This document shows positions 1 through 64,000 of a DNA stretch of 64,000 bases, piece after piece. A program made the translations under genes and the position numbers. Source of the DNA: a virus. Location of the stretch: the IMG/VR virus record IMGVR_UViG_3300025121_000045, positions 8,825 through 72,824 of that record, one strand, 5' to 3'. Position 1 is the first letter of the stretch. The number at the start of each line of letters is the position of its first letter. The notes beneath the pieces are model-generated. The model did no database searches and was not told the origin of the DNA. It was given only the letters and a program-made list of their open reading frames with translations.

Positions 1-28
1 AACGTTTATTTGTCATAACAACATTCAA

Positions 29-271
29 TTGAGATTGATTATGTGGCATGATTTAAAACGTGTTGCAGAAGAGAAGTTTCTGGACACATCGGCTTTTGAA
101 AAGTTTGCGATGGAACTGGAAAATGTATCTCGATACAGCATTTATAATTACCAGGTGAGCTCTTGGCATGTAGATGCTCTCGTAAAAGCGTACCGGGATC
201 AGAGACCCAATTACGAGGCCGAATATGACCGAGTAGCTCAGGAGCAAATTGCAAAACGACGTGCTTGGTAA
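29..271 (+). CDS. hypothetical protein
   Basis: 80-aa ORF on the main coding strand; start uncertain (ATG at 41 possible). Confidence 0.5.
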   Translation: MRLIMWHDLKRVAEEKFLDTSAFEKFAMELENVSRYSIYNYQVSSWHVDALVKAYRDQRPNYEAEYDRVAQEQIAKRRAW

Positions 272-291
272 TGTAAACTATTTAATAATAT

Positions 292-328
292 GGGGTAGCG
301 CCAACGCGGGAGAGTTGGACTTGGCTTT
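292..328 (+). pseudogene. orphan tRNA 5' half, truncated in the anticodon loop
   Basis: GGGGTAG-CG-CCAAC-GCGGGAGA-GTTGG-A-CTTGG-CT-TTT gives an acceptor 5' strand, a 5-bp D stem and an anticodon 5' strand; no CTACCCC acceptor 3' strand follows. Confidence 0.6.
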
Positions 329-360
329 TTGAACTTAATATTACTAATCCGTTTATACTA

Positions 361-392
361 AATATCTCCAAGTAGGTTCGATTGGAGATATT
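361..392 (+). promoter_or_regulatory. RBS-sequestering hairpin of the HNH gene
   Basis: perfect 11-bp inverted repeat AATATCTCCAA/TTGGAGATATT covering the GGAG Shine-Dalgarno and ending at ATG 393. Confidence 0.75.
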
Positions 393-1184
393 ATGAAAAC
401 ATGTGAGTCGTGTTCTAATGAACACCTGGGTAATTATGGTTCAGGAAGATTTTGTAATGTAAAATGTTCAAGGTCCTTTTCAACTAAAGCAAAAAGACTT
501 GAAATAAATTCAAAAGTTTCCAAAACTTTATCTGGAAATGAAAAGGATGTAGATCAGAAATTAAAATTACGAAATAGTCATTTAAAAAGACTTAGAGTGA
601 CAGAAAAAGTATATGAACATAAAATAAATGCAAATTGCTTTACAAGAGGCGGGAGCATTTATAATGTGGTGTGTAGAAATTGTTTATGTGATTTTGAAAC
701 AACTATAATAGAACAAGAGTTTTGTTCTAGTTCGTGTACCGCGACATTTAATCAAACTGGAAAAAGATTAAGTGACAAGCATAAAAATTCTATTTCGGAA
801 GCTCTAAAAGAAAAATATAAGGGTAAGATTTTTTCTGATGAGGAGAGGAAGATTTTATCTTTAGCAGTTGGATCTTACACAAAGGGTAAATTCAAAAGCG
901 GTCACATTAATTCTATATGGGATGGTTCCTCTAGAACACGATTAAAAATCTTGAAAAGATTAAATTGTAGTACAGTTTGTGTTTCGTGTGGTTGGGATAA
1001 AGATGAATGCGATGTTCATCATATAAGGGGAAGAAAAATAGAAAACCCACATGCACATTCCAATTTGATTTTACTATGCCCAAACTGTCATAGATTAGTA
1101 CATAAAGGTAAACTGTCTCTATTAGGTCTTAAAACATTAGAAGATTTGTTTCCTTCAAATTGGAAAGATATGTATTTTGGATAA
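393..1184 (+). CDS. HNH homing endonuclease with Zn-ribbon/NUMOD-like DNA-binding repeats
   Basis: C-terminal CVSCG..DVHHI..SNLILLCPNCHRLVH; multiple CxxC motifs. Confidence 0.85.
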   Translation: MKTCESCSNEHLGNYGSGRFCNVKCSRSFSTKAKRLEINSKVSKTLSGNEKDVDQKLKLRNSHLKRLRVTEKVYEHKINANCFTRGGSIYNVVCRNCLCDFETTIIEQEFCSSSCTATFNQTGKRLSDKHKNSISEALKEKYKGKIFSDEERKILSLAVGSYTKGKFKSGHINSIWDGSSRTRLKILKRLNCSTVCVSCGWDKDECDVHHIRGRKIENPHAHSNLILLCPNCHRLVHKGKLSLLGLKTLEDLFPSNWKDMYFG

Positions 1185-1185
1185 G

Positions 1186-1209
1186 TGGTGGAGGCTTCGG
1201 CCTCCACCA
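1186..1209 (+). other. stable C(UUCG)G hairpin (mRNA stabiliser/processing element)
   Basis: TGGTGGAGGC-TTCG-GCCTCCACCA, 10-bp perfect stem, no U-tract, directly followed by an AGGAG RBS. Confidence 0.6.
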
Positions 1210-1218
1210 GGAGTAAGT

Positions 1219-1449
1219 ATGAAAATCAAGGTTGACGACAAAGTTGCTCTAAAACGTGACATTTACAGGACCTCTCACATTACGAGAGAGGTCGAGCTTT
1301 ATGCCTCAAAGGGTGAGACAGGGTCTGTAGAAAATGTATTTCCGAGTTCAGGGTCGGGACATATGTCCAAAGATGTAAGGTGGAATGCAAAAGTACGAAT
1401 TGGTAATGTCTTGAAAACTTTTCGTGTTACAAGCTTAGAGGTTGTTTAG
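1219..1449 (+). CDS. hypothetical protein (SH3-like beta pattern)
   Basis: AGGAG RBS upstream of ATG 1219; MKIKVDDKV...GETGSV pattern. Confidence 0.6.
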   Translation: MKIKVDDKVALKRDIYRTSHITREVELYASKGETGSVENVFPSSGSGHMSKDVRWNAKVRIGNVLKTFRVTSLEVV

Positions 1450-1462
1450 GTTTTAGAAAATT

Positions 1463-1536
1463 GGGTCCATAATTCAATGGAAGAATCTCCGGCTTTTAAC
1501 CGGATTACCTCGGATCAATACCGAGTGGACCCACCA
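1463..1536 (+). tRNA. tRNA-Lys(UUU)
   Basis: full cloverleaf GGGTCCA/TGGACCC, anticodon arm TCCGG-CTTTTAA-CCGGA, T loop ATCAATA, encoded CCA. Confidence 0.9.
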
Positions 1537-1543
1537 AATTAAT

Positions 1544-1623
1544 GGGGTTGTAGCCTAGAGGCCAGGCATCTGACTCTTAATCAGCGGCGTAAGCCAACGC
1601 AGGTTCGAATCCTGCCAGCCCCA
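1544..1623 (+). tRNA. tRNA-Lys(CUU) with long variable arm
   Basis: GGGGTTG/CAGCCCC, CTGA-CTCTTAA-TCAG, V arm GGC-GTAA-GCC, T loop TTCGAAT; ends ACTA (CCA not encoded). Confidence 0.85.
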
Positions 1624-1713
1624 CTAAAAAGATACAAAAAGTATCTGAGAAAAGAGACTAAGTAATCGTTACTATGATGTGAACGTGACATAAACCAAAA
1701 CACGGAGCGCATC

Positions 1714-1926
1714 ATGAACGGCATTAAGGTTGGCTACCGGGCGAGTGGTAAGAAAATTCAGGATTATGCAATCATCCTGTTTTCAATGTTGTTTGTGCAG
1801 GAGTTCGGTATGACAGCCGGACTGGTATTTGGTGGAATGTGTGTGATCCTTGTGTGTGTTGTATATTACCAACTCGGCAAAGAACACAATCCGTTCCGTG
1901 ATATGAAACGTAAACTGACTCGATGA
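1714..1926 (+). CDS. small membrane protein
   Basis: GGAG RBS; two hydrophobic segments. Confidence 0.6.
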   Translation: MNGIKVGYRASGKKIQDYAIILFSMLFVQEFGMTAGLVFGGMCVILVCVVYYQLGKEHNPFRDMKRKLTR

Positions 1927-1931
1927 AATAT

Positions 1932-2015
1932 GGGTGTGTTGAGCAGGTGATGGGCTCATCTGGCTGTAAACCAGACTCTTCGGACGTGTAGGTTTGATTC
2001 CTTCCGCACCCACCA
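1932..2015 (+). tRNA. tRNA-Tyr(GUA)
   Basis: GGGTGTG/CGCACCC, TCTGG-CTGTAAA-CCAGA, long V arm, T loop TTTGATT, CCA. Confidence 0.88.
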
Positions 2016-2268
2016 ATTTTAATGTTTAAGAGGAGTATTGTGGAAGTTCCATACACTGGGAAATGTGCAAAAGAGCAGGAAAAGCGCCGTCGCAGGCTGT
2101 ATGCGGATACTCCTCGGCGCTTTGTTTCTGGAAAGAAAAACCTCGGTGCAAAGGGGCTTTGAATCCTTGCCTCTGAAAAAGAGGTAGAAAAAATTGCTCT
2201 TCAGGATCTTAATAACATAGATCTTGATTAACGAAAGGCTTTTGGTTATTGTTTAGTATAGTAACGAT

Positions 2269-2343
2269 GGCTCCGTGGTATAAAGAATGTGCACCGATCT
2301 TCTAAATCGGATTATAAAGGTTTGAGTCCTTTCGGAGTCACCA
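2269..2343 (+). tRNA. tRNA-Arg(UCU)
   Basis: GGCTCCG/CGGAGTC, CCGAT-CTTCTAA-ATCGG, T loop TTTGAGT, CCA. Confidence 0.85.
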
Positions 2344-2350
2344 GCAAGGA

Positions 2351-2416
2351 GCACGATTTAGAGAAAGCTATAGATTTTTCTAAATCGGTCGGTAGAAGGC
2401 CGACGCAACACGGTGC
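2351..2416 (+). other. structured inter-tRNA element (two hairpins in a closing stem)
   Basis: CGATTTAGAGAAA/TTTTTCTAAATCG, GTCGGT/GCCGAC, GCAC/GTGC. Confidence 0.4.
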
Positions 2417-2440
2417 GATAATTCGTGGAATCTTTTAAAT

Positions 2441-2517
2441 GCGCTTGTAGCTCAATTGGATAGAGTACTGGTCTTCTAAACCGGGGGTTGCAGGTTCGAA
2501 ACCTGCCAGGCGCACCA
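2441..2517 (+). tRNA. tRNA-Arg(UCU)
   Basis: GCGCTTG/CAGGCGC, CTGGT-CTTCTAA-ACCGG, TTCGAAA, CCA. Confidence 0.92.
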
Positions 2518-2518
2518 T

Positions 2519-2677
2519 ATAGCAGAAAAAGGCGAAGTACAAGCTGGAGGAGTTGAAGTTCATTGGCGGTTTAGGTTATGTTTATTACGCTGGCGTTAAC
2601 CGACGTGTAATAAATGGGTTCGAATCCCTTGCTAGGTCGCAAGCCCAGCAAATGCCGCTTCAACGAATCACTGCTAT
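2519..2677 (+). ncRNA. structured ncRNA with a T loop, candidate Y RNA (YrlA-like)
   Basis: ends pair (ATAGCAG/CTGCTAT; GTTGAAG/CTTCAAC); internal TTTATTAC/GTAATAAA, GGG-TTCGAAT-CCC and TTGCT/AGCAA; GGCGAAG near the 5' end. Confidence 0.55.
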
Positions 2678-2709
2678 TTTGATTTTAAAAATCAAGTTGT
2701 GTAATATGT

Positions 2710-2784
2710 GGCCGAGTATATCAAAGGAAGATGGCCTCTCTTACAAAGAGGAGGTAGCGGGATCAATACCCGCCTCGGCTACCA
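2710..2784 (+). tRNA. tRNA-Val(UAC)
   Basis: GGCCGAG/CTCGGCT, CCTCT-CTTACAA-AGAGG, T loop ATCAATA, CCA. Confidence 0.88.
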
Positions 2785-2787
2785 AAT

Positions 2788-2822
2788 AGGCTACAGAAGT
2801 TCGATTCTTCTATCGCCTACCA
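2788..2822 (+). pseudogene. tRNA remnant / minihelix (T arm + acceptor end + CCA)
   Basis: AGGC..AGAAG-TTCGATT-CTTCT-ATCGCCT-ACCA; D and anticodon arms absent. Confidence 0.6.
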
Positions 2823-2839
2823 AGTTTATTTTAGTTTAT

Positions 2840-2916
2840 CCGACCGTCATCCAATCCGGTTAAGATGCCGTGCTGATAACGCGGTCATGGAGATTCAAAT
2901 TCTCCCGGTCGGACCA
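2840..2916 (+). tRNA. tRNA-Ile(GAU)
   Basis: CCGACCG/CGGTCGG, CCGTG-CTGATAA-CGCGG, TTCAAAT, CCA. Confidence 0.88.
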
Positions 2917-2937
2917 ATGTCTGCTGTAATAATAAAA

Positions 2938-3516
2938 ATGGGGTCTCGAAAACATATTAAAGAAGCCTTAGTTGAAGCTATGGGCGGAAAATGCTCTGTT
3001 TGTGGCTATAATAATACTTTAGAAGCTTTATGTTTTCATCATGTTGACCCAAAACAAAAAACTTTCAATTTTGGGTCTTATCATGTTTTGAATTTTACGA
3101 AATTCAAAGAAGAGATGTTAAAGTGTGTTCTCTTATGTTGTAGATGTCATTCAGAAATACATTCTGGTTATATTCCGCAAGAAAAGGTATTAGAAATATA
3201 TAAGCCGGAAATTTATAAAAATATTGTATTGCAAGAACGTAAAATAGTCAGAAACTGTCCTATAATTAATTGTAGAATATGTGATACTGAATTTCAAACT
3301 ACTAGTAATGGACAAAAATATTGTAGTAATAAATGCAGCTCTATATCCAGTAGAAAATTTGAAATTTCAAAAGAAAAATTAGAAGGGCTTGTGAATACTA
3401 AACCCTTAATAAAGATAGGTAACATGTTTGGTGTTTCAGAAGCAGCAATACGTAAAAAGTGCGAGGTTTATGGTATTCTTTACAAGAAACGAGACTTGAA
3501 TAAAACACAAACATAA
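2938..3516 (+). CDS. HNH homing endonuclease with C-terminal HTH
   Basis: CSVCGY..LCFHHVDP..LLCCRCHSEIH; C-terminal IGNMFGVSEAAIRKKC; start moved to the ATG downstream of tRNA-Ile. Confidence 0.85.
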   Translation: MGSRKHIKEALVEAMGGKCSVCGYNNTLEALCFHHVDPKQKTFNFGSYHVLNFTKFKEEMLKCVLLCCRCHSEIHSGYIPQEKVLEIYKPEIYKNIVLQERKIVRNCPIINCRICDTEFQTTSNGQKYCSNKCSSISSRKFEISKEKLEGLVNTKPLIKIGNMFGVSEAAIRKKCEVYGILYKKRDLNKTQT

Positions 3517-3521
3517 AAATC

Positions 3522-3549
3522 AAAGGTTCAACTCCTTCTCGTCGCACCA
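3522..3549 (+). pseudogene. 3' remnant of a tRNA-Ile-like gene
   Basis: AAAGG-TTCAACT-CCTTC-TCGTCGC-ACCA resembles the 3' end of the tRNA-Ile at 4443-4520. Confidence 0.6.
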
Positions 3550-3556
3550 AGATTTA

Positions 3557-3603
3557 CGACATAAAGGGTTTAGAGTTGACCTTATGTCGATTATAACAAC
3601 TCT
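3557..3603 (+). ncRNA. H-type pseudoknot element 1 upstream of a tRNA
   Basis: S1 CGACATAA/TTATGTCG, S2 AGAGTTG/CAACTCT, then TT and tRNA G+1. Confidence 0.65.
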
Positions 3604-3605
3604 TT

Positions 3606-3679
3606 GGGTCCATAGTTCAATGGTAGAACATCTGGCTCTTAACCAGACTACGAAAGTTCGATTCTTTCTGGACCCACCA
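3606..3679 (+). tRNA. tRNA-Lys(CUU)
   Basis: GGGTCCA/TGGACCC, TCTGG-CTCTTAA-CCAGA, TTCGATT, CCA. Confidence 0.92.
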
Positions 3680-3700
3680 ATGTTTTTAATGTGGTAATGA

Positions 3701-4438
3701 ATGGTTTGTATAAAGTGTGGGTTAAATTTCCCTCATCTCTTGATGATAAAAGGTAGACAAGAAGATTTAAGTAATAGGGTATATTGTTTATCTTGTTGTC
3801 CTTTTGGTATTAAAAATATTAGAGATTTCGTAGATCCTTTAAATGAAGAAACAGAAGTTGAAATAGATTTTAGAGGAACATTTAAACGAGCTTTAGTAAT
3901 AGCTATGGGTAACAAATGTGCCATATGTGGTTACAAGGCTACAATACAAGCTTTATGTATTCATCATATAGATCCGTCCAAGAAAACATTTAGTTTTGGA
4001 TCCTATAATGTGTTGAATTTCGAAAAATATAACTTGGAGATGAAAAATTGTTTGTTATTATGTCTTAATTGTCATTCAGAAATACATTCTAAACATATCC
4101 CAGAAGAAAAAGTTTTAGAAGTGTATAAGCCAGAGTTGTATAAAACTTTGGTCGCTAAGAAAAGACTTTTAAAAAAGGTTTACCCTATAGTAGATTGCAA
4201 AGTTTGTAATAAACAATATCAACCTTCTACGGGAAACCAAAAGTATTGTTCTAATGAATGTCAAAGTATCGGTAAGAAGAAGTTTGACATAACAAAAATA
4301 AAATTGGAACTCTTAATAAGAGAGAAACACCCTGTAGAAATAGGGAAGTTATTTAATGTATCAGAAGCAAGTGTAAGGAAAAGATGCGAGAAATATGGAA
4401 TTTCATATAAAAAGAAATACATGAAAGTCAGAAATTAG
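3701..4438 (+). CDS. HNH homing endonuclease, paralog of 2938-3516
   Basis: CAICGY..LCIHHIDP..LLCLNCHSEIH; same C-terminal HTH-like tail. Confidence 0.85.
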   Translation: MVCIKCGLNFPHLLMIKGRQEDLSNRVYCLSCCPFGIKNIRDFVDPLNEETEVEIDFRGTFKRALVIAMGNKCAICGYKATIQALCIHHIDPSKKTFSFGSYNVLNFEKYNLEMKNCLLLCLNCHSEIHSKHIPEEKVLEVYKPELYKTLVAKKRLLKKVYPIVDCKVCNKQYQPSTGNQKYCSNECQSIGKKKFDITKIKLELLIREKHPVEIGKLFNVSEASVRKRCEKYGISYKKKYMKVRN

Positions 4439-4442
4439 ATAT

Positions 4443-4520
4443 GTGACGGTGGCCAAGTCTGGTTAAGGCTCTGTGCTGATAACGCAGAAACCGGAGGTTC
4501 AAATCCTCCCCGTCACACCA
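4443..4520 (+). tRNA. tRNA-Ile(GAU)
   Basis: GTGACGG/CCGTCAC, CTGTG-CTGATAA-CGCAG, TTCAAAT, CCA. Confidence 0.9.
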
Positions 4521-4527
4521 AGTTTTA

Positions 4528-4573
4528 GACGTACAAGGTTTAGGGTTGACTGTACGTTGAATATAACAACCCT
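4528..4573 (+). ncRNA. H-type pseudoknot element 2
   Basis: S1 GACGTACA/TGTACGTT, S2 AGGGTTG/CAACCCT, then TT and tRNA G+1. Confidence 0.65.
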
Positions 4574-4575
4574 TT

Positions 4576-4652
4576 GGGCAGGTAGTTCAACAGATTAGAA
4601 TGTCGATCTCTTAAATCGAAAGATGTGGGTTTGACTCCCACCCAGCCCACCA
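4576..4652 (+). tRNA. tRNA-Lys(CUU)
   Basis: GGGCAGG/CCAGCCC (one mismatch), TCGAT-CTCTTAA-ATCGA, T loop TTTGACT, CCA. Confidence 0.85.
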
Positions 4653-4656
4653 AGTA

Positions 4657-5058
4657 TTGGAGTTTAGAGTGTTATTACATAGAAGCACAGTAGATGCATG
4701 TATTAAAGCCTTAGAGGCTTATAGTGAATCTTTAAAGGGTGTTGAAAGAGATCATATTATAGGGTTGATATGTGAGCTAGAAGGAGAAGCTTCTAACATG
4801 GGTCATATATCTTATGATCCTACGTATCCAGATTTTGTGGAAACAAAATGGGGTTATGAAGTTAGTTTGGACACGGTAGGGCCAAACGTTGTTCAAGTAA
4901 TGAAATTAATAAGAGAAACAGTTGGTTTAGAACTACAAAAGCTACAGGCAATGATACGTAGTGTACCCGCAATTCTTTTATCCGAAATGAGTAAAGAAGA
5001 CGCGGAATGTATAAAGCAAAAGTTTGAAGCTGTTGGGGCTACAGTATCTTTTAAGTGA
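4657..5058 (+). CDS. protein with a C-terminal ribosomal protein bL12 (L7/L12) CTD
   Basis: YEVSLDTVGPNVVQVMKLIRETVGLEL..VPAILLSEMSKEDAECIKQKFEAVGATVSFK matches the bL12 C-terminal domain pattern. Confidence 0.75.
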   Translation: MEFRVLLHRSTVDACIKALEAYSESLKGVERDHIIGLICELEGEASNMGHISYDPTYPDFVETKWGYEVSLDTVGPNVVQVMKLIRETVGLELQKLQAMIRSVPAILLSEMSKEDAECIKQKFEAVGATVSFK

Positions 5059-5117
5059 GTCCATATTCCATCTAAATAATGGATCTTTTGTTCCGTGTAT
5101 ATAACATGGAGGACGTT

Positions 5118-5279
5118 ATGGAAGAAAAAGCTAGATTGGTATGGTGTAAAGGTACTTGGCCAGAAGACAATTATGAGGATTTTAAGGTTTTCCAGGTTCG
5201 TCCAGATGAAACTGACGAAGATGCCTTTAAACGGGCAGAGGAAGCGTATAGCGTAGAGAATGAGTTTTATATTAAGTAA
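5118..5279 (+). CDS. small acidic hypothetical protein
   Basis: GGAGG RBS before ATG 5118. Confidence 0.55.
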   Translation: MEEKARLVWCKGTWPEDNYEDFKVFQVRPDETDEDAFKRAEEAYSVENEFYIK

Positions 5280-5284
5280 TATCT

Positions 5285-5369
5285 GGGGTCGTGGTATATC
5301 GGCTGTACACCGGACTTTTAATCCGTGACCGAAAGGTCTAGGTAGGTTCGACTCCTACCGGCCCAACCA
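5285..5369 (+). tRNA. tRNA-Lys(UUU) with long variable arm
   Basis: GGGGTCG/CGGCCCA, CGGA-CTTTTAA-TCCG, V arm GACC-GAAA-GGTC, TTCGACT, CCA. Confidence 0.85.
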
Positions 5370-5378
5370 TGTTAATTT

Positions 5379-5454
5379 GGGTCCTTAGCTCAGCAGGTAG
5401 AGCATCTGGCTTTTAACCAGAGGGTGCCCGGATCAAGACCGGGAGGACCCACCA
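5379..5454 (+). tRNA. tRNA-Lys(UUU)
   Basis: GGGTCCT/AGGACCC, TCTGG-CTTTTAA-CCAGA, T loop ATCAAGA, CCA. Confidence 0.92.
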
Positions 5455-5490
5455 AACTTGTCTTATGTTATTTTTGCACTAATGTTTTTG

Positions 5491-5528
5491 TATAAATCCT
5501 CATATGTAAATTAATTTGAGGATTTATA
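5491..5528 (+). promoter_or_regulatory. RBS-sequestering hairpin of the HNH gene
   Basis: TATAAATCCTCA/TGAGGATTTATA perfect 12-bp stem covering GAGGA and the A of ATG 5528. Confidence 0.75.
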
Positions 5529-6271
5529 TGAGAATTAGAACAAGTCCTATATGGGATCTTCCAAAAGAAGAGTTTGAGTCTTTAGTAGCAAAGAGTGAAA
5601 CTTTTACAGCAATATTAGCTCATGTTGGATTACGAAATATCGGCCATAATTGGAAAACTCTAAGAACCCGACTTTTAGAAGATGGAATAGACTTTAGTCA
5701 TATAGGTACTGGTCGTACTTGGGCAAAAGGTAAATTTTTTAGAAGAGCTTCAAATGAAGAAGTTTTTGTAAAAGGTCCTGGTTACGGCAAAAGTCATATA
5801 AAAGAAAGAATAATAAAAGAAAACCTATTATCATATATATGTGCTAATTGTAAACTAGAGCCAGTTTGGAATGGTGAAAAATTAGTTTTGCATTTAGACC
5901 ATATTAACGGTGACGGAACTGATGACAGATTAGAGAATTTAAGATTTTTATGTCCTAACTGTCACAGTCAAACAAAAACTTATACAGGTAGGAATAAAAT
6001 ACTAGGAAGGCATGTTCCAAAATATTGTATAGATTGTAATAAACAGGTATCTCATAATCAATATGATAGATGTTTTTTATGTTCTCAAAAATGGAGAGGT
6101 TTAACACAGAGAAAATTTGACCCCTCAAAAGAGGAGTTAGAAAATTTAGTAAAGTCTAATTCTATAATAGACATAGGATTGATGTTTAATGTGTCTGAAG
6201 CTGCTGTAAGGAAAAGATGTGAGCTTTTAGGCATACTGTATAAGAAAAAAGATTTAAAAATGCGCCTCTAG
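5528..6271 (+). CDS. HNH homing endonuclease
   Basis: CANC..LHLDHINGDGTDDRLENLRFLCPNCHSQT; HTH tail; the stop codon lies inside the next tRNA. Confidence 0.9.
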   Translation: MRIRTSPIWDLPKEEFESLVAKSETFTAILAHVGLRNIGHNWKTLRTRLLEDGIDFSHIGTGRTWAKGKFFRRASNEEVFVKGPGYGKSHIKERIIKENLLSYICANCKLEPVWNGEKLVLHLDHINGDGTDDRLENLRFLCPNCHSQTKTYTGRNKILGRHVPKYCIDCNKQVSHNQYDRCFLCSQKWRGLTQRKFDPSKEELENLVKSNSIIDIGLMFNVSEAAVRKRCELLGILYKKKDLKMRL

Positions 6272-6337
6272 CTCAACGGATAGAGCAAGGGTTTACGAAG
6301 CCCAAGACGGTGAGTTCAATTCTCCCGAGGCGCTCCA
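6262..6337 (+). tRNA. tRNA-Arg(ACG)
   Basis: GCGCCTC/GAGGCGC, GGGT-TTACGAA-GCCC, TTCAATT, CCA. Confidence 0.85.
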
Positions 6338-6361
6338 GACGATTATATTAAGACCTCGTCC

Positions 6362-6409
6362 TAACATCAGAACTATAAGGTTGGCCTGATGTTAAGTATT
6401 TTCAACTTT
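6362..6409 (+). ncRNA. H-type pseudoknot element 3
   Basis: S1 TAACATCAG/CTGATGTTA, S2 AAGGTTG/CAACTTT, then TT and tRNA G+1. Confidence 0.6.
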
Positions 6410-6411
6410 TT

Positions 6412-6486
6412 GGACCATTAGCTCATCGGACAGAGCAACTGCCTTCGAAGCAGAAGAGGGGTGTTCAATTCACCCATGGTCCTCCA
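6412..6486 (+). tRNA. tRNA-Arg(UCG)
   Basis: GGACCAT/ATGGTCC, CTGC-CTTCGAA-GCAG, TTCAATT, CCA. Confidence 0.88.
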
Positions 6487-6498
6487 ATAATATTCAAT

Positions 6499-6573
6499 AG
6501 GGGTCAGCGTAGGTTGTGCCTAAAGGACTCCAAATCCTTTTAGCGATGGGTTCAAATCCCTCGGCCCCTGCCA
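6499..6573 (+). tRNA. tRNA-Trp(CCA), atypical D arm
   Basis: AGGGGTC/GGCCCCT, AAGGA-CTCCAAA-TCCTT, TTCAAAT, G73-CCA; D arm TAGG-TTGTG-CCTA. Confidence 0.75.
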
Positions 6574-6703
6574 TTTAATCTCTTTTCTAATCTCTTCCTT
6601 TAAATTCTTCAATAAATTCTCTACCTTTTAATACCTTATTTTCGTTTAGGTGTAAACCTTTCACCAGGAATTTTCCGATGAAAGTCTATCAGATTTTGAA
6701 AGG

Positions 6704-7003
6704 ATGCTAATGTACCAGATTCCATCTCATTCATCTGACCAAGAGCAGAGTAAAAATCCTCGAACAGCTAAATATAAGTGTGCTCGAGTTTACCTCAATG
6801 GGGACATTATTAGGTCATATTGGGACGATGGCATTGAAGATTGGGTAGAATACAATTCTACCTTTAGGTTTGGGAACGCTCTGTTTGTTAACGGAGAATG
6901 TGTCCGAAATGGTTATCTCTCAGAAGACAGATGTAAAGAGTTAGAGATTCAATTTCGTACAGAATTAGGTCTCCTAACAGAACACATCTTTTCCGTAAGC
7001 TGA
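6704..7003 (+). CDS. hypothetical protein
   Basis: 99-aa ORF with AAGG RBS. Confidence 0.55.
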   Translation: MLMYQIPSHSSDQEQSKNPRTAKYKCARVYLNGDIIRSYWDDGIEDWVEYNSTFRFGNALFVNGECVRNGYLSEDRCKELEIQFRTELGLLTEHIFSVS

Positions 7004-7029
7004 GAGTTCGAATCTTCCTGGACCCGTCA
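7002..7029 (+). pseudogene. degenerate tRNA 3' remnant (Lys-like end)
   Basis: GAGAG-TTCGAAT-CTTCC-TGGACCC; same acceptor 3' strand as the tRNA-Lys genes at 1463 and 3606. Confidence 0.5.
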
Positions 7030-7089
7030 ATATATTCTATAAAGTTTTAATAAAATATTGTCTAAATCTTAGACATAAGGATCTCTTAT

Positions 7090-7437
7090 ATGAATTTAAT
7101 TTCTAAAGAAATAAAACAGTTATCACAAGTTATTAAGAATTCTAATCACACAAAGGTTTCATCATGGATGCGTGAACCTGGTCCTGATCCGTATTGTTGG
7201 ATGAGGATTATTGTAGGAGGGAATCCGAAATCTTTAGAAGATAGGGTGGCTTTTTGTGAAAAAAGCCCAAGAATTAGGGTAGCCCCTTTTACAACACATT
7301 CTGAAGAAAGTGACAAGTGGAAATTTGGACCAAAAGGCGGCTATGATGATGCCGAAAATTTAGAGTGGTGTGATATAGAGCTTAAAAAATTAGGTTATGT
7401 TATTACGGATACCACTATACCAGATGAGTGTAGTTAA
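7090..7437 (+). CDS. hypothetical protein
   Basis: 115-aa ORF with AAGGA RBS. Confidence 0.6.
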
Positions 7438-7471
7438 GAATCCATATTGTGTGTCACTACTTGAGGTAGAC

Positions 7472-8737
7472 ATGTTAGATGTACGTTTCGTTGTAGAACA
7501 TACAGATAAGATTATAGAGAATCTTAGAAAAAGACATACAGATTTTAATTTAACTCATCTCCTGAACCTCTTTAGTCTTCATAAAAACACCCTTCACAAG
7601 TTAGAGATGCTCAAAACTGACCGTAACAGGTTAGCTTCCGAGATAGGCAGACTTAAAATACAGAAACAAGACACGACTATTCTTCAAGAACATGCTAGAG
7701 AATTAGGAAACGACATCAAGTCTTTTGAGATTGACTGTAAAGACTTGGCGGATAGGCTACATTCTCAAGTTTTGTTACTGCCTAATCTATTGCAAGACAC
7801 CGTGCCAGACGGCGTTGACGCTAACGACAATGTGTTAGTACGTACTTGGAATACCCCTACAGCATTTACCTTTACTCCAAAGGCCCACAACGAGATTGGG
7901 GAGGGTTTAGGTATTATAGATTTCCAAAGAGCGGCCAAGATTTCTGGGTCCCGGTTTGCCGTCCTACGAGGAGCGGGAGCTGCTCTAGAACGAGCTTTGA
8001 TAAATTTATTCTTAGATACACATATAAGACACGGGTACCAAGAAGTTATGGTTCCATATCTTGTCAATGCCACTACTATGACAGGTACAGGTCAACTCCC
8101 AAAATTTGAGGAAGACTTATTCAAAATACAAGGATCTGACCTGTACCTAATACCGACTGCAGAGGTCCCGGTCACCAATCTACATGCAGGAGAGATTTTA
8201 GCAGAAGATGGCCTACCCCTCAGGTATTGTGCTTTTACCCCATGTTTTAGAGCAGAAGCCGGTTCGCATGGACGCGATGTAAAAGGTTTGATCCGTCAAC
8301 ATCAATTCCATAAGGTAGAGCTGGTACAGTTTGCACATCCAGACCAATCTCGAAATATTCATGAAGAATTAGTTAGGTATGTTGAGTGTTTGTTAGAGCT
8401 GCTTCAACTACCATACAGGACTATGCATTTATGTGCGGGTGATACAGGCAATGGGTCTTCTAGGACATACGACATAGAAGTATGGATGCCTGGACAGAAT
8501 CAGTATAGGGAGATATCCTCTTGTTCTAATTTTCTAGATTATCAGGCACGTAGAGCCAATATCAGATTTAGACCTAAAGTCGGTGGTAAACCTAGATATG
8601 TACATACCCTGAATGCTTCTGGTTTGGCCATAGGCCGAACTATGGTGGCTATCTTAGAAAACTATCAACAAGAAGATGGGTCTGTCATAGTTCCAGAAGT
8701 TTTAAGACCTTATATGCATATGGATGTCATAAAATGA
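7472..8737 (+). CDS. serS: seryl-tRNA synthetase
   Basis: MLD.. start with GAGG RBS, N-terminal coiled coil, [16 protein letters not shown], motif 2 [37 protein letters not shown]. Confidence 0.97.
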
Positions 8738-9000
8738 CAGAAACAGAAAACTGGATTAAAGTGTTGTCAGAGGCCCCTTCGACTCAGATTGACCCGCTGA
8801 TAACAGCAAAGCTTAAAGACCTTCTTACAATACACCCGGTTCAAAGACCTGACATCCTGAGAAATATATTAGATGAATGCATATATGGAGCTTTAGCTAG
8901 TGGCTTTTCCATGACTACAATGGACATAGTCTGGAAATTGTCGATAGAAGACGCTTCCGAGATACATTCGGTATCGAGAGAAGAAATGTTATCCGAATAA
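8734..9000 (+). CDS. hypothetical protein
   Basis: ATGA overlap with the serS stop. Confidence 0.6.
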
Positions 9001-9025
9001 TTATTCTTTTTAAAGTGGACTATAC

Positions 9026-9208
9026 ATGAGTAATTATAAACCCACCAATAGAGAAAAGAAATTAGCGACAAGAACTGGAGTATTTTGGTGCCGTTGCGAC
9101 GCAAATCAAGTAGGCCCATGGGAGAAATGTTCTGTTTGCAAATCTCGTAATCCATCCTATCGCTTAAAACGTAATTTTGTGCTTAACAAAAACTGTCGAG
9201 AGATGTAA
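9026..9208 (+). CDS. small Zn-ribbon protein
   Basis: WCRCD..CSVC motifs. Confidence 0.5.
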   Translation: MSNYKPTNREKKLATRTGVFWCRCDANQVGPWEKCSVCKSRNPSYRLKRNFVLNKNCREM

Positions 9209-9664
9209 TATTATGACATACCTGCACAGGAGTATGTCATGTCTATGGAAGAATTCTATAGGACTTTAGAGTTAGATCGATTAACAGTTCGACAAAAATT
9301 ACGTCTTATGGCTCTCTTACTTCGAGACATTGTCTCTGTTTCTTCAGAATACTCTCATTTACAGCCTCTCCTGTCTATTATTAACTTAGAACCTTAACGA
9401 AAGATTTTTAGTTTTTGTTCAATTTTTATGAAAATCTTCATTTAGCATCTTATTTCTCCTTCGTCATTATCGTTGTTAATTAAACATGATGGAGGTCCTT
9501 ATGATGATTGTATTTACACGTCCTAATGCTAAGGCAAAATCCTGGTTTCGAAATGCCATGAATGGAAATGGTATTTGTATCAGTGCGGACATGGACCTAG
9601 CTCTCCTACCTTTTCTGCCTTTTTGTTGGGTAGTGTGGGTTGTAACGGAGCTTGTGAGAAAATA

Positions 9665-9886
9665 ATGAATTATTCAGAAGATTTGCATGCTGTTGTTACA
9701 CATGTCTTAGATCCTGATCTAATGAAAAAAGGTCTTTGCCAACATCATGTTGATTTCGTTAAAAAGATAGTCTCTCGTTGGAAAGAAGAAGGGACCTACT
9801 CAGAAGACCGAGATCTAGAACTTAATAGACTATATGTGAATTTTGCAGAGTCTTGTTTTAAACTCCTAGACCAGCTCAATAAATAA
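9665..9886 (+). CDS. hypothetical protein
   Basis: ORF; start uncertain. Confidence 0.45.
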   Translation: MNYSEDLHAVVTHVLDPDLMKKGLCQHHVDFVKKIVSRWKEEGTYSEDRDLELNRLYVNFAESCFKLLDQLNK

Positions 9887-9948
9887 AAATACCCAGGATA
9901 AAAATATTGACCGTTGTATGTGTCTGAACCAAACATAAGGACACATAT

Positions 9949-11328
9949 ATGGGATCATTCCGAGTAAATAGTGATCGTGGGTTAAGAGCAATAGATACTG
10001 AATTTCTGACAGGAAAATGGAAATTATTTAAAAATCTTTTAGATATTTGGTCTAGACCTTACGAGGGTCATTCAATAATAGTTAGGTCGCAACAAGCATT
10101 TTCTACCTTTGAAGCTGTGTATGTTTACAAGAAAGAAAATGATCCTACCTTTGCATTACGCAAATACAAAAACCCTATCATCGAGTATCTCAAAAAGATA
10201 GGGTATCTTTACAACCCTGATCCTCATGCTAGGTTGTCGGATTTTATACTCTCTTACTCAGACCCCAAAAACAGGTATAAGTTTGAAGAAACTAGTGAAG
10301 AACTTATAGAATGTTCGTTGCCTGGAGGGTTGAAATATTATATGACATCATTCCATCAAGATGATGGAAGTAATATAACCGGAGCAGGCCCTTATTTACG
10401 TTCTGAGAGTGATTATTCAGAATTTAAGAAGAGATTTGCTGACTCCGTTTGGGAAAAAGAAGGTAATGATGGTCTTCAATTAATAATGGATGAGAGGTCT
10501 AAATATGAAGCTCAAGTCCAACTATCCAAATTAGATAAACAGGATGCATATGTTAGCATACCGTCAGAAGACTCGCCTTGGACACATTTAGCGTCTCTTA
10601 CTACTAGATGTCAAGCCTTTTTAAATGCCAAACTATCTAGAAAAATATTGTTCCATGGTCCACCAGGAACAGGAAAAACCTCTCTTGCTCGACAATTATC
10701 TTGTAATTTAGGTGGCCGAACTTTAAGAATTGACCCAGAAGCTTTGAATTATTGTGGTATAGACTATATTAGCGATTTTGTATCTCATTTAAATCCTGGA
10801 GTTGTATTATTTGACGATTTAGACAGAAACCCTGGGGTTAAAAAATTACTTCATTATATGGAAGATAAAAAATTCAATAACATCATCATAGGAACGGTCA
10901 ATACAGTCAAGACTTTAGACCCAGCTTTATTGCGACCTGGAAGGTTCGATGAAGTATTATATGTGGGTGAACCAAACAAAAACTCGCGTAAAGAAATAAT
11001 CAATCATTATTGCTCTCTATACAATGTAGTTTTAGATGAAGAAAATCTTGTTAACTTAACGAGAGGATTCAGTCCGGCTGACATTAAAGAAGTTTTGAAA
11101 TGTCTTTCTGTTGTTGGGGAAACTCACTTGAACGCAGAAATACAGCGTGTTACCATACAAAGAGAATTATATAAAGGAGATAAGTGTGCTGAATATCTTC
11201 TTAAAGAATCTGGGCTCTTAAATTCTGACCCTGATATAGATTTTTTACCTGAAGATTTATGTGAGGATAAGAAGTCAGCCCCACAACCTCAGAGATACGT
11301 TAGTTCCGGTTCTACCGGGAGGAGTTGA
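9949..11328 (+). CDS. AAA+ ATPase
   Basis: Walker A GPPGTGKT, Walker B VVLFDDLD, SRH LDPALLRPGRFD. Confidence 0.92.
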   Translation: MGSFRVNSDRGLRAIDTEFLTGKWKLFKNLLDIWSRPYEGHSIIVRSQQAFSTFEAVYVYKKENDPTFALRKYKNPIIEYLKKIGYLYNPDPHARLSDFILSYSDPKNRYKFEETSEELIECSLPGGLKYYMTSFHQDDGSNITGAGPYLRSESDYSEFKKRFADSVWEKEGNDGLQLIMDERSKYEAQVQLSKLDKQDAYVSIPSEDSPWTHLASLTTRCQAFLNAKLSRKILFHGPPGTGKTSLARQLSCNLGGRTLRIDPEALNYCGIDYISDFVSHLNPGVVLFDDLDRNPGVKKLLHYMEDKKFNNIIIGTVNTVKTLDPALLRPGRFDEVLYVGEPNKNSRKEIINHYCSLYNVVLDEENLVNLTRGFSPADIKEVLKCLSVVGETHLNAEIQRVTIQRELYKGDKCAEYLLKESGLLNSDPDIDFLPEDLCEDKKSAPQPQRYVSSGSTGRS

Positions 11329-11921
11329 AAATGTCAGATTTATTTATAAGTGTGGATGTACAAACCTCTGGACCTATTCCCGGAGATTATTCGTTATTAA
11401 GTCTAGGTATGTCAGTATGTGGTTATGATTTAGACCCAGACAAGAATTTCTACATAGAGATAAGACCTTTGTCTGGATCCAAACATGATCAAAGTTACCT
11501 GGAGTCTGCTAGATTTGATTGGAAGAAAATAAATGAAGATGGATGGGGGTTTGACCCTAAAGAAGCTATGTCTCAATCTCTAAAATGGGTACGCAGAGTC
11601 TCCGGCCCAGACAAACCTGTCTTAGTGTCTTGGAATGGTTTCTATGACCACATGTTTATCACATGGTATTTTACTCATTTCTTGGGTACTAATCCATTTG
11701 GAACAGGACAAGGAAGATCTATAGATCTTAAATCACTTCTTATTGGACGAACCGGAATAGAATACGGGGATGTGTCAGAACGCTCTTTAGCTAAAATAGG
11801 TATTACCAACACTTACAAACATACAGGTAATGCTTTAGAGGAAGCAAAATTGCAGGGGGACTTTTTCCAGAAATTGTCAGAGTACAACAAGCTTCGAGTA
11901 CAAAGTTTGACGAGAACTTAA
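11325..11921 (+). CDS. DEDD-family 3'-5' exonuclease-like protein (degenerate motifs)
   Basis: ISVDVQTSGP, WNGFYD, SIDLKS, HTGNALEEA. Confidence 0.75.
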   Translation: MKMSDLFISVDVQTSGPIPGDYSLLSLGMSVCGYDLDPDKNFYIEIRPLSGSKHDQSYLESARFDWKKINEDGWGFDPKEAMSQSLKWVRRVSGPDKPVLVSWNGFYDHMFITWYFTHFLGTNPFGTGQGRSIDLKSLLIGRTGIEYGDVSERSLAKIGITNTYKHTGNALEEAKLQGDFFQKLSEYNKLRVQSLTRT

Positions 11922-12063
11922 TATCATAATCTAATTTTTAGACGTCAATTCACGTTTAATACGTGTTGCAGTAAAACAATTCTCCATAAATCTTCTAACG
12001 GAGGCAGGAACATGCTATTCTCGTACTACCTTTGAGCTGACCAACTATTTATTCCGTCCACAT

Positions 12064-12255
12064 ATGCATCATAAAGACCGAATCATGATGCATAATAAAC
12101 AAGACCGTAAGGTCCGAAGGTTAGCTTCTATGAAGCTAAAATGTTTATCTCTTGAGAAGAGATTATCTGATATTTGGTTTAGCACCCTTAATTCGTGGGA
12201 ACGCTGGACAGTATTGTTAGATGGAAGCCTGCCTGTTTTTGAAGAACCTGCCTAA
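12064..12255 (+). CDS. hypothetical protein
   Basis: short ORF on the main strand. Confidence 0.4.
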   Translation: MHHKDRIMMHNKQDRKVRRLASMKLKCLSLEKRLSDIWFSTLNSWERWTVLLDGSLPVFEEPA

Positions 12256-12332
12256 ATTTCTCTTAATCTTTCCAATGTCAAAAACGTTGACTTTTCATAA
12301 GTTCAAAACAAATAATAATTAGAAATGAGTTT

Positions 12333-12524
12333 ATGTATCAAGTTTTCACACAATATATCTCTCAAGGTATGTCTTTCAAACCCCATGTTATTGAAAGCAC
12401 CCGTTCAAAAGAAGACATAGAAGTCTATCTTAAAAGTTTGTCCGAGATAAGTACGGTTCGGCGTGTTGAAATTAAGTATAATGACAAAAGACATTCTGCC
12501 GTAGTGATTGTCACGGAAGTTTAA
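12333..12524 (+). CDS. hypothetical protein (paralog at 13381)
   Basis: QVFTQYIS..KPHVIES shared with the 13381 ORF. Confidence 0.6.
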   Translation: MYQVFTQYISQGMSFKPHVIESTRSKEDIEVYLKSLSEISTVRRVEIKYNDKRHSAVVIVTEV

Positions 12525-12537
12525 TAAAGGTACTCAA

Positions 12538-12720
12538 ATGTTTAAGGTGAAGGTACTTGGGGATAGAGACTCTGATTATGATACGGCTGAAAGCATGACA
12601 GACTCTATTCACATAGAGGTTGAGAGCAATGGAGGTGATTCTGTAAAGTTTTATGACGGTCCTGCTTCAGATGTTTATGCTTGGGCAGAAAATCTTGGTT
12701 TTTATGTGGAAGTCGAATGA
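12538..12720 (+). CDS. small acidic hypothetical protein
   Basis: AAGG RBS before ATG 12538. Confidence 0.55.
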   Translation: MFKVKVLGDRDSDYDTAESMTDSIHIEVESNGGDSVKFYDGPASDVYAWAENLGFYVEVE

Positions 12721-13058
12721 AAACGAAATCTTATATCTTAATTATGACTTCAACCAATGGCCATAAATACGGTTATGTAGAAGAGTCCTTTAGTATGTGT
12801 CTTGACCCAAACCGAGTACGTGTATTCACAAAGACTAAGTACTCTAGGAAGACATACAATGCTGACACAGTAAATATGCTACAGGATGCGAAGCTAGGAG
12901 TATGGAAGGATGTACATGGTAAATTCGTACACATCGTGAAAGCCGAAGTTTACCGTGTAGGGTCTAAAAACTGTCCCTTTAAGATTGATTGGAGAGAAAG
13001 ATTTATAGACTCCACTTCAAAGTATAATTGGAGGAATTTGCCGTTTGTGAGTAAGTAG
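12717..13058 (+). CDS. hypothetical protein
   Basis: ATGA coupling with the upstream ORF. Confidence 0.6.
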   Translation: MKTKSYILIMTSTNGHKYGYVEESFSMCLDPNRVRVFTKTKYSRKTYNADTVNMLQDAKLGVWKDVHGKFVHIVKAEVYRVGSKNCPFKIDWRERFIDSTSKYNWRNLPFVSK

Positions 13059-13062
13059 AATA

Positions 13063-13343
13063 TACCAGAGGCCCGTTCGCCGTGATCTAGAACAGGAAGT
13101 TGACCCTTAATTTTGAGGTAACTCAAAGCGCAGGGTACGTTAGGTAACTTAAAAATCATATGCGTGTAATCGTAAAAAGATGCATATGGAAATAGAGACC
13201 ATTACCTAACATTGTAGAGAGATGACAAATATTGTGTATACGTTCTACAAATACATCCGTATATGTGATATGAGGAATTTCTTTACGACAAAGCCGTTCG
13301 ATGCCTAGATCTTTCAGGGTTCGACTCCTTGATCTGGTACTAA
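13063..13343 (+). ncRNA. ~280-nt structured RNA with a tRNA-like/tmRNA-like terminal domain
   Basis: TACCAGA/TCTGGTA, GATCTAG/CTAGATC, T arm TCAGGG-TTCGACT-CCTTGA, plus several internal helices. Confidence 0.6.
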
Positions 13344-13380
13344 TGTTTTCAACCTATAAACCTTAACTATACTTATAACT

Positions 13381-13569
13381 ATGAATGTGCAACTTTTTAC
13401 TCAATATATTTCAAAGTCTCTAAAAACGAGACCTCACATCGTAGAAAGTATTTTCGATAAAAGCAAACTGGAAGAGCTTAAAAAATCATTTTTATCTCTT
13501 AAAAATGTACATGCTGTAGAAATTTGTTGAGAAAATGATATTGTAATTCTTACGGTCTTAGAAGATTAA
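13381..13569 (+). pseudogene. paralog of 12333-12524 with an in-frame TGA
   Basis: MNVQLFTQYISKSLKTRPHIVES..VEIC*ENDIVILTVLED; TGA at 13528-13530. Confidence 0.5.
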
Positions 13570-13646
13570 TTATAACCTCTCTTAGAAAAATCTACCTCAA
13601 ATCGTTTCTTCAATATTACAACAACCTTCAACGAACGGAAGTACAA

Positions 13647-15140
13647 ATGAAAGCCTGTAATAAAGGGACTTGCCGTTTTGCAAAACCCCTTGTTCTAAAG
13701 CGTGCATACGGAATATGCACCGACTCTGATGCCAACCACAATAAAGCATATAGCGCAGAGCTTCATCAAGACGAAGGAACATCAAATTATACGGTGTTCG
13801 TGAGTTACGGACGTGTAGGCGAGAAGATGGCTGAGCGCGAGTACCTGAATGATAACGGCTCTGCTCTTTCTCAGTATGAAGCTGAACAGCAGTACAATGA
13901 TCTTCTGAAGGACAAGTTCGGAGCCCCTAAGTGCTCTGCTTGTGGTAATAAGACGGATGTCGCAGGCGTTATGACCTGCTCCAAATGTAGCCGCAAGTAC
14001 AACTTCAAGGACTATACCAAGAAATATGTGCCCGTTGACCTGGCCCAGGCGAAGGTAGGGTCAGACCACGGCAAGGCTATTGTGGATACCACCAAACTTA
14101 CCACAGCATCGCAGGCTCAAGTACAGCCGGATCCGACAACTGTAATGTCAACGCCTTCTCTGGCACGTGAGATTGTGTCCTTCCTAACACATATTTTCGA
14201 GGAAGCTGGACAGGCAGCTCGATCCAGTTTGAATACTGGAGTGCTCAAGGCAACCGCTGACAATCCCCTTGGAACTCTGAGCCAGGCTCAATTGGAAGAC
14301 GGTAGGGGTATTCTTGATGAGATTCGCCTTTTGCTATTAGATGGTAAAGACCATGCAACTTTGATGAAATTGACCACTGGGTTTTATTCTACAATCCCAC
14401 AGCAAATCGATAGACGGCCGGATTGGAATAGGCTTTGTATCGATAATTTGCCAAAGCTTAGTACGGCTATTGACCTTATTGACCTTCTTTCAGATGTAAA
14501 AGGAGTTCAGACTTCGTTCAAAAGTGGCACTACTGATTGGGACCGTTATGACAGTGTTGGAGCAGACCTTGAAGTAGTAGACCGTAATGATCCAGTATGG
14601 AAAAAGCTTGAGCAGAATGCTTTGAATTCTCGGGCACATAACCATCGTCAGTATGACCGAATGAAGGTTCGCAACATTTTTAAGCTTCGTGTTTCTTCTC
14701 AGAAAGACCACAACTGGCTTGATCCGAATAAGGTGGGCAATGTGCAGGCTTTGTACCACGGTAGTCGTAATGCAAACATCCTTGGTATTACGACTAAGGG
14801 CTTGCTTCTACGGCCTCCGGGAGCCGTAATTACAGGAAGCATGTATGGAGCGGGACTATATTTTGGGTCGAATTCATCAAAGAGTCTACAATATTCTCAG
14901 GGCGGTTGGGGGGGTACAGGCAACAGAAGCAATAATGTTTATCTTTATGTTTGCTCCCTTGCGCTAGGACGTATTAAAGAATACACGACGGCTCAGACAC
15001 ATTTGACTGCCCCACCTTCTGGGTATCATTCAGTAAAGGGGGTTCCTGGGGTACAGCTGGTAAATGAAGAATATATTGTTTATACTCTTCGTCAGCATCG
15101 ACTCGACTATATTATGGACATTAGCCCTGACGGACGTTAA
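13647..15140 (+). CDS. poly(ADP-ribose) polymerase-like protein (WGR + Zn ribbon + regulatory helical + ART catalytic domains)
   Basis: WGR-type SYGRVG; FYSTIP helical domain; LYHGS, GSMYGAGLYF..KSLQYS, NEEYIVY (H-Y-E triad). Confidence 0.9.
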   Translation: MKACNKGTCRFAKPLVLKRAYGICTDSDANHNKAYSAELHQDEGTSNYTVFVSYGRVGEKMAEREYLNDNGSALSQYEAEQQYNDLLKDKFGAPKCSACGNKTDVAGVMTCSKCSRKYNFKDYTKKYVPVDLAQAKVGSDHGKAIVDTTKLTTASQAQVQPDPTTVMSTPSLAREIVSFLTHIFEEAGQAARSSLNTGVLKATADNPLGTLSQAQLEDGRGILDEIRLLLLDGKDHATLMKLTTGFYSTIPQQIDRRPDWNRLCIDNLPKLSTAIDLIDLLSDVKGVQTSFKSGTTDWDRYDSVGADLEVVDRNDPVWKKLEQNALNSRAHNHRQYDRMKVRNIFKLRVSSQKDHNWLDPNKVGNVQALYHGSRNANILGITTKGLLLRPPGAVITGSMYGAGLYFGSNSSKSLQYSQGGWGGTGNRSNNVYLYVCSLALGRIKEYTTAQTHLTAPPSGYHSVKGVPGVQLVNEEYIVYTLRQHRLDYIMDISPDGR

Positions 15141-15215
15141 TATTTCCTCTTAGATTACCCCCTCCCTATACGTTATTATATCACCATAAAGTAATCCACT
15201 ACAAGGGGTAATCAA

Positions 15216-15527
15216 ATGACAAAGACCGTTAAATACTCCGGGTACACTCAAGAAAATTTCAAAGATGCCTTTATTGGATGGGGTGACGATAGACCTGGTT
15301 TTATTCCAGACCTCAAAGAAGGAATTCCGGTCCTGCTTGAAGTCACAAAATACAAGAATGAGGACAAACCACGTAGTAAGACTGTATGGCGCAATGTAAT
15401 ATGGTCTTTTGACCAGAAAGTGGGTTGTGACCAAATCGTTTATGCTGCCGAATACCATAACAGCAAAGACCAAGCCTTACATCGGGACTTAATTCTAAAG
15501 TACATTGGAGGGATACTATGTACTTGA
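15216..15527 (+). CDS. hypothetical protein
   Basis: AGGGG RBS, 103 aa. Confidence 0.6.
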   Translation: MTKTVKYSGYTQENFKDAFIGWGDDRPGFIPDLKEGIPVLLEVTKYKNEDKPRSKTVWRNVIWSFDQKVGCDQIVYAAEYHNSKDQALHRDLILKYIGGILCT

Positions 15528-15784
15528 CTAATGCAGAAAAAGACCTCCTTATTAAGGTGTTGAAAGATTACAGGAAAGAAGAACAGAGTCGTGGGTGTAG
15601 TGACTATACTATATCTAACACAGAAGATAGTTTGTCTGTATGGAAAGAAATAATTACTTCTGCTCCATGGTATGATCCATCCGAAATGAGAGTGGAAACA
15701 GAAAGTGAAGATCCAGAATTAAGCTGCACTACTACAGAGATTCTTGATTTTCTTATCCGTAAATTAGACACAATACAGGAATAA
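15518..15784 (+). CDS. hypothetical protein
   Basis: GGAGG RBS, overlaps the upstream gene. Confidence 0.6.
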   Translation: MYLTNAEKDLLIKVLKDYRKEEQSRGCSDYTISNTEDSLSVWKEIITSAPWYDPSEMRVETESEDPELSCTTTEILDFLIRKLDTIQE

Positions 15785-15785
15785 T

Positions 15786-16154
15786 ATGAGATTTCAACCT
15801 CAAAAAGTACCTTTGAATTGCTTGCTCGGGAAAACGCTAGCACGAGTCCTTGTAGGACCCCAAACTGTTCATTTCCAGACGGTGTGTGGTAGTACCTTTA
15901 CTCTCGGACATGAACAACAGTGTTGTGAGACGGTATATGTTGAGCTGAGTGAAGGTGACCAAGAAACTCTACTTGGAGAAGTGACTGTTTTTGAATTAGT
16001 AAAAGAAAAGACCAAAGGGACTATGGTATGGGCATTTTATAAGCTCACAACGAAAAATGGTTACAACACTTTCAGGTTTACAAAAGATCTAGAGACTTTT
16101 TATTCTGTTGACGTGGACTTTTGTCTCATAGACCCGGAGAGTTACCCTAAATGA
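15786..16154 (+). CDS. conserved phage hypothetical protein (HxQxCCExV motif)
   Basis: HEQQCCETVY and WAFYKLTT motifs. Confidence 0.6.
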   Translation: MRFQPQKVPLNCLLGKTLARVLVGPQTVHFQTVCGSTFTLGHEQQCCETVYVELSEGDQETLLGEVTVFELVKEKTKGTMVWAFYKLTTKNGYNTFRFTKDLETFYSVDVDFCLIDPESYPK

Positions 16155-16251
16155 TTACCCTAACAGAAAATATGGATTAATTTCTCTCTGATTACTTCTT
16201 TAGTGTTGTCGTTATTCATATGTGGTTGTTATCCAATATGAAAGACTATAA

Positions 16252-16467
16252 ATGATTACTCTAACAGAAAAAGATGAATATTGTCTTGAGACAGACTTAA
16301 CTACCTTAGAGGGGAAAACAGAACTTCTGAATTTCCTTCAAAACTCTTCTTTCCCTGAAAAATTGACCTTGATTGTGAATAACGAGAATTTTTATACCTT
16401 CGGAACTTCTTCAGAAAGGTTCCAATTTTCTCTTGGGTTCATATTGCTTTGGAAAATTATTGCCTAA
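16252..16467 (+). CDS. hypothetical protein
   Basis: 71-aa ORF. Confidence 0.5.
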   Translation: MITLTEKDEYCLETDLTTLEGKTELLNFLQNSSFPEKLTLIVNNENFYTFGTSSERFQFSLGFILLWKIIA

Positions 16468-16532
16468 CGTCTCCCTGACTATTATTTTGTGACTATCGTT
16501 TTCCATAGATAATAAAACTACAGGAGACTTTT

Positions 16533-16901
16533 ATGAAGCAGCTCACCCTTGGACAACTGATCACTATCCTTTCTAACCTTCCTCAAGGTGCTTTAACTAA
16601 TTGCAATGGTGGATTTTTCTCGTATCGTGGGCGATATGATGAATGTGCCATGGAACCTTCATCATATGAGAATCCACCTAGGTATGCTACCGTTGGGGAG
16701 CTTCTAAAAGAGGCTAAAGAAGCGATGACGAGTAGAGCTTTCTGGGGTTGGAAAAATTCGGAAGAACCTTATTATTTTGACACAGAAACTCCAATGTGGA
16801 TTGGAAACGATTACGAATACCCAGGGCTTGCGTTGACAGAGTTTAAAGAAATAGACGGGGTGTATAAAGCAGTAGGGGTCCTTGAAGAAGATCTGAAGTG
16901 A
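16533..16901 (+). CDS. phage hypothetical protein
   Basis: AGGAG RBS; TLGQLI..SYRGRY motif. Confidence 0.65.
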   Translation: MKQLTLGQLITILSNLPQGALTNCNGGFFSYRGRYDECAMEPSSYENPPRYATVGELLKEAKEAMTSRAFWGWKNSEEPYYFDTETPMWIGNDYEYPGLALTEFKEIDGVYKAVGVLEEDLK

Positions 16902-16942
16902 TACTGGTTATGTGTTGTCAAAAACTACGAGGCGTTTGAATC

Positions 16943-17416
16943 ATGCAAGATGACTTAGACTTTATTGACCTTGTTCGAGGCATATATTCTAAAATAGACT
17001 CAAAGCGTATTGTAATACTATACCATGATAAAGAACTTAGCTATGCGTCTTTATTGGATGTGCATCTAGCGCCATTTAAACGCTTATGCGGAATGTACTC
17101 AGAAAAGATATTTGTATCCATGCTTACACCAGAAGTAGAAGAATATATATTAAACAGTAGCGTGATACTTATCCTATTTGAAACTAGATTGACCTCTTCC
17201 ATATCTCAAAATCTTTTGATGAGGCTAAATAAATCTGTCAAACCGAATCAAATTATATTACCTATTTTATTAAGATCAAATCATCTTATAGAAACCACAC
17301 CTTTTGCAAACACTAAAACATGTCCTTCTAAGCCTGTAGAAAAATGGCGAAGTAAAGACGAAGCTTTTGTAGAAATTGTAAGGACAGTTAGGTATTTAAC
17401 AGAATCTCGAACTTGA
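16943..17416 (+). CDS. degenerate TIR-domain protein
   Basis: IVILYHDKE..LDVHLAPFKR, LNSSVILIL, ILPILLR..TPFA..P..PVEKWRSKDEAFVEIV follow the bacterial TIR pattern; the catalytic-Glu helix is not conserved. Confidence 0.7.
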   Translation: MQDDLDFIDLVRGIYSKIDSKRIVILYHDKELSYASLLDVHLAPFKRLCGMYSEKIFVSMLTPEVEEYILNSSVILILFETRLTSSISQNLLMRLNKSVKPNQIILPILLRSNHLIETTPFANTKTCPSKPVEKWRSKDEAFVEIVRTVRYLTESRT

Positions 17417-17468
17417 CTACATGCCCGTATTGTATGTTTCATAGTAAACATCCATATAAGGATCTATC

Positions 17469-18608
17469 ATGGAATTTTTCACATCTAGAGAAAATGCAGC
17501 TTGGGTTAAAAAGCTTCAAGAAGCAGACATAGCTCAACCAGGGGATACTTGGAATACTAATTGGAATAGAAAGTCTGCGATTCAAGCTCAATGGAGAGCA
17601 GAAAAACTTAAAAGAATGTCTCAGTATCCTACTTACATTGTCCGGTATTTCGTAGTAGAGGTAGGGGAAGCTTTAACAGGTAACCGTAAAGTAATTTATG
17701 ATGAAGACATTTGGGAAGACATACATACATCACTCTCAGAAGATGCAGACCCTGACCTAATAATGTTGTTTAGACAAAATACAGATAAGAGTGAGGTAGG
17801 GTGCGGATTTCAAGATAGGTATGAAGCAGTAAACACCCCTCAAGTAAGATGGACCGTACATACGTTATTATCAAGCCTTGCCGTGATACCAAGGTCATGG
17901 GGACGTAGTGCTACTCTTAGGTTTTGGAGGGGGATAGGTAAACAAGCTAAGTTTGGGACAAAATACCCTGGCTTTGGAGTATTGTCTGCCGACAACGGCT
18001 GGACTACTAGAGAAGCGGACGCTATATCCTATGTCTTTTGCAAAGGGGACGTAGGTTCTCTTCTAATGGAAGATTGTTCGGATGATCAAGTCGATGCCGT
18101 TAACCGAGATGAAGATGTAGAATATGGGGTAGAATTCGTAGCTACCCGTAAAGAGCGAGACGATGCTTTCATCAAAATGCTTTTAGGTCTTCTTGAAAAA
18201 GAAGGTTTAGACGCACCAGCACCACCTCCCAAGAAAGAAGTGAAAGAGTACGTCAAAAAGACTTTGACGGTTGGTCAAGTTATAGAACAGAAACATCTTA
18301 AAGATTTGTCTGAAGGTGATCTTTTAAGATGGACTGTGTTAGATAGGTATTCCAAAAAAGGGCATCTCGTTTATAGAGTATATGAGTTAATGTTTGTAAG
18401 TCGTAGTACAGGTAAGATTCAATATAGACCTATATGTAAAAATAAAGCTTTTGCTATACTAGAAGGTTCTTCTTCTAGATTATACGGCTATATAGGTGGA
18501 GGAAAAGAAGGAAAAGCGGAGTATCTTGGAAAGTTTTCAGGAGATATAGTAGACGTAGAAGTTAAATGGGAACCAGTAACAACACGTTCGGAGAAGATTA
18601 ATGAGTGA
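17469..18608 (+). CDS. hypothetical protein
   Basis: 379-aa ORF, AAGGA RBS. Confidence 0.75.
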   Translation: MEFFTSRENAAWVKKLQEADIAQPGDTWNTNWNRKSAIQAQWRAEKLKRMSQYPTYIVRYFVVEVGEALTGNRKVIYDEDIWEDIHTSLSEDADPDLIMLFRQNTDKSEVGCGFQDRYEAVNTPQVRWTVHTLLSSLAVIPRSWGRSATLRFWRGIGKQAKFGTKYPGFGVLSADNGWTTREADAISYVFCKGDVGSLLMEDCSDDQVDAVNRDEDVEYGVEFVATRKERDDAFIKMLLGLLEKEGLDAPAPPPKKEVKEYVKKTLTVGQVIEQKHLKDLSEGDLLRWTVLDRYSKKGHLVYRVYELMFVSRSTGKIQYRPICKNKAFAILEGSSSRLYGYIGGGKEGKAEYLGKFSGDIVDVEVKWEPVTTRSEKINE

Positions 18609-18783
18609 CACAATAGAAAAAGTAGAAACCTGTACACATAAGCATCATGGAATTCATTCTATGATGCCTTTTAATTGGAAATCTAAGATATATTGTACAG
18701 CTATAGCTATTCCAGGATTAGGATTCATCCTTCATTGGACAATACATATCTTATCAAATTTGTTTGGTTTGCCTTGTCCTTAA
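18601..18783 (+). CDS. small membrane protein
   Basis: His-rich N-terminus, one hydrophobic segment. Confidence 0.5.
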   Translation: MSDTIEKVETCTHKHHGIHSMMPFNWKSKIYCTAIAIPGLGFILHWTIHILSNLFGLPCP

Positions 18784-18875
18784 ACTTACTTGAAATAAGT
18801 GGTTAAGTATGAGAAAAAGGCAGTATTAATAGTATTTCTATTTGTTCTATGGGCTTAGAACACTTCCTTAAAAGT

Positions 18876-19112
18876 CTAATTCAATATTTCTCTTAGATCT
18901 ACATACCCTCCGGTAGGTGGCTCCAAATCTAATTCTGAAAATCTTCTAGAGAATACAGCAAAAATTTTATGGATGTGGTCAGCTTTATACCCCTCTGACT
19001 CTAATTGTCTAACAAAATTAATGGTATTCATAGACCTAGATTTATTCCATAGATCCTCTGGGGTCAATTCTCTAACGTATAAGTCCCATTCTTGTAATGT
19101 GATTGGTTTCAT
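18876..19112 (-). CDS. hypothetical protein
   Basis: GAGGA RBS on the minus strand. Confidence 0.6.
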   Translation of the reverse strand: MKPITLQEWDLYVRELTPEDLWNKSRSMNTINFVRQLESEGYKADHIHKIFAVFSRRFSELDLEPPTGGYVDLREILN

Positions 19113-19122
19113 TTATATTTCC

Positions 19123-19395
19123 TCAAAAAAGATCAGGTGATTGGTACTCTGAAAAACTCCATTGAGCTAACTTTATTTTAGTTTTAATTTCTTTCAAATC
19201 TTTTCCAAGCATTTCAAAACTTTTTCTTTCTAAGTCTCCATAATCTCTGTAACCTGACCTATTAATAGCATCAAAACGTTTTTCATATTCTTCTAATTTG
19301 TCAGACGTGTCTCTCAAAGCCAAAAAAACCTCGAAAGATAAATCATAGCCTGGAGACCTTTTACCATTTGTTGTAAAACCATCCTTATAAATCAT
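19123..19395 (-). CDS. hypothetical protein
   Basis: ATGA overlap with the SNF2 gene. Confidence 0.6.
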   Translation of the reverse strand: MIYKDGFTTNGKRSPGYDLSFEVFLALRDTSDKLEEYEKRFDAINRSGYRDYGDLERKSFEMLGKDLKEIKTKIKLAQWSFSEYQSPDLF

Positions 19396-22300
19396 GCAGC
19401 TTCCTCATATTCTGTTTCTCCTATCCGACATGGATTAGGACTCATAGTTAATTCCATAAGTTTTCTATTCAAACCTGTATAATAGGAAGACACCCAAGTC
19501 ATTTCTCTAATCTCTTTTCCAAGAGCCTCTGTTTGGCTCTCTATTACAACAGAGTCAAACAGATCCTCTTCAAGCTCCTGCATCCATCTTCTAATCTCGT
19601 CTAAGGTGGCATCTGTTTGATCTTCTACTTCATTATAAACGGCGTCTAAAGTATATTCTTTAACACTTTGAGACTGGCCTTGTCTCCAACATCTACCGGT
19701 ACGTTGTTTCATTACCTCAGCGTTCCAAGTATCTCTATCAAGATTTATAGTAGTATCAAATGCTTGAAGATTTTGGCCTACCGCATAGGTAGCCGTTAAG
19801 ATACATGCTATAACGTTTGGATCCGGACATATGATTCTCGATAGCACATATGTCTTCCATTCTTCAGCGGGATAAGTTTTGCCATCAAGATCAGTGTACT
19901 CTTTAGGTCTATAAGTTTTGTACGCTTTACCATTTTGGTACAATACGATCTCTGTAGGGTAGCAGACTGCTATAATTTTCATAGAGAAACGTTGTGACAG
20001 CCTTGGAGCAACATGTCCCGCAAAGCTAGGCGTATCAGTGTGCAATAAAGATCTCGATCCTTTGTCAACCTGTTCATCAATTATGTTGATGCATTCTTGG
20101 ACCTTTGGGTTAACTATAGGACCTTGACTTCTTTCCTCCGGAGTCAGACTCGATTCAATAGTCTCTGGAGTATTAGCTAAATCATTCAAGGTTTTCAACA
20201 CAGCCGCAAAGCGTATCCTGAAAGCTTCTAAATCATTTCTCTTAGCTTGTGGATCGTCCCATGCCCTATCTCTATATTTAATGACTAATGCTTTGAGGAC
20301 ATCACTTATCTTTTGTGTTACTTCTCTATATCTCTTCTCTACACGAGGATCCATAGTAACTGTCTTGGTAGTAGACTTTAGATCCGGAAGAGCTACTTCT
20401 TCTACATCTCTCTTGTCTGCATAGAATAAATTCCTCTTAACCCATACTCTAAACTCTCTTAGTATGATAGGATCGTTTTTGATGCCTACTACACGTCCAC
20501 CAACTATCTCACAGAATCTACTCTTAAACTCTTGTAAAGATTTTCTGCCTTGTGGAGTATTAAGGTTTACATTATTGGATACGGCAGCTAAAGTGAATAC
20601 TTCTACAGGGTTTCTTGTCATAGGCGAAGCTGTTAGAAGTATTTTTCTAGAATGTTTCAAACTCATGGCTGCTTGAGTTACTCCTGAGTCAACATTCTTG
20701 AATTTTTGAGCTTCATCAAAGAAAATAGCTACGTAATCTTCTCCATATTTAGGATCTCTATCTCTATATTGAGTAAACTTACGATAAGTAATGATGTCTG
20801 TTACTTTCAACACTTCAGACGGGTCTTCGCAAAACTTATGTATTTCTTTGGGTAAATTACCTATTAAGGATGTGTCACATACGAATAGGAAACGTCCATT
20901 ATTATCAGGTTCCGAATCTATTCCATCTCTCTTTAATTTCTTTATCATTGCTATAGCAGAAAGAGTTTTCCCTATTCCCACGTCTAAAGCACAGACTCCA
21001 TTATTGCCTCTGGATTCCATCCATGCCAAAGCTTGTTTTTGTTTTATTAGGAGTGTTACTCCTGGTCTAAACCCTCCAATGGCATCCGTTGTGTAATTCT
21101 TTAAGTTTTCCTTTTCGGTAGCTAGGTCAAACTCAGCCAGTTTCAAGAAATATTCTCGAATCTTATCTATAGCTGCCTTGGACATGGAAAAACTTCCTAA
21201 AGCTTGTCTAACAGCCGCAAAGTCTTTTGGGTCAAATCTAAAGCTAGAGCTACGACTATTAGAAACCTTTTCTACGGTACTTATTTGACCCGCTAAATTA
21301 CTCAAGGCTTGACGGAATAGAGTATATTTTTGAGTAGAAGGAATCTTGATATATAATTTTCCATTCTGGTCTAGAGTGACATAAGGCTCTCTATTCACTC
21401 GGACATTTGGATTTCCGTCTTGACTTTTTATTTCTATTTTTGTAGTGAGCTGCGTATCAGGATCAAAATTGAATGCAACACCTTCTATTTGTCTACCCGC
21501 GTCATTAACCAAGTCATCAACAACAAAACCTTTGAATCTGCCCTCAGAAACAACACGTTCTCCATTTATTTCTATAGTAGGATAGATACGTGTTATACCA
21601 TGTTGTTTAGCTTTGTCATCTGTTATAGCTACGTAGAGAGGTGTTTGACCTTGAGATTTTTCCGTTACGTCAGATTCTGAATATCTTCTTATTTCATTAA
21701 GATCAGTAGGGAAAATTCGTAAAGACTTTTTCTCTGCTTGTTGTTTTTCTTTCAAGTAAGAAGTAAAAGATTCATTGTCTTGAGATGTTACCATACCTGT
21801 GTTCTTATCACGGTAATAGATTATTTTGTCACCAGTCTCTGTAGTAGCAGACCAAAATAATTGTCCAAATCTTTTGGTTCTAACCGGCTCATACCCGTCA
21901 GATTTTATTTTGGATTGAATTTTTCTTTCTTCTTCCTGTAAAATCTCTTTTTGTTGGACTATTGTTTCATAGGCGGAAGGATCATCTCGTTTTAACCGCA
22001 ATAAACTTTCTTCTTGATCCGTAACACTTCTAAAGAATTTCCAACTTCCTATACCTCTTTCCATACCTTTTAAGAATACGTCTTTTTCAGCGGCTACTAA
22101 TTCTATCAAATTACCATACAAAACCGCAATATCAACATAATTAGCTCTAGAAACATGTTCATTATCTACTCTTCTTAAGAGTAGAAGTAGATCCGCAGAT
22201 ATAGCTTTGAACTTATTCTTAGCATTTTCAGAAGTTAGTCCAGTATATATAATTCTACGCAAATTTCTAAACGCGTCTTCAAAACTATAACCTGGACTAA

Positions 22301-22475
22301 AAGTCTCATCTGACCATTTAGATTTCAAATGTTCATACATCGTAAAAAAGGGAAGTCTTCTAGGTCCTTGAGAGGACCTAAGTTTAGACCAAACTGTTTC
22401 CGAAAATTGAGAAAACAGTGACACAAGGACACCATTTGTATTGTCTTTAATTCTTGCGGCAGATATATACGGCAT
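19392..22475 (-). CDS. SNF2-family (SF2) helicase/ATPase with a long N-terminal extension
   Basis: QKQALAWM, ALDVGIGKT, FFDEAQKFKN, LLTASP, GQNLQ, QRTGRCWRQGQ. Confidence 0.88.
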   Translation of the reverse strand: MPYISAARIKDNTNGVLVSLFSQFSETVWSKLRSSQGPRRLPFFTMYEHLKSKWSDETFSPGYSFEDAFRNLRRIIYTGLTSENAKNKFKAISADLLLLLRRVDNEHVSRANYVDIAVLYGNLIELVAAEKDVFLKGMERGIGSWKFFRSVTDQEESLLRLKRDDPSAYETIVQQKEILQEEERKIQSKIKSDGYEPVRTKRFGQLFWSATTETGDKIIYYRDKNTGMVTSQDNESFTSYLKEKQQAEKKSLRIFPTDLNEIRRYSESDVTEKSQGQTPLYVAITDDKAKQHGITRIYPTIEINGERVVSEGRFKGFVVDDLVNDAGRQIEGVAFNFDPDTQLTTKIEIKSQDGNPNVRVNREPYVTLDQNGKLYIKIPSTQKYTLFRQALSNLAGQISTVEKVSNSRSSSFRFDPKDFAAVRQALGSFSMSKAAIDKIREYFLKLAEFDLATEKENLKNYTTDAIGGFRPGVTLLIKQKQALAWMESRGNNGVCALDVGIGKTLSAIAMIKKLKRDGIDSEPDNNGRFLFVCDTSLIGNLPKEIHKFCEDPSEVLKVTDIITYRKFTQYRDRDPKYGEDYVAIFFDEAQKFKNVDSGVTQAAMSLKHSRKILLTASPMTRNPVEVFTLAAVSNNVNLNTPQGRKSLQEFKSRFCEIVGGRVVGIKNDPIILREFRVWVKRNLFYADKRDVEEVALPDLKSTTKTVTMDPRVEKRYREVTQKISDVLKALVIKYRDRAWDDPQAKRNDLEAFRIRFAAVLKTLNDLANTPETIESSLTPEERSQGPIVNPKVQECINIIDEQVDKGSRSLLHTDTPSFAGHVAPRLSQRFSMKIIAVCYPTEIVLYQNGKAYKTYRPKEYTDLDGKTYPAEEWKTYVLSRIICPDPNVIACILTATYAVGQNLQAFDTTINLDRDTWNAEVMKQRTGRCWRQGQSQSVKEYTLDAVYNEVEDQTDATLDEIRRWMQELEEDLFDSVVIESQTEALGKEIREMTWVSSYYTGLNRKLMELTMSPNPCRIGETEYEEAA

Positions 22476-22699
22476 GTTATTACTCCTGATTTTCTTATCA
22501 CAATCACAAAAAGAATATGTTTACGATAGGGAGTTTTGTATTTACCCGAATAGCCCTAAACGAATGTTTATCTTGATGCAAAATTTTTAGACAAAATGTA
22601 TTTTTTATCTGACTTTCTGAATTGTGGGTCCGTTGGGTTTATAACAACGGGCAAAAAGGTAAGCCCATCAAAACCAACTAATAGAAAAGGGTACTGTAA

Positions 22700-23440
22700 A
22701 TGAATGCTAATGCATCTTCTGACGTTCGTAATGCCATCACGAGTTTTGTTGCAGCCAATACGACCTTCACCAGCGGCCATGTGACCGCAGCGGTTCGTAA
22801 TGCCGGGACCGAGGCTGGCACCCTGAGCCACAGCGACATCGGAACGGAGGTTCGGGGGTTTTGGAACAACGAGAGCACCACACTGTTTCCGAACTATAGC
22901 CGCACCCTCGTGTATGCAGGAGGAGACCAGGTTTATGCGTACCACCCGGTTTCGGATGACCCGAACAGCGTGGACTTGTCGGTACGTCCTTGGCCGCGAC
23001 GGGTAGACCGTAGCAATTTCTCGGGAAACACGACCACTACGGCTCCGGCTTCAGCCCCTCGGCGCACCGTGACCCGTACCGCACCTGCACCCGCAACAGT
23101 GCTTGCGGCATCTGATCTCTACAACGGCGGGAAGGATGCCAGTGACGGCGACACCTTCAAGGTGCCGTATAACGCAGACGGTTATGCGCAGATCCCACGC
23201 CCGGTTACCCGCCTCCTCGGCTTCGATCCGGGTGCCGGAGTTGTGTTGGAGGGTACGGCCCTCAGCAATACCGTTACCCTTCGGGCGGCTCGTAACGGCG
23301 AGACCCCGGTTGCGCGCCTCCAGCCCGCAAACGGCCAGCTTCGGCTCCGTGACCGTGATCTTATGACCTACGGGGTTGGAAACGGTAACGACCTCGTGGT
23401 GACCGTGAATGCCTTGGAAAATACCCTGACCTTGACCTGA
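22700..23440 (+). CDS. GC-rich gene; putative DNA-binding protein with a C-terminal AbrB/MraZ-like swapped-hairpin region
   Basis: KVPYNADGYAQIPRPVTRLLGFDPG..V and ARLQPANGQLRLRDRDL..GVGNG..V repeats; Thr/Ala/Pro linker. Confidence 0.6.
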   Translation: MNANASSDVRNAITSFVAANTTFTSGHVTAAVRNAGTEAGTLSHSDIGTEVRGFWNNESTTLFPNYSRTLVYAGGDQVYAYHPVSDDPNSVDLSVRPWPRRVDRSNFSGNTTTTAPASAPRRTVTRTAPAPATVLAASDLYNGGKDASDGDTFKVPYNADGYAQIPRPVTRLLGFDPGAGVVLEGTALSNTVTLRAARNGETPVARLQPANGQLRLRDRDLMTYGVGNGNDLVVTVNALENTLTLT

Positions 23441-23470
23441 TTATAGGGACCGAGGGCAATTAAACCGAAG

Positions 23471-23510
23471 GGTACAGCCCTCTTGTAATAAGAGGGCTGT
23501 ACCTGTTCTT
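23471..23510 (+). terminator. intrinsic terminator
   Basis: GGTACAGCCCTCTT-GTAAT-AAGAGGGCTGTACC followed by TGTTCTT. Confidence 0.75.
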
Positions 23511-23522
23511 GGGAGTGATGTT

Positions 23523-24674
23523 TTGAGTAAGTCTAAAATTAAACCAATGGTAATTTTAAGATCGGCTACTACGCCAGATCTTTCTAAAAAAGAAACTCCA
23601 CCTGACCTTCGGGGAGAAGGTCATAGATATTTTACAAAATCCTATGGGCCTAGTTCATACCCAAGAGACCCTGTATTGGATAAGTTCCTTGGATGTATCC
23701 TTTGGGGTGCTTATGGAGATGCAGCAGGCATGCCTTTTGAAACAATAGCCCCGTTGGATATTTATAATCGAAATGGTAAAGCATGGGTGACCGGCCTTAC
23801 CGCACCTAAGAACAGTTTTGCATCTTTTTTGAAACTTGGTGGCTGGACTGACGATACACAGCTTACCATTGCTCTAATGGAAGCTTTTGTCGAGACTGGA
23901 TCATGGGATATGAATGTTATAGCTAAACATCATGTTCGTTCCTTGGGTATCGGTGCTCGAGGATGGGGAGGATCCACACGTGAGAGCGTGATGAGACTTA
24001 GAAGTGGAGTGCCTTGGAACAAGAGCGGTAAACCTGGTGGATCGGGTAATGGCATCCCAATGAAGATTGGAAGTGCTGGTCTTTATTTTGGTATGGTGTA
24101 CTCAGATGAAATCAAGGCTGGGACATTCAAACTGAGCAGTCTCGCGAATATTGTTAAGAATATATCCATTATGACCCACAGAGATAGTAGGGCTGTAACA
24201 GCAGGTATCTTTCAGTCTATACTCATTGCTCTTGCAATGAACGATGTTGATCCCATGAGTAAATGGGATCAGATTATGGATTATACTATAAAGGTTGAGA
24301 AACAACTTCCAGATATGGGGGAAACTTTATCGAGCCGACTTGAATTTATACCTGATAATCTACATCGAGATGTCGAATATTTCGCACATCTGTACCGGAC
24401 AGGATGTTATGTTATTGAGAGCTACCCGTTCTCTGTAGCATGTTATCTTAAATACCGAAAGAATGCACATGAAGGTGTGCTTGCTGCCGTAAACGCGGGA
24501 GGTGATTGTGACACCACTGCCGCTATTGTAGGCAACCTTTGTGGGGCTGAGGCCGGGATAGGAGATGACGCTATGGAACTGGTAAAAGACGTTGAACAAT
24601 ACCATAACATAGTAGGACTAGTTAATGCATTCTACAACTCAATCCGCAACGGAATGCAGCTTCAAACCCCTTGA
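23523..24674 (+). CDS. ADP-ribosylglycohydrolase (ARH/DraG family)
   Basis: GAYGDAAGMPFE, WTDDTQLT, GNGIPMK, MTH, GGDCDTTAAIVG. Confidence 0.92.
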   Translation: MSKSKIKPMVILRSATTPDLSKKETPPDLRGEGHRYFTKSYGPSSYPRDPVLDKFLGCILWGAYGDAAGMPFETIAPLDIYNRNGKAWVTGLTAPKNSFASFLKLGGWTDDTQLTIALMEAFVETGSWDMNVIAKHHVRSLGIGARGWGGSTRESVMRLRSGVPWNKSGKPGGSGNGIPMKIGSAGLYFGMVYSDEIKAGTFKLSSLANIVKNISIMTHRDSRAVTAGIFQSILIALAMNDVDPMSKWDQIMDYTIKVEKQLPDMGETLSSRLEFIPDNLHRDVEYFAHLYRTGCYVIESYPFSVACYLKYRKNAHEGVLAAVNAGGDCDTTAAIVGNLCGAEAGIGDDAMELVKDVEQYHNIVGLVNAFYNSIRNGMQLQTP

Positions 24675-24939
24675 AAGCTGCAACGGCAGACAACTTCGCT
24701 CGTACTTCAAAAATACCCCTCAAGAATTAAATATCTGTAGACAATGTCGAACAAAATATGGAGTTATATTCTCTGCAGATGCCGCAGCAGATGGAGCGGA
24801 TGTAGAAAATATGTTTCGGGATATAATGGCTAAACTAGCCACCGCTAAAAGAACTTAAGATAAATGTAAACTCCTTTCTAACAGACTTTACAACATCCAT
24901 GTTAGAAGTAGTCAATATATACAGAAAAGGGGACAAAGC

Positions 24940-26913
24940 ATGTACAGACAAGGCATGAATATCACTCATATGCACGTTTTCGTAAACGGTGAAGGCCGTG
25001 AATTTGAATTCAATGTTCTGGACGTAGAGGAACATCCGACGGAAGCACAATTAAAGACTGCTTGTGAGATATATCTTAACCTAGAGTCGGGTCTACTTAG
25101 AAATTTTCAAGTAGAGGGATATGAAGCTTCTGGACTTGTAGTATTACGTCCGGATTCTGTACTGGGCAAAGAAGATGAATATACTGTTAGAGCACGTATA
25201 TTTGACTCTCTTATCAACTGTCCCCATAGAGAGATGGGAGATGTCCTTGCTTTGCACGAATTGATGTGTGAAGAAGACCCAGAGTTCTACGCCCATATGG
25301 CAGTATGGGCTATGAAGAACACAAAGGTTAGAGACCATAAGGAAGCATTTTTGACTGTGCTATTTGGGTCTAAACATGCTCTTCTAAGAGATACAGCTTT
25401 TGCAATGATCCAAGATTTCCCAGCATACCAAGTTGCTCGTATACGATCACATATGGCTGGGGCTTGGAAAGCTTTGGAAATACGAGTTAAGAAAGATTCA
25501 TCTGCTCCTGAAAAGAAACGAGCGGTAGAGTTAAAACTTCTAAAGAAGGCTTTGATTGAAGTCCATGAAGCTAACGGAGACCTTACTAATATTTTAGATA
25601 AAGTCCGTACTTTCTTCAAGCTAAATAAAGACGTTCAAGTTAGAACTCGTTTTTATAGGCAAAAAGGAAAGAACAAAGAAGGAGCTTGGACTAAATTCAA
25701 TAGGGTCAAAATAGAAGCTTTCCAAAAAGGCCTTCGGAAAAAGGCACCAAAAGACATGAAGGAAGCAGTACGTGTTTTCCTTAAAAGATTGGAAGGGTCC
25801 AAATCTTTTGATTATGTTTGTGTAAGACAGTTCAACGCTTTGAAAGATTTGTATGCTTCTTTCCACATAGCGCCTTCCACCTTGGCAGACTTGGTTTTAT
25901 TCAAAGACACCCCTCCAGAAGGGACTATGCGCTATGAGATGAAGGCTATAGCAAAATTAAGAGATCCTCTGGAATGGGCAACGAGAGTAGTAGCTGCGGA
26001 TATACCATTTTCCATTGCAGCAGGTTTGAGTCCTATCAAACTTACTCCGGTTCACCTTGTGGCACTCATCAATCAAATGAGTGCTCAAGAGCTTTTGAAC
26101 AATTTAGGGGCTCTTGAAGAACGAGGAGCAATGGAAAATGCAGAGGTAAAAACCTTAATCAACACAAAGTTGAAGAAGGCTAAAACTTCTGATAAAGTAG
26201 ACGCTTTGAAGGCACAAAAGGCGGTACAGGTACTGGGAGAGAAATTATCTTCCGATGTTGTAGAAAACCTGACTCAAGTAACGGATGCTCAAGTGTCTAG
26301 GACTGTTGCTATCAAGCGTAGGACCATATTGGCTATAGATGCTTCTAGTTCTATGGATCAAGCTATCGGAGTCGGTAAAGAGTTAGGGGCTATAATAGCC
26401 CCTAGCTGCAAGAGTGATTTTGCATGCGTGTCATTCAATGATATGGCAAGAGAGCACAAAGTAACTGACCCAGACAAGAAGTCTTCATGGGATGCGGCTC
26501 TTCAATTAGTACGTGCTCAAGGTCGTACTAATATGGGATCTGTAGTTAAATTCATGGAGATGAGTGGGGTTGCTTGGGAACAAGTTATTTTGGTTACGGA
26601 CGAGGGCGATAATGGTACACCAAAATTCAGTGCTGCTCTAAAGGCGTATAGAGATCTTAAGAATCTTTCTGTAAATGTTGTCATAGTGCGACTCAAATCC
26701 AATGAAAGATGGAGCCGCGTGAGTGATGAAGTAGAAAAAGGTTTGAAACATTACGACTTTGAGACAGATGTGTTTGATTTGACTAAAGCCGATAAGATTG
26801 ACTATTATAGCTTACCCAACATTTTGCCTATGTTGGCTAAAGGGTCACGTCTAGAGTTGCTTATGTCTATCATGACCATACCACTTCCTAGCAAAGACAA
26901 ATATTTGAATTAA
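24940..26913 (+). CDS. Ubl-like domain (aa 1-76, ending VLG) fused to a Ro60/TROVE-like helical repeat + vWA protein
   Basis: N-terminal beta-grasp-like pattern ending RPDSVLG; DPEFYAHMAVW..VRDHKE; vWA MIDAS AIDASSSM..GRT..LVTDEG. Confidence 0.7.
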   Translation: MYRQGMNITHMHVFVNGEGREFEFNVLDVEEHPTEAQLKTACEIYLNLESGLLRNFQVEGYEASGLVVLRPDSVLGKEDEYTVRARIFDSLINCPHREMGDVLALHELMCEEDPEFYAHMAVWAMKNTKVRDHKEAFLTVLFGSKHALLRDTAFAMIQDFPAYQVARIRSHMAGAWKALEIRVKKDSSAPEKKRAVELKLLKKALIEVHEANGDLTNILDKVRTFFKLNKDVQVRTRFYRQKGKNKEGAWTKFNRVKIEAFQKGLRKKAPKDMKEAVRVFLKRLEGSKSFDYVCVRQFNALKDLYASFHIAPSTLADLVLFKDTPPEGTMRYEMKAIAKLRDPLEWATRVVAADIPFSIAAGLSPIKLTPVHLVALINQMSAQELLNNLGALEERGAMENAEVKTLINTKLKKAKTSDKVDALKAQKAVQVLGEKLSSDVVENLTQVTDAQVSRTVAIKRRTILAIDASSSMDQAIGVGKELGAIIAPSCKSDFACVSFNDMAREHKVTDPDKKSSWDAALQLVRAQGRTNMGSVVKFMEMSGVAWEQVILVTDEGDNGTPKFSAALKAYRDLKNLSVNVVIVRLKSNERWSRVSDEVEKGLKHYDFETDVFDLTKADKIDYYSLPNILPMLAKGSRLELLMSIMTIPLPSKDKYLN

Positions 26914-26937
26914 CCCTCCTCCTATGAGGATTGAAAA

Positions 26938-27909
26938 ATGAAAATCCTCAGTCTTTTAGAAAAAATCAACAAAGAAGATATGAAAATATCTGAACAAGAG
27001 ATCTTAGCTCCTGTTCAGATAGGGTCTGCTTTCATACAAACAAAAGTAGCAAACATGATTAGAAAGTTTGCTATCTCCGAACAAAGATCCTCTGGTATCA
27101 AAATATTCAAAGCTACAGATTATGAAAATGCTTCCTATATAAGAGAAGCCTCTGAAGGTGAGATAAGATCTTATTTGGATATATTACCTAAGATTATACT
27201 CATACTCCTATACCAACAGGATGGATGTTGGTATGCATTTCCGGCTCATCAAGAACAATTCAAAAGGGTAGGACCTGCAACGGTAGTGTCTATACTCAAT
27301 ACCCACGAATCTTGTGATCGATTTGATTATGTCATAGCACGATATGATGGATATACTTTTTGGTATGATGATGTAGACTATAGAGTTGATCCAGATAAAC
27401 AAGAACATATGAGGTCTTCTTTAATGAAACAAAACTGGGGTAAAATACGTAATGTAGATGACCCCAATGTGTATATTCTAGATTACAAAGGTCTAACACT
27501 AGAAGACTCTATAGCATACCAAATTGCAGCAAGAAGATTGATACAGGATTCAAGGTCTACCATAGAACAGAGATTGGAAAAAGATCTTCTAGATGTAAAC
27601 GCGAAACTGAGCTCTGTAATAGAGAAAGGTGTTAATATAGAAGTAAAGTGGATAAACGCATCTGGACAAATATACACTACGGTCATACAGAAGAATGATT
27701 TTAGAGTTGTAACTGCTGGTATATGTGTATCTGGTGAAGATAGAAAATTCGATTTAAAGAGCCTGGTTGGAGTAGTAAATTATGCAGAATCACATAAACA
27801 CGTTGTTCGAGTTGGTCAGGGTCATATGGAAGAGGACTCTTATTTTAACGTACACCCCGAACCTAAAAATCTTGGTGATAGAGGAAACCGATGGAGAAAC
27901 AGAAGATAA
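26938..27909 (+). CDS. conserved partner of the Ubl/TROVE locus, putative E2-like protein
   Basis: C-terminal VVTAGICVSGEDRKFDLKSLVGVV with a Cys; follows the TROVE gene. Confidence 0.5.
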   Translation: MKILSLLEKINKEDMKISEQEILAPVQIGSAFIQTKVANMIRKFAISEQRSSGIKIFKATDYENASYIREASEGEIRSYLDILPKIILILLYQQDGCWYAFPAHQEQFKRVGPATVVSILNTHESCDRFDYVIARYDGYTFWYDDVDYRVDPDKQEHMRSSLMKQNWGKIRNVDDPNVYILDYKGLTLEDSIAYQIAARRLIQDSRSTIEQRLEKDLLDVNAKLSSVIEKGVNIEVKWINASGQIYTTVIQKNDFRVVTAGICVSGEDRKFDLKSLVGVVNYAESHKHVVRVGQGHMEEDSYFNVHPEPKNLGDRGNRWRNRR

Positions 27910-28502
27910 AAGTCAAGATTTTATTTGACTACATAAACTATGTGACTTTACCTTCCAATGACCCTCAGATAAAATTATCAGAGTCTAGAAAAGTATCCTC
28001 TGCTGTCAAACAAATAAGTACCTTACTTCCATCTATATCATACTCTATGTTTTCGGAGATAGTGACACATCTTGATCAGAATGGATCAACTTTTGAGTGC
28101 TATCTTTCTAGACAAATATCTACTCTCTATTTCCTTCTTAGACTAGCTCCTATAGCATCTGGAAGTTATGAAAATCGTCTAAATATCTTGGACCCTAATA
28201 CTAAAGAGTTATTCCCGGAAGGTCTTCTATCTGAGGACCCTTATAAGTTGGTTGGACATTTATTAGGTAATTATTTGACAGAGTCTTGGAACTGGTACGT
28301 AGAACACGGACCATCCTTGACAGAAAGAGAAGTAATGTGTAATGGAAGGTTATATTCATTGATAGCAGAGATAGTTAGGATTTATGGATCTGGGACATGG
28401 CCTTTCTTTTATCATTTTGAATCATCAGATCATGTAGATAATATGCTTAAACTTATTGAGGAGAATAATGGACGTATTCCCGTCCCGACTAGGGAGAATT
28501 GA
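27891..28502 (+). CDS. hypothetical protein
   Basis: GAGGA RBS, 203 aa. Confidence 0.65.
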   Translation: MEKQKIKVKILFDYINYVTLPSNDPQIKLSESRKVSSAVKQISTLLPSISYSMFSEIVTHLDQNGSTFECYLSRQISTLYFLLRLAPIASGSYENRLNILDPNTKELFPEGLLSEDPYKLVGHLLGNYLTESWNWYVEHGPSLTEREVMCNGRLYSLIAEIVRIYGSGTWPFFYHFESSDHVDNMLKLIEENNGRIPVPTREN

Positions 28503-29028
28503 AATAATATGTGGACCTATGTTTTCTGGGAAAACTTCAGAGTTAATACGTAGAATAGAAAGAGCACTTTTTGCAAAACAAAAAGTCTTATTCTTCAGTA
28601 AAGACACCAGAAACAGTAAGGGTAAAATAAAAACTCACTCTGGAAGATTTTTTAACGTCACCTACGTAGACAGTGCGGAAGATATATTACAAAAAGTAAC
28701 GACAGAAACAGAAGTAATAGGTATCGACGAAGGACAATTCTTTGGATCTGGATTATGTGACGTATGTATGCAACTTTCAGATGAAGGGAAAAGGGTCATC
28801 ATAACGTGTTTAGACCAGGACTCAGAAAATAGACCTTTTGAAAATATTCTAAACTTATTGGCTCAAGCTGAATACGTAGACAAATTATCTGCTATATGTG
28901 AATGTGGAGACCCAGCCACTAGAACATATCGATTAATAGAATCAACCGAACGTATATTAGAAGGGTCTGAAGACTTGTACACCCCTCTTTGTCGTCATTG
29001 TTATCTCCTCAGAAAAAGAAATCTATAG
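28468..29028 (+). CDS. tdk: thymidine kinase
   Basis: ICGPMFSGKTSEL, IGIDEGQFF, KLSAICECG..CRHC. Confidence 0.95.
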   Translation: MDVFPSRLGRIEIICGPMFSGKTSELIRRIERALFAKQKVLFFSKDTRNSKGKIKTHSGRFFNVTYVDSAEDILQKVTTETEVIGIDEGQFFGSGLCDVCMQLSDEGKRVIITCLDQDSENRPFENILNLLAQAEYVDKLSAICECGDPATRTYRLIESTERILEGSEDLYTPLCRHCYLLRKRNL

Positions 29029-29070
29029 CTCATCCTACACTATTAATCTCCTCTGTTAGTTTCATAGCCT

Positions 29071-29583
29071 ATGAACACCCCTTATGATAACATACTAGAT
29101 CTTCTCTTAGAGGATCTCCCTTTTAGAGAACAGATGAAGAATATGTCTAAAGAAGAAATAGATAATGTCTTAAATGCTAACAGGAAAGACCGTTTCATTG
29201 AACACTATTTCCTGTTGGTGGGGCACCGTGTTGGGGATGAAATAATATGTCAAACTATTAATCCTACTACTCAAAATGACCCTGGATGTGTCGAATTTTC
29301 GTGGGAAGACGTATGGAGACGTCACGTAGAACACAAAGATGTAGTTGGATGGCTGCATACACACCCAAAGGGTTTCTCGGGCATGTCTGGGGTTGACAAG
29401 GCCACCTTTCAGAGCTGGCTAGTAGGTATAGGCGGACCAAGATATGCCGTGATCCTATGTGACAATAAGGTTAGGGCTTGGGAGTTGGTTTTAGACGGAA
29501 TTAATTTAACTTATAAAGAGTGTCTTGTCAGTATTGAAAATAAAACCACCATCATTATAAGGTTGGAGAAATGTCAAGGTTAG
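29071..29583 (+). CDS. JAB/MPN+ (JAMM) metallopeptidase
   Basis: N-terminal E (FIEHYF) and VVGWLHTHP...SGVD JAMM motif. Confidence 0.85.
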   Translation: MNTPYDNILDLLLEDLPFREQMKNMSKEEIDNVLNANRKDRFIEHYFLLVGHRVGDEIICQTINPTTQNDPGCVEFSWEDVWRRHVEHKDVVGWLHTHPKGFSGMSGVDKATFQSWLVGIGGPRYAVILCDNKVRAWELVLDGINLTYKECLVSIENKTTIIIRLEKCQG

Positions 29584-30212
29584 GTCTGTTGTGGGAAGAT
29601 GAAGACTGTTACATACCTAAAACCACATTCTTTGAAGGGGGAGAACACCTTCAAAGTCAATTACCTAGTCTAATAGCCGAGACTTTTCTCACTTGTCCTG
29701 TAGGTTATTCTGCTTTTTGGAGAGAACTTCTAGTTAACAGACCCAAAAATGTAGAACTGGATTTATGGGAAAGAACTAAAGTTGGTGACGTTATTTTGGC
29801 AGCACACCTTTATAGTGGAAAAGGTCCTGAGAGGTTTGTGTATTTTAATGGGGAGCATATGTCTAATATTGCTTCTGGTGCATTATCTCATAATGATTTA
29901 GATAGATGGAATAGAATGAATAGAATGGCATATTGCCAAGATCGTCATTCTTTTTATTTGATGTTCCACTCAGACTATTACAAATATAATATCAACCCAA
30001 CCCTAAAATCCTGGAATTTTAGACATTGGGTAAACCTAAGATATTTACAGGGTTGTGGCTTAGCTAAGATAGGAGAAAACAAATCGTATCAAGATTTATA
30101 TGGGCGTACAAGTTGTGGGGTTAATGGAGTTTTCTTCATGGATGCTTTTCGAGAATATGAGCAGAATCCAGATTTAGAAATGTCCTTTTTAAATGATGGG
30201 TCAGATATATGA
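29571..30212 (+). CDS. hypothetical protein
   Basis: GGAG RBS, 213 aa. Confidence 0.65.
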   Translation: MSRLGLLWEDEDCYIPKTTFFEGGEHLQSQLPSLIAETFLTCPVGYSAFWRELLVNRPKNVELDLWERTKVGDVILAAHLYSGKGPERFVYFNGEHMSNIASGALSHNDLDRWNRMNRMAYCQDRHSFYLMFHSDYYKYNINPTLKSWNFRHWVNLRYLQGCGLAKIGENKSYQDLYGRTSCGVNGVFFMDAFREYEQNPDLEMSFLNDGSDI

Positions 30213-30541
30213 GTCGTAGAACCTTATTCAGTGAAAATAGAAAATACGAAGTAGCATTTGGACATGACCATGCGAATGGGTTTTTTATCCAAGTTTGGGA
30301 TTTAGAAAAAGACGCAAATGGGGATATTAAAGAAGACCCAATTGTAGATTATGATGATGGACCTTTCTTAGGTGGTTGCGATGCCAAAAAAGTAAAAGAT
30401 ACAGCTTTGATATATGGAGTTATCATAACGGAATCCGATCTACAGACCTCTCAAGCAAAAACTCCACGACGTGACATGAATAAACATCCATTTGGTAAAT
30501 TACTGTCTGTTTGGCTGAAAGAAGGCTTAAATCATGAGTAA
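30209..30541 (+). CDS. hypothetical protein
   Basis: ATGA coupling; GHDHANGFFIQVWD motif. Confidence 0.6.
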   Translation: MSRRTLFSENRKYEVAFGHDHANGFFIQVWDLEKDANGDIKEDPIVDYDDGPFLGGCDAKKVKDTALIYGVIITESDLQTSQAKTPRRDMNKHPFGKLLSVWLKEGLNHE

Positions 30542-31166
30542 TCATAGCAAAGCATTTTTAGGTAAGGACTACACGAAAATAGAGACAATATCCATTTTCG
30601 TATGTGGTGCTGGTGCTCTTGGATCTCATATCACTGAATCCTTAGCTCAAGAAGGATATACTCATTTATCTGTTGTGGATTTCGATCGAGTAGAAAAATC
30701 TAATGCCTGGACTCAGTTATATGGAATTCGAGACAATGGTGCTACCAAAGTACAAACATTAAGAGGTATTTTATCCAGGAAACTTGGTTTGAATATAATT
30801 ATTCACGATTGCCGACTGGATGAAAAGAATGTCAATAAATTACTTCGAGGTCAAGATCTGATTATAGATGTATTTGACAATTGGGAAAGCAGAATGTTGG
30901 TTCATGATTATTGCATGCAACATTCCATAAACTGTGTCCATGCGGGTATGAGTGAGCAGGGTTTTTCAGAAGTAAAATGGAATGAAAGATATACTGCCCC
31001 AGATAGGGTCGAGGCACAAAAAGATTTATGCGATTATCCTCTATCGACCCCTTTAGTGAAAATAACTTCTTCTTTGCTTCATGCTGTTGTAACTCATTAT
31101 GTGATAACAGGAGAAAAGATAGATAGAAGCTTCACTTTACGTGACATAACCCTACATAAATTTTAA
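30534..31166 (+). CDS. ThiF/E1-like adenylyltransferase
   Basis: VCGAGALGS, VVDFDRVEKSN, K, LIIDVFDN..SR, C-terminal DLCDYP. Confidence 0.9.
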   Translation: MSNHSKAFLGKDYTKIETISIFVCGAGALGSHITESLAQEGYTHLSVVDFDRVEKSNAWTQLYGIRDNGATKVQTLRGILSRKLGLNIIIHDCRLDEKNVNKLLRGQDLIIDVFDNWESRMLVHDYCMQHSINCVHAGMSEQGFSEVKWNERYTAPDRVEAQKDLCDYPLSTPLVKITSSLLHAVVTHYVITGEKIDRSFTLRDITLHKF

Positions 31167-31180
31167 CGGAGCATATCGCT

Positions 31181-31648
31181 GTGGATGAAGAAATAGAAAA
31201 GACTTGGATGGTTATTAAAGTATTAACCCTTAAGAATAAAGAAGAAATATTAGCCATACATGAGTTGGACAGTTTTCAAATAGGGTATCTCAGAGATTTA
31301 GTTCGTTCTGATGTTAAAATAGCTACTTTTAGAAGTGACTTTGACGATGAAGACCTCAAGACTCTTTCTAAAATGGAGATGTTGTTAGACGATCTTAAAG
31401 TAGATATGAAAGATCATAGAAGTTTTAGACTTTTTTGTATGGTTAAAGGACCCGCAGGATGGGGTTTAGTTGACAGTATTTTAGATAGTGATGACCCAGA
31501 AGGACGCACCATGCAGTCTTTCAATAGAAGAGTCGATAATGGAGACTTATACATAGAAGTAGCTGAAGCAATAGATTGGTTGAAGCCGGGTATATACCCT
31601 ATCTATGACCCTAATCTAAATGTTGCAGATTCTTTTAAAGTAGATTGA
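31181..31648 (+). CDS. hypothetical protein
   Basis: GGAG RBS, GTG start. Confidence 0.6.
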   Translation: MDEEIEKTWMVIKVLTLKNKEEILAIHELDSFQIGYLRDLVRSDVKIATFRSDFDDEDLKTLSKMEMLLDDLKVDMKDHRSFRLFCMVKGPAGWGLVDSILDSDDPEGRTMQSFNRRVDNGDLYIEVAEAIDWLKPGIYPIYDPNLNVADSFKVD

Positions 31649-31695
31649 AAATATTGGAAAATATATCTTGGAGATTAAGGGAAGACCACTAAATT

Positions 31696-32637
31696 ATGAA
31701 TGTCAACTTGATCGTAGAAGCAGATAGACCGCCATTAACTAGACTAGAATTTGAAGAAACCTCTCCTCCTTACTCAATAGCCGCTGATGGTTATGTAACG
31801 GGTGGGCCTTGGTATAACCCAAAAGGTCCAAGACGTAATTTCAACCATCACGAAGACGTAGATAGGCTCAGCACCCGGTCGACATCAGATCAAGTTAATA
31901 TGGCCCTATGTCAGGGACTATATGAAGCTTTTAGAGTAGAGGGCATACCTACAGCACATGTACACTTCGGTGATTGCGACGAAGATGTCTGCACGACATG
32001 GACTCAGCTCAATAACCCTCATATTATACGCATTCCTTCTTTTAACAGAATTCTAAATGTTGTAGATAAGATGGATACTACGGCAGGTTCTTACCCTATT
32101 TTCAAAGATAGTCTTATTCTAGAAGAGACAGCTTGGATATACCAACCTTACCGACAATTTAGAAATAGTGGAGGCCTTGCACGTAGAAATTCATCTGAGT
32201 TTAAGTCTGTTATTGAAGACGTAGAAAACAGAATGTTAATGTATGTAGTAGGTAGAGGCAAGGCCATTCCTATAGATACGAGATATGACCGTGTTGGTGG
32301 CGGTAAAGGTTGGGTAATGGTCAAAGAGATAGGGGCACAAAGTCGTATAGGTATGTTCAGTGATGGTATTGGAGCTTTTGTTTCTATACGAGATGCTAGA
32401 GAGGACCGTTTTGATTATGTTATAGGTAAGAGAAGTGAATATGACTCATTTCCTATTGGCAGAATAGCAACACGATTAAACTTAGAAGAAAATATAACGG
32501 GTAAAGATACATGGGGTCCTTGTCAAGAAGATACTATTATATGTGGCTCTCCAAGAGTACGTGGGAGTAAGCTTAATCCGGATAAATTGGCTTCTATAGT
32601 AGAAGATGAAGTAAAAAACTCAAAACCCGTCCAATAA
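31696..32637 (+). CDS. possible DHH-like phosphoesterase
   Basis: AADG, NFNHH, DCDED metal-ligand-like motifs. Confidence 0.45.
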   Translation: MNVNLIVEADRPPLTRLEFEETSPPYSIAADGYVTGGPWYNPKGPRRNFNHHEDVDRLSTRSTSDQVNMALCQGLYEAFRVEGIPTAHVHFGDCDEDVCTTWTQLNNPHIIRIPSFNRILNVVDKMDTTAGSYPIFKDSLILEETAWIYQPYRQFRNSGGLARRNSSEFKSVIEDVENRMLMYVVGRGKAIPIDTRYDRVGGGKGWVMVKEIGAQSRIGMFSDGIGAFVSIRDAREDRFDYVIGKRSEYDSFPIGRIATRLNLEENITGKDTWGPCQEDTIICGSPRVRGSKLNPDKLASIVEDEVKNSKPVQ

Positions 32638-32725
32638 TTTCGCACTCTTACCACATTATTGTAGTTTAACAAGTAATTCTCTAAATCTAATCTAGTCACA
32701 ATCGTTTTATAAAACAGGTATCACG

Positions 32726-32911
32726 GTGAGCGACACACAACAAACGTTTTTGATGAGATGTCCGCATTGTCAAAAGAATACGAACTGCATCAAACTGGAG
32801 TTACCACCAACTCCTAATAAGAAAAAGGTGAGTGGAGCACCACACGGACATAAATTCCGTTGTAAAGAGTGCAAGATGGGTTGGACAATACCAACAGGGG
32901 GGGCTTTTTAA
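32726..32911 (+). CDS. small Zn-ribbon protein
   Basis: CPHC..CKEC. Confidence 0.55.
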   Translation: MSDTQQTFLMRCPHCQKNTNCIKLELPPTPNKKKVSGAPHGHKFRCKECKMGWTIPTGGAF

Positions 32912-32946
32912 TGCACCCAACCTAAATACAACATGAGGATAAGACT

Positions 32947-33495
32947 ATGGACCACAGTCACACGTTACTTCTAAACAGCAGCTATGAACCTATGAGTATC
33001 ATATCTTGGCAAAAAGCCATAGAGTTACTCATGGGCAACAAGGTGTATGTTCTGGAAGAGTACGATAAAGAGGTCCGATCGGCTTATCTTGTATTCAAGA
33101 TTCCAGCTGTAGTTGTCCTCAAGAAATACGCCCCAGTTAAGAGCAAAGTGAAGTTCAGTCGAAAGAACATCTATCTCCGGGACGAGTTCACGTGTCAGTT
33201 TTGTGGTACTGAAGTCAAAAAACTTAAGAACGGAATCAAAGACCTCACTTTTGACCACGTTCTTCCAAGGTGTCAGGGTGGTATCACTACATGGACCAAC
33301 ATTGTTACGGCATGTTGGAAATGTAACCATAAGAAGGGCGGACAGACGCCAGAACAGGCTAAGATGCGACTCATCCGGAAACCGGAAGTGCCAAAGTTGC
33401 TTCCTATGTTTGCCATCAGTCTTTTTGGGAAACCACACACCCCGGACCAGTGGAAGTCTTATTTGTACTGGGAAACTGCATTGGAAGAGTCGTAA
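32947..33495 (+). CDS. HNH endonuclease
   Basis: LLLNSSYEP, RDEFTCQFCG, TFDHVLPR..WTNIVTACWKCN. Confidence 0.92.
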   Translation: MDHSHTLLLNSSYEPMSIISWQKAIELLMGNKVYVLEEYDKEVRSAYLVFKIPAVVVLKKYAPVKSKVKFSRKNIYLRDEFTCQFCGTEVKKLKNGIKDLTFDHVLPRCQGGITTWTNIVTACWKCNHKKGGQTPEQAKMRLIRKPEVPKLLPMFAISLFGKPHTPDQWKSYLYWETALEES

Positions 33496-33551
33496 CTGAC
33501 TGTTTCTTAAAATTTACCTACCTCACAGGATATGACCTGTTATGTTAAACC

Positions 33552-34508
33552 ATGATGAACATAACAGGTCATATTGATGCCATCAAATTACTCCAATCTC
33601 ATTCTTCCCAACCAAGGTCCTCTTATATTTTTCATGGACCCGAGGGTGTTGGGAAATGTCATGTAGCTAAAGAATTTTTCCGATACATAGCCTGCAAGAC
33701 AAAAGATATAAACTGTGACTGTAGAGATTGTCATCAATTTAAGTCTGGATCTCACCCGGACTTGAGAGTTTTATCTCCGGAGGGTAAATCCTATGGTGTG
33801 GCAGAAATACAAAGTATTTTAGAAGATGCTCAAAACTATCCAGATTCTGCCACGTATAAATTTTATGTTTTGCAAGAAGCAGACACTCTTACTCAAAATG
33901 CCGCAAATGCTTTGCTAAAAATATTAGAAGAAGGGGTAGGCAGGTCCATTTTTGTATTTTGTCTCGAAGATGAAAATCAAATATTGAACACTATTCGAAG
34001 TAGGTCTGTATCTATAAGATACACTACATTATCAATGGACTTGATAATATCTCATTTAAGTAAATACGACCTGGACAAAGATAAAGTAAGGTTGTGTGCA
34101 AATCTTAGTGGTGGGTCAATAGGGGTAGCTTTAGAAAATTTGAGAAGTGGTAGACTTCAGTTGAGGGATCAAGCTCTAGAGTTGTTACAATCGTTACCCA
34201 GAAAACCTTATCATCAGCTTACTCATTTTGTTAATGAACAAGAAAATCCAGAATCACTATTCTATTTGTTGAGGAGCCTTTTCACTGATTTGATATATCT
34301 GCAAGCCGGTATCAAAGATAGAGTCGCCAATTTTGATATATGTGACCAACTTCAGACAGTTTTAAAATCTTATTCAAAGGGTAGCCTCAAAACATGTATC
34401 GAAATTTTGAACGATTTATATTCCAAGCAAGCTTTGATCAAAGCCACCTTTTCTTCTCATCTAAAAATAGCTCTCCTACAAATTAAAAGGTCTGTTCAAA
34501 GTGGATAA
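33552..34508 (+). CDS. holB: DNA polymerase III delta' subunit
   Basis: GPEGVGK, CDCRDC..GSHPD, AANALLKILEE, TIRSR. Confidence 0.88.
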   Translation: MMNITGHIDAIKLLQSHSSQPRSSYIFHGPEGVGKCHVAKEFFRYIACKTKDINCDCRDCHQFKSGSHPDLRVLSPEGKSYGVAEIQSILEDAQNYPDSATYKFYVLQEADTLTQNAANALLKILEEGVGRSIFVFCLEDENQILNTIRSRSVSIRYTTLSMDLIISHLSKYDLDKDKVRLCANLSGGSIGVALENLRSGRLQLRDQALELLQSLPRKPYHQLTHFVNEQENPESLFYLLRSLFTDLIYLQAGIKDRVANFDICDQLQTVLKSYSKGSLKTCIEILNDLYSKQALIKATFSSHLKIALLQIKRSVQSG

Positions 34509-35487
34509 ATTCATATCTAAAGTCAAAGGCGGTGGGTCACCACATGTGTTCCTCGTCAAAGGTGACGAACCTTATTTCCATCATCGCATATTGACAGAAG
34601 TGACTGCTCACTACAGACGTAAAGGCGTTTTGATTGAACATCTTGAGGGTACTAAAACATCTGACGCAGAGATAGTAGATGCGTTAGAGACTTCTTCACT
34701 GTTTGGAGAGACTAAATTCGTAGTGATTAGAAGTGCAGACAAGATAAAAGGTAAAGTACCTCTAATGACCGAGTACCTTAAAAATCCATCTGAAAATACT
34801 ATAACGTTATTTGAAGGTAGTGGGGGCATAGAGACACCACTAGGGAAGATGTTAGACGCGTATGCGATAACATACATCAGTAAAGTATTAAATCCATACA
34901 AAAAAGATATAGAATCTTGGCTTATAACAGAATCCTCTAAGATGGGGTATTTGCTGCCGGAAGGGTTGGCTAAAGTAATACGTAATAACATTGGAGAGAG
35001 CCTGTTCTCTTTGCACAATGCCTTGAGAAAAGTATTGATGCACGTCGACGGTAAGGTTATAGATAAATCAGATTTGACAGCCGTATTAAGCAGGACAGCA
35101 ACTAATCCTATATTTGAGATAACGAATGCTTTTGGTGATAGAAATCTAAATAAGTCACTTCAACTGGTAGATTTATTTTTTCATCAAGATGAAGACCCGA
35201 GCTTGATAATAGTTTCTTCTCTACTCAATTTCATTGAGAAAATGATTAATGCTAAAAGCCTTCTTGGATATGGTCTTGCGTCACAGGATGCGGCTAAAGT
35301 ATTGAGTATGTCCCCTTGGTTATTTCAAGAAAAATTGTCACCCCAGTTGAAGAAATATTCGATAGATGAGTTATTAGAAGCATACATACAGATATGTGAA
35401 GTAGATATTTTGATAAAGGGCAGCAGCCTGGATAAGAAAACTATTATAGAAAACTTTTTAGTACGTATACTCGGAGAAAATACATGA
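34501..35487 (+). CDS. holA: DNA polymerase III delta subunit
   Basis: FLVKGDEPY, SLFGETKFVV, YLKNP, IFEITNA, DILIKGS. Confidence 0.85.
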   Translation: MDKFISKVKGGGSPHVFLVKGDEPYFHHRILTEVTAHYRRKGVLIEHLEGTKTSDAEIVDALETSSLFGETKFVVIRSADKIKGKVPLMTEYLKNPSENTITLFEGSGGIETPLGKMLDAYAITYISKVLNPYKKDIESWLITESSKMGYLLPEGLAKVIRNNIGESLFSLHNALRKVLMHVDGKVIDKSDLTAVLSRTATNPIFEITNAFGDRNLNKSLQLVDLFFHQDEDPSLIIVSSLLNFIEKMINAKSLLGYGLASQDAAKVLSMSPWLFQEKLSPQLKKYSIDELLEAYIQICEVDILIKGSSLDKKTIIENFLVRILGENT

Positions 35488-37976
35488 CCCATAATGACGT
35501 TAAATTTGAAGACTACACTTATGAAGAAGCTTATGAATCTTGTCTAAAATATTTCGCGGGAGATGCCTTAGCGGCGTCTACTGTCGTGAAGAAATATCTC
35601 TTAAAGGACAAACAAGAGGTTTTCCATGAAAAAACCCCTCTAGACATGCATCACAGGTTAGCATCAGAATTTGCAAGAATTGAAGCCAAGTATCCGAACC
35701 CATTATCTAAGGATGAGATATTTGGCATGCTTGATGAATTTTCAGAATTAGTTCCACAGGGTAGCCCCATGAGTGGAATAGGTAATCCATTTCAGACACA
35801 GAGTCTTAGTAACTGCTTCTTCGTAGAAACAGGAGACTCTTATGGGTACATCTGTAATACAGATCAACAACTAGCTCAAATATACAAAAGAAGAGGAGGT
35901 GTGGGAACAGATATTAGTGATATACGCCCTAAATACCTTCCCACTAGCAATGCGGCTAGGACTACAGAAGGCATTGTTCCTTACATGGAACGTTTTTCAA
36001 ACACCACAAGAGAAGTAGGGCAGAACTCCAGACGGGGAGCTTTGATGATAAGTATAAGCTGTCATCATCCTCAAATTTTAGACTTTATTCGAGTAAAGAG
36101 AGATAAGACAAAGGTCACAGGGGCTAACATATCTGTTAGATGGTCGGATGAGTTTCTAACAGCTGTTGAAAGTGATGCAGACGTTGAGCTTAGATGGCCT
36201 GTTGATAGTAAGGACCCAACTTTTTCCAAATTTGTCAATGCTAAATCTATTTGGAATGAATTTATAGAATCAAATTGGGATTCTGCTGAACCAGGGTCTA
36301 TGTTTTGGGACAATATTATCAAATATAGTCCTACTACATCATATGCAAAATATGGCTTTCTATCTAAAGGGACGAACCCTTGTTCTGAAATACCCTTATG
36401 TCATCTAGACGCATGTCGTTTATTATTTGTCAATTTAACTAGTTGTGTCGTAAATGCTTTTACAGAACAGGCTTATTTTGACTGGAACAAATTTGCAAAA
36501 TTAGTGACTGCTGCACAGCGTTTGATGGATGATTTAGTAGATTTAGAAATAGAAGCTGTTGATAAAATTATTGCTAAAGTACAGTCTGACCCAGAACCAG
36601 AAGACATAAAATATACAGAGCTCAATCTTTGGAAGAAAACTAAAGAAAAAGGTATCCAAGGTAGGCGTACTGGACTTGGCGTAACCGCTTTGGGGGATGT
36701 TCTAGCCATGTTAGGGATAAGATATGGATCAGATGAATCTATATCTTTAACGGATCAATTATATAAAGAATTAGCTCTCAATGCATATAGATGTTCCATA
36801 ACTTTAGCTCAAGAAAGAGGACCTTTTCCTATATGGGAATGGGAATTAGAAAAAGACAATGCATTCTTAAATAGAATTTGGGAAGCCGATCCTATTTTAA
36901 GAGAATTAAATATAAAGCATGGAAGAAGAAATATTGCTTTATTGACTACCGCTCCAACTGGTACAGGATCTTTAGTTTCTAGAATATTGCCTGGATTGCA
37001 TGGTACTACTTCAGGTATAGAGCCAGCATACCTTTTAGAATACAAAAGACGTAGAAAAATTGACCCTAATGATACGCATGCAAGGGTTGACTTCAAAGAC
37101 GAACTTGGAGACAAATGGCAAGAGTATGTTGTATACCATCCTGGGTATACAGCTTGGATGAGTATAACAGGTAAAAATAATATCCAAGATTCTCCTTATT
37201 ACAAGTCTACCGCTAATGACATAGATTGGATGGCTTCTGTAATGTTGCAATCCGCAGCACAATATTGGGTAGATCATTCTATCTCTAAAACTTGTAATGT
37301 ACCAAAAGACATACCCAAAGAATTAATTTCAGAAATGTATTTGGCTGCATGGAAGGCTGGGTGTAAAGGGTTTACCATTTACAGAGATGGATGTAGAACT
37401 GGGGTGCTTGTAAAAAATGAAGATACTGTAGATTCTATTACATATAAGGATGCCCCGAAAAGACCTTCAGAACTTCCGTGTGTTATACATCATTGGAAAG
37501 TAAAAGGACAGAAATGGACCATTATTGTGGGGATGTTAAGTGGTAGACCTTATGAGGTATTTGCAGGTCCCGCAGACATAGTAGATATACCACCTACTAT
37601 AACAGATGGATTTTTAATAAAACATTCTCGTAAATCTATGAACTCCAAATATGACTTACGATACGGAGATGATGGGTCTACAGTCCTTAAGAATATAGCT
37701 TCATGGTTCGAGCATAATGACTATGGCACTTTGAGCCGCATGGTCTCTATGAGCTTACGGCATGGTGTTCCAATACAGTTCATTGTAGAGCAACTTCAGA
37801 AAGATCTTAATGACGATCTGTGGAGTTTTAACAATGTCCTCGCCAGGGTTTTGAAAACCTGGATTACAGATGGCACTAAGAGATCTAAAGCATGTACAGA
37901 GTGTGGACAGGATAATTTAATCTATGAAGAAGGCTGTCTTCGCTGTTCAAACTGTGGTCATTCGAAATGTGGATAA
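35484..37976 (+). CDS. nrdJ: class II (adenosylcobalamin) ribonucleotide reductase
   Basis: SLSNCF, RRGALM, TNPCSE, APTGT, SISKT, GCKGFTIYRDG, C-terminal TSCPD-like domain and Zn ribbon. Confidence 0.92.
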   Translation: MTHNDVKFEDYTYEEAYESCLKYFAGDALAASTVVKKYLLKDKQEVFHEKTPLDMHHRLASEFARIEAKYPNPLSKDEIFGMLDEFSELVPQGSPMSGIGNPFQTQSLSNCFFVETGDSYGYICNTDQQLAQIYKRRGGVGTDISDIRPKYLPTSNAARTTEGIVPYMERFSNTTREVGQNSRRGALMISISCHHPQILDFIRVKRDKTKVTGANISVRWSDEFLTAVESDADVELRWPVDSKDPTFSKFVNAKSIWNEFIESNWDSAEPGSMFWDNIIKYSPTTSYAKYGFLSKGTNPCSEIPLCHLDACRLLFVNLTSCVVNAFTEQAYFDWNKFAKLVTAAQRLMDDLVDLEIEAVDKIIAKVQSDPEPEDIKYTELNLWKKTKEKGIQGRRTGLGVTALGDVLAMLGIRYGSDESISLTDQLYKELALNAYRCSITLAQERGPFPIWEWELEKDNAFLNRIWEADPILRELNIKHGRRNIALLTTAPTGTGSLVSRILPGLHGTTSGIEPAYLLEYKRRRKIDPNDTHARVDFKDELGDKWQEYVVYHPGYTAWMSITGKNNIQDSPYYKSTANDIDWMASVMLQSAAQYWVDHSISKTCNVPKDIPKELISEMYLAAWKAGCKGFTIYRDGCRTGVLVKNEDTVDSITYKDAPKRPSELPCVIHHWKVKGQKWTIIVGMLSGRPYEVFAGPADIVDIPPTITDGFLIKHSRKSMNSKYDLRYGDDGSTVLKNIASWFEHNDYGTLSRMVSMSLRHGVPIQFIVEQLQKDLNDDLWSFNNVLARVLKTWITDGTKRSKACTECGQDNLIYEEGCLRCSNCGHSKCG

Positions 37977-38006
37977 ATTCTATAACAAAATCAAAGAGAT
38001 ACACAC

Positions 38007-39035
38007 ATGAGTAAAAAAGATTATTATGAGATATTGGGCGTAGACAGATCTTCAACTCAAGAGGATTTGAAGAAAGCCTATCGAAAACTGGCGTTACAAT
38101 ATCATCCTGACAGGAATCCTGACAACCAAGATGCGGAAGCTAAGTTCAAAGAAATATCTAATGCTTATGGTGTATTGTCTGATGAAGGCAAACGTGACGC
38201 ATATAATAGGTTTGGTCCAGATTTAAAACCAGCCTATAATCCAATAGAGGAGGCATTCGCGGGTTTTGGAGATATATTTGGAAGAATGTCTTCATTCAAA
38301 ATGAAGTCTCGTGAAATGTCAGGCGAAGATATATCTTCTTCTATCTTTATCACATTAGAGGACATATTTAAGGGATGTCAAAAAGAGATAAAGATAAAAC
38401 AGCACCTACAATGTAAGACTTGCAAGAATACGGGTATAAAAGACGGAACGACACTAAAGCCTTGTTCTTTTTGCAAAGGCAATGGCTTTATGGCTCAAAG
38501 ACTAGGGGCTATAAATATCCAACAAACATGCACGATGTGTAAAGGGGTTGGGACTACATATGAAAGGTGTGAATCTTGTAATGGGACCGGTTTAGAAACT
38601 CCTGCTATTACAAAGACCTTAAAAATAACCATACCTAAAGGCATCCAAGATGGTAATACCTTGAGATTAACCGGAGAAGGGGATCAGGGTAGATGTGGTG
38701 GACCACCTGGGGACTTATACATAAAAATAAGGGTTAAAGAACACCTACACTTTAAGATAGAGGGTCAAGATTTATATTATCGACTATCTGTAAAACTGTC
38801 AGACATATTACTAGGTACGGACAAAGAGATACCTTTATTGGATGGGCCTATAAAGCTGACTTTACCCAAGGGTACTAATTTAGACCATACCTTTGTTCTC
38901 AAAGAGAAAGGGTTACCATCTTTTAGATCTGATGAAAAAGGGTCATTAATAGTACAGTTGCATCTTAATGTTCCGTCTGTGTTAACTCACGAACAAGAAG
39001 AACTAATAAGATCCTTAGCGAAAGTTGGTTTATGA
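38007..39035 (+). CDS. dnaJ: DnaJ chaperone
   Basis: [11 protein letters not shown] motif, four CxxCxGxG-type repeats, GDLYI. Confidence 0.95.
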
Positions 39036-39853
39036 GTATAGAAAGACCTGTATTAGCTTATCCCGGGGGTAAGTGGAGGATAGCTCCCTGGATCCTACAA
39101 CATGCACCTTCACATACATATTATGTTGAGCCTTTCGGAGGAGGTGGTAGTGTTCTCTTATCTAAATCCAGAAGTAGATATGAGATTTACAATGACATCA
39201 ACAAAGAAGTCGTATGTCTGTTTCGCGTGTTGAGAGACAACCCGGATGAATTCATCCGGAAAGTAGAACTTACTCCGTACTCTAGAGTAGAATATGAGAT
39301 AGCTTTTGAAGATACCCTTGAAGATATAGAAATAGCTAGAAGACTTTTATATAGGGTCTCTGCTTCTTTTGGAACAGAAGGAGTCCTTAAAAATAAAGGC
39401 ACATGGTTATATTCGAAATATAGAGAACACGCTTTAACTTGGAGCTATTTGGCTGATCATCTCTTGTCTTATACGGAAAGATTGAAAGGTGTGTACATAG
39501 AATGCAAAGACGGTTTAGAAGTTATCCAACAGTGGGACGATAAAGACACCTGGCATTATGTGGATCCTCCCTATGTATTAGACTCTAGAGTCGAGTCACA
39601 AGTTTACTCAAATGAAATGACAGATGATAATCATAAAAAATTATCAGATGTTCTTCATCAAGCCAAGGGTAAGATAAGTCTCTCCGGGTATAATACCCCT
39701 TTATATGAAGACCTATATAAAGGGTGGCATAAGATCGAAAAAGAAGTACAAGTCTGGGGTCATAAGAGTGATGGAACTAGAGCAAAACGTATAGAGTGTT
39801 TGTGGATGAATTATACCCCAGAAACAGAAGACCTTCCATTCTTCAATTTATAG
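39032..39853 (+). CDS. dam: Dam-family DNA adenine methyltransferase
   Basis: [22 protein letters not shown]. Confidence 0.9.
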
Positions 39854-40120
39854 TGTTGAAAATCTGGCCTGATAAACGGCTCTAGACAATTCTTTGAATT
39901 TCTTTGACTTTAATTTCTTAACCATACCTTCAAGGGAACCCTGACCTTCGAGTTGCAAAGTTAGCCATCTACGAGAGGTACGGTCTGTAAAATTTTTATC
40001 AAAAATACCCCAGTCCTTGGGATTGAAAAAGTCCATCACTTCATCAAAACAGTCTTTAGGGAGAATTATTACTTTAGACCCAACGTTAACAAAAAACTCT
40101 TTTTCCATGAAGGTCTCCAA
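39848..40120 (-). CDS. hypothetical protein
   Basis: minus-strand ORF; GGAG RBS favours the internal ATG. Confidence 0.55.
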   Translation of the reverse strand: METFMEKEFFVNVGSKVIILPKDCFDEVMDFFNPKDWGIFDKNFTDRTSRRWLTLQLEGQGSLEGMVKKLKSKKFKELSRAVYQARFSTL

Positions 40121-40183
40121 TTGTGACGGTATAATATAGGTTATCTAACTAACGACTTAAGGTTAAAATAAATCAGAGGAAAT

Positions 40184-40756
40184 ATGGACCTACAAGAATA
40201 TTCTAAACTGGCATCCCTAACGGCTCTTTATCCTAATAGAGGGTCTAACCTATCTTATGCGGTTCTAGGCTTAGCTGGGGAGTCTGGAGAGGTGGCGGGT
40301 AAAATAGCTAATTATCTTAGTACAAATACCACCTTTACAGATGACCAAAAACAAAACATTAAAAAAGAGCTTGGGGATGTATTATGGTATATAAACGCCT
40401 CTTTTCATGAAGCGGGGTTAGATTTTATCTATACATCTTTAGATGATGTTTTAAATACTATGGAGGATGTAGAAATAATAAAAGACAGTGATATATGGGT
40501 CCCTTTTTTAAAACTAACTGAAGCATCTGGAAAAGTTTCAGAAAGAACAAAAAAGTTGATGAGGGATCATGGAGGGATAATTACAGAATCCTATAGAGAA
40601 CTTATTAGATATGATTTACTAAAGGTACTTAGAATATTAGGGTTATGTGGCTCTATTATAGGGTACTCGTTAGAAGATATAGCATTTACTAATATACATA
40701 AATTGTTTGATAGAGGATTGAGGAATAAGATAAAAGGGGACGGGGACAATAGATGA
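40184..40756 (+). CDS. MazG-like NTP pyrophosphatase (tandem domain)
   Basis: LGLAGESGEV..KKELGDVLWY, followed by a second degenerate copy and NIHKL.DR..R..IKG.GDNR. Confidence 0.85.
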   Translation: MDLQEYSKLASLTALYPNRGSNLSYAVLGLAGESGEVAGKIANYLSTNTTFTDDQKQNIKKELGDVLWYINASFHEAGLDFIYTSLDDVLNTMEDVEIIKDSDIWVPFLKLTEASGKVSERTKKLMRDHGGIITESYRELIRYDLLKVLRILGLCGSIIGYSLEDIAFTNIHKLFDRGLRNKIKGDGDNR

Positions 40757-41022
40757 TATCTGTCTTGGCGTCTAAGACAGATAATGATGTGGTCATATAT
40801 TCTGTGTTAGTACCAGAGATGAATAAGACCTATAATTTTGAAGTACGGGATCCTAAGCTAATACCCAATGCCTATCTAATATCTTGTTGTGATTTTGACA
40901 GAGAGTGTATTTTTGATAATAAGAATGGTGATTGGGATTACTGGCACTCTGTCTACAAGGCGGTTGGGAAACATCATAGATCTGTTATTCAATCCCCCAA
41001 AATCGATACGCATTCGCAATAG
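40753..41022 (+). CDS. hypothetical protein
   Basis: ATGA coupling. Confidence 0.5.
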   Translation: MISVLASKTDNDVVIYSVLVPEMNKTYNFEVRDPKLIPNAYLISCCDFDRECIFDNKNGDWDYWHSVYKAVGKHHRSVIQSPKIDTHSQ

Positions 41023-41332
41023 CTTGACGCATTTTCGGGTTGGCGACACTGTTATCGCTGTGTGCAAAGATCTGAAGGGGTTTGAGAAGTCCTGGCGATG
41101 AGTTGTAACGTGTCTGAAAAGCCTGCTCTTCAATCCAACAGGCTACCTCATATCCTTCTCTTTGTCCATCTCCAAGGTCGTTATCCAAAGAAATACTTTC
41201 TACCCCACCAGCCTCGAGGAGTAAAATAGCTTCTTCAACGGTCTTCACCCACACTTCGTCTCCGCAAGCCCCATAGTGGATCTGGTAATATTCTTCTGTA
41301 GGGTTTCTAATGTCGTCGAGCCAAATTTTCAT
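40985..41332 (-). CDS. cyclic-phosphate-processing receiver-like domain protein
   Basis: MKIWLDDIR, ISLDNDLG, GYEVACWIE, HSDN. Confidence 0.75.
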   Translation of the reverse strand: MKIWLDDIRNPTEEYYQIHYGACGDEVWVKTVEEAILLLEAGGVESISLDNDLGDGQREGYEVACWIEEQAFQTRYNSSPGLLKPLQIFAHSDNSVANPKMRQAIANAYRFWGIE

Positions 41333-41401
41333 AAAGGTCTTCCCTATTTTATAGTTTAAAGATAAACGTAACACACATAATTATTTTCAGAGAGGATTTG
41401 T

Positions 41402-41845
41402 ATGTCGGGTTTACTAAAAGAAATACAACAAGAATTGGATCTGCTAGCTATGGAAGACCAGGCCAAACGACTTAATGAAGAGATTAATTATACTGAAACA
41501 CAATCTTGGATAATAAAACGTTCAGAAGAAGAGTTTGTTTTGTTGATGCCCATTATAAAGGACGGAATCAAAAAACTGATTCTTACTAAAGAGTGGACAA
41601 TAACCCTTGTTGGAGGGTGGCATTTATACAAACACGAGTATAAGTACAATGTATTAACCTTTAGTATTAGTCCACCTCATTATTCTGATTTACAATTAGC
41701 TATGTTGAGTTTGATAAAAACAGAGTTACAGAAAGACGGAATGACTGTTGAGTTTAAAAGTGAATTGTGCGAAGGAGCCAATGAAGGGGAAGACGTCTCT
41801 TGGCGTGCCAAGTTAAATGTTAAATTAGATTTAGGGAATGTTTGA
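41402..41845 (+). CDS. hypothetical protein
   Basis: GAGGA RBS. Confidence 0.6.
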   Translation: MSGLLKEIQQELDLLAMEDQAKRLNEEINYTETQSWIIKRSEEEFVLLMPIIKDGIKKLILTKEWTITLVGGWHLYKHEYKYNVLTFSISPPHYSDLQLAMLSLIKTELQKDGMTVEFKSELCEGANEGEDVSWRAKLNVKLDLGNV

Positions 41846-42321
41846 TGTATTTGATAAAAGATCCATATTATTTAAGCAGACAAGTCCTTTTTGATGTGAA
41901 AGAACATCAAGTCCCAGGGCTTATACAAAATATCAAAGCCATGATCACGCTATGTCGAAATAATGGTTTAGAAAACATGAGTGCTCCAGAAGCAGGTCTA
42001 CCTTATAAATTTTTTATTGCCAAAAATCCTGACCCAAGAGATCCAGATTTTGAAGTAGTTTTCTCACCAAAAATAATGGCTACATCTGAAGAAGAATCCG
42101 AGATAGAAGAACTATTTGTATCTGGAAACAGAGGTGTTGTAGTCAGGTATAATGTAATAGAAATGGAATGGTTTCATCACAATGGTAGAAAATTTGAAAA
42201 GAAATCTGGAGTGTTTGAAGGAGAGCTAGCCTTCATAGCTCAAAAGCATTGTGAGAGATTAGACCGTATGTATAGAATACCGAACGACATAATAACTTCG
42301 AATTCAACCCAAACAAATTGA
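41842..42321 (+). CDS. peptide-deformylase-like protein, catalytic motifs lost
   Basis: DPYYL, MSAPEAG (motif 1), EELFVS (motif 2), V.RY..I, G..A...QKHCERL (motif 3). Confidence 0.65.
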   Translation: MMYLIKDPYYLSRQVLFDVKEHQVPGLIQNIKAMITLCRNNGLENMSAPEAGLPYKFFIAKNPDPRDPDFEVVFSPKIMATSEEESEIEELFVSGNRGVVVRYNVIEMEWFHHNGRKFEKKSGVFEGELAFIAQKHCERLDRMYRIPNDIITSNSTQTN

Positions 42322-42330
42322 GATTGTGTA

Positions 42331-42594
42331 ATGATTACATCCCTTGGCCCACTTGTAGAGGGTAAGCTCATACTCATATCTAGTGATAGATGGGCTATTG
42401 TTCAAGATAAAGGACCGCATATATTTGTAGATGATCTTCTGAAGAAGATGCAGGGGAAGAACGTTAGACTGATACTAACGGATCTTGACGTATTAGAAGG
42501 TCTCGTAAATATAGGATTGAAGCAAGGTCAAGAAACGCAGTTTATAGAAAACATGAGTTCAGAACAAATAACTCAATTGGTGAAAAATGTCTGA
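42331..42594 (+). CDS. hypothetical protein
   Basis: 87-aa ORF. Confidence 0.5.
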   Translation: MITSLGPLVEGKLILISSDRWAIVQDKGPHIFVDDLLKKMQGKNVRLILTDLDVLEGLVNIGLKQGQETQFIENMSSEQITQLVKNV

Positions 42595-43234
42595 AGAATA
42601 CACTGAACTATTTAATGATCCCTCCATAGATGTGAATAACCGTACCGACGAGTTAGTACATCTTATCAAATACCACAGAAATCTATATTATAATGACACA
42701 TCGGTTATTTCGGATGAGGAGTTTGATGCATATGTAGATGAGCTTCGAGAGCTAGACCCATCCCACAAAGTCTTGTTCGAAGTAGGGTCTAACACTCCTG
42801 ATGATAGTCCATGGAAGACTGGACGTCACGGGATCGCTATGACTTCTTTGGATAAGGTAAACTCCAAAGAAGAGATTAGAGATTGGGTTCGTAAGAGAAA
42901 CGTTAAGTGGCTGTGTCCACAAGAGAAGTTGGATGGATTTTCTTGCTTTGATGGAGATACTAAAATTTGGTTGGCAAACGGGGAGACTGTACCAATTAGA
43001 GATTTAGTAGAAGAAAACACACCTACTCAAATATTGTCTTGGAATCAAGATAAAGGCATCCATATATCTGAAGCAATACATTTTATAGATAATGGTTTGA
43101 AAGATAATTGGATTAAATTGACTTTTGAGGATGGGTCTACCGTATCTGTAACAGAGGAACATCTATTTTTTGTTGAAGGTGAAGGTTGGATAGAGGCAAA
43201 ACATTTGCTAAACAAAGATATAAAACAATTTTAA
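42587..43234 (+). CDS. ligA: NAD-dependent DNA ligase part 1 (domain Ia + motif I) fused to a split intein N-fragment
   Basis: YYNDT..ISDEEFD, H..MTSLDK, EKLDGFS, then CFDGDTKIWLANG..VTEEHLFF. Confidence 0.92.
   Translation: MSEEYTELFNDPSIDVNNRTDELVHLIKYHRNLYYNDTSVISDEEFDAYVDELRELDPSHKVLFEVGSNTPDDSPWKTGRHGIAMTSLDKVNSKEEIRDWVRKRNVKWLCPQEKLDGFSCFDGDTKIWLANGETVPIRDLVEENTPTQILSWNQDKGIHISEAIHFIDNGLKDNWIKLTFEDGSTVSVTEEHLFFVEGEGWIEAKHLLNKDIKQF
42944..43231 (+). mobile_element. split intein N-fragment (96 aa)
   Basis: block A CFDGDTKI, block B TEEH; the ORF ends with no C-terminal splice junction. Confidence 0.9.
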
Positions 43235-43246
43235 TAGTCAATTTAT

Positions 43247-43290
43247 ATATACCTCCCATCGACAGTTTTAATTAACTATGGAGGGTGTAT
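43247..43290 (+). promoter_or_regulatory. RBS-sequestering hairpin of the endonuclease gene
   Basis: ATATACCTCCCAT/ATGGAGGGTGTAT (12 of 13 pairs including G-U) covering GGAGG and the ATG. Confidence 0.65.
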
Positions 43291-44233
43291 GTTAGGAGGA
43301 GACCTATGGGTAATCGATCATTTATCACAAATAAAGGGACAAGGACATACTAAAGAAGGAATGGTTTTTGTTAAAAGAGTGAAGCAAGAAAATGGAAAGA
43401 TAGCTATAATATGTGATGTATGTGGTTTAGAAGAGTTAGTGGTAGGAGACATTCCACATATTAGATTAATGTTTGGGAGGGCAAACAATTCAATACAAAA
43501 ATGGGGACATCACAAATGTCTTAAGTGTGCAAATTTAGCTCGAGATAAATCTAGATTAATAACAATGTCTAAACCAGAATGGAAACAACAACAAAAGTTA
43601 AAACCTTCTTGGCAATCTAGAGCGGATGAAAATTTAGTAAAAAAATGGAAAGAAAACATAGGCAGTGCTAACAAAAATACTTGGGGTAAAAGAACTAAAG
43701 AAGAAAAATTTTTGCATGCAAGAAAATATTGGGACTCCTTAACAGAAGAACAAAAAGAAAGAAGAGCTAAAAAGATTGGTGTTTGGGCTAAAAGTTTTTG
43801 GGAGAATTTAACACCTCAAGAACGAATATTACATGTGGAAAAATGCGTTAAAGGTTTGCCTAGATCCAAAGCTTCTGAAGTTTTTAAACAGTCTTTAGTA
43901 AAACATGACCTCTATGACGGGTTTCAAAGTGAGATTGGAATTGCAGGCTATATTGTAGATGAGGCTAATGTTGACAAAAAATTAGTAGTAGAATTTTTTG
44001 GTGATTTTTATCATTGCAATCCAAGAATATATTCTTCAGACTTTTTTAATCGAACTTTACAAATGACCTCTTCTGAAAAATGGGAGTATGATAGAAGGCG
44101 TTTAGGTGCTATTAGAGCCTGTGGTTATGATATTTTGATTATTTGGGAAAACGAATGGACTGTTTCCCCTGAAAAATCTTTAAATAAAATGAGGAAATTT
44201 ATAAATGAAAGTCGTGAAAGTGGAAAAAGTTGA
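43289..44233 (+). CDS. free-standing homing endonuclease, Vsr/DUF559-like PD-(D/E)XK
   Basis: YIVDE..LVVEFFGDFYH..D..R..GYDILIIWE; basic W-containing DNA-binding repeats. Confidence 0.8.
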   Translation: MLGGDLWVIDHLSQIKGQGHTKEGMVFVKRVKQENGKIAIICDVCGLEELVVGDIPHIRLMFGRANNSIQKWGHHKCLKCANLARDKSRLITMSKPEWKQQQKLKPSWQSRADENLVKKWKENIGSANKNTWGKRTKEEKFLHARKYWDSLTEEQKERRAKKIGVWAKSFWENLTPQERILHVEKCVKGLPRSKASEVFKQSLVKHDLYDGFQSEIGIAGYIVDEANVDKKLVVEFFGDFYHCNPRIYSSDFFNRTLQMTSSEKWEYDRRRLGAIRACGYDILIIWENEWTVSPEKSLNKMRKFINESRESGKS

Positions 44234-44312
44234 AGGGACCAGAAAAGCATATGATCTCACTATTAAAAATACTCATTGTTATTTTGTAGGTCCTGGAGTA
44301 TTAGCGCATAAT
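44205..44312 (+). mobile_element. split intein C-fragment (36 aa)
   Basis: block F YDLTI, block G HN followed by Cys+1. Confidence 0.9.
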
Positions 44313-45143
44313 TGTTCTTTTACGTATGTAGACGGAGTGTTACAGCGTGTACTTACTCGAGGCGGTGGAGAAGAAGGGGAAGACATCACACGTAATGCTC
44401 TAAAAATGAGAGGTGTAAAGCGGGTTTTGTCTACTCGCTTTACCGGGGATCTTCGGGGCGAGGCAATGTTTGTTGCTCCGGAATTTGCCGCATACAATGC
44501 AAAAGCGGCATCCACTAAGAATTGGACTGTTTTCAAAAATATGAGGAACGGGGCTTCTGGACTTGCCAGAAGACATAGCGGAGATGGTGTTGAGTTCTTA
44601 CGAGTTTTCTTTTATGAATTGAAGAGTGATGTGTTAGACTTTGACTCTCATTTTGAGAAAATGTCCTACTTACGAAAAATTCTTGGACTTTGGACTCCGT
44701 GGTATGCTCGTGTTGATCTAAAAGGTCTTGAAGAGATTTATGATAAATACGAATCAGAGATTCGAGAAAATCTAATTTATGAGATAGATGGACTGGTTAT
44801 CAAAGTAGACTCAGCTTCAGAATGTGAAGACATCGAATCAACTATGCAAACCAGTTCTAGAACTACTGCAAATCCCAAATCTCAAGTAGCTTGGAAGTTC
44901 ATGGCGGAGACCAGAGTTACTACCTTGCTTGATGTCGAATGGGAATTTGGACTGGGGGGGAGAATAACTCCTGTAGCTATTTTAAGTCCTGTTATGATCG
45001 GAGGCGTAGAAGTTAGGAGAGCTTCTTTATCTACATTTTCTCGTGTAGCAACACTTAAATTATGGAAAGGGTGTAAAGTATTAATTTCAAGAAGAAATGA
45101 TGTGATTCCATATTTGGAGAAAAATCTTGAAATTAATATGTGA
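44205..45143 (+). CDS. ligA: split intein C-fragment + NAD-dependent DNA ligase part 2 (adenylation + OB domains)
   Basis: MKVVKVEKV..YDLTI..VLAHN|CSF; TRG.G.EGEDIT, RGE, RNGASG, EIDGLVIK, AWKF, GRITPVA, RRNDVIP. Confidence 0.92.
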   Translation: MKVVKVEKVEGTRKAYDLTIKNTHCYFVGPGVLAHNCSFTYVDGVLQRVLTRGGGEEGEDITRNALKMRGVKRVLSTRFTGDLRGEAMFVAPEFAAYNAKAASTKNWTVFKNMRNGASGLARRHSGDGVEFLRVFFYELKSDVLDFDSHFEKMSYLRKILGLWTPWYARVDLKGLEEIYDKYESEIRENLIYEIDGLVIKVDSASECEDIESTMQTSSRTTANPKSQVAWKFMAETRVTTLLDVEWEFGLGGRITPVAILSPVMIGGVEVRRASLSTFSRVATLKLWKGCKVLISRRNDVIPYLEKNLEINM

Positions 45144-46074
45144 TATGTGTCATATAAAATTACTTCGTCCACACCCTAAGAGGAATTTTTGTATTAACTG
45201 TTTACCTAAGGCACGTAGGGAAAGAGAACGATTACTATATGGTATAAAAGTAGTAGATCCTTTAACATGCCCTGTATGTGGTTTTATGACATCCTTTATA
45301 ACTACACAGCATATAAAAGAACACGGTTTTCTAACCCCAGAAGATTTTAAAAAAGAATTTAATTTACCATATCTTCAATCGGAATCTTTTAGAAAAGTAC
45401 AAAGTGAAAGAAATAGCAAAAATAACCCAATGATGAAAGGTCATACAAAAGAGTCTAAAGATAAAATATCTAAAAATAGAACTGGTAAAGGTATCGGAAT
45501 AGTAGGAAAATATGTAAGAACACCTGAAATAAGAGCAAAGATATCCGTTGGAGTAGCTCAAGCATATATAGAAGGCAGATTGATAACGTCTTCGTATCCA
45601 AAGGGGAATGCAGAATGGGTTAGATCTAAGAAAGCAGGACTTGTTTTTGTTAGGTCATCTTGGGAAAAACGTATATTAAAAATATTAGATTTACACCCAT
45701 ATGTTTTAGCTGTAGAATATGAGCCATGTAGAATATCATATGAGTTTGAAGGTAGGACTAAAAGCTATATTCCAGATTTTTTAGTATATTTTGATGGTAT
45801 GATAAAAGAACTATGGGAAATAAAACCTGACTATTTAATAAAAGATTCAAAAAATTTAGCTAAAACCATAGCATTAAATGAATATATTAAAAGAATGAAT
45901 TATAACGGTAGAATAGTAGATTTAGCTCAAATAGAAAATATGGAAAGAGAAGTTGGTATATTACCTTGGAATGGAAAAGGTCATTCTTGGTCAGACTTTG
46001 ATAATTCTGCTGTTAAAACACATTTAGAATATTTAAAACATTTTAATGAAGATCTTTTTGAAGGAGATTTATGA
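45127..46074 (+). CDS. free-standing homing endonuclease (Zn finger + NUMOD3-like + TnsA-like PD-(D/E)XK)
   Basis: CPVCG..HIKEH, GHTKESKDKIS, RSSWE, YIPDFLV..WEIKP; GGAG RBS before TTG. Confidence 0.8.
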   Translation: MKLICDMCHIKLLRPHPKRNFCINCLPKARRERERLLYGIKVVDPLTCPVCGFMTSFITTQHIKEHGFLTPEDFKKEFNLPYLQSESFRKVQSERNSKNNPMMKGHTKESKDKISKNRTGKGIGIVGKYVRTPEIRAKISVGVAQAYIEGRLITSSYPKGNAEWVRSKKAGLVFVRSSWEKRILKILDLHPYVLAVEYEPCRISYEFEGRTKSYIPDFLVYFDGMIKELWEIKPDYLIKDSKNLAKTIALNEYIKRMNYNGRIVDLAQIENMEREVGILPWNGKGHSWSDFDNSAVKTHLEYLKHFNEDLFEGDL

Positions 46075-46868
46075 ATAGAGTCTATTTTGCGGTACCTACC
46101 TCTTGTCCAAAATGTGTATCAACTTTAGTGACGGACGGTGAATATCTTCGATGCGTGAATACTTCTTGCCCAGGTATTATTGCAGGCAATGTTCGAAAGT
46201 GGGTTACAAATCTAGAAATTGACTTCTTTGGTATGGCTATTATTGAGGCGATGGTAGCTACAGGAAAATTGAAGACTGTAGCGGATCTATATCGATTAAC
46301 AGAGCAAGATATAGCTGACGAGTGTGGATCGGGTAATGCACGACGGGCAGTAGCAAATCTACAAGCTAAGAGCGTTATACCTCTTCATCTTTTGTTTGGA
46401 TCTTTGAACATTACCAACTTTGGACGAAGCCTAGCTAAGCTTCTTGTCAAAGCGGGTTATGACACCGTAGATAAAATGTTAGCAGCCACCATTACGGACA
46501 TGGCTAAGGTAGAGAAGTTTGGAGTAGAACGAGCTACTCAGGTTTGGAATGGTTTACGAGAGATGGAGTCCGTGATCAGAGACCTAGAAAAACTGGTAAC
46601 AGTTCAAACAGCTACTCCTAAAGCCACGGGGGGTATTTTAGCTGGTAAGAGTTTTTGTATCACGGGTTCTTTGAGCCAGCCTAAGAAAGTATTCCAAGAT
46701 ATGATTGAAAGCAACGGAGGAGAGTATTTGGATTCTGTTAAGTCGGGGCTTACGTACCTTATTGCGGCAGATCCAACAGGTACAAGTGGTAAGCTTGACT
46801 CTGCTCGTAAGAAAGGCATTCAAGTTATTGGCGAGGATGGTTTGAAGAAATTGCTTACGGGCAATTAA
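46071..46868 (+). CDS. ligA: NAD-dependent DNA ligase part 3 (Zn finger, HhH, BRCT)
   Basis: PTSCPKC..LRCVN..CP, HhH repeats, BRCT GKSFCITGSL..GKLDSARKKG; own AAGGAG RBS; no intein. Confidence 0.9.
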   Translation: MNRVYFAVPTSCPKCVSTLVTDGEYLRCVNTSCPGIIAGNVRKWVTNLEIDFFGMAIIEAMVATGKLKTVADLYRLTEQDIADECGSGNARRAVANLQAKSVIPLHLLFGSLNITNFGRSLAKLLVKAGYDTVDKMLAATITDMAKVEKFGVERATQVWNGLREMESVIRDLEKLVTVQTATPKATGGILAGKSFCITGSLSQPKKVFQDMIESNGGEYLDSVKSGLTYLIAADPTGTSGKLDSARKKGIQVIGEDGLKKLLTGN

Positions 46869-47086
46869 TCTGACTCTTTATATAATCTTTCCGCTATGTC
46901 ATCTATTAAATATAAGACATAGCTCTTCCTAATGTCTAATTCAGCATATTTAATACCATTTTGAAGTATATCAAATATTCTGGAGTTTAAATAAGTTTTT
47001 AGACGAATTAGACGAGGGTCTTCTTCATCTAAATCTAAAGCCTGTATATTTCTACTCAATTTGTCTATTCTATCTTTTGTAGTCAT
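46865..47086 (-). CDS. hypothetical protein
   Basis: GAGGA RBS on the minus strand. Confidence 0.6.
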   Translation of the reverse strand: MTTKDRIDKLSRNIQALDLDEEDPRLIRLKTYLNSRIFDILQNGIKYAELDIRKSYVLYLIDDIAERLYKESD

Positions 47087-47181
47087 TATTAATCCTCTCG
47101 TGTACGAAATTATACTTTACTGGCTAAAGGTCACTATAACCTTTTCTTCATATCGATGAACAGTGGCTTTTAAACCAGTAG

Positions 47182-47541
47182 TCATTTTTTAGGTTTGTCT
47201 TGATAAAAAATTAATCCTACTCTATTTCGGGTACTAGAAACTACTGCTCTTACATCATCTTTTTCATAATTCATTCCAGTTTGATTAATAGTTCCAAGAG
47301 CAGGGTAGACGTTAGTTAATTTCTTAAATCCAGAAGATTCTAATTCAGAGCACACCTGTTCTAGAGTAGTCCCTGAAGGTAATTCTAAAGCCTTTGTTAT
47401 AAGATGTGGGTATTCTCCATAATTTGGCTCCTTTATAGAACCAGGGAATTTTTTAAAAAATTCATTTCTGAACTTGTCTGGAGAGGACGCAGCTTGTTTT
47501 ATGTGAGTTGCCAATGTGTTTAATCTCGTAGATAAAGTCAT
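47182..47541 (-). CDS. hypothetical protein
   Basis: 119-aa minus-strand ORF. Confidence 0.6.
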   Translation of the reverse strand: MTLSTRLNTLATHIKQAASSPDKFRNEFFKKFPGSIKEPNYGEYPHLITKALELPSGTTLEQVCSELESSGFKKLTNVYPALGTINQTGMNYEKDDVRAVVSSTRNRVGLIFYQDKPKK

Positions 47542-47598
47542 TGTCTTAGGACTTCCAATATAAGAAACGTTATATGACTATACCATTATAAAAAGATT

Positions 47599-48000
47599 GT
47601 GACGTTGAATACACAGACTAAAAGTGATTATGGAGTTCTACTACTTCTAGCCAATATGGACTCTACCTTTAAAGGACATAAGCAACAACCTTTTACAGCG
47701 GAAGATGCTTATGCGGATTTTCAAATCCCTTTTTGCCTCATATACAACGGTTTTCAAAACGGACTGGATGACCTAAAAGTCATTCTGGAGCGTAATGCAA
47801 ATTCCTTAGTTCCTTCAGACGTGCGACATGATAATGTGATTTTAACTAAATTGAAAGATGGACGTTACATTATCAAGAATGCATCCTGGAAAGAAGTTTG
47901 TAGCTACATTCCGAATGCTCAGGAAATTTTTGATAAATATTGTCCAAATCCAGAGCCGGTTAAATCTTTTTGGCAAAAACTGTTTCAGAGGTGTTTGTGA
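47599..48000 (+). CDS. hypothetical protein
   Basis: 133-aa ORF. Confidence 0.55.
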   Translation: MTLNTQTKSDYGVLLLLANMDSTFKGHKQQPFTAEDAYADFQIPFCLIYNGFQNGLDDLKVILERNANSLVPSDVRHDNVILTKLKDGRYIIKNASWKEVCSYIPNAQEIFDKYCPNPEPVKSFWQKLFQRCL

Positions 48001-48485
48001 AATACTGGTTTGACACGGAATTCATTGAAGACGGACAGACTATTGACTTAATAAGTATCGGAATTGTTTCTGAAGATGGCAGAGAGTTTTACGGAATTTC
48101 AAACGAGTTCGATGATACTAAAGCAAACAACTGGGTAATAGAAAATGTTTTCTCTCATCTTTTAGACGGATTTGAAGACCAAAAAGTATGGTATACAAGA
48201 AAAGAATTAAAGCAAGCTATTATTGAGTTCATTGGAAATGATCAAAATCCGGAATTTTGGGCATATTATGCTTCATATGACTGGGTGGCTTTATGTCAAC
48301 TCTTCGGAACTATGATGCAATTGCCTAAACATTTTCCTATGTTCTGTATGGATTTGAAGCAGCTTACCGTTATGGTAGGAAACCCAAAACTTCCGGATCA
48401 AACCTCTACAGAACATCATGCTTTAGCAGACGCTCGGTGGAATAAAGAAGCATATGATTTTTTGATGGAAAGGATGAAGAAATGA
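47997..48485 (+). CDS. DEDD 3'-5' exoribonuclease (RNase AS-like)
   Basis: YWFDTEF..LISIG, YASYDWV, HHALADARW; GAGGT RBS before GTG. Confidence 0.85.
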   Translation: MKYWFDTEFIEDGQTIDLISIGIVSEDGREFYGISNEFDDTKANNWVIENVFSHLLDGFEDQKVWYTRKELKQAIIEFIGNDQNPEFWAYYASYDWVALCQLFGTMMQLPKHFPMFCMDLKQLTVMVGNPKLPDQTSTEHHALADARWNKEAYDFLMERMKK

Positions 48486-48685
48486 AATGTCCTTGGTGTT
48501 ACGGTCAAGGTAAAAACGCTATCAATTCTTCTGCAATATGTGATCTATGTAATGGTAGAAAAGAAGTTACATTAGAGCATTGTCGAGCCGTACATGCTTC
48601 TATCAAGCTTATGAGTAGATACCTGAATCATGAAATGAGAATAAATTTAAGAGGTATTTTGAATATGCTTGAGAAAGTAATCTAA
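48482..48685 (+). CDS. small Zn-finger protein
   Basis: CPWCYGQG..CDLCNG. Confidence 0.55.
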   Translation: MKCPWCYGQGKNAINSSAICDLCNGRKEVTLEHCRAVHASIKLMSRYLNHEMRINLRGILNMLEKVI

Positions 48686-48689
48686 AATT

Positions 48690-48968
48690 ATGAAATTCTA
48701 TAAGATACGTCACAAACCTACCGGACTATTTTTTCGTCCATCACGTCACATGGATAAACGTAATTTAAGTAAGATAGGGAAAGCTTATTCCAGAAAACCT
48801 TCTCTAAGTTTTTTAGGAACGATATATGCACACCCTTATACAGGCCCCAAACCAGTTAGAACCTGGCAAATGTTGGAGATAGATTTACAGCATTATAATG
48901 GTTATGAAATGAAAATTGTTATATTAGATGAATGGGAGATTGTAGAGTACGAATCTATTCAGCAATAA
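48690..48968 (+). CDS. phage hypothetical protein
   Basis: YKIRHKPTGLF..SKIGKAY motif. Confidence 0.6.
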   Translation: MKFYKIRHKPTGLFFRPSRHMDKRNLSKIGKAYSRKPSLSFLGTIYAHPYTGPKPVRTWQMLEIDLQHYNGYEMKIVILDEWEIVEYESIQQ

Positions 48969-49017
48969 TAATCCATATGTATGCTAAGTCCTTGCACCCC
49001 TTATATATGGAGACTTT

Positions 49018-49350
49018 ATGCAGCTTAGGTTTATCCTGTTATGTGTGCTTCTTTTTATCTCTACCCCTACCTTTGCTAATAATTTTGATTTAACTTCCAA
49101 TACCTACCCAGAAACAATTCTTGTATCCTCTGCACCTACTCAAGTTGTATTATCTGACCAAATAAACATCAATACAGCTGACTTATCAACTTTAATGTTA
49201 TTTCCAGGCATTGGAAAAGTAAAAGCTCAAGCTATTATAGACTACAGGTCCAAGAATGGGTCTTTTGTTTCCTGTAATGGCTTAGATAAAGTTAAAGGTA
49301 TTGGAAAGAAAACGTTAGAAAAGATACGAGACAAATGTTCTATTAAGTAA
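49018..49350 (+). CDS. ComEA-like secreted helix-hairpin-helix DNA-binding protein
   Basis: signal peptide ending TFA; ININTA..PGIGKVKAQAIIDYR..VKGIG. Confidence 0.88.
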   Translation: MQLRFILLCVLLFISTPTFANNFDLTSNTYPETILVSSAPTQVVLSDQININTADLSTLMLFPGIGKVKAQAIIDYRSKNGSFVSCNGLDKVKGIGKKTLEKIRDKCSIK

Positions 49351-49414
49351 CTTTACCCTTCCTGTTCGTTCTTCCTTGTATCTATCTACAAACCAAATTC
49401 TCAAAGGACAGTCC

Positions 49415-51559
49415 ATGCCAGACTTTAAAGGACGTATTACTCGCATAGTATACCGAAACGAAAACTTTTGCATATTCTCAGCTAAATGTGGGGCTGAGGA
49501 AATGAAATGCAAAGGTACTTTCGTTGGCATAGAGCCACGAGAACATATGGACATCGAATTTACTGGGTCATGGCAGAGGAATGAAAAATATGGTAACACT
49601 TTAAATGTAACCGCTATAAAAGAAGTAGAGCCAAACGATGTATCCGGTATTACAAGATACCTTGAAGCAAATGTAAAAGGAGTGGGTTGGATAACCGCCA
49701 ATAGGATTGCTGAACATTTTGGAGAAAATACAGTAAAGATACTTACTGAGGATCCAAAACAGATCCATACTGTGACATTTTTGACAGACTCTCAAAAAGA
49801 CCTTATATATAGAACCCTTACTGAGAATTCTAACTATCGAGATGTAAGTGTTTTTTTGATGAGCTTTGATGTGTCTCCAAATATGGTAGAGAGTATATAC
49901 AAAAAATGGGGTAATGAAGCAATACAAATTCTAACGGAAGACCCATATGTTTTAATGGATATACGAGGAATAGGTTTTAAGAAAGCGGATGAAGTGGCTA
50001 CCCGTATGGGTATTGATCCTAGATCTCCCGTTAGAATAAAAGCCGTTATACGTTATATCCTTGAAGAAGTGGTCGGTAAAGAAGGCCATTTATTTGTTTC
50101 CTTGAAAGAACTTCAAGAACAAGCCCTAAAACTTTTAGATAGTGTATCGTCAAAAACTTTTTCTGAGTGTTTAGATGACTTGGTTTTGAAAAATACCATA
50201 GTATTAGATAATGGACGTGTTTATAGCTCCTGGAGTTACAATAATGAGACGGGTGCCGCTATGGCACTTAGTACCATGGTAGGTACTGTTTCTCGAGAGT
50301 TTGATGTAGCGTCTTTTATCGAAGAATATGAAAGAATACATTCTTCGGAACGTCCTTTCAAATTTAGTCCAGAACAAGTCCAAGCTATTTATGTTGCTCT
50401 TACCAGTAAAGTAATGGTGCTCACAGGCCTACCGGGGACTGGGAAAACTACCCTTCTCAAAGCAGTAGTAAATATGTTCGATAGGTTCACTACTAAGATA
50501 GCTTTGATGGCTCCTACTGGTATAGCGTCTAAGAAATTAAAAGAAGCTACAGGAAGACCTACTGGGACCATACATCGCATCCTTGGTTGTAAAGGGGATG
50601 GAAAATGGGATTTTCATGAGTCTAACCCTCATCCTGCAGATTTAGTGATAGTAGATGAGTTTTCTATGGTAGATATGAGTCTTTTCTATAAATTGCTTCA
50701 AGGTATTAGAGAGGATGCTACTTTGATATTAGTAGGAGATGTAGCACAATTACCGTCGGTAGGACCTGGACATGTTTTGAATGAGTTAATAGGGTCTGGA
50801 GTTGTACCCGTAGTATCTTTGTCTACCATTCATAGACAAGAGGAGGCTTCTGATATTATTCTTAATGCACATAGAATTCAAAGAGGAGAGTCTCTTATTA
50901 TAGACAACAAAGGGGACACGGATTTTAAGTTCATTCATCTTCATGATGATAATATGCTACTAGACCGTATTAGGCGTACAGCTAAATCTTTGCATGATAG
51001 AAATGTAAATTTCCAATGTTTGTCTCCCAGACATGATGGATTGCTCGGTGTAAGTAATCTTAACGAGTGTCTTAGAGATGACATAAACCCAGATGTAGGT
51101 CAAGACAGTATACCATTAGGTAAAAAGTCGTTCAGGATTGGCGATAGAGTCATGGTCACCAGGAATAGATATGAACACAAAGTATTCAATGGTGACATAG
51201 GGACTGTAATACACATAGATAGGAGAGACTGTACGATACAGTTTCAAATAGATGAAGCACCAGAACCTACAGTCTTTAAATATGGAGACGCTCAAAGTGA
51301 TTTGGTATTGGCTTACTGTATTACCTGTCACAAGAGCCAAGGATCCCAGTGGGATGTAATTTTACTTCCTATAGTCAAATCTTTTTCTATACAGCTTGTA
51401 CGTAATCTGTTTTATACAGCTATCACAAGAGCTAAAAAGAAAGTGCTTTGTTACGGTCAAATGGATGCTGCTGATAAGGCTATAAGGAACAATAGGGTAA
51501 GTAAAAGAAATACTATATTTGGAGACCGTTTAAAATCCTTATCTATTCTTAATTCATAG
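49415..51559 (+). CDS. recD2: RecD2-like SF1B helicase
   Basis: HhH GVG/GIGFKKAD, GLPGTGKT, APTG, VDEFSM, GDVAQLPSVG, TCHKSQGS, YTAITRAK. Confidence 0.93.
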   Translation: MPDFKGRITRIVYRNENFCIFSAKCGAEEMKCKGTFVGIEPREHMDIEFTGSWQRNEKYGNTLNVTAIKEVEPNDVSGITRYLEANVKGVGWITANRIAEHFGENTVKILTEDPKQIHTVTFLTDSQKDLIYRTLTENSNYRDVSVFLMSFDVSPNMVESIYKKWGNEAIQILTEDPYVLMDIRGIGFKKADEVATRMGIDPRSPVRIKAVIRYILEEVVGKEGHLFVSLKELQEQALKLLDSVSSKTFSECLDDLVLKNTIVLDNGRVYSSWSYNNETGAAMALSTMVGTVSREFDVASFIEEYERIHSSERPFKFSPEQVQAIYVALTSKVMVLTGLPGTGKTTLLKAVVNMFDRFTTKIALMAPTGIASKKLKEATGRPTGTIHRILGCKGDGKWDFHESNPHPADLVIVDEFSMVDMSLFYKLLQGIREDATLILVGDVAQLPSVGPGHVLNELIGSGVVPVVSLSTIHRQEEASDIILNAHRIQRGESLIIDNKGDTDFKFIHLHDDNMLLDRIRRTAKSLHDRNVNFQCLSPRHDGLLGVSNLNECLRDDINPDVGQDSIPLGKKSFRIGDRVMVTRNRYEHKVFNGDIGTVIHIDRRDCTIQFQIDEAPEPTVFKYGDAQSDLVLAYCITCHKSQGSQWDVILLPIVKSFSIQLVRNLFYTAITRAKKKVLCYGQMDAADKAIRNNRVSKRNTIFGDRLKSLSILNS

Positions 51560-51598
51560 AATATTAATATCTTCTCCAAAGAAGGAGGATCAATATAT

Positions 51599-51937
51599 AT
51601 GACTGCATCTACGCTTATAAAAAGCTTATCAAGAGATTTAATTTCCACACAGAAATTGTCTACGGTTTCATTTACTATTCGAGAAGGTGTTAAAGTAAAG
51701 TTAACGGATGAAAATTTTGATTGGGAGAATAATGTCAAATCTGACGAAATAACTGTTCGCAAAGATTTACATTTTGACGGAAAACATGTAATCATTGATC
51801 CAATCGGAAGTTTGTCAGATCAAGATATATTAGAGCATGATTATGCTGCCTCCCTTAAAAGGAGAGGTTTTTACGTGTTCAAAATTTATTGGAGATCTGA
51901 AAATAAATATTTGATAATAGACAAAGATGATCTGTAA
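51599..51937 (+). CDS. hypothetical protein
   Basis: GGAGG RBS. Confidence 0.6.
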   Translation: MTASTLIKSLSRDLISTQKLSTVSFTIREGVKVKLTDENFDWENNVKSDEITVRKDLHFDGKHVIIDPIGSLSDQDILEHDYAASLKRRGFYVFKIYWRSENKYLIIDKDDL

Positions 51938-52032
51938 ATCCCACCTTTAAAAAAGCTACCTCTGTCCTTTTCTAGTAGTTCCATCATTTATCAAAATAGT
52001 CCACATGGTCTTAACTAGAAAAGGACATCGCA

Positions 52033-52368
52033 ATGAAAGCAAAAGATCTTCGTAATCGAGTATTGGTCGAAAGGGTGACAGTAAGCTGTGCTCTAACATC
52101 TGGACGCAGAGGTGATGGGGAGTTCGTTTCTCTTACGGTAAAGGCGTTAGAAGGTGATTTCACGCTTGAAGAAGCGCATCTCGTACATAAGATGGTATCT
52201 CGTGAATGTACTGAAATGGCCTATATGGACGCTTTAGCCAAAGGGCACATAACAAAAGAGCAATTAGACAGGGATCTAAATAAACGCAGAGGAAATTTCG
52301 ATAAACTCATTACTGCTCTAGAACGAAAATTCTCCGAATCAGACACTCCAAAGCAATTAACCGAATAA
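52033..52368 (+). CDS. hypothetical protein
   Basis: AAGGA RBS. Confidence 0.65.
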   Translation: MKAKDLRNRVLVERVTVSCALTSGRRGDGEFVSLTVKALEGDFTLEEAHLVHKMVSRECTEMAYMDALAKGHITKEQLDRDLNKRRGNFDKLITALERKFSESDTPKQLTE

Positions 52369-52381
52369 TAAAGGAATAAAG

Positions 52382-53284
52382 ATGGACAGCAATACTTCAG
52401 AGACTGCGGTCTCTCAAGTCCCTGATTTTATATTAAACGAACAGGTAGAGACTGTATTCAAAAAATTGGATACAATGACTGTACGTCTGGAAAAAGACCC
52501 GACAGTCATGGGCCCCAGTTATGTTCATGCCAAGCTGAAAGAATGTAGAGATTTTTCAAATGACATAGAACAAATGATGGTAACTTTTCTGGACATAGAA
52601 CGAAAAGTTAAAAACATGCTCGCAACTGAAAAAGAGTCAATGAGGATACAAAGGTCTGAATTGATAGCTTTAGATGACTGGGTATTAAAAGGTAAATCCT
52701 CCTCAGATAGAGAAGCTCGAGTTGACATTAAATTAAAAGACCAAGCAGAAGTAGTGGCAGACTTACAGGAGCAATCAATAAATGTCTTGTATGTTCTTAG
52801 AGCTGTAGAACTAAAAAGAGAAGGTTTGAACAGGGTAAATAATGACATCAAGAAGCAAGTTTCTTTAATGGAATTTGCAAAAACAAATTCCTACCCACTA
52901 ATGTCAGATGACATTGAAGAAGAAACTTCGGCTAAACCAGCTTATACATTGGATGATTCTGCAGAAGATATGGAAAATCTATTCGGATCTTTACCATTAT
53001 CTGAAGAACCACCTCAAGAAATAAGCCCCAAAGCTTTAAGACATATGGACAATACTTCAACTATCGAAGAGTTTGAGAACAAAGATACAGATATAGATTC
53101 TTTTCTCACCAACTTAACCATAGAAGAAACTGATTTTTCGTCAAACCAAGAAGTAAACTCTATGGATGATGAAATAGATTCTACCTTATTCACCTTCCGG
53201 GAACCTGTAGACCAAAAGATTTCTAAAAGCTTCTCTGTAGATGAAGAAGTAGTAGATATTGGTGCTTTCTTAAGTCATTCCTAA
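52382..53284 (+). CDS. coiled-coil protein with an acidic tail (possible recombination mediator)
   Basis: helical N-half, D/E-rich C-half, upstream of SSB/RuvC/RecA. Confidence 0.5.
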   Translation: MDSNTSETAVSQVPDFILNEQVETVFKKLDTMTVRLEKDPTVMGPSYVHAKLKECRDFSNDIEQMMVTFLDIERKVKNMLATEKESMRIQRSELIALDDWVLKGKSSSDREARVDIKLKDQAEVVADLQEQSINVLYVLRAVELKREGLNRVNNDIKKQVSLMEFAKTNSYPLMSDDIEEETSAKPAYTLDDSAEDMENLFGSLPLSEEPPQEISPKALRHMDNTSTIEEFENKDTDIDSFLTNLTIEETDFSSNQEVNSMDDEIDSTLFTFREPVDQKISKSFSVDEEVVDIGAFLSHS

Positions 53285-53459
53285 AATAAAATTCGCGCAT
53301 TTAGATTAAATCTGAAAGTTGATATAGATGTTGATACTATTGCACATCAACAAACAGTCAACGACCAAAAATGTAGGCCAAAACGCACCATGACCTAAAA
53401 ATGTCCCTTGTGTGTCAAGCCTATCCTGTCAAAGACCTTTAACCTTATGGAGTAATGCA

Positions 53460-54092
53460 ATGGCTGATAATTATTATGACGAAATCGGTTTTGATGATGA
53501 TAGCGTAGGTGGTGAGAAAGTAGATAGATATAAAGGACGGAAAGGATATACAGACCGTGTAGGTTTTGTTTTTCCAACCCGTATTAAGAAGGCAAAGGTA
53601 CATTTCAAAGATAAGTACATCGTTTGTAAGAACGGTTTGTGCTGTGAGAAACTTGGACCCGCTACTTTCCGTCTAGGGTTAGTGTTAGTGCAATACGGCA
53701 CAGACAAGATGGGTATTTTAGAAAAGCCATTTCGTTATGATGTGAAACAATGGGTGTTTTCTGGTAAAAAATACGAGGACCTCCGTTCGTTGAATTCTGA
53801 GTGGCCTCTACAAGACCACGACGTGAAGATAACATGTATTGAGGAGGGCTTCCAGCAACTAAAATATGTTGCATGTAAGGATTCTGTTTGGCAGGGCAAT
53901 GATAAGCTAAAGGTTCAGATAGAGCGTGAAGCAGAAGCTGCCCTTAAGAGTCTACATCTGGCTAAAGAAATGACTCTTGATGAACTAAAAGAACATTTAG
54001 GCATTGAGAGCTCTGGTCCTTCTGACGGTTTCGATCCATCCTCAGAAGGAGAGTTTGATGATATGTTAACTGGCATGGATCTAGCCTCGTAA
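53460..54092 (+). CDS. putative single-stranded DNA-binding protein
   Basis: aromatic-rich OB-like core with H/C ligands and an acidic C-terminal tail; recombination-gene context. Confidence 0.55.
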   Translation: MADNYYDEIGFDDDSVGGEKVDRYKGRKGYTDRVGFVFPTRIKKAKVHFKDKYIVCKNGLCCEKLGPATFRLGLVLVQYGTDKMGILEKPFRYDVKQWVFSGKKYEDLRSLNSEWPLQDHDVKITCIEEGFQQLKYVACKDSVWQGNDKLKVQIEREAEAALKSLHLAKEMTLDELKEHLGIESSGPSDGFDPSSEGEFDDMLTGMDLAS

Positions 54093-54110
54093 TTGTTTCC
54101 ACACCTATTG

Positions 54111-54148
54111 ACAAGAGGCCAAGAAGACTAGTCTTCTTGGCCTCTTGT
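54111..54148. repeat. perfect 38-bp palindrome (likely terminator; cruciform-capable)
   Basis: ACAAGAGGCCAAGAAGAC-TA-GTCTTCTTGGCCTCTTGT, followed by ATTTT. Confidence 0.85.
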
Positions 54149-54164
54149 ATTTTGGAGGACTTGC

Positions 54165-55004
54165 ATGCTTTATTTGGGTCTTGATCCATCTCTATCATCT
54201 TATGGATGGAGTGTATATGATTCTAATCAAACTGGTATAGCTAAACTGGTAGAAAAAGGAAGATGGAAAACTGCTTCAACTTTAGTTGAACCCGCCAGAT
54301 ACATGCATCAAAGAGATGCGTTAAAGGCTTTAGTTCAGAAATACAAAATCACAAAAGCCGCTATGGAAACTCCTCCTGTAGGCCCCAACGGCGCTTGGAG
54401 CCAAGAGAAGCTATATGCTTTGTACGTATATAACATGGAAGTAATGTATACCGAGAAAGTAGATATAATTTTAGTAGCACCTCTCCAATTACAACTATTT
54501 GCAAAAGTATGGGGGTCTGGAACTGTATCCGGCGATTGGTTTAAGTCAGACATGCAAGAAAGGTCTAGAGTGGATCTTCTGGATCTTTATACATATCCGA
54601 AGCATAAAGATTATTATGACAATTCTCCGACCAAATTGGAAAAAATTCGAAAACTTGGTTATGAGAAAAATCCTTTCCCAATTGTAGATGTAGCTTCTTA
54701 TCCAAAAGATATTAGAAAACAACTTAAAATACAATCTGACGAGGCTGACGCATACCTTTTATCCAAGTTTGCATCTAGATTCTGGAATTTTTATGACAAA
54801 TTGATACCGGAAGAGGATTTAACCCCTTCTGAATGGGATGTCTTTGCAAAAATAAAGACTTATACAAAGGGAGATAAAAAAGGTGTAGTGGACAGAGATG
54901 GTATTATTTACAAAGAAGAAGCAAGATTCTTCCGTTTTGCAACAAGCACAAAATATAGCCCTTTAAGAGGGGACCTTATTATAACAGGAGAAAATGATGG
55001 CTAA
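54165..55004 (+). CDS. RuvC-like Holliday junction resolvase
   Basis: YLGLDPSLSSYGW, AMET, K..M, SDEADA. Confidence 0.75.
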   Translation: MLYLGLDPSLSSYGWSVYDSNQTGIAKLVEKGRWKTASTLVEPARYMHQRDALKALVQKYKITKAAMETPPVGPNGAWSQEKLYALYVYNMEVMYTEKVDIILVAPLQLQLFAKVWGSGTVSGDWFKSDMQERSRVDLLDLYTYPKHKDYYDNSPTKLEKIRKLGYEKNPFPIVDVASYPKDIRKQLKIQSDEADAYLLSKFASRFWNFYDKLIPEEDLTPSEWDVFAKIKTYTKGDKKGVVDRDGIIYKEEARFFRFATSTKYSPLRGDLIITGENDG

Positions 55005-56283
55005 AATGACTAAGCAACAGAGAGTTGAGCAAAGAGCAAAGGCTTTAGCTCATTTGAAAAAAGCTGGTATGGACGAAGCATATGTTCCGTTAGATTCAAA
55101 AACAAGACCCGATATAGAAGTGATTTCTTCTGGGTCTATAGTATTAGACCAAGTGTTAGGGTGTGGTGGATGGCCTCGTGGTAGAATTATAGAAGTCTTT
55201 GGACCGGAGAGTGTTGGAAAATCGACCATAGCTATTGCGGCATGTATAGAAGCTCAACGTGAAGGAGGTTTTGCTACTTATATAGACTTTGAACACGCTA
55301 TGCATTTAGGATACGCTCAGTCTATGGGGCTAGACTTAAGTGCAGACTCTTTTGCCTTCTTCCAACCGCGCTTCTTCGAAGAAGGAGCGCAGATAGCATA
55401 TAATTATTCAACTATGGTACAGAGTGATATAATCATAATTGACTCTGTAACTGCCATGATACCTAAGAAGGTTTACGAAGCTGGTCCAGAGGACCCTTCA
55501 AAAGGTATGGGTTTACAAGCGCGTTTGATGAGTTCATTCTTAAACCTTATATCTAAAGCACTTACAGAATCTGGAACAGTTTTATTATTTTGTAACCAAA
55601 TGAGAGATAATATTAAGCTAAGTCAATATGACGCTGGCCCAGACTGGACCACGTCAGGGGGTAAAGCACTTCCATACTACGCTACTATTAGGCTAAGATT
55701 AAAACCGGGTAGTGTGGAATATGCGATGATACCAGACAAATTCTCAGGTCAAAAAGAAAAGATTCCGATCTCTAACTTTGTGCGTGCCGAGGGTCATAAA
55801 AACAAGGTAGGATTCCCTAAGAGAAAGGGCGAGTTCGTTATTAGATACGGCGAGGGTATAGACAATGCTAGATCTGTTATCGAAGTAGCTGAGAAGCACA
55901 AGATAATTAAGAAAGAAGGATCTTGGTATGCCTTCAGAAAAGAGGGCGAGTCTGGCTACTTTAGACGTCAAGGTATTGAACAATTCAGAAGATATTTGAT
56001 TGAACACCAAGACGTATTCCGTATTTTGATGGATCAGGTAGGTGAGAAATTAGCATCTTTTGAAGTTAATAAGATAGATGCAGAGATAAGCGATGATGAC
56101 ATAATCATCGAAGATAGATCTCAGCTGTCGGAAGATAACGCAGTAGCGTTGAGTACAGATGATACATTATCCTTTGATGCTGGTGAGGACCTAGAGTCTT
56201 TACTATCAAATTCTGACATTCCATCTCCGAAAAATGCTTCTGGAATGTTATCTTTAGAGGACATTGACTCTGTACTTAACTAA
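54994..56283 (+). CDS. recA: RecA recombinase
   Basis: GGWPRGRIIEVFGPESVGKS, IDFEHA, IDSV, GLQARLMS, GGKALPYYA, KNKVG. Confidence 0.96.
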   Translation: MMAKMTKQQRVEQRAKALAHLKKAGMDEAYVPLDSKTRPDIEVISSGSIVLDQVLGCGGWPRGRIIEVFGPESVGKSTIAIAACIEAQREGGFATYIDFEHAMHLGYAQSMGLDLSADSFAFFQPRFFEEGAQIAYNYSTMVQSDIIIIDSVTAMIPKKVYEAGPEDPSKGMGLQARLMSSFLNLISKALTESGTVLLFCNQMRDNIKLSQYDAGPDWTTSGGKALPYYATIRLRLKPGSVEYAMIPDKFSGQKEKIPISNFVRAEGHKNKVGFPKRKGEFVIRYGEGIDNARSVIEVAEKHKIIKKEGSWYAFRKEGESGYFRRQGIEQFRRYLIEHQDVFRILMDQVGEKLASFEVNKIDAEISDDDIIIEDRSQLSEDNAVALSTDDTLSFDAGEDLESLLSNSDIPSPKNASGMLSLEDIDSVLN

Positions 56284-56343
56284 ATAACTACTCCCGCCAA
56301 AAAATCCTCGTTCTAAAATCAAACTACACATAAATAGGATCCC

Positions 56344-57513
56344 ATGAAAGTACGCATCCAAAACTATCAAACAGCCAAAGATGTCAGTCTCGATATAAAA
56401 GGGTTTACTGTCATTGTAGGTAAATCAAATGCAGGGAAAACAGCATTGCTTCGAGCAATTGAAGGGTCAATGTTCAATGATTCCGTTACCAAAAAGGTCC
56501 GTATAGGTGAGACAGATACTATAGTATCTGTTGAATATAATGACATACATTGGACTTGGAAAAAAGGAGAAAATTTCAACGATTATATAGTGTCCACTCC
56601 ATCAGGTACTCAAGAGTACAGTAGGGTTGGGTTCAACCCCCCATCAGAAATAGTAGATGCAGGGTTCAAAGAATGGTGGGTAGACCGTGAAAAGATGAGA
56701 CCCCAGATCGCTGCCTGGCATGATTCTATCTTTTTATTGAATAAAGGTGGTACAGCTATCACCGAACTTATGACAGCGGTTACTAGGTTAGACGTTGTTA
56801 ACTTAGCTATTAGAAATAGTGCATCGGAGCAGCGTAAAGCCAAAAATATAATCAAGGTACGGGAAAAAGACTTGCATAAAGCAAAGCAGTCTGTCAAGGA
56901 TATGGATCCTTTGGATACTCTAAACATGATGTATATAGATGGTTTGTATGCATCACATAAACATATTCAAGGTGAGATATACGGGCTTGATAGATGGTCA
57001 GAGTCATATACACGATGCACTGAGATTTTAGAAACAATATCTAAGATAGATGTTGTTTCCATACCTAAGAAATTTGATTTAGACATGTCCAGGTCTATCT
57101 CTAGGTTAAATGCTTGGATAGAAAAACTTGGCGACTTAGACGAAGCAATTGCATACCATGCCCCTTTAAATACTGTTGTCATACCCTTCACTATAACACA
57201 AACCTATGACATACGTACTTTATCAAAATGGATAGATCAATTAGACACTTTTAATTTATCTATAAGCTCCTTGGAAAAATTAAGCATAATTTCAATACCA
57301 CAAACAGCTCTAGACAGACATAAAGAGGTGGTCCGGATGGAAAAGTTTATGTCTGACTTTGTACAATTGAGCAAAGATTTGAAAGAGACAAGCTTAAATA
57401 TTGATATAGAAGGATCTAATATAAATCAATATTCTAATCAACTTATGGAATTACGTAGTCAAATAGATACTTGTGAAGTATGTGGTAGAAGTGGAGACAT
57501 GAATGGCATTTAA
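56344..57513 (+). CDS. SbcC/Rad50-like ATPase, N-terminal half
   Basis: IQNYQ, Walker A GKSNAGKT, coiled coil ending in a CEVCG zinc hook; no Walker B. Confidence 0.8.
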   Translation: MKVRIQNYQTAKDVSLDIKGFTVIVGKSNAGKTALLRAIEGSMFNDSVTKKVRIGETDTIVSVEYNDIHWTWKKGENFNDYIVSTPSGTQEYSRVGFNPPSEIVDAGFKEWWVDREKMRPQIAAWHDSIFLLNKGGTAITELMTAVTRLDVVNLAIRNSASEQRKAKNIIKVREKDLHKAKQSVKDMDPLDTLNMMYIDGLYASHKHIQGEIYGLDRWSESYTRCTEILETISKIDVVSIPKKFDLDMSRSISRLNAWIEKLGDLDEAIAYHAPLNTVVIPFTITQTYDIRTLSKWIDQLDTFNLSISSLEKLSIISIPQTALDRHKEVVRMEKFMSDFVQLSKDLKETSLNIDIEGSNINQYSNQLMELRSQIDTCEVCGRSGDMNGI

Positions 57514-58486
57514 ACTAGTTTGGTCTACGGACTGGCATGTGGCAGACCAGCCTCCTATAAATAGGATAGATAATTACACAGAGGCGTGTTTTGATAAGAT
57601 ACATCAAATACAGAAATTGTGCAAAGTCATAGGTGCGGATATATGTTTGATAGGTGGAGATGTTTTCCATGTGAAAACATCTTCAAAAGTACGACATGCC
57701 TTAGTAGCAAGATTAATAGAAACCTTTTCTGAGTTCTCTTGTCCAGTTTACTCTATAGTAGGCAATCATGACATAAGCCACAACAACCTATCTACTCTTC
57801 CTGAAAAACCTTTAGGTGTAGTGTTTAGTTCTGGACATCTATTAAAGTTGGATGAAGAAATTTTCACATCTAAAGATGGTGTTGCCGTTAGGATCATAGG
57901 CAAACATTTTGACCCAGATATAGAGTTAAATGCCTTTGACGAAATTCAAAAGGGGTCTGAGGACTGGTTACTGATGGCTTATCACGGGTATGCTAACACA
58001 GTAGGGGTAAGCTACCCAGGTGAGACTACTTTTAAATATTCTGACTTAGCTAAATTGAACATTGATGATTGGTTTTTCGGACATTGGCATTTAGACCAAG
58101 GTGTAGAAAACATAAATAACAAGAATTTTGTCAACGTAGGGTCTCTTACTAGAGGGGCTTTAAATTTAGAAAATGTCACGAGGACACCAAAGACGGTCAT
58201 ATGTACATATACTAAGACGGAAAGAAAAATACAACAAGTCAAACTTAAAATAGGGACTTCTAGAGATGTGTTCGATTTTCAGAAAAAAGAACGCACCGAC
58301 CGTGAACAAGTCTTAATCAATCAATTCATTGAAAACTTAAGAAAAGAAGCTAACAACCACGGACCTGATAATGATATTGATATAAGGCTCGGAAAGCTTA
58401 ACCTCGAGGCTATCATCAAACATAAGGTTTCCTCTTTGTTAGAGGAGGCTGAAGTTGAATTACAATCCGTCCGAGCAGGTAGATAG
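57503..58486 (+). CDS. SbcD/Mre11-like nuclease
   Basis: TDWH, GGDVFH, GNHD, AYHG, GHWH. Confidence 0.9.
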   Translation: MAFKLVWSTDWHVADQPPINRIDNYTEACFDKIHQIQKLCKVIGADICLIGGDVFHVKTSSKVRHALVARLIETFSEFSCPVYSIVGNHDISHNNLSTLPEKPLGVVFSSGHLLKLDEEIFTSKDGVAVRIIGKHFDPDIELNAFDEIQKGSEDWLLMAYHGYANTVGVSYPGETTFKYSDLAKLNIDDWFFGHWHLDQGVENINNKNFVNVGSLTRGALNLENVTRTPKTVICTYTKTERKIQQVKLKIGTSRDVFDFQKKERTDREQVLINQFIENLRKEANNHGPDNDIDIRLGKLNLEAIIKHKVSSLLEEAEVELQSVRAGR

Positions 58487-58991
58487 TTTATCTAAGAGAC
58501 TTACTATACTTCTTGAAGAAGAGGTATATTGGAAGTCTTATCCAGAAGACCATTTCATAGGATTGAGTGTATATGCTAAAGAGGGATTCTATTGTATAGG
58601 AAAATACCAAAATAATACACTAGAAGTTGTAGAGTTAGAAAAGTTCAAAAACTTTGAGAAAGACTTAAAAGATTTGTATCTTCGGTACACCTTTGTTAAA
58701 GGTATGGCACATATTCCATCGCCTTGGAAACCTTTTTTAGACAAATTCAATATACCTATCCAAAGCAGATTGACCAGAAAAGAGGTTAGAGATTTAGCAA
58801 TAGATTCTCTTAGAAATCATGTAGATAATACTCTATTAGTACCCTCTCCTAATATGGAGCTATGTTTTGATAGGTTAACGGATTTTATTATTAATAGAAC
58901 TAAGAGTACAACAGAATCGTATGCTTTCTTAATGATGTTTAAAGCATACCAAAAAAGAGGAGAAAATGTCCTGGAAAACAGAATCGTCTGA
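58455..58991 (+). CDS. hypothetical protein
   Basis: GAGGAGG upstream of TTG. Confidence 0.55.
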   Translation: MNYNPSEQVDSLSKRLTILLEEEVYWKSYPEDHFIGLSVYAKEGFYCIGKYQNNTLEVVELEKFKNFEKDLKDLYLRYTFVKGMAHIPSPWKPFLDKFNIPIQSRLTRKEVRDLAIDSLRNHVDNTLLVPSPNMELCFDRLTDFIINRTKSTTESYAFLMMFKAYQKRGENVLENRIV

Positions 58992-59856
58992 AGACTATCA
59001 CTGGCTTAAACATTTGAGCTGGAGTGGTTACAGCTTATACAAGAAATGTCCAGAGGCTTTTAGATTACAATATGTAGATAAAAAGATAGTACCCTATAAT
59101 GCCTACCACAGCATTGGTGGGAAAACTGTCCAAAAAGTCTTCGAGTTATTCTATAACAACGAGATATGGCGTAGAGGATCAGAGACTCAGAAGACCTTAG
59201 AAGAAATACTCATAAAAGAATATAATCAAATATGCTCTGAAGAAACCATAGACTGGAATGCGACAGAATCTGTATTATCTAAAGAAGCTTTATTAGAATC
59301 ACTTCATCCTCTTATTGCATCTACGTTAAAACTTATCAAGGATCAAAAGCTGCTTGGTAAATATTCTAGATCCGAAGTAAAAATACAAGCTTGGCTGGAT
59401 AAGGTATTGATACATGGTATAGCTGACTTTGTAATACAAAAAGATTCTGAGCGTATGATACTAGACGGCAAACTTACTAGACACCGTAATAAATACCTTA
59501 AACGAGATCAGTTGGTGTGGTATGTGATGTTATATTATCTACAACATCAAATTTTTATTGATAAAACTGCCTGGATATATTATACCTTTGGTGAATTAGA
59601 ATGGGTATCTGTTTCTATAGAAGATGTGAAGCGGTTATATGAGGACTTAAAAATAAGTATCAAATCTATTAAGAAGAGAGAATTCGTTCCTGTTCCAAGT
59701 CCTGATAATTGTCATCTGTGTGATTTTAAGTCTGTATGTCATGCAGGACAACAGATGGAACTTTCTAGAAAAAAGTCCGCAGCTGAAAAGCAAGTAAAAA
59801 AATATGAAGAATCTAATAGCCCTCTTCTGTCAAAATCTGACATCATAACTTTTTGA
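58966..59856 (+). CDS. PD-(D/E)XK (RecB/Cas4-like) nuclease with Fe-S cysteines
   Basis: LSWS..KCP, EVKI, GIAD..LDGK, QLVWY, CHLCDFKSVC. Confidence 0.85.
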   Translation: MSWKTESSEDYHWLKHLSWSGYSLYKKCPEAFRLQYVDKKIVPYNAYHSIGGKTVQKVFELFYNNEIWRRGSETQKTLEEILIKEYNQICSEETIDWNATESVLSKEALLESLHPLIASTLKLIKDQKLLGKYSRSEVKIQAWLDKVLIHGIADFVIQKDSERMILDGKLTRHRNKYLKRDQLVWYVMLYYLQHQIFIDKTAWIYYTFGELEWVSVSIEDVKRLYEDLKISIKSIKKREFVPVPSPDNCHLCDFKSVCHAGQQMELSRKKSAAEKQVKKYEESNSPLLSKSDIITF

Positions 59857-59917
59857 TTTTCCGACCTACTTTAAAATCTTAACGTTCAATAAACATACTT
59901 TTGATTAGGGGAGATAC

Positions 59918-60187
59918 ATGACAGATGCTTCTCAGGAGATATTATCTCTAAATGCCAGAGTAGATAGTGCCAAAGAAAGACTTATACGGCTTCAATCCAG
60001 AAGAGAAAATCTCATTAAAAATCGAGATACTTTAATACAAGAAATACGTGCTGCTGGGTATGACCCGACAACACTTAGAGAAACGAGAGATAAACTCAAA
60101 GCAGACTTAGAATTAGCGAAGCAAACTTTAGAATCAGAACTTACTAAAGCTGAAAACATACTTAAATCAATTCCGGAGACAAAATGA
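59918..60187 (+). CDS. short coiled-coil protein
   Basis: GGGAG RBS; heptad pattern with a GYDP turn. Confidence 0.65.
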   Translation: MTDASQEILSLNARVDSAKERLIRLQSRRENLIKNRDTLIQEIRAAGYDPTTLRETRDKLKADLELAKQTLESELTKAENILKSIPETK

Positions 60188-61383
60188 TTTTAATCGTAGA
60201 CAGACAATTATTCAAAGACACACTAGAATCTATTTCTTCTGCATTAGGCGGAAACGATTCAGACCCTATTGCGGGACATTTCTTATTTAGAGTACATCCA
60301 ACCTCTTGTGAGGTTTTAGCCGGTGGTAAAACGGTTGGGCTATGTGGGTATCGACATATCCAAAATCTTGCCCCAACAGAAGTGGCGGATGGAAAAATTG
60401 TAGAATTTACAGCTCAAGGGGCTAAATTATTAGGTTTTCTTGGTGCCGCTGGAAATGGTAACTTGAATATATCTTATCAAGACAGCACAAAACAAGTCAA
60501 CATTCGACCAGATGCTTCTTCTACAGACTTTAATACAGAAGGATTAGATCCCCAGAATGGTTTCAATTTTGGTGATGATTTTGAAGCCGCTAAGAAAGGT
60601 GGAGTAAAAGGAACTTTTACAAAAGAAGATTTAGAAAAATCCTTTGCTTTTACAAATCCATTCATAGGCATGAATCTAAGCAATCCTGGATTTGGTCTTT
60701 GCTGTTTAGAAACGGGAGACCAAGGTGGTTTAATAAAGAGTGGAGACGGAAAAAGTGTCGCTATATACCGACAATCTAATTTTGCGGGATCATTCAAATT
60801 AAGAGGGGATAAGCTTAGCAACCTCAACGCCTTCATTAAGAAATCTGACGGGGCTTTGACCTTGTTAGAAGGAGATAATTATTACTTCATAGTTGATGTA
60901 AATAACAGCTATTACGGCTTCAAGAAAGTAGCTTTTGATTTCCCTGAAATGAAAGGTCTAGATCTATTTGCAGAAACAGGTACACATATCTTCCGTGTGA
61001 ATAAAGAAGCCATTAAAGGCGCTTTGAATAGATTAAAATGGAGTTTGGACAACGATCAATATCGTATATCTTTCCAATTGAAAGATGGAGATGGATCTGA
61101 CGATATTTTAAATTCTACCATATATGTCACCGCTACCTCTTCTAACGGGAAAACATCTTCTGAGTCTATAAAGATTCATAGAAGCGAAGGAAGCGGAGAG
61201 GCTGAGTTTAACCTTAACTACAAATACGTATTGCAAGGTATAGACAAATTCGATGGTGATGACATCACGCTATACCTAACTCTAGCAAAGTTCAGTTATA
61301 TCAAAATACTAGAAAAATTGTCTGATAATGGTATAACATCTACAAAAGTTCTTTTCTTAGCTTTAATGAAGTCTCCTAGATAA
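60184..61383 (+). CDS. dnaN: DNA polymerase III beta sliding clamp
   Basis: 399 aa; three-domain pattern, SGDG, FP, F.VN..IKGAL.R, LNYKYVLQGI, LALM. Confidence 0.75.
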   Translation: MILIVDRQLFKDTLESISSALGGNDSDPIAGHFLFRVHPTSCEVLAGGKTVGLCGYRHIQNLAPTEVADGKIVEFTAQGAKLLGFLGAAGNGNLNISYQDSTKQVNIRPDASSTDFNTEGLDPQNGFNFGDDFEAAKKGGVKGTFTKEDLEKSFAFTNPFIGMNLSNPGFGLCCLETGDQGGLIKSGDGKSVAIYRQSNFAGSFKLRGDKLSNLNAFIKKSDGALTLLEGDNYYFIVDVNNSYYGFKKVAFDFPEMKGLDLFAETGTHIFRVNKEAIKGALNRLKWSLDNDQYRISFQLKDGDGSDDILNSTIYVTATSSNGKTSSESIKIHRSEGSGEAEFNLNYKYVLQGIDKFDGDDITLYLTLAKFSYIKILEKLSDNGITSTKVLFLALMKSPR

Positions 61384-62039
61384 TGTTACAACAACGATAT
61401 GAAACTTTACGCAATAAGGTAGCCCTTTCAGAAATGAAAAGGGCTACCTTATTGGAACATTTACATAGCATAGAAACAGAGCTAAAGCAAAACGAAGAAG
61501 AGATAGGGGTTCTGTCTAAAGCCGGAGAAGTGCTTAAGTCTCTCTTAGAAGATATGGCAAAAGAGAACCTTAACTCGATTGATAAGGTAGTAACTGAAGG
61601 ATTGAGACAGGTTTTTCATGACCAGACAGACATAACATTTAAATCTGAGCTGGTAGATAAATCAAATCAATTGCAGATATCCTTTAAAACAGAACAAGGA
61701 CAATCAGAAGGTAAATCTTTAGACAGTTTTGGTGCCAGTGTAACGGTAGTACAGTCTTTGTTGCTTAGAATATTAGTTATTTTGAAAATGGGTTTGGCTC
61801 CAGTTTTATTATTAGATGAGTCACTAGCTCAGGTTAGCGATGAGTACGTAGAACCACTTGGTAAATTGATTAGAAAGTTATGTCGTGATTTAGGACTGAC
61901 TATTCTATTTGTTACACATCAGAGATCCTTTACAGAAACTGCTGATGTTGTTTATGTAGCTGACGCCAAAGAAGACACAATACGAACACTTGTTCTAAAA
62001 AAGGTGAAAGATAGTCATGGGGACATTAGTAGCTATTGA
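61383..62039 (+). CDS. SbcC/Rad50-like ATPase, C-terminal half
   Basis: coiled coil, then signature-like DSFGAS, Walker B LLLDE, H-loop FVTHQ. Confidence 0.8.
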   Translation: MLQQRYETLRNKVALSEMKRATLLEHLHSIETELKQNEEEIGVLSKAGEVLKSLLEDMAKENLNSIDKVVTEGLRQVFHDQTDITFKSELVDKSNQLQISFKTEQGQSEGKSLDSFGASVTVVQSLLLRILVILKMGLAPVLLLDESLAQVSDEYVEPLGKLIRKLCRDLGLTILFVTHQRSFTETADVVYVADAKEDTIRTLVLKKVKDSHGDISSY

Positions 62040-62502
62040 CGCACAAAATTTATATTACTCGGCCAAGAGACTAAGTGGCGGAAAAGTAGACTATCAAAAA
62101 CTTCGAGATAAAATTCTTCAGAACGACGCTGAATCTTTGCGTATAGTTTATCTTGTACGAGGAGATGCTTTTGATTCTAGCGGGTTTGAGAATTTATTGA
62201 GAGGGCTAGGGTATAGGATATCTCCTAGAACCGGACATAAGGTAAAGGATGGAAATAAAACCACCTTGAAATATGATAGTCATCTTCTACGTATGTCTTT
62301 AGACGCTGCTATAAAGACATACGTAGAATACGATAAATTTATACTTATAAGTGGGGATATAGACTTTTCTGATCTGTTTTCGTGTCTAAGTAAACTTAAC
62401 AAACAAACAGAATTTTGGTCTTTTGACCGAGTCTTGAGTCCAGACTTACTTCAGACTGTCGGCAAAGTTGTCTTTCTAGACAAAGACCTACTACAAGATT
62501 AA
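62017..62502 (+). CDS. NYN-domain (LabA/DUF88-like) protein
   Basis: AIDAQNLY, ILISGDIDF. Confidence 0.8.
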   Translation: MGTLVAIDAQNLYYSAKRLSGGKVDYQKLRDKILQNDAESLRIVYLVRGDAFDSSGFENLLRGLGYRISPRTGHKVKDGNKTTLKYDSHLLRMSLDAAIKTYVEYDKFILISGDIDFSDLFSCLSKLNKQTEFWSFDRVLSPDLLQTVGKVVFLDKDLLQD

Positions 62503-62505
62503 TAC

Positions 62506-62976
62506 ATGCAATCAGAACATGATATAAGAAAAAGACTATCAGTCCTATGCAAAAGAAGGCTAAGCAAACGTTTTAGAAGTCAACTAAAACGTAAACCTTG
62601 TAACTGCCAATTCAATAGAGAGCATACCTTTAAAGACCAAACAGGAAAAGATGTCACTGTTAGATTGTGCATGCTTGGAGTCGAAAGAGAAGACTGGGAC
62701 GTGGACATTTGTGATACGATAACACAAGCTCAAGCCTGTCCTGCATTTTTATTGAAAAAGTCTAAAGAAGAGGTAGAAAGAAAATTTGAAGAAGATCTTC
62801 ATAATGAAGAGTGGCTTAGGGACCGTCATCCAGAGATATCTACTTTACTTTGGGTTTTAGATGATACAAAAGTAAAGTATTCGTGGTGGCAACGATTTTT
62901 GTTGTTCTTAGAGGCTAAGAGAGCAACGAAAGCATTGCCATTACCTGAGGATGAAGATGACGTTTCTGAAGACTAG
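62506..62976 (+). CDS. hypothetical Cys-containing protein
   Basis: 156-aa ORF. Confidence 0.6.
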   Translation: MQSEHDIRKRLSVLCKRRLSKRFRSQLKRKPCNCQFNREHTFKDQTGKDVTVRLCMLGVEREDWDVDICDTITQAQACPAFLLKKSKEEVERKFEEDLHNEEWLRDRHPEISTLLWVLDDTKVKYSWWQRFLLFLEAKRATKALPLPEDEDDVSED

Positions 62977-64000
62977 TGAAAACATTACCCCTATAACTAT
63001 CCTTGACTCTGCTATAAAACTTCTAGACCCCAAACCAACTATAATACCTGATATATTAAAACCTGACCAATATGGCACACGTTTCAATTTTTTGAAATAC
63101 GAGATGTCTAAAGAGGATTGGGATAAGCTTCCATCCGATGTACAAGAAAAATACGTAGAAGAAATCTTTTCTTTCTATAGGTTAGTGTGGGGTTTCCCAT
63201 ACGCATTTAAGACAAGAGATACATTTGCCTGGAAATTTGGGGTACTCCCGGAAATAGACAAATGGGTAGAAGACATCATTCAGAATCTATATCAAAAAGA
63301 TTTTGAGAAATATTCTAAACAAGCTCATCGACTTAGAAATTTTGCCAGCCCTGACCTTATAGACAATACAGATGAAGAAGACGCTGAATATGATGGTGGG
63401 TTTTTTGATGAGACATGTGTAGATACAGAAACATGTAGACATTTAAAACAAAATCTTCTAGGTATGGGAGTACCTAATGCTTTCATGCCCCATTTGCATC
63501 ATACCCCTGTCAAAAATATGATGAGCCCACATGAAGGATTCTTTGACGATGTGAAATTTAAGAAAGCTATTCATCTTGCCTGTCGTTGGGACTCTGGGGC
63601 ATGGCCACACTCTATAAGGTACGGCTTACGTTCAATAGGAGGTATACAGAGCGTCGGCAATTTCAAGCCGACAGTGGCTAAATTCTTATATGAGCGATAC
63701 ACCCCAGATGAAGGCGGCATAGTATATGATTTTTCGTGTGGGTGGGGTGGTAGGCTTACGGGAGCAAGGTCTTCAAAGAAGAATATCAGGTATGTGGGGG
63801 TTGACCCAAGTGTAAAAACATTTGAGTGTCTTCAAAATGTAGATGCTTTTATGTGTGATAGGTTTGGATATACCCCTGGTTCTATAGTTAAGGGTTCAGT
63901 GTCCGGAAAAGAAACGGATCAGTATAGATCAGAATTTGTTCAAATCACTAATTGTGGTAGTGAGGATTTTAGAGACCCAGACTTGATAGGGAAAATAGAT
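62957..64000 (+). CDS. SAM-dependent (probably DNA) methyltransferase, truncated by the window end
   Basis: open frame from ATG 62957 (GAGG RBS); NFKPTVAK..VYDFSCGWGGRL..YVGVDP; absent from the ORF track because no stop lies in the window. Confidence 0.75.
   Translation, partial: MTFLKTSENITPITILDSAIKLLDPKPTIIPDILKPDQYGTRFNFLKYEMSKEDWDKLPSDVQEKYVEEIFSFYRLVWGFPYAFKTRDTFAWKFGVLPEIDKWVEDIIQNLYQKDFEKYSKQAHRLRNFASPDLIDNTDEEDAEYDGGFFDETCVDTETCRHLKQNLLGMGVPNAFMPHLHHTPVKNMMSPHEGFFDDVKFKKAIHLACRWDSGAWPHSIRYGLRSIGGIQSVGNFKPTVAKFLYERYTPDEGGIVYDFSCGWGGRLTGARSSKKNIRYVGVDPSVKTFECLQNVDAFMCDRFGYTPGSIVKGSVSGKETDQYRSEFVQITNCGSEDFRDPDLIGKID

Follow-up and report, generated by a model that had tools for sequence, protein, structure and literature searches.

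The tRNA array of an uncultured giant (huge) phage from groundwater carries three homologous elements of ~49 nt, here called M1, M2, and M3, which occupy tRNA-tRNA spacers on the + strand and whose 3′ ends lie 2 nt (TT) 5′ of tRNA Lys-CTT, Lys-CTT, and Arg-TCG, respectively, in 3/3 copies. Within the window (the whole 64,000-nt stretch of DNA that was analysed), these elements are distinguished by their copy number, fixed position, covariation in stem 1 (S1), and strong conservation. The reading favored here, tentatively and with a probability of roughly 0.4, is that they are cis-acting folded plugs of a polycistronic pre-tRNA, where cleavage by RNase P would create a 3′ end proof against exonucleases and release an RNA of ~50 nt. 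The elements, their parts, and their neighbors are as follows:

2887..3516, + strand: HNH-type endonuclease paralogue 1 (no Pfam match; 51% identical to 3701-4438)
3520..3549, + strand: tRNA-Ile 3′ fragment, 5′ of M1 (T arm, acceptor 3′ strand, CCA)
3550..3556, + strand: linker before M1 (AU-rich, 7 nt, AGATTTA, after upstream ...CACCA; unpaired in folds)
3557..3605, + strand: M1 (sequence; covariance model R1, 71.7 bits; pair counts)
3557-3564/3582-3589 and 3572-3578/3597-3603, + strand: S1 and stem 2 (S2) of M1
3565-3571, 3579-3581, 3590-3596, and 3604-3605, + strand: L1, L2, L3, and TT tail of M1
3606..3679, + strand: tRNA-Lys(CTT), 3′ of M1 (ARAGORN; Rfam tRNA 75.3 bits)
3701..4438, + strand: HNH-type endonuclease paralogue 2 (weak Pfam HNH match)
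4443..4520, + strand: tRNA-Ile(GAT), 5′ of M2 (ARAGORN, Rfam)
4521-4527, + strand: linker before M2 (AGTTTTA, counterpart of the M1 linker)
4527..4575, + strand: M2 (sequence; R1, 71.0 bits; compensated pairs relative to M1)
4528-4535/4551-4558, 4542-4548/4567-4573, 4559-4566, and 4574-4575, + strand: S1, S2, L3, and TT of M2
4576..4652, + strand: tRNA-Lys(CTT), 3′ of M2 (ARAGORN, Rfam)
5516..6271, + strand: HNH endonuclease paralogue 3 (Pfam HNH, E 1.5e-4)
6262..6337, + strand: tRNA-Arg(ACG), 5′ of M3 (ARAGORN, Rfam)
6338..6361, + strand: linker before M3 (24 nt; small 5-bp hairpin with an AU-rich loop in the fold)
6362..6411, + strand: M3 (matched by a model built from M1 and M2 only)
6362-6370/6386-6394, 6377-6383/6403-6409, 6395-6402, and 6410-6411, + strand: S1, S2 (one G-U pair), L3, and TT of M3
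6412..6486, + strand: tRNA-Arg(TCG), 3′ of M3 (ARAGORN, Rfam)

An earlier note on this DNA had described three folded elements 2 nt before tRNAs, and all of its sequences, positions, and distances are present in the window; its assignment of the downstream tRNAs to Lys, Lys, and Arg agrees with the ARAGORN and Rfam calls. The encoded CCA end precedes the element start by 7, 7, and 24 nt for M1, M2, and M3, and S2 ends at position −3 of the tRNA in 3/3 copies. The copies are spaced at distances of 970 and 1,835 nt, and each element-bearing spacer comes after an HNH ORF and one tRNA or tRNA fragment. Where tRNAs of the array otherwise adjoin directly, at three junctions, they are separated by just 7, 9, and 12 nt. 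No ORF of at least 50 aa lies within M1, M2, or M3, and no sigma-70-like promoter or terminator-like site was found on them; a − strand ORF of at least 50 aa terminates at 3550, in the linker preceding M1. The elements are structured, non-coding, and on the tRNA strand, and to this extent the interpretation in the earlier note is supported; on the opposite strand two of their G-U pairs would become A-C mismatches.

All three copies have the strand order S1a-S2a-S1b-S2b, the generic order of an H-type pseudoknot, with an S1 of 8-9 bp, an S2 of 7 bp, an L1 of 6-7 nt, an L2 of 2-3 nt, and an L3 of 7-8 nt. An L1 of this length across a 7-bp S2, and such an L3 across an S1 of 8-9 bp, fit the geometry of the classical H-type knot. 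In M2, an additional A-T pair could extend S1 to 4536/4550. Structure counts were made on a model-fitted alignment (A4; n = 3 sequences), in which 46/48 cells of the whole structure are paired and 8/16 pairs have changed on both sides. These counts were matched by 0/500 shuffles, and slid controls gave 26-47% paired cells and 0-1 both-side-changed pairs. For S1, 25/27 cells are paired and 6/9 pairs are compensatory, which 7/500 shuffles equaled; stem 1 is thus well supported by the alignment, and the earlier observation that it varies in sequence yet pairs holds. S2 is paired in 21/21 cells in one register, and in the RNAalifold consensus the loop and tail are otherwise free. The claim that stem 2 covaries is literally true (2/7 pairs) but not statistically established, as 116/500 shuffles equaled it. 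Because S2 covariation in these three sequences lies within chance, the loop-to-3′-tail pairing that would complete the H-type pseudoknot is probable, not proven.

It is also conceivable, although unlikely, that only the S1 hairpin is real, with the loop-tail match being fortuitous or a conserved single strand and the whole being a plain spacer that acts as a fold insulator, pause, or nuclease entry site. In its favor, S2 covariation is not significant, and a loop-to-tail helix as long as the 7 bp observed arises in 7-20% of composition-preserving shuffles, so that composition makes such a match likely. Nested minimum-free-energy folds retain S1 with other inner pairs in M1 and M3, whereas M2 folds differently. 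However, conservation is highest in the two S2 strands, which keep one pairing register in 3/3 copies, and both variable S2 positions remain paired. Between M1 and M2, 11/49 columns differ, and six of these differences make up three compensated pairs, of which S1 contains two and S2 one. The loop lengths are also compatible with a knot.

In M1, S1 and S2 have stacking energies of −12.4 and −11.8 kcal/mol; the corresponding values are −13.8 and −13.9 kcal/mol in M2 and −14.2 and −10.4 kcal/mol in M3. In a scan of 248 tRNA leaders (14 in the window and 234 in 30 other viral loci), four reached a stacking of ≤ −20 kcal/mol, namely M1, M2, M3, and one in L162, compared to 1/744 shuffled leaders. 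Loose knots (S1 ≥ 8, S2 ≥ 7, G-U allowed) are not rare, with 26 contig-wide vs. 10-18 in shuffles. The signal is three homologous copies at one fixed place, and not the presence of a knot per se.

M1 and M2 are contained in a duplicated unit, HNH-tRNA-Ile-M-tRNA-Lys, within which the spacer is 79% identical, the HNH DNA 66%, tRNA-Ile 72-77%, and tRNA-Lys 58%. Across M1, M2, and M3, 25/49 model positions (50 alignment columns) are invariant. The covariance model built from M1 and M2 finds M3 as the sole further match in the whole window (28.1 bits, E 2.6e-4; next best E 0.11). In Rfam 15 (cmscan, window 1-9000, 4227 families, E ≤ 1), nothing matched M1, M2, or M3, which bears out the view that they belong to no named family; the 23 matches in this range all fall on tRNA genes, their reverse strands, or edges. 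No further copy came from scanning IMG/VR, GTDB genomes, and JGI metagenomes with patterns, and no RNA run was found to contain the stretch. Covariance-model searches of 30 IMG/VR records with related HNH genes gave no significant match, either at their loci (best E 1.8) or over their whole length (best E 0.055 per record). Homologs with significant covariation, the absence of which the earlier note regarded as counting against its proposal, were thus not found outside this genome. Since no homolog occurs in any other searched genome, support is limited to three paralogous copies, and nothing indicates a need for the element beyond this lineage. Judged from sequence, the fold looks real, matches no catalogued RNA family, and is known so far from a single uncultured phage.

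In the proposed mechanism, M1, M2, and M3 would be RNA structures within one long pre-tRNA transcript, each an 8-9 bp hairpin whose loop is most likely paired to the 3′ tail in a compact H-type pseudoknot. Structure from position −3 should hinder RNase P, the protein of which binds the single-stranded leader, and this would make a plug costly rather than helpful. Furthermore, 11/14 ARAGORN tRNAs in the array lack the element, which also counts against plugs. RNase P would cleave at G+1 of the downstream tRNA, and the RNA 5′ of the cut would then finish as knot-UU-3′OH. This 2-nt tail may be too short for 3′-to-5′ exonucleases to grip, and trimming would therefore stop short of the upstream tRNA, the release of which would require an endonuclease cut in the AU-rich linker right after CCA. 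Processing of tRNAs is described as involving an RNase E cut 1-3 nt past CCA, 5′ ends made by RNase P, and 3′ trimming by exonucleases (PMC2190699). Since each element is bounded by an encoded CCA end and the 5′ end of a tRNA, normal maturation of these tRNAs would excise an RNA of roughly 50 nt, as the earlier note had proposed from the same placement; in the proposed mechanism the plug would come free as a distinct species of roughly 50-55 nt. What we infer here is that the array is transcribed, that S2 forms in vivo, that both cuts are made, and that the product resists exonucleases. Among the roles the earlier note listed, exonuclease block and RNase P modulator would be the most reasonable; nothing was found to support a decoy, an antitoxin mimic, a riboswitch, or a ribozyme.

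A functional likeness is offered by MALAT1, where an RNase P cut yields a structure-protected 3′ end (PMC8457004, PMC13170383). As described there for MALAT1 and MEN-beta, a compact tertiary structure immediately precedes an RNase P substrate of tRNA shape (PMC8457004, PMC13170383), and the phage elements share the positional feature of a stable structure ending a few nucleotides before a predicted RNase P site. The likeness is one of function only: MALAT1 and MEN-beta are eukaryotic nuclear lncRNAs with a U-A-U triple helix and an A-rich tract followed by the tRNA-like mascRNA, whereas the phage elements have an H-type knot and a real tRNA downstream, with no homology.

Class 3 (plant-virus) exoribonuclease-resistant RNAs (xrRNAs) are also comparable in that they are about 45 nt long, with the apical loop of a hairpin pairing downstream in a compact exonuclease-blocking pseudoknot (PMC12397905). 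Unlike the phage elements, they are described as having the 3′ strand of the pseudoknot immediately behind the stem and a conserved T-loop hairpin, L2B, between loop strand and stem, and as blocking 5′-to-3′ decay (PMC12397905). M1-M3 have only 2-3 nt between S2a and S1b, 7-8 nt between S1b and S2b, and no Rfam match, and are not assigned to this class. The Coremin xrRNA (xrRNA-C) is a 4-bp hairpin with a YGAD or YGNNAD loop, an 8-10 nt spacer, and a second hairpin (PMC10520033). It was likewise rejected, as M1-M3 have an S1 of 8-9 bp, a loop of 15-17 nt, and no second hairpin after it.

Other H-type knots are known directly 5′ of tRNA-shaped RNA in viral transcripts, namely the upstream pseudoknot domain of TMV and the upstream pseudoknot of TYMV. 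These belong to the 3′ UTRs of plant RNA viruses, function in translation and replication, and involve no RNase P maturation of a functional tRNA. RNAs C and D of the phage T4 tRNA cluster are small stable RNAs among tRNA genes that are freed by the tRNA-processing machinery; they are larger, are not known as H-type knots, and lack the constant 2-nt spacing to a tRNA 5′ end.

The excised knot could instead be the product itself, a stable small RNA acting in trans that might, for instance, sponge up or decoy an RNA-binding defence protein or a nuclease of the host, including as a type III antitoxin mimic; this too seems improbable. Its position suggests that processing at both flanks would free a knot with a closed 3′ end, three copies exist, loop and tail letters are kept even in the diverged M3, and the element is conserved above the neighboring tRNAs. 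Phages are also known to carry RNAs that mimic the ToxI antitoxin. Type III antitoxin RNAs (ToxI and relatives) are pseudoknotted, about 36-45 nt long, and present in several copies. However, they form head-to-tail tandem repeats beside a ToxN-family gene and are excised by the toxin, whereas M1-M3 are tRNA-flanked and dispersed. Tandem Repeats Finder reports only a 13-nt unit at 3500-3524 in window 1-9000, and a search of the 72.8-kb contig, which represents about 16% of the genome, with the ToxN-family PF13958 gave nothing at E ≤ 1. A phage decoy of a type III system would not require a ToxN gene. The variation of the S1 sequence by copy would be odd for one sequence-specific partner, and no Rfam family was matched at E ≤ 1. 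With no tandem array and no ToxN-family gene on the contig, neither assignment to the ToxI/CptI/TenpI type nor the likeness to type III antitoxins drawn in the earlier note is supported. Still more doubtful is the stronger form, in which the tRNA array would be a production line of knot-capped ~50-nt RNAs with an RNase P-set 3′ end, acting in trans, e.g., as decoys against host RNA-targeting defence.

There is little likelihood that the elements are tied to the HNH homing endonucleases at the level of DNA or of the cassette, whether as a target, as a site of immunity or recombination, or by stabilizing the HNH message at its 3′ end. All three copies do lie in the first tRNA-tRNA spacer past one of three paralogous HNH ORFs, the third of which has its stop codon inside the first 10 nt of tRNA-Arg 6262. 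Also, the upstream "tRNA" of unit 1 is only a fragment (it matches the 3′ end of tRNA-Ile 4443-4520 at 23/30 bases), and the message of HNH paralogue 1 would therefore terminate in M1 after RNase P cleavage. However, an intact tRNA separates ORF and element in units 2 and 3, stem sequences vary with pairing kept, G-U pairs point to RNA, and nothing significant was found in the 30 searched IMG/VR records that carry related HNH genes. The co-occurrence of M1 and M2 with HNH may stem simply from duplication of the whole unit.

A small self-cleaving ribozyme or ligand-sensing aptamer governing 5′ maturation of the next tRNA is very improbable: the spacing to the tRNA is fixed, and small ribozymes and the smallest riboswitches typically have compact, knot-like folds, but no Rfam ribozyme or riboswitch matched at E ≤ 1, unpaired positions are loosely conserved between M3 and M1/M2, a riboswitch within a tRNA array has no obvious logic, and no feature marks the ligand sensor that the earlier note had suggested. 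HDV-like/theta ribozymes, placed after a tRNA, fold as a nested double pseudoknot in which a P3 hairpin separates the 5′ strand of P2 from the 3′ strand of P1; the 2-3 nt between S2a and S1b leave no space for P3, and this candidate was rejected.

Phage tRNA arrays are commonly read as lists of tRNA genes, with the intervening DNA ignored. One type of spacer that is more constrained than the tRNAs it separates, at an exact distance from the RNase P site, suggests that spacers can be functional RNAs. If the knot sets the order of processing or blocks exonucleases, as the favored reading of a folded plug in cis would have it, it may represent a compact, portable module for RNA stability and processing. 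Should the knot be freed as an active small RNA, then phage non-coding RNAs would have a hidden source in tRNA arrays. Ultimately, if RNase P sets the 3′ end of the knot, this would be a phage parallel to the 3′-end formation of MALAT1/mascRNA.

The source IMG/VR viral contig measures 72.8 kb, of which the window represents bases 8825-72824. CheckV puts it at 16% complete, which points to a genome size of several hundred kb, and its GC content is 38%. The stretch occurs in DNA runs from groundwater metagenomes. A plus-strand tRNA array, with 14 tRNAs called by ARAGORN, takes up the first 7 kb of the window. Three homologous elements of about 49 nt, referred to here as M1 to M3, lie in tRNA-tRNA spacers of this array.

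Features of the array and its downstream flank
393-1184: HNH endonuclease ORF among the tRNAs
2785-2822: tRNA 3′ fragment (T arm and acceptor 3′ strand)
2887-3516: HNH endonuclease ORF among the tRNAs
3520-3549: tRNA 3′ fragment, as above
3557-3605, plus strand: M1
3701-4438: HNH endonuclease ORF among the tRNAs
4527-4575, plus strand: M2
4657-5058: L7/L12 C-terminal-domain ORF among the tRNAs (Pfam E 2.7e-15)
5516-6271: HNH endonuclease ORF among the tRNAs
6362-6411, plus strand: M3
6499-6570: weak tRNA found with Rfam, additional to the 14 ARAGORN calls
about 6990-7029: tRNA 3′ fragment, as above
7397-8737: seryl-tRNA synthetase (SerRS) ORF, immediately downstream of the array

M1 to M3 have their strands in a single order, S1a-L1-S2a-L2-S1b-L3-S2b-TT, and the next base is G+1 of a tRNA; stem 1 (S1) has 8-9 bp, stem 2 (S2), which joins the loop to the 3′ tail, has 7 bp, and the loops L1, L2 and L3 have 6-7, 2-3 and 7-8 nt. 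The architecture is that of a generic H-type knot, and the sequences and coordinates that the earlier note gave for the three elements are all correct in the window. The downstream tRNAs are Lys(CTT) for M1 and M2 and Arg(TCG) for M3 (ARAGORN). The upstream neighbors, a tRNA-Ile 3′ fragment, an intact tRNA-Ile and tRNA-Arg(ACG), respectively, all end in an encoded CCA, which lies 7, 7, and 24 nt from S1. Spacers carrying the motif measure 55-56, 55, and 74 nt; at three further junctions, where array tRNAs directly adjoin without it, the distance is 7, 9, and 12 nt. T occupies position -1 of every array tRNA, so the terminal TT does not set the motif apart. M1 to M3 contain no ORF of 50 aa or more (the end of one minus-strand ORF, at 3550, falls in the linker ahead of M1) and overlap no sigma-70-type promoter or terminator-like site; readings as a promoter or terminator are rejected. 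The motif's -35-like and -10-like hexamers are separated by just 10 bp.

The gapless alignment of M1 and M2 shows 11 differences in 49 columns. Six of these belong to three compensated pairs, two in S1 (A-U to G-C; A-U to C-G) and one in S2 (A-U to G-C); of the other five, two preserve or add a pair, one disrupts a terminal pair, and two fall in loops. A covariance model built from M1 and M2 only, with only S1 entered as pairs, recovers M3 at 28.1 bits (E 2.6e-4, whole window, both strands), and the next match has E 0.11. When the three copies are aligned by fitting to the model, 46 of 48 cells of the whole structure are paired and 8 of 16 pairs are changed on both sides, which 0 of 500 shuffles reach, and slid controls are 26-47% paired. 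S1 alone, with 25 of 27 cells paired and 6 of 9 pairs changed on both sides (reached by 7 of 500 shuffles), is well supported. The two G-U pairs favor a plus-strand RNA.

The possibility that the spacer forms a hairpin and nothing more turns on S2. All 21 of its 21 cells are paired, its strands are the most conserved stretches, it keeps one register in all copies, and both variable positions remain paired. The claim of the earlier note that stem 2 covaries holds in that 2 of 7 pairs change on both sides, and is weakened by the 116 of 500 shuffles that do as well. Because the loop is G/U-rich and the tail A/C/U-rich, a loop-tail helix of 7-8 bp arises in 7-20% of composition-preserving shuffles. 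The RNAalifold consensus contains S1 only, with loop and tail free, and single-sequence minimum-free-energy folding predicts S1 for M1 and M3; for M2 it gives a competing fold. S2 is fully consistent with pairing, with three sequences short of proof; a hairpin-only spacer is unlikely, and the structured spacer is probably a pseudoknot.

Loosely defined knots are not rare, with 26 found contig-wide vs. 10-18 in shuffles, so the evidence lies in a homologous triple at one fixed place. Among the 62-nt leaders of 248 tRNAs (14 from this array and 234 from 30 other viral loci), stacking of -20 kcal/mol or lower is reached only by the three copies and one further leader; 1 of 744 shuffled leaders reaches it. 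That further leader, in the related locus L162 (IMG/VR contig of 49 kb, 12% complete), has the best score among the 248 and contains a lone predicted H-type knot, built like the motif, at 630-676, ending 4 nt before tRNA-Val, with an S1 of 8 bp, S2 of 7 bp, L2 of 2 nt, and L3 of 6 nt. It has no sequence in common with the motif, no relatives of it were found, and its record has no second copy.

M1 and M2 sit in a duplicated unit of HNH, tRNA-Ile, motif, and tRNA-Lys. Identity between the units is 66% for the HNH DNA, 72-77% for tRNA-Ile, 58% for tRNA-Lys, and 79% for the spacer with the motif. As this spacer is the best-kept part of the unit and the stem changes are compensated, the comparison argues for selection on the fold.

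The covariance model finds no further copies in the window at E<0.1. Across the whole contig, a fast-filtered model scan finds M1 and M2 only, and a pattern of the S2 core matches the three copies only; a 10-mer common to M3 and 1725-1734 lies inside an ORF and is within chance expectation. Rfam at E<=1 gives no match on the motif, in agreement with the earlier note, which recognized no named family. Among 50,697 phage records, Megablast finds no match to 3400-6700; blastn with 3540-3625 gives three chance matches (E>=0.7). The collection-wide scans used exact degenerate patterns, and the covariance-model search covered 30 whole records. In IMG/VR, the S2 core plus tRNA start matches at least 111 stretches, all those listed looking like chance matches in coding DNA; the M1/M2 3′ part gives 5 chance matches, the S2 plus L3 signature 36 matches, none with an S2 of 7 and a placed S1, and the 5′ half of tRNA-Lys none. 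JGI metagenome contigs yield 0 matches and, in a second scan, 20 chance matches, and GTDB genomes yield 17 chance matches. The phage is without close kin in the collections searched: no related locus is found for the L7/L12-like ORF (a word-indexed search of 5.8 billion proteins returns only itself) or the UvsX-like ORF, no phage record exceeds 35% identity to the RecD-like helicase, and the SerRS matches are bacterial-like. The stretch recurs letter for letter (0 differences) in contigs from four groundwater DNA runs, which thus offer no informative strain variation; no RNA run is listed among its holders. A lack of homologs with significant covariation, which the earlier note named as grounds against its proposal, is not overcome outside the phage's own genome, the searches described having found no relatives. 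Judged by titles and abstracts, literature searches turned up no relevant account of a knot at phage tRNA leaders.

Each motif comes after one of three paralogous HNH ORFs and one tRNA or tRNA fragment, and 28 of 30 IMG/VR loci with relatives of this HNH family contain tRNAs. The motif is absent from all of these records: covariance model R2 reaches a best E of 1.8 on the loci and of 0.055 per record on the whole records. An HNH-linked role, or a ribozyme or sensor, shares whatever likelihood the other readings leave; an HDV-like ribozyme, whose architecture includes P3, is ruled out since the motif leaves no room for P3. The HNH family itself directly precedes tRNA genes: in the window, the distances from its stops to the tRNA or fragment are 3, 4, and -10 nt (2887-3516, 3701-4438, and 5516-6271), and in 17 of the 30 related loci the HNH frame stops within -37 to +16 nt of the point where a same-strand tRNA starts, a few frames being possibly mis-set. 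A hairpin at 5494-5523 (AAATCCTCA ... TGAGGATTT) covers GAGGA directly ahead of the third paralogous HNH ORF (5516-6271) and may occlude its translation, a mechanism described for homing endonuclease genes in other phages.

The tRNA 3′ fragments adjoin HNH or small ORFs and resemble scars left where insertions bringing a replacement 3′ end entered tRNA genes; the one at 3520-3549 matches tRNA-Ile 4443-4520 in 23 of 30 bases. The 97-nt spacer 2344-2440, between two tRNA-Arg(TCT) genes, has a hairpin similar to the upstream tRNA's anticodon arm, probably a further decayed tRNA fragment. Two tRNAs with long extra arms (1544-1624 and 5285-5369; 81 and 85 nt) are class II-shaped in ARAGORN cloverleaves yet carry the lysine anticodons CTT and TTT, with Rfam tRNA scores of 57.6 and 38.6 bits. 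Both lie 7-9 nt from a normal tRNA-Lys, and 1544-1624 lacks an encoded CCA. The phage encodes its own SerRS (7397-8737); which amino acid these tRNAs accept is possibly an important question.

The element would lie within a pre-tRNA transcript, and RNase P cleavage of that transcript at G+1 of the next tRNA would give the upstream RNA a knot-UU 3′ end. A knot of 50-55 nt would then come free if an endonuclease cleaved the AU-rich linker that follows the upstream CCA; in the E. coli model, RNase E cleaves 1-3 nt past CCA (PMC2190699). A product acting in trans is a doubtful reading, and the likeness to type III antitoxins (ToxI) suggested in the earlier note falls away, as the copies do not form tandem repeats and no ToxN is present on the contig. 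Coremin is ruled out by its 4-bp hairpin with a YGAD loop and its second hairpin, both absent from the motif (PMC10520033), and class 3 xrRNA by the lack of a T-loop L2B and by different loop lengths (PMC12397905). The nearest functional precedent is MALAT1, in which RNase P cleaves ahead of a tRNA-like RNA and a triple helix protects the resulting 3′ end (PMC8457004; PMC13170383). Beyond the conserved RNA fold and its constant spacing from the RNase P site, we infer every step, and give a cis-acting role in processing or protection a probability of roughly 0.4. The motif itself is a real, uncatalogued, lineage-restricted structured spacer, placed precisely before tRNA 5′ ends.
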